Virus record (IMG/VR): IMGVR_UViG_2529292716_000008
DNA: 10,137 nucleotides
Strand: one strand, 5' to 3'
DNA from: a virus
Taxonomy: Duplodnaviria > Heunggongvirae > Uroviricota > Caudoviricetes
In this document: in pieces, positions 1 through 10,137 of the stretch
Layout of the letters: each line of letters starts with the position of its first letter
How positions within the stretch are numbered: position 1 is the stretch's first letter
Position numbers and translations under genes: made by a program
The notes under the pieces: generated by a model
Told to the model about the DNA's origin: nothing
The model's database searches: none
What the model saw: only the letters and a program-made list of their open reading frames with translations

Positions 1-1239
1 ATGAGCAGCGCAATTCATAGACTTAGCGACACTCTTTTACGAAAATTAAGCGGATCACCAACCACAAAAAACGCCTTTTTTAATGACGGTGGCAATCTTA
101 GCGTAAGACATTCCACCAGCGGCCTGTTAACCTGGTATTTCACTTACAGGGCCGGAACTGGCAGGCAGGTATCACCGGAACGCCTGAGACTGGGCAACTA
201 TCCCGATCTGAGCCTGAAAGCAGCCAGGGAAAAAGCGGCACAGTGTCGCGCCTGGCTGGCTGAGGGGAAAAATCCGCGCTATGAGCTTAATCGTGCTGTA
301 CAGGATGCGTTAGCCCCCGTGACAGTTAAGGAAGCGCTCACTTACTGGCTTGAATCGTATGCAAAGGAAAAGCGCACTGACTACGAATCACTGAAAAGCC
401 GGATCAATAAACACATAATCAGCCAGATTGGCGCTTTGCCGTTGGAAAAATGCGAGCTACGGCACTGGTTGGCATGTTTTGACCAGATGGCAAAGCGAAG
501 CCCAGTATCTGCCGGATTTTTGCTACAGGTATGCAAACAGGCGCTTAAGTACTGCCGAAAACGACGATACGCAATCAGCAACGTTCTTGATGATATGGTT
601 GTCGGTGATGTGGGAAAAAAAGCAGAAATAAGCGAGCGCGTACTAACAAACAAGGAGCTTGGGGAATTACTCCGCGCCCTGGATGAAAAAATTTACCCAC
701 CGTACTACAGCGCCCTGATTCGCCTCCTGATTGTCTTCGGATGCCGTGCCACTGAGCTAAGACGCTCTGAGGTCCAGGAATGGGATTTTAAAGAAATGCT
801 CTGGACCGTGCCGAAAGAACACAGCAAAACGAAGGTAGCAATATTCAGGCCAATACCGGAAGCGATCTTGCCGTTCGTAACGAAGCTGGTGGAGCAGAAC
901 AGGCACACGGGATTATTGCTCGGAGAACTGAAAGGGCAATCATCCGTATCAGAGTACGGAAGAACGGCACACAGACGCATTAATCAAGCCCCCTGGACGT
1001 TGCACGACATCCGGCACACGTTTACAACGATGCTGAACGATTTAGGCGTGGATCCTCATGTAGTGGAGCAGCTAACCGCGCACCAGTTGCCAGGAGTGCA
1101 ACGAGTCTATAATCACTCCCGTTATCTCGATGCAAAACGTGACGCTCTTAATCTATGGGTTGAGCGTCTCGAGCTTCTCCAGAACAATGATGAAAAAATC
1201 GTTGTTATGACCCCGCGAATTTACTCCCAAAATTCTTGA
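1..1239 (+). CDS. int: Tyrosine recombinase / integrase, P4-like family
   Basis: 412-aa ORF starting at window position 1. C-terminal catalytic signature of tyrosine recombinases is visible: HxxR box (LHDIRHTF) and a downstream Tyr (RVYNHSRY). Length and layout are typical of P4-type integrases of integrated elements. The att site and any flanking tRNA lie outside the window. Confidence 0.9.
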   Translation: MSSAIHRLSDTLLRKLSGSPTTKNAFFNDGGNLSVRHSTSGLLTWYFTYRAGTGRQVSPERLRLGNYPDLSLKAAREKAAQCRAWLAEGKNPRYELNRAVQDALAPVTVKEALTYWLESYAKEKRTDYESLKSRINKHIISQIGALPLEKCELRHWLACFDQMAKRSPVSAGFLLQVCKQALKYCRKRRYAISNVLDDMVVGDVGKKAEISERVLTNKELGELLRALDEKIYPPYYSALIRLLIVFGCRATELRRSEVQEWDFKEMLWTVPKEHSKTKVAIFRPIPEAILPFVTKLVEQNRHTGLLLGELKGQSSVSEYGRTAHRRINQAPWTLHDIRHTFTTMLNDLGVDPHVVEQLTAHQLPGVQRVYNHSRYLDAKRDALNLWVERLELLQNNDEKIVVMTPRIYSQNS

Positions 1240-1282
1240 CAAATTACGGCTGTTTTTCTTGCGAAAAATGGCCCTCTAAAAT

Positions 1283-1316
1283 AAATCGTCGAATATCGGC
1301 AAATATCGACGATTTA
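1283..1316 (+). terminator. Imperfect inverted repeat followed by a T-rich tract; possible int terminator or protein-binding dyad
   Basis: AAATCGTCGA (1283-1292) pairs with TCGACGATTT (1306-1315) around a 13-nt loop, followed by TATATG. About 45 bp downstream of the int stop codon. Not folded computationally. Confidence 0.3.
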
Positions 1317-1534
1317 TATGTGTCAACTATCGAAAAAAATTGAAATGTCTTCTTCTGAGTTCTTATTCTCTGTTTCTTGATTATTCCAATACCTGATGGT
1401 TTATCTATTTGTTTTTAATGAGGTAATTCAGGTGTCATGCCAAATGGCGACATTTTTTGTTGCGTCGCTTAAAAACTCGTGACACGATTTTAAACACTAA
1501 CGAGCTTCTACGAACCTTAGCGAACAAAGCCTTT

Positions 1535-1543
1535 AGCATGGTT
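1535..1543. repeat. IS1 target-site duplication, left copy (AGCATGGTT)
   Basis: The 9 bp immediately left of the IS1 left end are identical to the 9 bp immediately right of the IS1 right end (2312-2320). Confidence 0.9.
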
Positions 1544-1598
1544 GGTGATGCTGCCAACTTACTGATTTAGTGTATGATGGTGTTTTTGAGGTGCTCCA

Positions 1599-1874
1599 GT
1601 GGCTTCTGTTTCTATCAGCTGTCCCTCCTGTTCAGCTACTGACGGGGTGGTGCGTAACGGCAAAAGCACTGCCGGACATCAGCGCTATCTCTGCTCTCAC
1701 TGCCGTAAAACATGGCAACTGCAGTTCACTTACACCGCTTCTCAACCCGGTACGCACCAGAAAATCATTGATATGGCCATGAATGGCGTTGGATGCCGGG
1801 CAACTGCACGCATTATGGGCGTTGGCCTCAACACGATTTTACGTCACTTAAAAAACTCAGGCCGCAGTCGGTAA
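1599..1874 (+). CDS. insA: IS1 InsA (transposition inhibitor / N-terminal part of InsAB' transposase)
   Basis: 91-aa [43 protein letters not shown]... with zinc-finger-like CxxC...CxxC and HTH region, recognised as IS1 InsA. Confidence 0.9.
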
Positions 1875-2296
1875 CCTTGCGCATACAGCCGGGCAGTGAC
1901 GTCATCGTCTGCGCGGAAATGGACGAACAGTGGGGCTATGTCGGGGCTAAATCGCGCCAGCGCTGGCTGTTTTACGCGTATGACAGTCTCCGGAAGACGG
2001 TTGTTGCGCACGTATTCGGTGAACGCACTATGGCGACGCTGGGGCGTCTTATGAGCCTGCTGTCACCCTTTGACGTGGTGATATGGATGACGGATGGCTG
2101 GCCGCTGTATGAATCCCGCCTGAAGGGAAAGCTGCACGTAATCAGCAAGCGATATACGCAGCGAATTGAGCGGCATAACCTGAATCTGAGGCAGCACCTG
2201 GCACGGCTGGGACGGAAGTCGCTGTCGTTCTCAAAATCGGTGGAGCTGCATGACAAAGTCATCGGGCATTATCTGAACATAAAACACTATCAATAA
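1793..2296 (+). CDS. insB: IS1 InsB reading frame (expressed as InsAB' transposase by -1 frameshift at the A6C motif)
   Basis: ORF in the -1 frame relative to insA, overlapping its 3' end. The A6C slippery motif at 1850-1856 is the known IS1 frameshift site. Coordinates are those of the open frame from the ORF track, not an independent start. Confidence 0.85.
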
Positions 2297-2311
2297 GTTG
2301 GAGTCATTACC

Positions 2312-2320
2312 AGCATGGTT
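2312..2320. repeat. IS1 target-site duplication, right copy (AGCATGGTT)
   Basis: Identical to 1535-1543 and immediately abuts the IS1 right end. Confidence 0.9.
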
Positions 2321-2425
2321 GTGTTTTTAATTTAAGAGGTGAAAAAGAATCTAAGTAATATCCGATCTCATATATCTACAGCTAAGAGAAAAGTTTATAT
2401 ACGTAATTTTTATGTAGGTTTTTGT

Positions 2426-2635
2426 ATGCGTGAAATAAATGAAGATCGCGTAATCCGTGAGGATGAATGTCGTAAGTTAACTGGAGTGTGCCGCACTACA
2501 CGTTACGAACTGGAGAAAAAAGGGCGCTTTCCGTCACGTCTTAATCTGGGCGGTCGTTCTGTAGGGTGGCTGCTGTCCGAGGTTATGGAATGGGTTAAAA
2601 GCCGGGATCGCATTAATTCAGGTAAGGCAGTGTAA
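2426..2635 (+). CDS. alpA: AlpA-family (MerR-like HTH) transcriptional regulator
   Basis: 69 aa from the ATG at 2426, in frame within track ORF 2339..2635. Carries the AlpA-type motif ...LTGVCRTTRYELEKKGRFPSRLNLGGRSVGWLLSEVMEWV... Size matches the ~70-aa AlpA family. I prefer the ATG at 2426 over the upstream GTG at 2339, which would add a low-complexity 29-aa leader. Confidence 0.8.
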   Translation: MREINEDRVIREDECRKLTGVCRTTRYELEKKGRFPSRLNLGGRSVGWLLSEVMEWVKSRDRINSGKAV

Positions 2636-2662
2636 AGGGGAGCATATGACACATAAAACAAA

Positions 2663-2682
2663 GGCGACCTGGGGCGGTCGCC
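2663..2682. terminator. GC-rich hairpin between convergent transcription units (putative bidirectional terminator)
   Basis: GGCGACC (2663-2669) / GGTCGCC (2676-2682) stem with a 6-nt loop. On the minus strand it is followed by TTTGTTTTAT (good T-tract); on the plus strand by AGTTTGG (weak). Sits just after the alpA stop (2635) and downstream of the minus-strand unit. Confidence 0.45.
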
Positions 2683-2746
2683 AGTTTGGAAACACTAAAC
2701 ATAAGCATGTCAATGATAGCCGCTATCAGGCTGGTGGGCAATGCTA

Positions 2747-2923
2747 TCAGTCTGTTTCAGTGCGTTGCCATAACTGCGAAGCTCTCTCCTTTGATGAGTA
2801 TTCTTTAAGGTACTTCTCAAGGGCAAAAGAACACGGCGCGAATCGTTCTGATTCATGCTCTTTCTTTCTGCGTCGTCTTTTTCGTGCAGGTGATGTTTTT
2901 TTGGTTGATTCTTCGTTGGTCAT
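2747..2923 (-). CDS. Possible small basic protein (58 aa), very tentative
   Basis: Minus-strand ORF translated by hand: MTNEESTKKTSPARKRRRRKKEHESERFAPCSFALEKYLKEYSSKERASQLWQRTETD. It lies between the minus-strand regulator gene and the hairpin terminator. There is no convincing SD, and the region is purine-rich on the minus strand, which produces K/R/E-rich ORFs by chance. Below the 60-aa cutoff of the ORF track. Confidence 0.2.
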   Translation of the reverse strand: MTNEESTKKTSPARKRRRRKKEHESERFAPCSFALEKYLKEYSSKERASQLWQRTETD

Positions 2924-2980
2924 TGTGTGCGCCTGTAAAGCAATGCGCCGGAGTTCCTCACACCACGGCGCTGATAGTGA

Positions 2981-3286
2981 TTATTCTGATTCTTTGGCCT
3001 TGCGGCGCTGGAGTTCTTCGCGTGCAACGGTGATAAGCTGCCCGATTTCCTCCGCTGCCTTGATGCCGATTTGTTCGACATTAGCTAGGGCATCCAGTGA
3101 AGACACAAGGGGATTTTCTCCACTTCCTTCTGCCTGGCGCCTGGCGATCTCACCGCGTACAGCCGTAACTATAAAATTCGCTTTAGTTTCCCCTGGCTGT
3201 AGGGATGCCTCAATGCCACTCACTACTTCATGTGGAAATCTGGCATTCAGTTGCTGTGACTTATTGTTAACAGAACTCCTGGACAT
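2981..3286 (-). CDS. Small DNA-binding regulator, possibly ribbon-helix-helix type (candidate island repressor)
   Basis: 101 aa from the ATG at 3286 (MSRSSVNNKSQQLNARFPHEVVSGIEASLQPGETKANFIVTAVRGEIARRQ...), preceded by a strong SD (GGAGGTG, plus-strand complement at 3293-3299). The N-terminus has a beta-strand / helix / loop / helix pattern compatible with an RHH fold. Divergently oriented from the downstream + operon, with repeated operator-like sites in the shared intergenic region. Fold assignment is inference only. Confidence 0.55.
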   Translation of the reverse strand: MSRSSVNNKSQQLNARFPHEVVSGIEASLQPGETKANFIVTAVRGEIARRQAEGSGENPLVSSLDALANVEQIGIKAAEEIGQLITVAREELQRRKAKESE

Positions 3287-3329
3287 GTTTGCACCTCCCA
3301 TTAATAACGGGATGCAGTGTAATACAAAA

Positions 3330-3384
3330 GTGAATACCAAAAAAGACTTGAAATGGTATTCACCTAAATGTAATGTGAATACCA
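3330..3384. promoter_or_regulatory. Three copies of a 10-bp operator-like site GTGAATACCA (direct, inverted, direct) in a divergent promoter region
   Basis: GTGAATACCA at 3330-3339, its reverse complement TGGTATTCAC at 3354-3363, and GTGAATACCA at 3375-3384. Centre-to-centre spacing is 24 and 21 bp. Located between the minus-strand regulator start (3286) and the first + operon gene (3487). Confidence 0.55.
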
Positions 3385-3421
3385 CAAGTGCTGATACATG
3401 CAATTCAGCAATTGAAACGAC

Positions 3422-3458
3422 GAAGCCCCGCAAGTGTCGTTACCACTCGCAGGGCTTC
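3422..3458 (+). other. Imperfect hairpin in the leader of the + operon
   Basis: GAAGCCC (3422-3428) pairs with GGGCTTC (3452-3458). An inner CGCAAGTG / CACTCGCA near-complement extends the stem. Ends ~30 nt upstream of the ATG at 3487. No T-tract, so not a classic terminator. Confidence 0.3.
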
Positions 3459-3486
3459 TAACCAACAACGTAAACGAGGAGCCGTT

Positions 3487-3684
3487 ATGGTTGCCGTAAA
3501 TCATATACCACACCTTGTACACACACAAACGGCCTTTGTGTGGCGTTTTCTGGCCCTGAGTGCCGGAGAATCTCAAATCATCCACGTAACCGCCTGGACG
3601 GAACGCGAAGCGCGTAACCGTTGCCCGTCAGGTTGTGTTGCTGTATTCGCCGCCCGTATTCGTCAGGAGGTGTGCCATGCCTGA
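3487..3684 (+). CDS. Small hypothetical protein (65 aa); faint resemblance to Icd-like small proteins of P4-like islands (unverified)
   Basis: ATG at 3487 preceded by GAGGAG (3476-3481, 5-nt spacer). Protein MVAVNHIPHLVHTQTAFVWRFLALSAGESQIIHVTAWTEREARNRCPSGCVAVFAARIRQEVCHA. First gene of the operon leading to the primase. The Icd-like resemblance is from memory of the family and needs a search. Confidence 0.5.
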   Translation: MVAVNHIPHLVHTQTAFVWRFLALSAGESQIIHVTAWTEREARNRCPSGCVAVFAARIRQEVCHA

Positions 3685-3997
3685 CATGACCAATTACCAG
3701 TACCTGATTAATCCGCATTTTAACTGTGAGCATGATATTGCTAAAAAGGTTTATTCCGCTGCGGATGGGGCTACTGACAATATATCAATGGCTGTTGCGT
3801 CAATTGGTAGCCTGATGTGGCATGCGTCAGAAAATGAGGAATATGACGAAAAGGCTATGCGCATTGACATGGGTAATATTGGCTTGTTACTGGCAATGCT
3901 TGGGCAGTTTGATATTTCGTTACGGTGCACCATTGAAAATGCCACAGATGCATTAAATGCCATAGAGAAAGCGAATACTGATTCAAATCTGAGATAA
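3677..3997 (+). CDS. Hypothetical acidic protein (106 aa)
   Basis: ATG at 3677 preceded by AGGAGG (3665-3670, 6-nt spacer). Overlaps the upstream gene's stop by 8 nt (translational coupling). Protein MPDMTNYQYLINPHFNCEHDIAKKVYSAADGATDNISMAVASIGSLMWHASENEEYDEKAMRIDMGN... No motif I can recognise. Confidence 0.55.
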   Translation: MPDMTNYQYLINPHFNCEHDIAKKVYSAADGATDNISMAVASIGSLMWHASENEEYDEKAMRIDMGNIGLLLAMLGQFDISLRCTIENATDALNAIEKANTDSNLR

Positions 3998-4003
3998 ATA
4001 ATC

Positions 4004-4303
4004 ATGAGAACGTATTTATCTGGCTTGACTGCCAGCGGTTATGCACACCCCAAAATTATCCCCGGCGCTATTTATCTGGATAAGAACGGTAACAGAGTAA
4101 CGGTAAAAGAACTGATGTTTGACCGTGTGTATTTTATTCGTGATGGCTATTCATTTCATAGTTCGCTGAACGTGGAGATCTTTATTAGCAGATTCAGGCG
4201 GGAAATCCCGCTTTCCAGAAATAACCATGTGTCATGTATGGATGTTGATAAAAAACTACAGGAACTGAAAAACATGATTGCCGCGTGGAGAGAGCAGAAA
4301 TGA
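4004..4303 (+). CDS. Hypothetical protein (99 aa)
   Basis: ATG at 4004, 7 nt after the upstream stop. Its stop overlaps the primase start (ATGA at 4300-4303). Weak SD. Protein MRTYLSGLTASGYAHPKIIPGAIYLDKNGNRVTVKELMFDRVYFIRDGYSFHSS... No recognisable motif. Confidence 0.5.
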   Translation: MRTYLSGLTASGYAHPKIIPGAIYLDKNGNRVTVKELMFDRVYFIRDGYSFHSSLNVEIFISRFRREIPLSRNNHVSCMDVDKKLQELKNMIAAWREQK

Positions 4304-6102
4304 AAAAAGCGCCAAATTTAAAACACCAGCCGCGTGACAAAATGACGGAAGTCATCATTTTTGCGGGTAATGATGCGTGGGCACATGCGAAGCAGTGGCA
4401 GGAACAGGACGGGCGACTGGCTGGCGACAGCGTGCCTCCTGTCTGGCTTGGAGAACAACAACTTGCCGAACTGGATAAGCTGCAAATCGTACCGGACGGA
4501 CGCTATCGGGTGCGTCTCTACCAGGCGGGGTTATTGCGTCCGGGGCTTGTTAATACCATCGGGCAGAAACTGGCAGCGGCAGGTGTCAGGGATGCTGATT
4601 ATTACCCTGAAGGAATGCACAGCCAGAAACGGGAGAACTGGCGCGAATATCTGGAACGTGAACGGGCAGAGCAGGCGGAAAAGAAAAAGGTAGTTGAACT
4701 GCCTGTAAAGAAAAAAGAGCGGGTAAAAGACGATAACGCTTCATCACTGGCGCTTAACCAGATGGGAGCAAGTCAACGCGGCGAAGTTCTCCTGGCACAT
4801 TATGGCGGTGAACTGGCGATTCATGCTGACTCTGACACTGTTCACCATTACAACGGCGTTGTATGGGAGCCAGTACAGGATAAAGAATTACAGCGAGCTA
4901 TGGCACAGATTTTCATTGATGCGGAGATCAGCTATTCGCAGAACGCCATTAAATCGGCGGTCGATACCATGAAGTTAAGTTTGCCTGTAATGGGGAATAC
5001 AGCCCGTAACCTGATTGGATTCAGTAACGGGGTATTTGATACCAGAACAGGTAATTTTCGGGAGCATAACAAAAACGACTGGTTGTTAATTGCCAGTGAA
5101 TTACCTTTCAGCCCACCAGCAGAGGGGGAAACGCTGGCAACACATGCGCCGAATTTCTGGAAGTGGTTACGCCGTTCGGTGGCTGAGAATGACCGCAAGG
5201 CGGATCGCGTACTGGCTGTATTATTCATGGTGCTGGCGAACCGGTACGACTGGCAGTTATTCATTGAGGTAACAGGTCCAGGGGGAAGTGGTAAAAGCGT
5301 GATGGCGGAGATTTGCACCATGCTGGCGGGTAAGGCCAACACAGTATCGGCAAGCATGAAGGCGCTGGAAGATGCAAGGGAACGCGCGTTAGTGGTTGGC
5401 TTTTCGCTGATTATCATGCCGGATATGACCCGCTACGCTGGTGATGGGGCAGGGATTAAGGCCATTACAGGCGGTGACAAGGTGGCAATTGACCCGAAAC
5501 ACAAAGCCCCCTACTCAACGCGTATTCCGGCAGTAGTGCTGGCGGTTAACAATAACGCCATGTCATTCAGTGACCGCAGCGGGGGGATCTCACGTCGTCG
5601 GGTGATATTCAATTTTTCGGAAGTTGTACCGGAGAACGAACGCGACCCCATGCTGGCAGAAAAAATAGAAGGAGAGCTGGCGGTTGTGATTCGCCACCTG
5701 CTTACTCGTTTTTCTGACCAGGACGAAGCTAAACGCCTGCTGTATGAGCAGCAGAAATCAGAAGAAGCTCTGGTGATAAAACGCGAGGGCGATTCGCTGG
5801 TGGACTTCTGCGGCTATCTCATGTCGTCGGTAATGTGTGATGGTCTGTTAGTGGGTAATGCCGAAATTATTCCGTTCAGTCCGCGCAGGTATCTTTATCA
5901 CGCCTATCTGGCATATATGAGGGCACACGGATTCGGTAAACCTGTAACACTGACGCGCTTCGGTAAAGATATGCCGGGGGCAATGGCGGAATATGGCAGG
6001 GAGTATATGAAACGGAAAACGAAGCACGGTTTGCGTTCAAATGTGACCCTGACAGAGGATTCAGAAGACTGGATGCCATCATGTGCAATAGGTCACAAAT
6101 GA
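4300..6102 (+). CDS. P4 alpha-like replication protein: primase / SF3 (D5-type) helicase with C-terminal origin-binding region
   Basis: 600 aa from the ATG at 4300, with SD GGAGAGAG at 4287-4294. The track's GTG at 4285 is an alternative start. Walker A GPGGSGKS and a downstream ITGGDKVAIDPKHK motif are typical of the P4-family primase C-terminal / D5 helicase region. Followed immediately by TGTTCACC iterons, the P4 alpha binding sequence. Confidence 0.85.
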   Translation: MKKAPNLKHQPRDKMTEVIIFAGNDAWAHAKQWQEQDGRLAGDSVPPVWLGEQQLAELDKLQIVPDGRYRVRLYQAGLLRPGLVNTIGQKLAAAGVRDADYYPEGMHSQKRENWREYLERERAEQAEKKKVVELPVKKKERVKDDNASSLALNQMGASQRGEVLLAHYGGELAIHADSDTVHHYNGVVWEPVQDKELQRAMAQIFIDAEISYSQNAIKSAVDTMKLSLPVMGNTARNLIGFSNGVFDTRTGNFREHNKNDWLLIASELPFSPPAEGETLATHAPNFWKWLRRSVAENDRKADRVLAVLFMVLANRYDWQLFIEVTGPGGSGKSVMAEICTMLAGKANTVSASMKALEDARERALVVGFSLIIMPDMTRYAGDGAGIKAITGGDKVAIDPKHKAPYSTRIPAVVLAVNNNAMSFSDRSGGISRRRVIFNFSEVVPENERDPMLAEKIEGELAVVIRHLLTRFSDQDEAKRLLYEQQKSEEALVIKREGDSLVDFCGYLMSSVMCDGLLVGNAEIIPFSPRRYLYHAYLAYMRAHGFGKPVTLTRFGKDMPGAMAEYGREYMKRKTKHGLRSNVTLTEDSEDWMPSCAIGHK

Positions 6103-6127
6103 CGATGGAAAAAATTAAACTTATGGA

Positions 6128-6358
6128 ATAACTGTTCACCACTGTTCACCCTGCAATAAATGTCTTTTATATCAGTATATTATAGGGTGAACAGTTATTT
6201 ATGAACTGTTCACCAAACTATTCACTGTTCACCTTTTTGATTCTTTATTGAGCTTTAAGGGTGAACAGTGGTGAACAGTTGGTGAATAGTTTTTGTGAAA
6301 CTGTTAACCCATTAACATCATGAATAAAAAGGGAAAATTGCAAAAGGTGAACAGGTGA
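6128..6358. repeat. Iteron cluster: about nine copies of TGTTCACC / GGTGAACA flanking an AT-rich segment; putative ori (P4 ori/crr-like)
   Basis: Direct TGTTCACC at 6133, 6143, 6207 and 6226. Inverted GGTGAACA at 6186, 6260, 6270 and 6346, plus degenerate GGTGAATA at 6281. AT-rich stretch at 6151-6185. TGTTCACC is the type I iteron of the P4 ori and crr, bound by P4 alpha. Confidence 0.75.
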
Positions 6359-6405
6359 AGGGTTAAAATGCAAAAATTTTATTTTATTGCTGTGAGGTAA
6401 AGCCT

Positions 6406-6651
6406 GTGACAACGAAGCACGCCAAAAAACCACAATCTCACGCCCTTGATTTGACAGAACACTGGCTGAGGGTGGCGATAAAAATCATCGACCGCAACGC
6501 CGGGGAAGGATACGCGAAAGCACATCCCGAACTGATAAGCGCATTCATGACCACGACGGCGGCAAACTTTGCCACGCTGACAGAACGGGAGATTGCCGAA
6601 GCGGAACAGGTGACAACCATCAACGTTAAAACCGGAGAGCAGACAGCATGA
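6406..6651 (+). CDS. Hypothetical protein (81 aa), translationally coupled to ssb
   Basis: GTG start at 6406 preceded by GAGGT (6394-6398). Its stop overlaps the ssb start (ATGA at 6648-6651). Protein MTTKHAKKPQSHALDLTEHWLRVAIKIIDRNAGEGYAKAHPELISAFMTTTAANFATLTEREIAEAEQ... No recognised motif. Confidence 0.5.
   Translation: MTTKHAKKPQSHALDLTEHWLRVAIKIIDRNAGEGYAKAHPELISAFMTTTAANFATLTEREIAEAEQVTTINVKTGEQTA

Positions 6652-10137: not shown

Follow-up and report, generated by a model that had tools for sequence, protein, structure and literature searches.

The control region between int and alpA of a phage satellite in Shigella sonnei is interrupted by a full-length IS1 element, which transposed there once, in an ancestor of present-day S. 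sonnei, and has since been inherited as part of the IS1 expansion of this species. The identity of the element and its history as one inherited insertion are, at the least, practically certain. The explanation that best accounts for the observations as a whole, and that is held with good confidence, is that of an ordinary inherited IS1 that most likely makes alpA less inducible and contributes to the decay and immobilization of the satellite. The window analyzed here, i.e., the whole stretch of DNA of 10,137 nucleotides, is from S. sonnei and differs by a single base (position 7244) from strain 866 (CP022672). Positions are those of the window, and the features discussed are collected in Table 1.

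Table 1. Features of the insertion and of the surrounding int-alpA region.
Feature	Position	Strand	Remarks
Tyrosine integrase (int)	1-1239	+	412 aa; Phage_integrase and Arm-DNA-bind_3 domains
Perfect 12-nt dyad with 13-nt gap	1281-1317 (arms 1281-1292 and 1306-1317)		Allele-specific; overlaps phased AATATC repeats at 1292 and 1302
Distal sigma-70-like site, TTGAAA-18-TATTCT	1340-1369	+	Best consensus match in the IS-free spacer; now upstream of IS1; putative, by consensus only
Near-palindrome AAAACTCGTGACACGATTTT	1472-1491		Conserved; core CGTGACACG at 1478-1486
Two TGTTCG-type boxes (TTGTTCGC, GGTTCGT)	1510-1527	-	10-bp phase; end 8 bp before the duplicated target; in 10 of 10 relatives
Left target-site duplication, AGCATGGTT	1535-1543		9 bp; single copy in IS-free relatives
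IS1	1544-2311	+	Assigned by length and ends; 99.9% identical to annotated IS1A-family copies; identical junctions in 11 S. sonnei loci
IRL (left terminal inverted repeat)	1544-1566	+	18 of 23 positions match the reverse complement of the right end
insA	1599-1874	+	91 aa, open; Zn_ribbon_InsA and HTH_Tnp_IS1 (Pfam) on the same gene in S. sonnei loci
insAB' transposase	1599-2296	+	232 aa, via -1 frameshift on A6C at 1850-1856
IRR (right terminal inverted repeat)	2289-2311	-	Carries outward-facing -35-like TTGGAG at 2298-2303
Right target-site duplication, AGCATGGTT	2312-2320		9 bp; perfect match to the left copy
Proximal weak sigma-70-like site, TTAAGA-18-TAATAT	2332-2361	+	Between IS1 and alpA; putative, crude PWM score 7.7
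alpA	2426-2635	+	69 aa, intact; Phage_AlpA PF05930, 1.7e-16; phrog_2790

The host island

The island that carries the element lies between yljB/cspD and clpS. By comparison with the island-free E. coli NBRC 3301, its att core is ATGATAGTTAT[C/T]TATCAT, which occurs once in the empty site of that strain and at both island ends in S. sonnei locus L019. In window coordinates the two cores fall at -183 and ~10675, giving an island of ~10.9 kb with IS1 and of ~10.1 kb without the 777 bp of IS1 and duplication. An 18-bp repeat, AATGGTGTAGTTAATTTT, was also considered as the att core and was dropped after alignment with island-free E. coli; it is an arm motif that is found twice per arm.

The genes of the island are, in addition to int and alpA, two small minus-strand genes (one YlcI/YnfO-like), an Icd-like gene, a DUF4222 gene, a primase with D5_N/DUF5906/Pox_D5 domains, an SSB gene, and a fusion of a ClpP-like prohead protease to a major capsid protein. 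The primase starts at the ATG at 4300; the version that begins with the GTG at 4285 gave no match when looked up. The protease-capsid fusion is the only structural gene; neither portal nor terminase ORFs were found in the window, no homologue of terS or of rpp could be recognized there, no large ORF in it was left unaccounted for, and an Rfam scan over its whole length returned no match. A 271-aa plus-strand ORF (2646-3461) is probably spurious: it matches no family, and the minus-strand ORFs that overlap it have PHROG matches and are annotated in the RefSeq records of relatives. An extended form of AlpA starting from the GTG at 2339 (98-aa ORF) was rejected as well, as indels in the relatives A34 and CREC-629 break the frame before the ATG; RefSeq annotates the 69-aa form.

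With an integrase, att repeats, the alpA-primase order, a size in the range of about 10-15 kb and neither lysis nor tail genes, the island has the structural hallmarks of a phage-inducible chromosomal island and can be classed as a PICI-like phage satellite, while the full head and packaging set of a cf-PICI is absent from it. The protease-capsid fusion gene, the homologues of which are intact in relatives (630 aa), is put out of frame by a 13-bp deletion near 8793. This frameshift suggests that the present copy is not fully functional. In most S. sonnei loci, an IS600 (99.8% identity, 1267 bp) is present in the primase gene at window position 5825; it is absent from the lineage of the window. 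Given the capsid frameshift and the IS600 in the primase of most strains, the island is decaying, a defect that the preliminary description had not recognized. Another IS1 insertion, aqpZ::IS1, is located 8.3 kb upstream.

The IS1 element and its target site

The element has a length of exactly 768 bp and is co-oriented with int and alpA. Its ends, GGTGATGCTGCCAACTTACTGAT on the left and the reverse complement of ATCAATAAGTTGGAGTCATTACC on the right, form the terminal inverted repeats, and the second reading frame, insB' (1793-2296), is open like insA. The IS1 frameshift motif, TTAAAAAACTC, begins at 1848 and places the A6C run where the two frames can be joined into the transposase. A 232-aa InsAB' product with a DDE_Tnp_IS1 domain is called in locus L019, the IS1 of which is the same as that of the window, and precomputed Pfam matches (PF03811, PF12759, and PF03400) are available for the product of the same IS1 in S. 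sonnei loci. Over its 768 bp the element matches features annotated as "IS1-like element IS1A family transposase" in E. coli genomes, and it is 1 nt apart from the neighboring aqpZ::IS1 copy. IS1 is itself present in 4971 of the 5426 E. coli genomes that were compared for element identity. All testable defining features of the IS1 family (IS1A type) were found, and the full-length IS1 that the preliminary description had recognized is borne out by its length, inverted repeats, insA/insB' frames, and A6C motif. The copy is thus structurally complete, with all of its sequence features intact. Published S. sonnei genomes already annotate an IS1 transposase gene at this copy, and insertions of this sort are textbook matter.

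Both ends of IS1 are directly abutted by the 9-bp sequence AGCATGGTT, which has only these two copies in the window when both strands are scanned. The chance of nine identical bases at two fixed positions is about 4^-9, or 4e-6. Across the insertion junction, GCCTTTAGCATGGTT is immediately followed by GGTGATGCTGCC. For the reconstruction of the empty site, 1544-2311 and one copy of the repeat were deleted, and the remaining sequence was aligned to related islands. The reconstructed spacer is colinear with the IS-free islands of E. coli O111:H8 7-58 72A and STEC17-190, both of which are continuous through CCTTTAGCATGGTTGTGTTTTT with one AGCATGGTT, and both of which agree with the window at every base over more than 80 bp to the left and, to the right, through alpA. 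Because the empty site aligns in this manner with a single AGCATGGTT, the element arrived by simple transposition, which duplicated 9 bp of target, and the site is not a rearrangement junction. The perfect target duplication and the simple insertion into the int-alpA spacer that had been described from the window are in this way confirmed by an empty site in relatives. The comparison proposed at that time, which looked for a single-copy target in IS-free islands, returned the predicted junction, and the same junction was seen in both islands.

An assembly artefact, or a junction produced by IS-mediated rearrangement instead of a simple insertion, would be conceivable on general grounds, as this genome has many copies of IS1, at which short-read assemblies break. 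Against this, 11 S. sonnei loci that were assembled independently, nine of them on multi-megabase contigs, show the same junctions and the same duplication, and both flanks are colinear with IS-free relatives in which the target is single-copy. The probability of an artefact or rearrangement is accordingly regarded as negligible.

Distribution and age of the insertion

The exact 412-aa integrase of the island is found in S. sonnei genomes, including that of Ss046 (CP000038). All 11 S. sonnei loci that were fetched, those of Ss046 and strain 866 among them, have the same IS1 junctions and the same duplication. Within the element, two lineages can be told apart, each by one private substitution: the lineage of the window (L019-L021) has T at 1878 and C at 2186, and the Ss046-type lineage (L003-L010) has C at 1878 and T at 2186. 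The aqpZ::IS1 copy has C at both positions, which suggests that C/C is the ancestral state. The T at 1878 leads to a Ser to Leu replacement in InsAB' relative to other copies, and the difference at 2186 is synonymous. Because the junctions are identical in all 11 loci and the element has diverged in place, the insertion is one inherited throughout the species and not a strain-level event. Draft genomes agree with this picture as far as they reach. Of the 1829 index blocks that hold the exact integrase, 1460 sit on contigs of 5-10 kb, a size that is expected because assemblies would break at the flanking IS1 copies; one draft contig of 8464 bp stops 78 bp into IS1 at the same junction, and another starts inside the right repeat.

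The preliminary description had called the insertion clean and probably recent. The first part stands, and the second does not in the sense of a strain-level event, given its presence in 11 of 11 loci and the substitutions in two lineages; the insertion is young in absolute terms yet common to S. sonnei. No other structural variant is as common in Shigella genomes as insertions of IS1. The shared insertion fits the IS1 expansion described for S. sonnei, each genome of which has about 240-300 IS sites, with IS1 accounting for roughly half and with a bias to intergenic DNA, and about half of the IS sites are common even between S. sonnei lineages (PMC7373316). Drift through the bottleneck of the species would account just as well for the fixation of the present insertion, which is therefore uninformative on function.

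This bears on the proposal that the insertion was fixed by selection, as a form of silencing or domestication in which alpA, once cut off from helper signals, no longer permits a costly induction or the loss of the island. The occurrence of the insertion in all S. sonnei loci examined would agree with selection, as would the location of IS1 between conserved candidate regulator sites and alpA (see below) and the further inactivating lesions in the replication and capsid genes. However, bottleneck fixation is the default, in view of the share of IS sites that the S. sonnei lineages have in common (PMC7373316), and the remaining lesions resemble ordinary decay. There is also no parallel event. 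The spacer is carried by 322 complete E. coli genomes, and it is in one piece in 322 of 322, with no interruption at this site in any of them; a spacer was counted as intact where one piece covered at least 80% of the 409-bp IS-free query, which an IS at the site would prevent. Selection for silencing is therefore considered improbable.

Anatomy of the int-alpA spacer

The left repeat begins 295 bp after the int stop (1239), and 105 bp separate the right repeat from the alpA ATG, in agreement with the earlier estimates of ~300 and ~105 bp. Without IS1 the spacer measures 409 bp and is 67% AT, as compared with 51.5% AT for the whole window. The insertion thus adds 777 bp between the ~295 bp on the int side of the spacer, much of which is conserved, and the 105 bp that directly precede alpA.

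Conservation of the spacer was assessed in an alignment of ten relatives, with identities down to 73%, in which conserved blocks flank the target on both sides. Downstream, the segment 2321-2425 is nearly invariant and is the most conserved part of the spacer; it includes AAGAGGTGAAAAA, TATATC.ACAGC, and TATACGTAA-TTTTATGTAGG, the conservation reaching the ATG. Upstream, conserved sequences include the near-palindrome, CTACGAACCTTAGCGAACA at 1507-1525, and the TGTTCG-type boxes. The GTGACACGATTTTA block is identical in nine of the ten relatives and is partly kept in RM9245. The dyad nearest to int is present in three of the ten, and the rest have phased AATATC repeats at that place. Both dyads of the preliminary description, near 1283-1316 and 1470-1492, are real. 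That IS1 splits the region which holds them is also correct, with the qualification that both lie to the left of IS1, so that they are separated from alpA and not from each other. A 34-aa minus-strand ORF that starts in the target in IS-free relatives was rejected, as most relatives have AGCAAGGTT there and thus lack its ATG.

The TGTTCG motif is also found in the att arms, with four copies in the left arm and three in the right, again in a 10-bp phase, and a second arm motif, GGTGTAGTYAAT, adjoins the TGTTCG motifs and is present twice in each att arm. When the spacer was shuffled 20000 times, a phased TGTTCG pair like the one that it contains arose only 8 times. In a comparison of k-mers shared between the alpA spacer and the other intergenic regions, no clear common operator emerged; this returned single copies of TGTTCGAC only, at 3072, 7260, and 9778. 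The boxes probably bind a protein of the island, as candidate sites of either AlpA or Int (arm sites). AlpA would be the more economical ligand, with the arm-binding domain of Int as the alternative. Relatives of AlpA are excision factors. AlpA is favored because of this kinship and because it is a known auto-activator and excision trigger in EcCICFT073. No usable definition of the AlpA binding site of PICIs emerged from a search of the literature.

Promoters around the insertion and the probable effect on alpA

IS1 is polar, and its own transposase promoter is weak and is repressed by InsA. In the two islands EcCICFT073 and EcCIMP1, a helper phage induces AlpA, which in turn is an activator of its own promoter (PMC6092414, PMC11773190), and in EcCICFT073 it triggers excision (PMC6092414). 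What the insertion would do to alpA depends on which of two sigma-70-like sites, one on either side of IS1, serves as the promoter. If it is the distal site, IS1 would sit in the leader, and the polarity of IS1 would then block alpA. If it is the proximal site, which is absent from a stricter consensus scan, the IS/flank junction would fall at about -50 of the predicted start, and the TGTTCG boxes and the palindrome would be displaced by 777 bp. In either case, helper- and AlpA-dependent input would likely be weakened. The likeliest effect is thus a regulatory one, a weaker or lost inducibility of alpA, because the upstream near-palindrome and the phased TGTTCG pair are now 777 bp further off; this effect is, on balance, somewhat more likely than not. 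It is in keeping with the preferred reading, plausible from the layout of the region, that alpA has been uncoupled from its promoter or its operators.

The insertion could, on the other hand, be regulatorily silent, if the alpA promoter and operators are all located within the 105 bp downstream of IS1, which would make IS1 a passenger. Several observations fit such a neutral insertion: the segment 2321-2425 is the best conserved of the spacer and contains the weak TTAAGA-18-TAATAT site, alpA is intact and of the same allele as in the IS-free O111:H8 island, and in E. coli ST131 the transcription of ugd was unaffected by a co-oriented IS1 in front of it (PMC8764528). The conserved blocks are, however, not confined to this segment, as the near-palindrome and the TGTTCG pair, the latter shared with the att arms, are upstream of IS1, as is the best consensus promoter. 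Nor does the published alpA reporter of EcCIMP1, which used -449 to +50, lend support to the sufficiency of ~100 bp (PMC11773190). A neutral insertion is thus less likely than a loss of inducibility, though it deserves to be taken seriously.

An effect in the opposite direction is also conceivable, in which IS1 drives alpA, either by a hybrid promoter or by read-through from the transposase promoter, and AlpA becomes constitutive or otherwise deregulated. The inverted repeat of IS1 carries an outward -35 (PMC8764528), and hybrid promoters that are formed in this way have been documented for afaA, blaTEM, and acrEF (PMC8764528, PMC9330008). In addition, the element is co-oriented with alpA and just 105 bp upstream of it, and no intrinsic terminator is predicted on the plus strand from IS1 to alpA. 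Yet a co-oriented IS1 raises expression only where a -10 is found at the right spacing, and expression is otherwise lower or unchanged (PMC8764528). When the hexamers at spacings of 15-22 bp from the -35 of IRR were listed, those at 16-18 bp past TTGGAG (2298) were TGTGTT, GTGTTT, and TGTTTT, none of which is -10-like; the sole good -10-like hexamer near IRR, TTTAAT, stands at 22 bp. A consensus scan likewise detected no promoter at the junction of IS1 and its flank, and in the mirror case, with IRL reading toward int, no -10 was seen on inspection by eye. A hybrid promoter from the outward -35 of IRR was therefore rejected as a candidate, and the earlier suggestion that IS1 supplies an outward promoter is left unsupported; an IS1-derived promoter that would replace the lost input is not predicted. 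Read-through is disfavored by the weakness and repression of the transposase promoter and by the polarity of IS1. Overexpressed AlpA in EcCICFT073 leads to excision and to uncontrolled, growth-impairing replication (PMC6092414), yet all S. sonnei loci seen, among them those of the lineage with an intact primase, stably keep the present island, and keep it at the same site. Activation of alpA by IS1 is consequently held to be very unlikely.

On the preferred reading, that of an alpA with reduced inducibility, the insertion would help to lock an already defective island in place. A more far-reaching version may be proposed, in which the TGTTCG boxes are AlpA sites and AlpA is both the excision factor and an auto-activator, so that IS1 would act as a natural cis-knockout of the feedback loop, and perhaps of the helper signal, that immobilized the satellite in the ancestor of S. 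sonnei, possibly under selection. This version is speculative, and its correctness is doubtful.

Comparison with known systems

IS1A-type copies from the IS expansion of Shigella (Hawkey et al. 2020, PMC7373316) have the same 768 bp, the same insA/insB' organization and A6C motif, and a 9-bp duplication. Like them, the present insertion is intergenic, common across S. sonnei, and has pseudogenes and further IS insertions in its vicinity (aqpZ::IS1, and an IS600 within the primase gene). There is no difference in kind between this copy and those (PMC7373316), its lineage-specific Ser to Leu replacement (T1878) being the feature that sets it apart. The insertion carries little weight in itself and adds one more route of decay for phage satellites in an IS-rich pathogen.

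For the placement of IS1 relative to a gene, the closest comparison is with E. coli ST131, where IS1 copies upstream of afaA, osmB, and ugd are likewise just upstream and co-oriented, and where IS1 sites are enriched in genomic islands (PMC8764528). As the present junction is without a suitably spaced -10, it would be nearer to osmB and ugd, which show a decrease or no change, than to afaA, which is activated (PMC8764528), insofar as this can be judged from sequence.

The island itself has the same order of int, alpA, and primase/replication genes as EcCICFT073 and EcCIMP1 (PMC6092414, PMC11773190), and its AlpA belongs to the same family (PF05930). In those two islands, AlpA is needed for excision, replication, and transfer (PMC6092414, PMC11773190). 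In contrast to them, the present island is located at yljB/cspD-clpS, encodes a protease-capsid fusion, has an alpA spacer that is split by IS1, and carries inactivating mutations. It represents a natural allele in which alpA is physically parted from the greater share of the control DNA upstream of it. Should the promoter and operators of alpA be mapped in an IS-free relative, a comparison with this allele would reveal which upstream elements are required for induction of this island family by the helper phage.

An island of the same family at the same chromosomal site, that of E. coli AST240 (L002), has also been struck by an IS1 (annotated as IS1B family). In AST240 the IS1 lies in the coding gene of the primase and not in the alpA control region, and it represents an independent event.

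IS1 copies around the int-alpA spacer

In S. sonnei, the orthologous IS1 copy between int and alpA carries lineage-specific substitutions at window positions 1878 and 2186. T2186, found in the Ss046-type lineage, is synonymous, and T1878, found in the window lineage, changes TCG to TTG and thereby Ser to Leu in InsAB', directly past the insA stop; the window's IS1 is thus structurally intact, yet differs from the consensus transposase. Another IS1, which breaks aqpZ in S. sonnei about 8.3 kb upstream, is co-oriented with the window's copy and differs from it by 1 nt. The segment between the two (ybjD-ybjX-macAB-cspD-yljB-int) is composite-transposon-like and deletion-prone, and its bracketing by two IS1 copies accounts for draft contigs of ~8.4 kb.

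Repeats, att sites and the alpA transcription unit

Only 3 of the 10 related islands aligned over the spacer have the perfect 12-nt dyad that follows int; at its position, most of the 10 carry three AATATC repeats in 10-bp phase. Therefore, the conserved feature is the phased repeat, not the dyad. Phased boxes also occur at the ends of the island, whose true att core is ATGATAGTTAT[C/T]TATCAT: TGTTCG is repeated at a 10-bp phase in both att arms (4 copies in the left, 3 in the right), and GGTGTAGTYAAT is present twice in each. A minus-strand TGTTCG pair lies just left of the IS1 target, and TGTTCGAC occurs as single copies at window 3072, 7260 and 9778.

Downstream of alpA, a plus-strand ORF of 271 aa was considered as a gene; it has no family match and is overlapped by two minus-strand ORFs that match PHROG families, the counterparts of which are annotated as YlcI/YnfO-like in relatives. 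The plus-strand ORF is unlikely to be a real gene, which leaves alpA as an apparently monocistronic unit. A hairpin 3' of alpA scores as a terminator on the minus strand.

Features of the island and its relatives (window positions unless a locus is named; negative values lie upstream of the window start)
Feature	Position	Details
Dyad after int	1281-1317	
AATATC repeats, window counterpart	1292-1308	
TGTTCG pair	1510-1527 (-)	
Plus-strand ORF	2646-3461	
Minus-strand ORFs	2747-2923 (-), 2981-3433 (-)	match PHROG families
Hairpin 3' of alpA	2663-2682	
Capsid-flanking repeat	7096-7300 and 9615-9830	about 78% identity
ORF pieces of protease-capsid gene	7730-8875 and 8839-9597	
Frameshift deletion	point about 8793 (8780-8800)	13 bp
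att arm regions	L019 5518-5701; L019 16240-16393	-183 to -1; about 10540-10692
aqpZ IS1	L003 2441-3208	
IS600	L003 15825-17091	insertion point 5825, inside primase 4300-6102; 99.8% identity, 1267 bp including duplication
IS1 of E. coli AST240	L002 7387-8084	annotated IS1B family

The protease-capsid gene and its flanks

The gene encoding a prohead protease-major capsid fusion is unbroken in two E. coli relatives (L001 and L012; 630 aa) and is frameshifted in the window by the 13-bp deletion; therefore, the sole structural gene of the island is a pseudogene. A second deletion in this region, near 9586, is of 9 bp and in-frame.

The capsid gene is bracketed by an imperfect direct repeat. Both copies open with a terminator-like hairpin and a T-run, followed by CTCCTGGTGGGGG.GGCCTGTCCACGGGGCGGG…GCGCGGAAAAA.GCG.ATTTTT and, further on, by TTTTTGTTCGAC and TTTACAAAAAA. 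Possible roles of the repeat, which has no match in Rfam, are those of a packaging site, a regulatory element or a boundary between modules.

Lesions of the primase gene

IS600 lies within the island primase in most S. sonnei loci (L003-L005 and L007-L010), and the primase is unbroken, at 600 aa, in the window lineage (L019-L021, strain 866). IS600 is a second, later IS event that divides S. sonnei into two haplotypes. In a further S. sonnei locus (L006, GCA_000783795.2, about 14300-15930), the distance between SSB and DUF4222 is about 715 bp shorter than its window counterpart, and there is no called primase gene; this suggests a primase deletion in this strain.

The primase of a related island in E. 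coli AST240 contains an independent IS1. The AST240 island occupies a chromosomal site identical to that of the window's island, but its late module, with major capsid, head decoration and small terminase genes, is unlike that of the window's island.

Follow-up and report, generated by a model that had tools for sequence, protein, structure and literature searches.

Which factor keeps the replication operon of a Gram-negative PICI quiescent? Published work portrays these elements as transcribed in one direction only, with no repressor known. AlpA, a known activator of PICI genes, is necessary for the induction of EcCICFT073, and over-expression of AlpA alone induces this element (PMC6092414). 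Any repression must therefore be one that can be overridden. The stretch of DNA analysed here (the window, 10,137 nt) raises the question at the intergenic region between a small leftward gene and a rightward replication operon. Our comparison with related loci leads us to consider it probable that the small gene encodes a Mnt-like ribbon-helix-helix (RHH) repressor of the icd-primase operon, acting via four sites and probably on its own gene as well, with its N-terminal domain and the intergenic DNA being exchanged together as a cassette.

The element is an EcCICFT073-type (E. coli-type Gram-negative) PICI with capsid genes. The first-pass annotation had spoken of an 'alpha' protein, a label that has to be dropped as the element is not a P4-type satellite. 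Module DNA matches 1,826 of 5,426 complete E. coli genomes, the prototype EcCICFT073 included, and a DNA search of the phage collection gave no match. The rightward operon starts with an Icd-like gene (3487–3684, plus strand; NF033153, E 5e-18) and, according to the ORF layout, continues without gaps through orf106 and a DUF4222 gene to the primase (Pfam D5_N, DUF5906 and Pox_D5), reaching position 6102. The regulator gene, coding for a 101-aa protein, is located on the minus strand (2981–3286) with an ATG start and the ribosome-binding site GGGAGGT six nucleotides upstream. A 58-aa basic ORF (2747–2923, minus strand; PHROG 21027, E 8e-13) is the second gene of the leftward operon and lies between the regulator gene and an intrinsic terminator (2663–2682, minus strand), which is placed tail-to-tail with alpA. 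The terminator has a 7-bp G+C stem (approximately -15 kcal/mol, z = -3.8), followed on the minus strand by the tail TTTGTTTTAT and on the plus strand only by AGTTTGG. On account of this difference, the hairpin previously reported as a convergent terminator is a good one for the leftward operon, but weak in the alpA direction.

In the Gram-positive PICIs (SaPIs), Stl/Rpr is positioned leftward, divergent from the replication operon and adjoining int (PMC6092414). The regulator gene of the window occupies the same position in its element and likewise diverges from the replication operon. This layout agrees with the Stl/SaPI-like role suggested earlier, and we propose the same role in quiescence. 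The two differ in fold and family, Stl not being an RHH protein. Furthermore, derepression in the Stl case occurs when the repressor binds a helper-phage protein, whereas the known inducer route of Gram-negative PICIs is AlpA.

The 101-aa protein had been thought to belong to no recognisable family. It is in fact a member of the named family YlcI/YnfO: it scores 60.3 bits with NCBIfam NF041551, for which the cutoff is 30 (E 1.3e-16), and residues 9–50 align to model positions 1–42 of 42. The RefSeq annotation of its homologues carries the same name. No function or operator of a YlcI/YnfO family member was found in a literature search, and later papers list these proteins only as 'prophage-associated protein'. 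YlcI (DLP12) and YnfO (Qin) of E. coli K-12 have the NF041551 family in common with the protein of the window and are small, prophage-borne proteins; both are short, like the homologue in CFT073, which consists of 59 aa and is devoid of the C-terminal helix. The protein of the window carries an extra C-terminal helix of ~45 residues, and residues 59–100 are drawn by AlphaFold as one long helix. Weak PDB matches to Hef (E 0.0055) and phi29 p16.7 (E 0.4) were the only indication of a helix-hairpin-helix domain, and we do not claim such a domain because the AlphaFold model shows a single helix in this part.

Residues ~9–53 are predicted to form an RHH domain. A model of the N-terminal domain matches mostly RHH proteins, with low scores, and hhalign against Arc and Mnt (with approximate sequences for both) places residues 9–29 on Arc 6–26, the register expected, at P 0.0027 and a probability of 11%. 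These observations point weakly to the RHH/Arc fold that had been guessed initially. No RHH chain in the PDB was found by hmmsearch with profiles of either the full protein or the N-terminal domain, and sequence searches of the PDB returned no chain of Arc or Mnt at E up to 10. With no significant sequence relationship, homology to Arc/Mnt was rejected, and the likeness is one of architecture only.

The window contains three exact copies of the 10-bp word GTGAATACCA, at 3330–3339 (plus strand, site s1), 3354–3363 (minus strand, site s2, reading TGGTATTCAC on the plus strand) and 3375–3384 (plus strand, site s3); no further exact copy is found elsewhere in the 10,137 nt. All three are contained within 55 bp, with centre-to-centre distances of 24 and 21 bp, close to two turns of the helix. 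Among 20,000 dinucleotide-preserving shuffles of the 200 nt between the two divergent genes, only 21 contained some 10-mer in three or more copies on either strand. Hence, both the exact-match coordinates and the shuffles confirm the direct/inverted/direct repeats, spaced by about two turns, that had been noticed at the outset. The architecture proved to be one of four sites rather than three: a degenerate site s0 (CGGGATGCAG; 3308–3317, plus strand) is located where relatives have a good copy, such as TGGTATTCAG in the Yersinia locus L019.

The sites are arranged around two sets of promoter elements. The rightward promoter P_R was assigned from conservation and from promoter scan calls in the related locus L016 and in CFT073, where its hexamers are the only promoter called in the homologous region. 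It comprises a -35 element TTGAAA (3348–3353, plus strand), of which cTTGa is kept in the aligned class representatives, and a -10 element TAATGT (3371–3376, plus strand) at 17 bp from the -35. The two hexamers have only 8 of 12 consensus matches in the window, but TAnnnT is seen at the same position, 17–18 bp from the -35, in most classes. A scan of the window called neither divergent promoter, with P_R below threshold, and a scan of L017 found no promoter. A probable leftward -10, TACACT (3316–3321, minus strand), was read by eye and conforms to TAnnnT in all classes at the loci inspected, with variants that include TATAAT, TATACT and TATAGT. It was not called by the scans of the window, L016, CFT073 or L017, and no locus has a recognisable leftward -35; an extended -10 was looked for and not found. 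Site s0 lies directly downstream of the leftward -10, and s1 is within the leftward-promoter spacer, directly upstream of the rightward -35. Site s2 occupies the P_R spacer adjoining the -35, and s3 overlaps the end of the -10 together with the predicted P_R transcription start.

To compare these features we used 101 related loci, whose intergenic regions represent ~49 distinct sequences; they come from nine named genera (E. coli, Yersinia, Enterobacter, Klebsiella, Photorhabdus, Xenorhabdus, Pantoea, Erwinia and Martelella) and from IMG/VR contigs. Across the 101 loci the four sites keep fixed positions, bracketing the conserved rightward promoter and the leftward -10. Within one locus the copies resemble each other; s2 and s3 are usually the best conserved and s1 is often degenerate. 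Some classes have s2 and s3 as an inverted pair, others as direct repeats, which means that a repressor model needs a pseudo-symmetric half-site.

The site word changes class by class, together with the residues just before an invariant R-x-P (R16-x-P18 in the window). Seven broad classes with 14 distinct strand motifs were distinguished in the ~49 distinct sequences. Proteins with QQLNARFP, QQINARVP or QQIGARFP are found with the site TG(G/C)(T/G)(A/G)TTCAC, and those with QLTTVRVP with TGTGTTTCA. The corresponding pairs are QMTT(L/I)RVP and TGTATATCAC, (K/R)QISIRIP and TGTGATTCAG, Q-x-KN-x-R-x-P and GGTGTG(T/C)AT, QSLTARIP and TGTAAGnCAC, and, in CFT073, QALKARVP and TGGGCCACACC. In L019 (Yersinia) and L022 (metagenomic), where the flanks have diverged and the N-terminal domains are 66–84% identical, GTGAAT..CA is still kept. 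The comparison thus supports the earlier suggestion of a small, divergently transcribed DNA-binding regulator with the repeats as its operators, since the sites fall on the -35, -10 and +1 of P_R and change with the predicted DNA-reading strand.

One boundary of this variation lies inside the regulator gene. Identity between the window and L015 is 97–100% at 2960–3110 and at 3470–3650, and 43–80% at 3140–3470, a stretch made up of the N-terminal codons and the intergenic DNA. The variable part of the gene, its first ~49 codons (3140–3286, minus strand), is 50–73% identical to L015, L016 and L017, the rest of the gene being 90–100% identical to L015; we propose this part as the specificity determinant. 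By these alignments, the exchangeable cassette combines the N-terminal domain of the protein with the intergenic DNA, which includes the operators and a leader hairpin. Lambdoid imm cassettes are similar in that the DNA-binding domain of a repressor and its operators are exchanged as a unit between near-identical genomes. In the present case, by contrast, the cassette boundary falls within the repressor gene itself, a single regulator takes part, and the predicted fold is RHH rather than helix-turn-helix.

Could the repeats be read by another protein of the element? AlpA is a known activator of PICI genes, two Icd-like families are labelled 'transcriptional repressor' by PHROG, and the ori iterons GGTGAACAGT have GTGAA in common with the repeat, all of which might speak for AlpA, the Icd-like protein, the primase/initiator or the 58-aa basic protein as the binder. 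However, one and the same AlpA (WP_000953271.1) is found alongside three different classes of site, and the Icd-like proteins of L015 and L016, whose sites differ from those of the window, are 94–97% identical to that of the window. Conversely, in L001, with sites identical to those of the window, the primase is 47% and the 58-aa ORF 49% identical. L017 has other sites and yet 96–97% identity in DUF4222 and orf106. Between iteron and repeat 4 of 10 positions differ, and the matches with up to two mismatches do not include the iteron. The sites hence co-vary with the recognition residues of the 101-aa protein and not with AlpA, the Icd-like protein, the primase, DUF4222, orf106 or the 58-aa ORF, although part of this co-variation is simple linkage because the N-terminal codons adjoin the operators. 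Site sequence thus follows neither AlpA nor the primase, the two other binders named in the first-pass annotation, and we consider any such binder very unlikely. It is less easy to dismiss the idea that the 101-aa protein, once bound to the four sites, serves chiefly to control its own gene, either by autoregulation or by activating the weak leftward promoter. It would then affect the replication operon little, and AlpA alone would decide between on and off. The leftward promoter has a conserved -10 and no -35, so protein bound at s1 could help RNA polymerase, and the AlpA requirement and over-expression results for EcCICFT073 fit this picture. In every class, however, s2 and s3 lie on the spacer and the -10/+1 of the rightward promoter, a repressing geometry, and it is these two copies that are usually best conserved. 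We therefore judge such a mainly autoregulatory or activating role unlikely.

The region 3345–3395 folds well (z = -5.2), which could mean that s2 and s3 act as RNA, forming a 5'-end hairpin (-16 kcal/mol) that controls stability or termination. This is at odds with the direct s2/s3 repeats, unable to pair, of CFT073, L004, L005, L012, L015 and L023. Moreover, the predicted P_R start inside s3 implies that s2 is not transcribed rightward, and s0 and s1 carry the same word; we regard an RNA role as exceedingly improbable. A further reading is a toxin-antitoxin-like addiction pair, in which the regulator would be an RHH antitoxin autoregulating an operon shared with the 58-aa ORF. PF07704 gave matches in 20 of 27 family members, all of them below cutoff (best E 0.0011; 16.4 bits against 28.3 for the 101-aa protein). 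Among the first 23 loci, homologues of the 58-aa ORF occur downstream of ylcI only in L001, L002, L015, L016, L017 and L023; most loci that share the control region (L003–L013 and L018–L022) do not have it. The ORF matches no toxin family in Pfam, NCBIfam and PHROG scans, and we give the addiction pair very little credence. Short repeats turn up often in A+T-rich intergenic sequence, and GTGAATACCA at up to two mismatches is found 10 times in the whole window against 8.4 expected, which is no excess over chance. The rarity of three exact copies in the shuffles, and above all the four-site layout at fixed positions with class-specific words in ~49 distinct sequences, already contradict the notion of chance repeats beside a small ORF, to which we assign practically no probability.

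Among the known systems, the repressor proposed here is closest to P22 Mnt (immI) and Arc. Mnt is likewise small, and its N-terminal RHH motif, of the type N-x-R-[FWM]-P-x-E-V, precedes an oligomerising helix at the C-terminus; in our case both the RHH fold and the oligomerisation are predicted, whereas Mnt itself tetramerises. The mnt gene is also divergent from the operon it represses, with the operator on the promoter of an 'ant/icd'-type early operon. In contrast to the one compact operator of ~17–21 bp in P22, the window has four sites two helical turns apart; furthermore, there is no Arc-like second repressor, and the host element is a satellite rather than a phage. The Omega (pSM19035) and CopG-type plasmid RHH repressors belong to sequence families different from that of the 101-aa protein, and the Omega heptads are contiguous, unlike the present sites at 21–24 bp. 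The CI/Cro-like switch that had been put forward is too strong a description: there is no sign of a Cro-like partner, as the Icd-like protein remains 94–97% identical where operators differ and no other DNA-binding gene is present at that position. A bistable switch of this type was therefore rejected, and 'Mnt-like repressor' is the closer term.

We envisage the mechanism of the Mnt-like repressor as follows. The N-terminal domain, for which we infer a dimer fold, would read the DNA, and the C-terminal helix would join dimers. The protein would bind the four ~10-bp sites, 21–24 bp apart, in the 200-bp ylcI-icd intergenic region. Occupancy of s2 and s3 would cover the P_R spacer adjoining the -35 as well as the -10/+1; because P_R drives the icd-like gene, orf106, DUF4222 and primase, this should silence the replication operon. 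A mirror-image arrangement is seen leftward, with s0 and s1 on either side of the -10, and the protein therefore probably restrains expression of its own gene too. Exchange of cassettes between satellites would then give rise to separate specificity ('immunity') classes.

RHH repression via promoter-overlapping repeats is in itself an ordinary mechanism. If the protein is a repressor, it would provide the first function for the YlcI/YnfO (DUF3950) family and supply the missing quiescence factor of Gram-negative PICIs. It would further explain the recombination hot spot in the ylcI-icd region and its division into discrete specificity classes, and offer matched pairs of protein and operator that could be tested or put to use as orthogonal repressors. 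Far more tentatively, and with some doubt on our part, Gram-negative PICIs at large, including the capsid-forming ones, may carry a YlcI/YnfO-family master repressor. The operator-specificity classes, at least seven, might in that case act as 'immunity types' that let several PICIs coexist in a single cell without cross-talk, and AlpA would have to defeat the repressor. It might do so by way of AlpA-dependent transcription that starts from alpA and passes the weak plus-strand side of the terminator at 2663–2682; such transcription would cross the repressor operon in antisense and continue into the icd-primase operon.

The icd-like mRNA leader contains a conserved hairpin (3422–3458, plus strand; -19.9 kcal/mol, z = -4.4) followed by TAACCA (3459–3464), the whole feature spanning 3422–3464. 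In the hairpin alignment 82% of cells pair, compared to 30–45% in slid controls, and six pairs have changes on both sides. Rfam returned only spurious miRNA/snoRNA matches (whole window at E up to 1; 3280–3720 at E up to 10), owing to the palindromes. RNA immunity of the P4 CI/P1 C4 kind was set aside as Rfam gave no such match anywhere in the window, including 3280–3720 with the limit relaxed to E 10. As a separate observation, C4 and its a1b1 targets are present in the related locus L017.

ORF layout and family scans place an integrase gene (1-1239), IS1 (1544-2311) and alpA (2426-2635) ahead of two small leftward ORFs. A rightward operon follows without gaps, encoding an Icd-like protein (3487-3684), orf106, DUF4222 and a D5/P4-type primase (ending at 6102), and then an origin rich in iterons, ssb, and genes for a head protease and the major capsid protein. 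Annotations of many E. coli chromosomes give this order as well (int - alpA - [YlcI/YnfO leftward] - Icd-like - ... - DUF4222 - primase - ssb), including that of the prototype Gram-negative phage-inducible chromosomal island (PICI) of strain CFT073, which adjoins roxA/pepT. Hence, the element is an EcCICFT073-type PICI with capsid genes and not a P4-type satellite. DNA searches with the control region matched 1,826 of 5,426 complete E. coli genomes and nothing in a phage collection. The head-maturation protease/scaffold-like gene and major capsid gene downstream of ssb (7730-9597) suggest that this is a capsid-forming PICI. The presumed replication origin comes right after the primase gene (6130-6355); the iteron ACTGTTCACC / GGTGAACAGT occurs there at least nine times, in either orientation, and gave spurious Rfam miRNA matches.

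An exact-match search of the window found three copies of GTGAATACCA only, at 3330-3339 (+), 3354-3363 (-) and 3375-3384 (+). Centre-to-centre spacing is 24 and 21 bp, confirming the direct/inverted/direct arrangement at about two helical turns described in the first-pass annotation. When the 200-nt intergenic region was shuffled 20,000 times with dinucleotides preserved, a 10-mer reached three copies in only 21 cases. The leftward gene (3286-2981, minus strand; 101 aa) has a strong ribosome-binding site, and is followed on the same strand by a basic 58-aa ORF (orf58, 2923-2747) and a hairpin (2682-2663), after which the minus strand reads TTTGTTTTAT. The plus-strand side offers only AGTTTGG after the stem, making it a poor terminator for alpA; the convergent terminator proposed earlier therefore stands for the leftward operon and is weak in the alpA direction.

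Homologous loci were collected from E. coli genomes, one genome per species, contigs encoding chosen relatives and IMG/VR, yielding 101 usable loci. Their intergenic regions comprise 47 distinct sequences and two more that were aligned by hand; with the rightward -35 as anchor, they align without gaps over ~110 bp. Most or all classes (sets of loci with a common site word and protein motif) keep the rightward -35 (cTTGa), an A-tract directly upstream of it, and a -10 (TAnnnT) 17-18 bp downstream. In the loci inspected, a leftward -10 of the same TAnnnT form (TATAAT, TATACT or TATAGT; TACACT in the window) lies on the opposite strand ~30 bp to the left. A promoter scan of E. coli locus L016 and of CFT073 called the rightward hexamers as the sole promoter in the region; the rightward promoter of the window, TTGAAA-17-TAATGT, matches at 8 of 12 positions and falls below the scan threshold.

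The sites are placed on these promoter elements. Site s0 adjoins the leftward -10, s1 separates the leftward -10 from the rightward -35, s2 occupies the rightward spacer next to the -35, and s3 overlaps both the rightward -10 and the start region. Sites s1 to s3 are the repeats first noted, all exact in the window, while relatives reveal a layout of four, with s0 degenerate here (CGGGATGCAG, 3308-3317) and well preserved in a Yersinia relative (TGGTATTCAG). In the window, s2 and s3 are inverted and the symmetry continues beyond them (ACTTG ... CAAGT, 3346-3389), so that the rightward -35 lies inside a 44-bp palindrome. In CFT073, s2 and s3 both read GTGGGCCACACC in the same direction.

The 101-aa protein had been assigned to no recognisable family; its score against NCBIfam NF041551 (YlcI/YnfO family protein) is 60 bits, where the cutoff is 30, and it also matches two PHROGs without assigned function. 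In Pfam, the sole match is sub-threshold, to the RHH antitoxin family PF07704, and 20 of 27 relatives give it too. Some 126 relatives are spread over E. coli, Salmonella, Yersinia, Klebsiella, Enterobacter, Citrobacter, Serratia and others. In their alignment R16-x-P18 is invariant and the C-terminal half conserved, with the residues directly before R16 strikingly variable. The AlphaFold monomer has a flexible N-terminus, helices at 19-28 and 35-53, and a single long helix at 59-100; the N-terminal domain alone gives the same two helices (pLDDT 87-91). Run against Arc and Mnt sequences, hhalign paired residues 9-29 with Arc 6-26 at a probability of only 11%, in a register placing Q12, N14 and R16 on the base-contacting Arc residues Q9, N11 and R13. 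An RHH fold is likely. The C-terminal helix shows a 3-4 hydrophobic spacing that would suit oligomerisation, which is the function of the corresponding helix in P22 Mnt. Residues 58-101 (2984-3115) also show weak similarity (E 0.0055) to a helix-hairpin-helix domain, that of the archaeal nuclease Hef, through the motif L-x-x-V-E-x-I-G-x-K-A-A-E-E-I, in which I73 and G74 do not vary; AlphaFold predicts one unbroken helix instead. The homologue in the prototype island EcCICFT073 (4082-4261 of locus L002) is just 59 aa long, without the C-terminal helix, and is overlapped by an over-long Icd-like ORF in the RefSeq annotation.

Site copies are alike within a locus, s1 often being degenerate, and between loci the site classes pair one-to-one with the protein motif before R-x-P. 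The word TG(G/C)(T/G)(A/G)TTCAC accompanies QQLNARFP, QQINARVP or QQIGARFP; TGTGTTTCA accompanies QLTTVRVP; TGTATATCAC, QMTT(L/I)RVP; TGTGATTCAG, (K/R)QISIRIP; GGTGTG(T/C)AT, Q-x-KN-x-R-x-P; TGTAAGnCAC, QSLTARIP; and TGGGCCACACC, the QALKARVP of CFT073. E. coli L016 and six Photorhabdus/Xenorhabdus loci have QLTTVRVP and TGTGTTTCA in common, though the DNA between sites differs. QISIRIP goes with TGTGATTCAG in both Klebsiella L013 and E. coli L017, and the window's motif recurs with GTGAAT..CA in Yersinia L019 and metagenomic L022. Binned identity between the window and locus L015 is 97-100% at 2960-3110 (C-terminal half of the protein) and 3470-3650 (icd), but only 43-80% at 3140-3470. This last stretch, made up of the N-terminal codons and the intergenic DNA, is the cassette. 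Linkage contributes to the motif-site association, as codons and sites are adjacent, but the concerted identity of copies within each locus and their placement on promoter elements are beyond its reach. The original reading of a divergent repressor and its operators appears largely right, judging by the conserved promoter-overlapping sites and their class-wise co-variation with the protein.

The comparison of loci contradicts binding of the repeats by AlpA (an alternative named in the first-pass annotation), the Icd-like protein, the primase or orf58. One identical AlpA (WP_000953271.1) accompanies three site classes, and the Icd-like protein is 94-97% identical to that of the window in L015 and L016, though sites differ. 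Conversely, locus L001 has sites identical to the window with a primase only 47% and an orf58 49% identical. DUF4222 and orf106 are 96-97% identical to the window in L017, where the sites are different. None of these proteins follows the site word, and the suggested CI/Cro-like switch is abandoned for want of a second regulator that co-varies with the sites.

Action of s2 and s3 as an RNA hairpin, which folds well in the window, is rejected since no such hairpin can form in classes where they are direct repeats. A toxin-antitoxin pair of the 101-aa protein and orf58 fails because orf58 is missing from most loci. RNA immunity of the P4/P1 kind was set aside, Rfam scans of the window detecting no C4 or isrK-type RNA. 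Elsewhere, L017 carries a C4 antisense RNA and its a1b1 target downstream of icd (3803-3852 and 3920-4007), and L006, L012 and L013 have the Rfam int-alpA RNA motif between int and alpA, which is likewise not detectable in the window. The role of the protein may also be purely autoregulatory or activating.

The sites, their positions, their classes and the mosaic boundaries are seen directly in the sequences. For the repressor reading, we infer binding, sign of regulation and oligomeric state from sequence, and the mechanism proposed is of a familiar kind. The protein would bind the four sites as RHH dimers, on one face of the DNA given the spacing of two helical turns, with the C-terminal helices probably joining dimers. 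Occupation of s2 and s3 would keep RNA polymerase off the rightward promoter, silencing the icd-like gene, orf106, DUF4222 and primase, while occupation of s0 and s1 would limit the protein's own promoter. AlpA is necessary for EcCICFT073 induction, and sufficient when over-expressed (PMC6092414). A possible induction route is alpA read-through via the weak plus-strand side of the terminator, whose transcript would be antisense to the repressor operon and continue into the rightward operon. The IS1 between int and alpA is complete (768 bp, 9-bp target duplication AGCATGGTT) and leaves 114 nt before the alpA start codon; this insertion may cut alpA off from its helper-responsive promoter, leaving a non-inducible island copy.

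The closest functional analogue is P22 Mnt, which has an RHH domain plus a helix for oligomerisation and represses an early 'ant'-type operon transcribed divergently from its gene, although homology is undetectable and the operator layout differs. The analogy drawn earlier with Stl/SaPI holds for position, which mirrors that of Stl/Rpr in Gram-positive PICIs, but the protein is of another kind. Full-text literature searches returned no functional studies of YlcI/YnfO or DUF3950; where papers mention YlcI/YnfO, they merely list it as an accessory 'prophage-associated protein'. Gram-negative PICIs are described as unidirectionally transcribed, without an identified repressor (PMC6092414), and PICI papers treat AlpA as the regulator. 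The putative role for the uncharacterised YlcI/YnfO family would be new, as would its implication for how Gram-negative satellites stay silent.

Two further hairpins were observed around the icd start. One, at 3522-3551 and 35 nt into the icd-like ORF, resembles a terminator (CACACAAACGGCCTTTGTGTG, then GCGTTTTCTG). Its sequence is conserved in L001, L015-L017 and L023, which may reflect nothing more than coding, and it folds no better than shuffled sequence (z = -0.6). The icd-like mRNA leader (3422-3464) contains a 15-bp imperfect hairpin followed by a conserved U-N-ACCA, with no matching Rfam family. The leader hairpin is kept via compensatory changes: over 19 distinct homologous leaders, 82% of cells pair, while slid controls reach 30-45%. 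The G+C-rich stem with ACCA recalls a tRNA acceptor minihelix, and processing by RNase P would be a guess.

Follow-up and report, generated by a model that had tools for sequence, protein, structure and literature searches.

The window analysed here, a stretch of 10,137 nucleotides, carries an island with the gene order int, IS1, alpA, the divergent ylcI/ynfO gene, ORF1, ORF2, ORF3, pri-rep, origin iterons, ssb and a ClpP-protease/capsid fusion (Table 1). An earlier note, made from the sequence alone, had described three tightly packed ORFs of 65, 106 and 99 aa upstream of the primase, and their coordinates, the 8-nt overlap and the ATGA at 4300–4303 were all confirmed.

Table 1. Features of the island discussed in the text, with positions in the window
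Feature	Position	Strand	Description
alpA	2426..2635	+	AlpA-family HTH regulator; Pfam Phage_AlpA 59.9 bits
YlcI/YnfO-family gene	2981..3286	-	NF041551 59.2 bits; phrog_6522 positions 1-101 of 101
Operator-like repeats	3330..3384		GTGAATACCA three times (direct, inverted, direct), between ylcI and ORF1
Hairpin	3422..3458	+	15-nt arms, just 5' of the ORF1 ribosome-binding site; inside the presumed leader
ORF1	3487..3684	+	65 aa; small Icd-like protein whose gene opens the operon
ORF2	3677..3997	+	106 aa; acidic protein (pI 4.5), probably helical; shares 8 nt with the end of ORF1
ORF3	4004..4303	+	99 aa, basic (pI 9.7), DUF4222/RgdR family; stop overlaps the primase start (ATGA)
pri-rep	4300..6102	+	D5_N, SF3 helicase and Pox_D5 C-terminal domains; replication protein coupled to the trio
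Iteron field	6112..6355		ACTGTTCACC / GGTGAACAGT, ~10 copies in both orientations; presumed replication origin

Layout and conservation of the trio

ORF1 runs from an ATG at 3487 to a TGA at 3682–3684 and is preceded by a Shine-Dalgarno sequence (ACGAGGAG, 3473–3480). Its stop and the ATG of ORF2 (3677) share the 8 nt ATGCCTGA (3677–3684), and CAGGAGGTG precedes the ORF2 start. After the TAA of ORF2 (3995–3997), a spacer of 6 nt leads to the ATG of ORF3 at 4004, and the TGA of ORF3 (4301–4303) is embedded with the primase ATG (4300) in the ATGA; GGAGAG lies upstream of the primase start. The conservation of this layout was assessed in 76 IMG/VR loci, each with an ORF2 homologue. The ORF1/ORF2 overlap was kept in 76/76 loci, the ORF2–ORF3 spacer in 75/75 and the ORF3/primase ATGA in 73/73. 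The layout points towards the co-expression with the replication protein that the earlier note had implied. No haplotype had a broken ORF2 (52 distinct haplotypes) or ORF3 (48), and in every one both alternative frames contained stops. Variant sites in ORF3 were distributed over the three codon positions as 24/20/46, an excess at the third position, with 42 synonymous and 48 non-synonymous changes. ORF2 (24/15/31; 23 synonymous and 47 non-synonymous) evolves faster than ORF3. The three ORFs are genuine genes, and their conservation is far beyond chance.

In 71–73 of the 76 loci, ORF2 and ORF3 stayed linked to each other and to the start of the primase gene (~120 codons), with a sharp identity break just upstream, at approximately position 3650. 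The order Icd-like gene, small ORF, DUF4222 gene and primase was seen again at 38–42% DUF4222 identity, and also in Sakai Sp7, Shigella and E. albertii, and the DUF4222/primase ATGA junction was present in nine loci in which the DUF4222 alleles differ by up to ~70%. As to the co-occurrence of the trio across islands, proposed earlier as a check, the block is conserved in related elements. The slot between the Icd-like and DUF4222 genes is variable in content: Sakai and Shigella each have three other small ORFs there, E. albertii has one, and loci L155–L158 have a 73-aa ORF.

AlpA is the known activator of Gram-negative PICI cycles (PMC6092414), and the closest intact island has an equivalent HTH gene of 69 aa. 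The ylcI gene, divergent from the trio, is a candidate regulator of the intergenic promoter region. The operator-like 10-mers were found only in loci with a YlcI allele at least 94% identical, regardless of the AlpA or ORF1 allele. AlpA-driven expression is made less certain by the divergent YlcI-type gene, which lies between alpA and the trio and has operator-like sites of its own. The RNA of positions 3400–3500 (101 nt), which includes the hairpin in the presumed leader, had a folding energy of -29.3 kcal/mol (z = -2.05). No C4/cI-type antisense RNA was found upstream of ORF1 in an Rfam scan, which yielded only spurious miRNA matches on the iterons. A terminator-like hairpin inside ORF1 (3522–3542) was discarded, as it was not above shuffle expectation.

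Relationships of the three proteins

ORF1 matched the NCBIfam model NF033153 (Icd-like) over residues 17–60 with 64.8 bits (E = 5.2e-18; curated cutoff 25 bits), and P1 Icd belongs to the same family (52.6 bits). ORF1 is 97% identical to ECs1577 from E. coli O157 Sakai (Sp7/OI-51), and BLASTP aligned its residues 13–58 with residues 8–50 of P1 Icd, at 39% identity. Judged by these matches, ORF1 is a member of the Icd family. Within the family, P1 Icd alone has been shown to bind FtsZ and to keep Z-rings from forming, with filamentation; its FtsZ-binding core, defined by experiment, corresponds to residues 12–51 (PMC11897509), a part that the alignment with ORF1 covers. Because of this homology, we propose that ORF1 most likely binds FtsZ and would block septation during island replication. 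The P1 Icd residues R15, E32, A48 and R49 are conserved in ORF1. However, Y24, a predicted FtsZ contact, is not, and this substitution and the 39% identity both count against the FtsZ reading. The P1 immI operon consists of the c4 RNA, icd and ant1/ant2. Like ORF1, icd is a small first gene, and the stop codon of each lies within a short overlap with the start of its downstream neighbour (4 nt for icd and 8 nt for ORF1). By comparison with P1 icd-ant and the P4 Icd-like ORF-epsilon pair, the translation of ORF1 is probably also needed to bring ribosomes to the next gene. Unlike the situation in P1, the gene following ORF1 is not an Ant homologue, and ORF1 lacks the C-terminal tail of P1 Icd. 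ORF1 was found at at least two loci in a scan of genome contigs and had no match among PDB sequences. Searches of 50,697 phage records (blastn, tblastn) with the region, ORF1 and ORF3 yielded one weak match to ORF1, in a 16.5-kb "induced prophage" record, and no other match to any of the three queries.

ORF3 matched Pfam PF13973 (DUF4222) over residues 16–67 with 61.1 bits (gathering threshold 27 bits). It is 31% identical to RgdR (ECs1581), which is encoded by the E. coli O157:H7 island OI-51 (CP-933C, Sp7, later EcCIEDL933). Both proteins are basic DUF4222 members of 99 aa encoded by the last small gene before pri-rep, with the same ATGA overlap, and the neighbouring Icd-like genes of the two islands are 97% identical. 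The likeness is limited by the 31% identity and by residues 20–22, which are P-G-A in ORF3, with no RGD tripeptide. The RGD at these residues gave RgdR its name and matters for T3S activation; a natural CGD variant failed to activate T3S (PMC3378721). On the basis of this comparison, ORF3 is classed as a divergent RgdR allele of the DUF4222 family, a DUF4222 member rather than RgdR in the narrow sense, since PGA replaces RGD. RgdR, which was reported from every E. coli PICI analysed (PMC6092414), changes LEE and motility expression, activating LEE1 and repressing motility, as shown for ECs1581 and c1493 only, and its non-specific DNA binding has been shown (PMC3378721). The AF2 model of ORF3 (pLDDT 79) consists of an SH3/Tudor-like barrel and a C-terminal helix; comparison with PDB sequences gave chance matches only. 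ORF3 is most likely a low-specificity cofactor that would bind nucleic acid or RNA polymerase and modulate transcription. The earlier note had recognised no motif in any of the three ORFs. This was mistaken for two of them, as NF033153 (ORF1) and DUF4222 (ORF3) are both families with studied members (PMC11897509, PMC3378721).

ORF2 corresponds to phrog_15327 (E = 7e-71) and had no match in Pfam, NCBIfam, PADLOC or PDB. Of 5,426 complete E. coli genomes, 474 (about 9%) contain its DNA at an identity of at least 90%, and the gene is always annotated as hypothetical. An exhaustive HMMER search gave 15 matches, three of which were genuine remote relatives of 100–102 aa; the long multi-stretch matches look like low-complexity matches and were rejected. 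The family is small, was seen only in satellite-type islands and is always coupled to an Icd-like gene. The remote homologues (41% and 30% identity) likewise come after an Icd-like ORF or domain, and their satellite-type islands have other replicases; AAA_25 and DUF927 replicases accompany the family, without DUF4222. Homology to the neighbours of DUF4222 genes in Sakai and Shigella (ECs1580 type) had been suspected from a W..NE.D..R..LL pattern and was rejected (hhalign probability 0.1%). Single-sequence structure prediction gave a two-helix hairpin with a pLDDT of 45, too poor to be relied on; the family is too shallow for an alignment to improve the prediction. On present sequence comparisons, ORF2 is the only member of the trio without a described relative. 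The view that this block is the most likely site of an undescribed function therefore holds for ORF2, and fails for ORF1 and ORF3, which belong to the NF033153 and DUF4222/RgdR families.

The island as a PICI-type satellite

By its gene content, the element is an enterobacterial (E. coli) PICI-type phage satellite and not a P4 element. It has the features of Gram-negative PICIs: int, alpA, pri-rep with an adjacent origin, and no tail or lysis genes. The primase matched Pfam D5_N, DUF5906 and Pox_D5 and phrog_864 (E = 1.6e-187), and an origin beside pri-rep is typical of PICIs (PMC6092414). The closest intact relative, located between yljB/cspD and clpS, measures ~9.3 kb, just below the nominal PICI range of 10–15 kb. 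From the set that defines capsid-forming PICIs (cf-PICIs; own capsid, protease, portal, head-tail connectors, HNH, TerS and TerL), only the ClpP-protease/capsid fusion is present; the closest intact island ends after this fusion, with no portal, connectors, HNH or terminase. The full set was present in other islands sharing the trio. EcCICFT073 and the cf-PICI EcCIEDL933 have the same order of int, alpA, small genes including an RgdR-family gene, pri-rep with adjacent origin, and ssb, and their induction and transfer by a helper phage, via AlpA, are known (PMC6092414; bioRxiv 10.1101/2022.09.08.507074). They differ from the island in the window in the middle small-gene slot. The window copy has an IS1 insertion and a frameshifted (split) protease-capsid gene, and may be non-functional for this reason.

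The earlier note had taken P4 as its model, describing the primase as alpha-like. This part of the comparison was not sustained: neither sid, psu nor delta was found among the window ORFs, the primase scored 96.1 bits with the P4-family model TIGR01613, under the cutoff of 108.7 bits, and it lacks the N-terminal part of P4 alpha. There are also likenesses. P4 Vis and the window AlpA are homologous (45% identity), and the P4 left operon (Icd-like ORF, epsilon, orf151, orf106, alpha), like the window operon, has small genes preceding the primase. The P4 Icd-like ORF matched NF033153 with 76 bits, and its stop overlaps the epsilon start by 8 nt (GTGCGTAA in P4 versus ATGCCTGA in the window). As the Icd-like ORF and the next gene share this geometry in both elements, ORF2 lies at the position of epsilon. 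The correspondence stood in geometry and failed in sequence, since neither ORF2 nor ORF3 had a BLASTP match to epsilon at E up to 10, or similarity to P4 orf151 or orf106.

Possible roles of the operon

The explanation that we favour, and consider probable with moderate confidence, is that the trio makes up the promoter-proximal end of a PICI's early (replication) operon, with ORF1 as an Icd-like protein directed at FtsZ, ORF3 as a transcription cofactor and ORF2 as a protein binder. The analysis shows that the genes are real, to which families they belong, how they are coupled and arranged in the operon, and that these features are conserved; we infer from this that the operon would be expressed on AlpA-dependent induction, as well as the targeting of FtsZ, the cofactor role and any target of ORF2. 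The gene coupled directly to the Icd-like one is ORF2, and the most likely binding partner of its product is a protein of the host or of a helper phage.

It is possible, if unlikely, that the trio, or at least ORF2, consists of helper manipulators similar to P4 epsilon or P1 Ant, that is, antirepressors, anti-defence or interference proteins. ORF2 directly follows the Icd-like ORF as epsilon does in P4, and as Ant1 follows icd in P1. Its slot is variable in content, ORF2 is acidic and evolves rapidly, and its family stays beside Icd-like genes despite the replicase swap. Crosstalk from PICI to helper is also known, for EcCIMP1 (PMC11773190). However, in the E. coli PICIs examined to date it is the helper that induces the island and not the reverse (PMC6092414), ORF1 and ORF3 already belong to other families, and position alone is weak evidence. 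The earlier proposal of the small genes as candidates for helper derepression or anti-defence was not borne out by similarity searches; since ORF2 resembles neither epsilon nor any PADLOC family, nor entries in Pfam, NCBIfam or PDB, only its position points to such a role.

A similarly doubtful possibility is that the operon is mainly an abortive-infection or superinfection-exclusion module, triggered by a phage protein, with the Icd-like protein as growth-arrest effector. The likeness here, by description, is to the ECOR61 prophage locus, a multi-gene unit with an Icd-like gene, the proposed effector, and a DNA primase, through which cell death is set off by orf24, an accessory gene of a phage (Silas et al., bioRxiv 10.1101/2023.04.06.535777). 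In related islands, N-extended Icd-like genes, 168 aa long, stand in tandem with short ones, which is consistent with this possibility. However, ORF1 is the short form and lacks the long N-terminal extension of the ECOR61 Icd-like protein, and a PADLOC search of ORF1–3, YlcI and the primase gave no match at E up to 0.1. The abortive-infection explanation and the early-operon explanation that we favour are not exclusive, since both predict growth arrest upon phage induction of the satellite.

We also think it improbable that ORF3, and perhaps ORF2, are accessory factors of Pri-Rep that load or target the helicase-primase at the iterons, with effects on host genes as side effects. The ATGA overlap between DUF4222 and primase genes in nine divergent and 73/73 close loci would fit such a role, as would the linkage of ORF2 and ORF3 to the first primase codons, the basic character of ORF3 and the DNA binding of RgdR (PMC3378721). 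However, the DUF4222 alleles did not co-vary with the N-terminal domain or the body of the primase: in this DUF4222/primase comparison, the window had identities of 34% / 72% / 29% with Sakai and 45% / 47% / 84% with locus L156. Furthermore, AAA_25 and DUF927 replicases are found beside members of the ORF2 family, and DUF4222 is then absent; RgdR expressed alone acts in trans on host promoters, and truncated 63-aa copies sit away from primases (PMC3378721). Finally, the IS1 insertion and the split protease-capsid gene might suggest a dead island in which the ORFs are decayed pseudogenes or frames that are open by chance, a very remote prospect already refuted by the conservation data, given intact frames with the other frames closed in every haplotype, significant HMM matches, conserved ribosome-binding sites and overlaps, and the presence of the genes in hundreds of genomes.

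The finding is mostly ordinary, since the families of ORF1 and ORF3 have studied members and ORF2 alone is without a described relative. It mainly fills an annotation gap, in that the block 5' of PICI primases opens with a homologue of a proven FtsZ inhibitor and closes with an RgdR relative, RgdR being a regulator tied to virulence-gene expression in EHEC. This suggests why such islands can rewire host transcription. The uncontrolled induction of EcCICFT073 impairs host growth (PMC6092414), and the Icd-like and RgdR-like genes are one possible reason for growth impairment of the host on uncontrolled PICI induction. The Icd-coupled position is that of the antirepressors in P1 and P4, which makes ORF2 a concrete and cheap experimental target. 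The ORF2 family and its alternates in the slot between the Icd-like and DUF4222 genes could, although we regard this as improbable, play the part in PICIs that epsilon plays in P4 and Ant in P1, binding a helper repressor or a host defence protein. If this were true, satellites and plasmid-prophages would have in common a general module of two parts, an Icd-like leader and a coupled effector, which would hold division and then manipulate the helper.

Organisation of the trio and of the island carrying it

The earlier note described three tightly packed small genes with overlapping stop and start codons, and their coordinates, the 8-nt overlap and the ATGA junction were all verified; the overlap and the junction are invariant in related loci. 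This arrangement is not a chance pattern. ORF1 is served by a strong Shine-Dalgarno sequence, and the start of ORF2 lies within the end of ORF1 (ATGCCTGA, with CAGGAGGTG upstream of the ORF2 start). The ORF2 stop and the ORF3 start are separated by a gap of 6 nt, and the ORF3 stop overlaps the ATG of the primase gene (pri-rep), upstream of which is a GGAGAG sequence. The scanning of IMG/VR with ORF2 yielded 76 loci, and the 8-nt overlap (76/76), the 6-nt spacer (75/75) and the ATGA junction (73/73) were present among them without exception. Intact frames were found for ORF2 in 52 of 52 distinct haplotypes and for ORF3 in 48 of 48, with both other frames closed in every haplotype. The ORF3 variants (42 synonymous, 48 non-synonymous) showed a third-position excess, and ORF2 (23 synonymous, 47 non-synonymous) is evolving faster than ORF3. 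Together with the primase, the trio constitutes a single tightly coupled unit, and this architecture is kept across deep sequence divergence.

Features of the window discussed in the text
Feature	Position	Strand	Description
int	1-1239
IS1 (InsA + InsB)	~1544-2311		between int and alpA; perfect left inverted repeat 1544-1566
alpA	2426-2635
Long open frame	2646-3461	+	271 aa; antisense to ylcI
YlcI/YnfO-family gene	2981-3286	-
GTGAATACCA sites	3330-3384		three copies (direct, inverted, direct)
Leader hairpin	3422-3458		strong, 15-nt arms; immediately 5' of ORF1 ribosome-binding site
Shine-Dalgarno of ORF1	3473-3480		ACGAGGAG
ORF1	3487-3684	+	65 aa; open frame
Terminator-like hairpin	3522-3542		5' part of ORF1; followed by GCGTTTTCTG
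ORF2	3677-3997	+	106 aa; open frame
ORF3	4004-4303	+	99 aa; open frame
ATGA junction	4300-4303		ORF3 stop/primase start
pri-rep	4300-6102		D5_N / SF3-helicase / Pox_D5
Iteron field	6112-6355		~ten ACTGTTCACC / GGTGAACAGT copies, both orientations; just 3' of primase; presumed origin
ssb			3' of iterons
Protease/capsid fusion	7730-9597		ClpP-like prohead protease/major capsid; follows ssb

The window corresponds to a small integrative island. It is not a P4: no sid, psu or delta genes were found in the window, and its primase scored below the P4-family cutoff. The gene order agrees with that of Gram-negative PICIs, in which AlpA is the helper-induced activator (Fillol-Salom et al., PMC6092414). 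Among complete E. coli genomes, the nearest intact relative is an island of ~9.3 kb located between yljB/cspD and clpS (L159, NZ_CP077499.1, locus 7001-16267), from which the IS1 is missing. This island ends after the capsid-protease fusion, without portal or terminase, and as a satellite its layout is intermediate between those of classical PICIs and of full capsid-forming PICIs; some other islands with the trio are full capsid-forming PICIs. The protease/capsid fusion is a single 629-aa ORF in the compared loci L053 and L032 and in the island of strain 7-58 72A; in the window and an identical IMG/VR contig (L006), a frameshift splits it into ORFs of 381 and 252 aa. Either the fusion in the window is probably defective or the frameshift reflects an error of sequencing. 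The iterons gave spurious plant-miRNA matches in the Rfam scan.

Families of ORF1 and ORF3, and homologues of ORF2

The statement that none of the ORFs carries a recognisable motif fails for ORF1 and ORF3, which belong to families with studied members. ORF1 matched NCBIfam NF033153 (host cell division inhibitor Icd-like protein) with 64.8 bits (cutoff 25), an annotation also carried by RefSeq, and is 97% identical to ECs1577 from the Sakai prophage-like element Sp7, also known as O-island 51 or CP-933C and later as EcCIEDL933 (PMC3378721; bioRxiv 10.1101/2022.09.08.507074). It is 39% identical to P1 Icd across P1 residues 8-50. P1 Icd binds FtsZ and stops Z-ring formation, residues 12-51 being enough, and the residues predicted at the FtsZ interface include R15, Y24, E32, A48 and R49 (Zhao et al., PMC11897509); R15, E32, A48 and R49 are conserved in ORF1, but Y24 is not. 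In P1, icd and ant1 overlap by 4 nt, and icd is annotated as needed for ant expression. Phage P4 (L003) has an Icd-like ORF (8168-8364, minus strand) that scores 76 bits, has a ribosome-binding site of its own and corresponds to the last 65 codons of the former 'cI ORF137'; an 8-nt overlap (GTGCGTAA) joins its stop to the start of epsilon, the same overlap length as for ORF1 and ORF2. The P4 record labels the whole 137-aa frame ('cI gene product (AA 1-137)') as a 'transcriptional repressor', and we infer that the same label on the PHROG families matched by ORF1 probably derives from this obsolete annotation.

ORF3 matched Pfam DUF4222 with 61.1 bits, and its full-length identity to ECs1581 from Sakai is 31%. 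The translated ECs1581 has a computed mass of 11.70 kDa and a pI of 10.09, equal to the values for RgdR in Flockhart et al. (PMC3378721), and we therefore equate it with RgdR. This protein increases LEE1 expression and type III secretion, decreases motility and binds DNA without specificity (PMC3378721), and according to Fillol-Salom et al. (PMC6092414) every E. coli PICI analysed encodes it. ORF3 shares with RgdR its length, basic character (ORF3 pI 9.7) and ATGA primase junction, but has PGA in place of the RGD at residues 20-22. Judged by these comparisons, ORF3 belongs to the DUF4222 family as a divergent allele of RgdR, and the name RgdR in its strict sense does not apply to it. In its AlphaFold2 model (127 sequences; mean pLDDT 79, >90 for residues 21-60), a long C-terminal helix comes after a predicted SH3/Tudor-like barrel of five strands.

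ORF2, an uncharacterised gene, is genuine and common; its DNA was found at ≥90% identity in 474 of 5,426 complete E. coli genomes, always annotated as hypothetical and with as many as six copies in one genome. Searches against Pfam, NCBIfam, PADLOC and PDB sequences yielded no match, the sole match being phrog_15327, of unknown function. The protein is acidic (pI 4.5), and a single-sequence model gave a two-helix hairpin of low confidence (pLDDT 45). A word-indexed protein search returned close relatives only, mostly from E. coli; exhaustive HMMER gave 15 matches, including three genuine remote homologues (100-102 aa, 30-41% identity). The 41% homologue has an 8-nt overlap with a preceding 62-aa Icd-like ORF (59.8 bits), in an island with a divergent YlcI/YnfO gene upstream, a ClpP-capsid fusion and an AAA_25 replicase, and without DUF4222. 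The island of the 30% homologue has the order AlpA, Bro-N, N-extended Icd-like gene, 63-aa ORF, ORF2 homologue, two small ORFs and DUF927 primase. From these contexts, ORF2 travels with Icd-like genes irrespective of the replicase.

Mosaic structure and the region upstream of ORF1

Across the 76 loci, identity to the window jumps at about position 3650, in the last ORF1 codons, with at most 15 loci ≥90% identical upstream and 68-75 downstream. High identity spans ORF2, ORF3 and approximately the first 120 primase codons in 71-73 loci, and the whole primase in 57; the ORF1 alleles are 45%-100% identical. Two loci kept ORF2 (~90%), but with a DUF4222 of the RgdR type and a primase of 47% identity; here the breakpoint lies within the first 12 DUF4222 codons. 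The DUF4222 genes of L079 (734-1033) and L080 (4163-4462) are chimeric, with the first 12 codons of the window ORF3 and the remainder of an RgdR-type allele, and recombination has therefore occurred inside the 5' end of the gene. The slot between the Icd-like and DUF4222 genes contains three small ORFs in Sakai, three different ones in Shigella, one ORF in E. albertii and a 73-aa ORF in loci with 38-42% DUF4222 identity. Tandem Icd-like genes, a short one and then a 168-aa N-extended form ('ash family'), were found in some related islands (L051, 2918-3605; L075, 2502-3156; L080, 3105-3843), and the N-extended form resembles the Icd-like effector of the ECOR61 cell-death locus.

The GTGAATACCA sites occupy the interval between ORF1 and the divergent ylcI/ynfO gene and are present in related loci only with a YlcI allele ≥94% identical, irrespective of the AlpA or ORF1 allele. 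They suggest a putative operator for a YlcI-type regulator, physical linkage being an alternative explanation. Sakai Sp7 also keeps the leader hairpin, which is not followed by a U-tract and may act in leader stability, processing or attenuation; the Rfam scan revealed no C4/cI-type RNA upstream of ORF1. The terminator-like hairpin depends on the codons of one ORF1 allele, and terminator-like sites are no more numerous in the region than expected from shuffling. The long open frame is homologous to ECs1576 / WP_001304194 and is annotated as a 'hypothetical protein' in some genomes; it is likely spurious, because the YlcI/YnfO HMM match is on the opposite strand.

Proposed roles and alternative readings

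We suggest that the operon would be transcribed on island induction from the 200-bp ylcI-ORF1 region; in the characterised PICIs, helper-induced AlpA drives induction. Ribosomes would continue from ORF1 into ORF2, ORF3 and pri-rep. Binding of FtsZ by ORF1 would halt septation during island replication and packaging, the partner of ORF2 would be a host or helper protein, and ORF3 would be a basic low-specificity cofactor on DNA or RNA polymerase, shifting transcription. We consider this composite model reasonably probable; within it, the chances of FtsZ targeting by ORF1 are about even, and any specific role for ORF2 is more doubtful than that.

An abortive-infection module is also suggested by analogy with the six-gene prophage unit of ECOR61, in which a primase-linked Icd-like gene probably brings about the cell death that phage triggers (Silas et al., bioRxiv 10.1101/2023.04.06.535777); this reading is compatible with the main model, not opposed to it. 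The invariant coupling supports a role for ORF3 and ORF2 as replication accessories, but this possibility is weakened by the occurrence of ORF2 with other replicases, by the action of RgdR alone in trans, and by the DUF4222 alleles, for which co-variation with the N-terminal domain or body of the primase, which would suggest a specific partnership, was tested and not found. The helper-derepression, interference or anti-defence functions first proposed for the trio survive for ORF2 only, and only by position, since ORF2 occupies the epsilon/Ant slot behind an Icd-like leader, this slot is variable and ORF2 evolves rapidly, but it gained no sequence support from the epsilon comparison or PADLOC, and ORF1 and ORF3 are otherwise assigned; ORF2-type genes are unlikely to be Icd-coupled effectors aimed at the helper.

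The families of ORF1 and ORF3 and the kind of element were already known, and both genes are named in the RefSeq annotation. Our analysis adds the identification of the trio genes, the invariant coupling geometry and the mosaic map, together with the exact positional parallel of ORF2 with P4 epsilon and P1 ant.

Follow-up and report, generated by a model that had tools for sequence, protein, structure and literature searches.

The island and its genes

The stretch of DNA analysed here (10,137 bp, hereafter the window) spans an island almost completely. A tyrosine integrase gene (1-1239) stands at its left end, and further on come a DUF4222 gene (4004-4303), the rep gene (4285-6102, + strand) and, directly after rep, the cluster of short repeats that is the main subject of this analysis. 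Past the cluster lie, on the + strand, a gene for an 81-residue protein (6406-6651; phrog_1231) that is labelled "hypothetical protein" in relatives, and an SSB gene (6648-7070; Pfam SSB, E=4e-16) whose product is likely to be an accessory replication factor; these are followed by genes for a ClpP-like protease and capsid (7730-9597). The closest relative in a complete genome, ~92% identical and with the same gene order, lies between cspD/yljB and clpS of E. coli O111:H8. The relative L077 lies between cspD and clpS, and Table S1 of PMC6092414 gives this attachment site for the PICIs EcCIIHE3034 and EcCI18098. No sid, delta, psu or epsilon domains were found among the scanned ORFs; where P4 carries sid, delta and psu, this element has a protease-capsid protein instead. 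Judged by its gene content and by the attachment site of its relative, the element is a Gram-negative PICI and not a P4-like satellite.

The left part of the island is interrupted by a copy of IS1 (1545-2311; Pfam DDE_Tnp_IS1), which sits ~105 bp upstream of the alpA-like gene, in the interval that separates this gene from int. It is flanked by a target duplication of ~10 bp (1535-1544 and 2312-2321), is missing from L077 and may affect induction of the island. At the other end, a 13-nt deletion near 8797 disrupts the gene for the ClpP-like prohead protease/major capsid fusion: L077 has it as a single 629-aa ORF, the window as two ORFs that overlap (7730-8875 and 8839-9597). The split gene is either a frameshifted pseudogene or the product of a sequencing error. 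It may be that this copy of the island is never induced, though its rep and ori look intact. The segment 3012-3642 has no alignment to L077, and the ORF at 2646-3461 (271 aa) has no match in Pfam, NCBIfam or PHROG; this part of the island, which lies between the regulator and the genes for replication, is accessory and variable.

The 401 bases from 6050 to 6450, which run from the last part of rep through the cluster into the following gene, are present in 648 of 5,426 complete E. coli genomes, and the records of these genomes annotate there only the flanking genes, as "DNA primase family protein" and "hypothetical protein". Some E. coli genomes have up to 6 places that match the origin region, so several islands of one Rep/iteron class can share a chromosome.

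The initiator protein

The product of rep has 605 residues (the true start may be the ATG at 4300) and consists of an N-terminal module, a D5_N/SF3 helicase core and a C-terminal origin-binding domain. It matches the Pfam families D5_N, DUF5906 and Pox_D5, and its match to TIGR01613 (primase_Cterm) is below the family cutoff. Residues 150-600 share 50% identity with amino acids 320-771 of P4 alpha, that is, with its helicase core and C-terminal domain, and residues 502-598, encoded at 5788-6078 on the + strand, match PDB 1KA8, the origin-binding domain of P4 alpha (phmmer, E=2.3e-24). This coding region includes a candidate specificity segment, EYMKRKTKHGLRSNVTL, to which we return below; from its position past the last helix-like stretch we infer that it sits on the beta-hairpin "wing" of the domain, for which a single-sequence AlphaFold model gave a pLDDT of 37.

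In P4 alpha, a primase domain of the DnaG type is combined with an SF3 helicase and, at the C-terminus, with a winged-helix domain that binds DNA (PMC2777425). The first 150 residues of Rep do not align to alpha at all: the N-terminal primase domain of P4 (~320 aa) is replaced in Rep by an unrelated module of ~130 aa that belongs to no Pfam or NCBIfam family and falls in a PHROG of unknown function. Neither Pfam nor NCBIfam recognises a primase domain in Rep, and consequently a replicon self-sufficiency like that of P4 cannot be assumed. The first-pass annotation, made from the sequence alone, had spoken of an "alpha-like primase/helicase"; the likeness to alpha holds for residues 150-600, but the primase domain of P4 is absent. 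With the Rep of the PICI EcCICFT073, on the other hand, the window protein shares 65% identity over its N-terminal 150 residues and 48% over the whole length. A copy of Rep that is 100% identical is found in the viral contig L079.

The iteron array

An octamer search of the 10,137-bp window located exact copies of TGTTCACC in both orientations: the + strand carries those at 6133, 6143, 6207 and 6226, the - strand those at 6186, 6260, 6270 and 6346. These eight copies, four per strand, fall inside 221 bp (6133-6353), against an expectation of 0.31 for the whole window (dinucleotide-preserving shuffles of all 10,137 bp; mean 0.31, maximum 3). Copies with one mismatch occur at 6281-6288 (- strand, TATTCACC) and 6302-6309 (+ strand, TGTTAACC). 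Two more positions that hold full sites in relatives are weaker here: 6219-6225, which reads TATTCAC and is short by one base, and 6354-6361, which reads GGTGAAGG. The array thus has ~12 iteron positions in total, weak and degenerate copies included. The extended repeat unit is ACTGTTCACC; adjacent copies are spaced by 10-11 bp, and the range over the sites of the tandem groups is 8-11 bp.

The iterons are arranged in five groups (pair, single, triplet, triplet plus one oppositely oriented site, pair) that are parted by three AT-rich spacers of 26-36 bp. The array begins 31 bp past the rep stop codon (6102) with iterons 1 and 2 (6133-6140 and 6143-6150, + strand), a direct tandem pair of TGTTCACC, spaced by 10 bp; the two sites are invariant among the aligned relatives. 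They are followed by a 35-bp spacer (6151-6185; 23% G+C), matched in length and position by spacers of relatives and of the P4 crr unit, and by the single inverted iteron 3 (6186-6193, - strand). Iterons 4-6 (6207-6233, + strand) consist of two exact copies (6207-6214 and 6226-6233) with the degenerate TATTCAC (6219-6225) between them, at the place where relatives have three full sites at offsets 74, 85 and 93. On the far side of a 26-bp spacer (6234-6259; 23% G+C) comes the inverted triplet of iterons 7-9 (6260-6288, - strand), spaced by 10-11 bp; the sites at 6260 and 6270 are exact and that at 6281 reads TATTCACC. Iteron 10 (6302-6309, + strand) is the one-mismatch copy TGTTAACC; the close relatives L003 and L077 have the exact TGTTCACC in its place. 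The third spacer (6310-6345; 36 bp, 25% G+C) contains the conserved motif TTAAC...ATGAAT, and the array closes with iterons 11 and 12 (6346-6361, - strand), the exact GGTGAACA and then the degenerate GGTGAAGG. Counted from the first site, with arrowheads for orientation, the offsets are 0> 10> 53< 74> 93> 127< 137< 148< 169> 213<.

Much of this had been noticed at the outset. The first-pass annotation had counted four direct and five inverted copies, one of them degenerate, and this count is correct, with one more degenerate direct copy to be added; it had also remarked on a 35-bp AT-rich segment, which is the spacer at 6151-6185, and on the position of the array directly downstream of the alpha-like gene, which the 31-bp gap bears out. 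Its description of the origin as "bipartite", however, was an understatement in view of the five groups and three spacers.

The sole other exact TGTTCACC in the window is a singleton at 4839-4846, within the rep coding region, and is probably there by chance. Isolated singletons are also seen inside rep in relatives (L077, positions 12948 and 13653).

Duplex stability and other signals around the array

According to nearest-neighbour free energies, the least stable 30-mer of the whole window is 6155-6184 (dG of -28.2 kcal/mol versus a window mean of -40.8, sd 3.6). It lies inside the spacer at 6151-6185, which is accordingly our best candidate for a DNA-unwinding element. Between 6100 and 6420 there are no DnaA boxes and no GATC sites, which fits initiation by Rep alone; oriC-type 13-mers were sought and not found, and the IHF-like matches have one mismatch each.

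One motif other than the iterons deserves mention. TTAAC with ATGAAT a few bases later, at 6313-6327 in the window, is kept in all seven of the aligned TGTTCACC-class PICI origins, and P4 ori shares it in part at 9361-9377 (CCCTTTAACTTACTGTAT). It could be a host-factor site or a melting point.

A terminator scan of 5900-6700 found none, including in the interval between rep and the repeats, and therefore the rep-proximal array is probably transcribed; Rep binding at the array could have a secondary regulatory role. The promoter scan of the same interval gave nothing on the + strand and one promoter-like site on the minus strand, no more than in shuffled sequence. The window has no match to any Rfam family, so that an RNA gene was ruled out, and the minus-strand ORF at 6245-6433 (62 aa) is regarded as spurious.

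A layout conserved among relatives

For the comparative analysis the rep genes of 72 loci in species-representative genomes and of 80 viral contigs were collected together with the DNA that follows them, and the window, P4, EcCICFT073 and further loci were added. The pattern of sites in the window recurs exactly in 54 loci. The corresponding offsets are 0, 9, 57, 77, 88, 97, 130, 141, 209 and 218 in EcCICFT073 and 0, 9, 57, 78, 89, 99, 122, 132, 165, 209 and 217 in Symbiopectobacterium; offsets and orientations thus persist across iteron classes though the repeat itself differs. When seven diverged TGTTCACC origins were aligned, 76% of the columns were invariant in the iterons versus 28% elsewhere.

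The layout has an experimental precedent in EcCICFT073, whose rep and downstream region allow a plasmid to be maintained, an ability that is abolished by deletion of either rep or ori (Fillol-Salom et al. 2018, PMC6092414, Fig. 2). Rep-dependent autonomous replication of a rep-ori clone has been shown only for that element (PMC6092414, Fig. 2b). The array of the window has the features of a Gram-negative PICI origin: it lies 3' of rep, it has ~12 sites around spacers of 35, 26 and 36 bp, its Rep is homologous to a validated one whose site layout is nearly superimposable, and its context is that of a PICI, both in its genes (int, DUF4222, rep, SSB and protease-capsid) and in the cspD-clpS location of the relative L077. 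The window array is the EcCICFT073 structure in another specificity class. We also weighed the possibilities of a packaging site and of a mobile repeat element and set them aside, because the array layout is homologous to that of proven origins.

Iteron classes and a co-varying segment of Rep

The 144 loci that have enough sequence downstream of rep were sorted by the dominant repeat of each locus. The class of TGTTCACC contains the window, P4 and relatives in Klebsiella, Raoultella, Kluyvera, Citrobacter and Rahnella, whereas that of TGTCTACC contains EcCICFT073, EcCIIHE3034 and relatives in E. ruysiae, Kluyvera georgiana and Enterobacter. The classes of TGTCCGCC and TGTCCACC are found in Serratia, that of TCTCTACC in Symbiopectobacterium and that of TGTGCACC in Proteus. 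A frame, T-T---CC, is common to all six, and the differences between them are mainly at the three central bases.

The iteron class tracks one short C-terminal segment of Rep throughout the 144 loci. Every one of the GTTCACC loci (86/86, P4 included) has the segment K[RA][KH]T[KN]xG[ILMF][RQ][STY]N, which reads KRKTKHGLRSN in the window and KRHTKQGIQTN in P4. A 5-aa insertion (...CT[KR]GPDKGR..., for example KRAKCTKGPDKGRVITN) is present at this place in 10 of the 12 GTCTACC loci, and the Serratia (GTCCRCC), Proteus (GTGCACC) and Symbiopectobacterium (CTCTACC) loci each have a Rep segment variant of their own. The locus L008 of E. ruysiae is a telling case: its helicase core is 93% identical to that of the window and its binding domain 68%, and its iteron is TGTCTACC. 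Such natural swaps show the binding domain and the array travelling and changing together, as cognate recognition predicts. That the repeats are recognised by the protein encoded just upstream, as first supposed, is therefore supported both by the 1KA8 homology and by the co-variation of repeat and domain across relatives.

All six natural classes can be followed within one origin family, at loci L004, L008, L012, L013, L015-L017, L042 and L053.

Correspondence with P4 ori and crr

In the P4 record (NC_001609) TGTTCACC is annotated as "ori type 1 repeat", and the P4 sequences agree with this; the first-pass annotation was right to identify the octamer with the type I iteron of ori and crr, to which it is identical. 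On the strength of the GenBank annotation, of the name under which 1KA8 is entered and of PMC2777425, we take the type 1 iterons to be bound by alpha. P4 has six type 1 sites in ori (9310-9413), and crr (4291-4590) has ten, spread over its two 120-bp repeats. The alpha stop codon is at 4636, and the region directly downstream of the gene is crr, which comes after a terminator; ori is ~4.7 kb away.

The right half of the window array corresponds to the P4 ori core. Positions 6257-6368 are collinear with the ori core at 9308-9420, with 76 of 115 columns identical (66%) and an alignment score of 29, against -24 +/- 5 for shuffles. The offsets in this half are 0, 10, 21, 42, 86 and 94, and those of the ori core 0, 10, 21, 43, 86 and 96. 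Site by site, the triplet at 6260-6288 is collinear with the triplet at 9310, 9320 and 9331, iteron 10 (6302-6309) corresponds to the site at 9353, iterons 11 and 12 correspond to those at 9396 and 9406, and the 36-bp spacer at 6310-6345 is the counterpart of the 35-bp AT-rich stretch of the ori core. The left half resembles crr. Its first three sites lie at 0, 10 and 53, those of the crr unit on the P4 + strand at 0, 9 and 52, and in both, 35 AT-rich bp separate two direct sites from one inverted site; alignment of the left half to crr in that orientation scores 10-13, and in reverse about -22. A simple inversion that would derive the arrangement of P4 was not adopted, since both halves align to the same P4 strand.

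The type 2 repeats of P4 (CAYTTAAAG), which P4 has beside its origin, have no match in the window, and neither the window nor four complete related islands contain a second iteron cluster, the only other copies being the singletons inside rep. With one cluster per island and no type 2 repeats in the window, the PICI origin looks, from its layout, like the undivided form of what P4 splits into crr and ori. The initial label of a "P4-type" origin fits the type 1 iteron and the origin-binding domain; the separate ori and crr of P4 have no place in it.

A probable vegetative replication origin and its alternatives

What the sequences establish directly is an array of repeats in a conserved layout, a set of homologies, the co-variation of repeat and Rep segment, and a duplex of low stability; on these grounds we think it very probable that 6130-6362 is the vegetative replication origin of the PICI. 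The events that we infer there (Rep binding, melting, helicase loading and priming) might proceed as follows. Once the island had been induced and excised, Rep would bind the ~12 ACTGTTCACC iterons through its C-terminal winged-helix domain; tandem sites 8-11 bp apart would be about one helical turn from each other, and the groups would oppose each other across the three spacers. Assembly of Rep would distort the DNA and open one of these spacers, most likely 6151-6185, and Rep, loaded there as hexamers, would act as the replicative SF3 helicase. The SSB of the island would cover the single strands, and the host DNA polymerase III would perform a theta-type, DnaA-independent replication. Because Rep is without the P4 primase domain, priming would probably be due to the host DnaG, or else to a putative activity of the small N-terminal module of Rep.

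The comparison with P4 also raises the question of whether the cluster might be only a crr-like cis enhancer, with the true start in a separate origin elsewhere in the island. It is, after all, crr that P4 has directly downstream of alpha, with ori 4.7 kb off, and the window sites at 0, 10 and 53 are spaced as in the crr unit. No second cluster is seen, however, either in the window, which covers nearly all of the island, or in the four complete related islands, and the collinearity of 6257-6368 with the P4 ori core (76/115) means that an ori-core half and crr-like sites, hence both P4 elements, are inside one cluster. Moreover, rep and the downstream region of EcCICFT073 are enough for replication (PMC6092414). 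We consider a mere enhancer extremely improbable.

Iterons serve both initiation and control in many plasmid systems, and it could be asked whether the repeats are mainly an operator array, at which Rep or another protein of the island would control the downstream operon (6406 onward), by way of read-through or a promoter, or limit copy number. With no terminator after rep, the array stands between rep and the next genes in a region of unidirectional transcription (PMC6092414), and a weak TTGCAA-N19-TAAAAT, read by eye and missed by the promoter scan, brackets the last iteron pair. Nevertheless, the + strand promoter scan was empty and the sites were no commoner than in shuffles, while the layout is homologous to that of a proven origin and to the P4 ori core; regulation would most likely be an addition to the origin function, not a replacement for it, and a predominantly regulatory array seems to us quite unlikely. 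The signs of decay in this particular island invite yet another reading, in which the array is an intact-looking relic whose origin function has been lost in this genome. The IS1 near the alpA-like regulator and the frameshifting 13-nt deletion in the protease-capsid gene are compatible with such a loss, as is the fact that the sites at 6219-6225, 6302-6309 and 6354-6361 are weaker than in the closest relatives. But decay elsewhere in the island leaves a cis site active, 10 of the 12 positions fit the layout of the 54 loci, and Rep is full length, with a 100% identical copy in L079, all of which makes a relic very unlikely.

Implications for satellite replication

Nothing here overturns current understanding. 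The replication modules of PICIs and of P4-like elements are linked to the level of binding site, domain and site layout, and there is now a suggestion of how the unusual two-part origin of P4 relates to a compact one. For annotation, it places an origin in a gap that is left blank in the records of 648 of the 5,426 E. coli genomes. We found no text on PICIs with the P4 type 1 iteron, although Fig. 2a of PMC6092414, which lists the iteron sequences of several E. coli PICIs, may draw an origin of the TGTTCACC type; likewise we found no text on an array collinear with P4 ori and crr, or on an iteron class that tracks a Rep segment. A search for the octamer itself returned primer lists only.

The short Rep segment and the three central iteron bases are candidate specificity determinants, and such determinants could explain the compatibility or interference of satellites that reside together. 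A bolder and rather doubtful proposal, which we offer tentatively, is that one ancestral array lies behind both the compact and the split origins, that P4 alpha and PICI Rep recognise each other's sites, and that there is an iteron recognition code. As both have TGTTCACC and the segment that tracks its class, P4 alpha and the Rep of this PICI should recognise each other's origins. If this were so, trans-activation, titration or incompatibility could arise between two satellite families in one cell. P4-like satellites and PICIs are reported to co-occur less than expected in E. coli (PMC10085698), and P4-PICI cross-talk, if real, might contribute to this. The six classes, with their common frame T-T---CC and a Rep segment for each, would then amount to a simple recognition code from which orthogonal replicons could be built.

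Comparison with known origins

Origins of the pSC101, R6K and P1 type have arrays of direct repeats for the initiator beside an AT-rich unwinding region, but their initiators are not helicases and rely on DnaA boxes and on DnaB/DnaC loading. The window differs from them in that its initiator is itself an SF3 helicase and in having no DnaA box or GATC. In the SaPIs and other PICIs of Gram-positive bacteria the iterons are other short repeats, and Rep and Pri are separate or belong to other families.

P4 is much nearer. It shares with the window the type 1 repeat TGTTCACC and a homologous helicase core and origin-binding domain (~50%), but P4 has ori and a duplicated crr ~4.7 kb apart, whereas the window has a single cluster of ~230 bp; P4 has a terminator after alpha, whereas none follows rep; and alpha begins with a DnaG-type primase domain of ~320 aa, of which Rep has no equivalent.

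EcCICFT073 is another close counterpart. Its array too is immediately 3' of rep, in an island of the same type and with the same order of genes (int, HTH regulator, Icd-like, DUF4222, rep, ori, small ORF, SSB), and the number of sites, their offsets and orientations and the AT-rich spacers are nearly identical. The differences lie in the iteron (TGTCTACC versus TGTTCACC in the window) and in the Rep binding domains, which are only 34% identical. The window origin is predicted from sequence homology, whereas that of EcCICFT073 has been proven by experiment; a PICI origin made of iterons and AT-rich spacers is one of a known kind, with an experimentally proven sibling.
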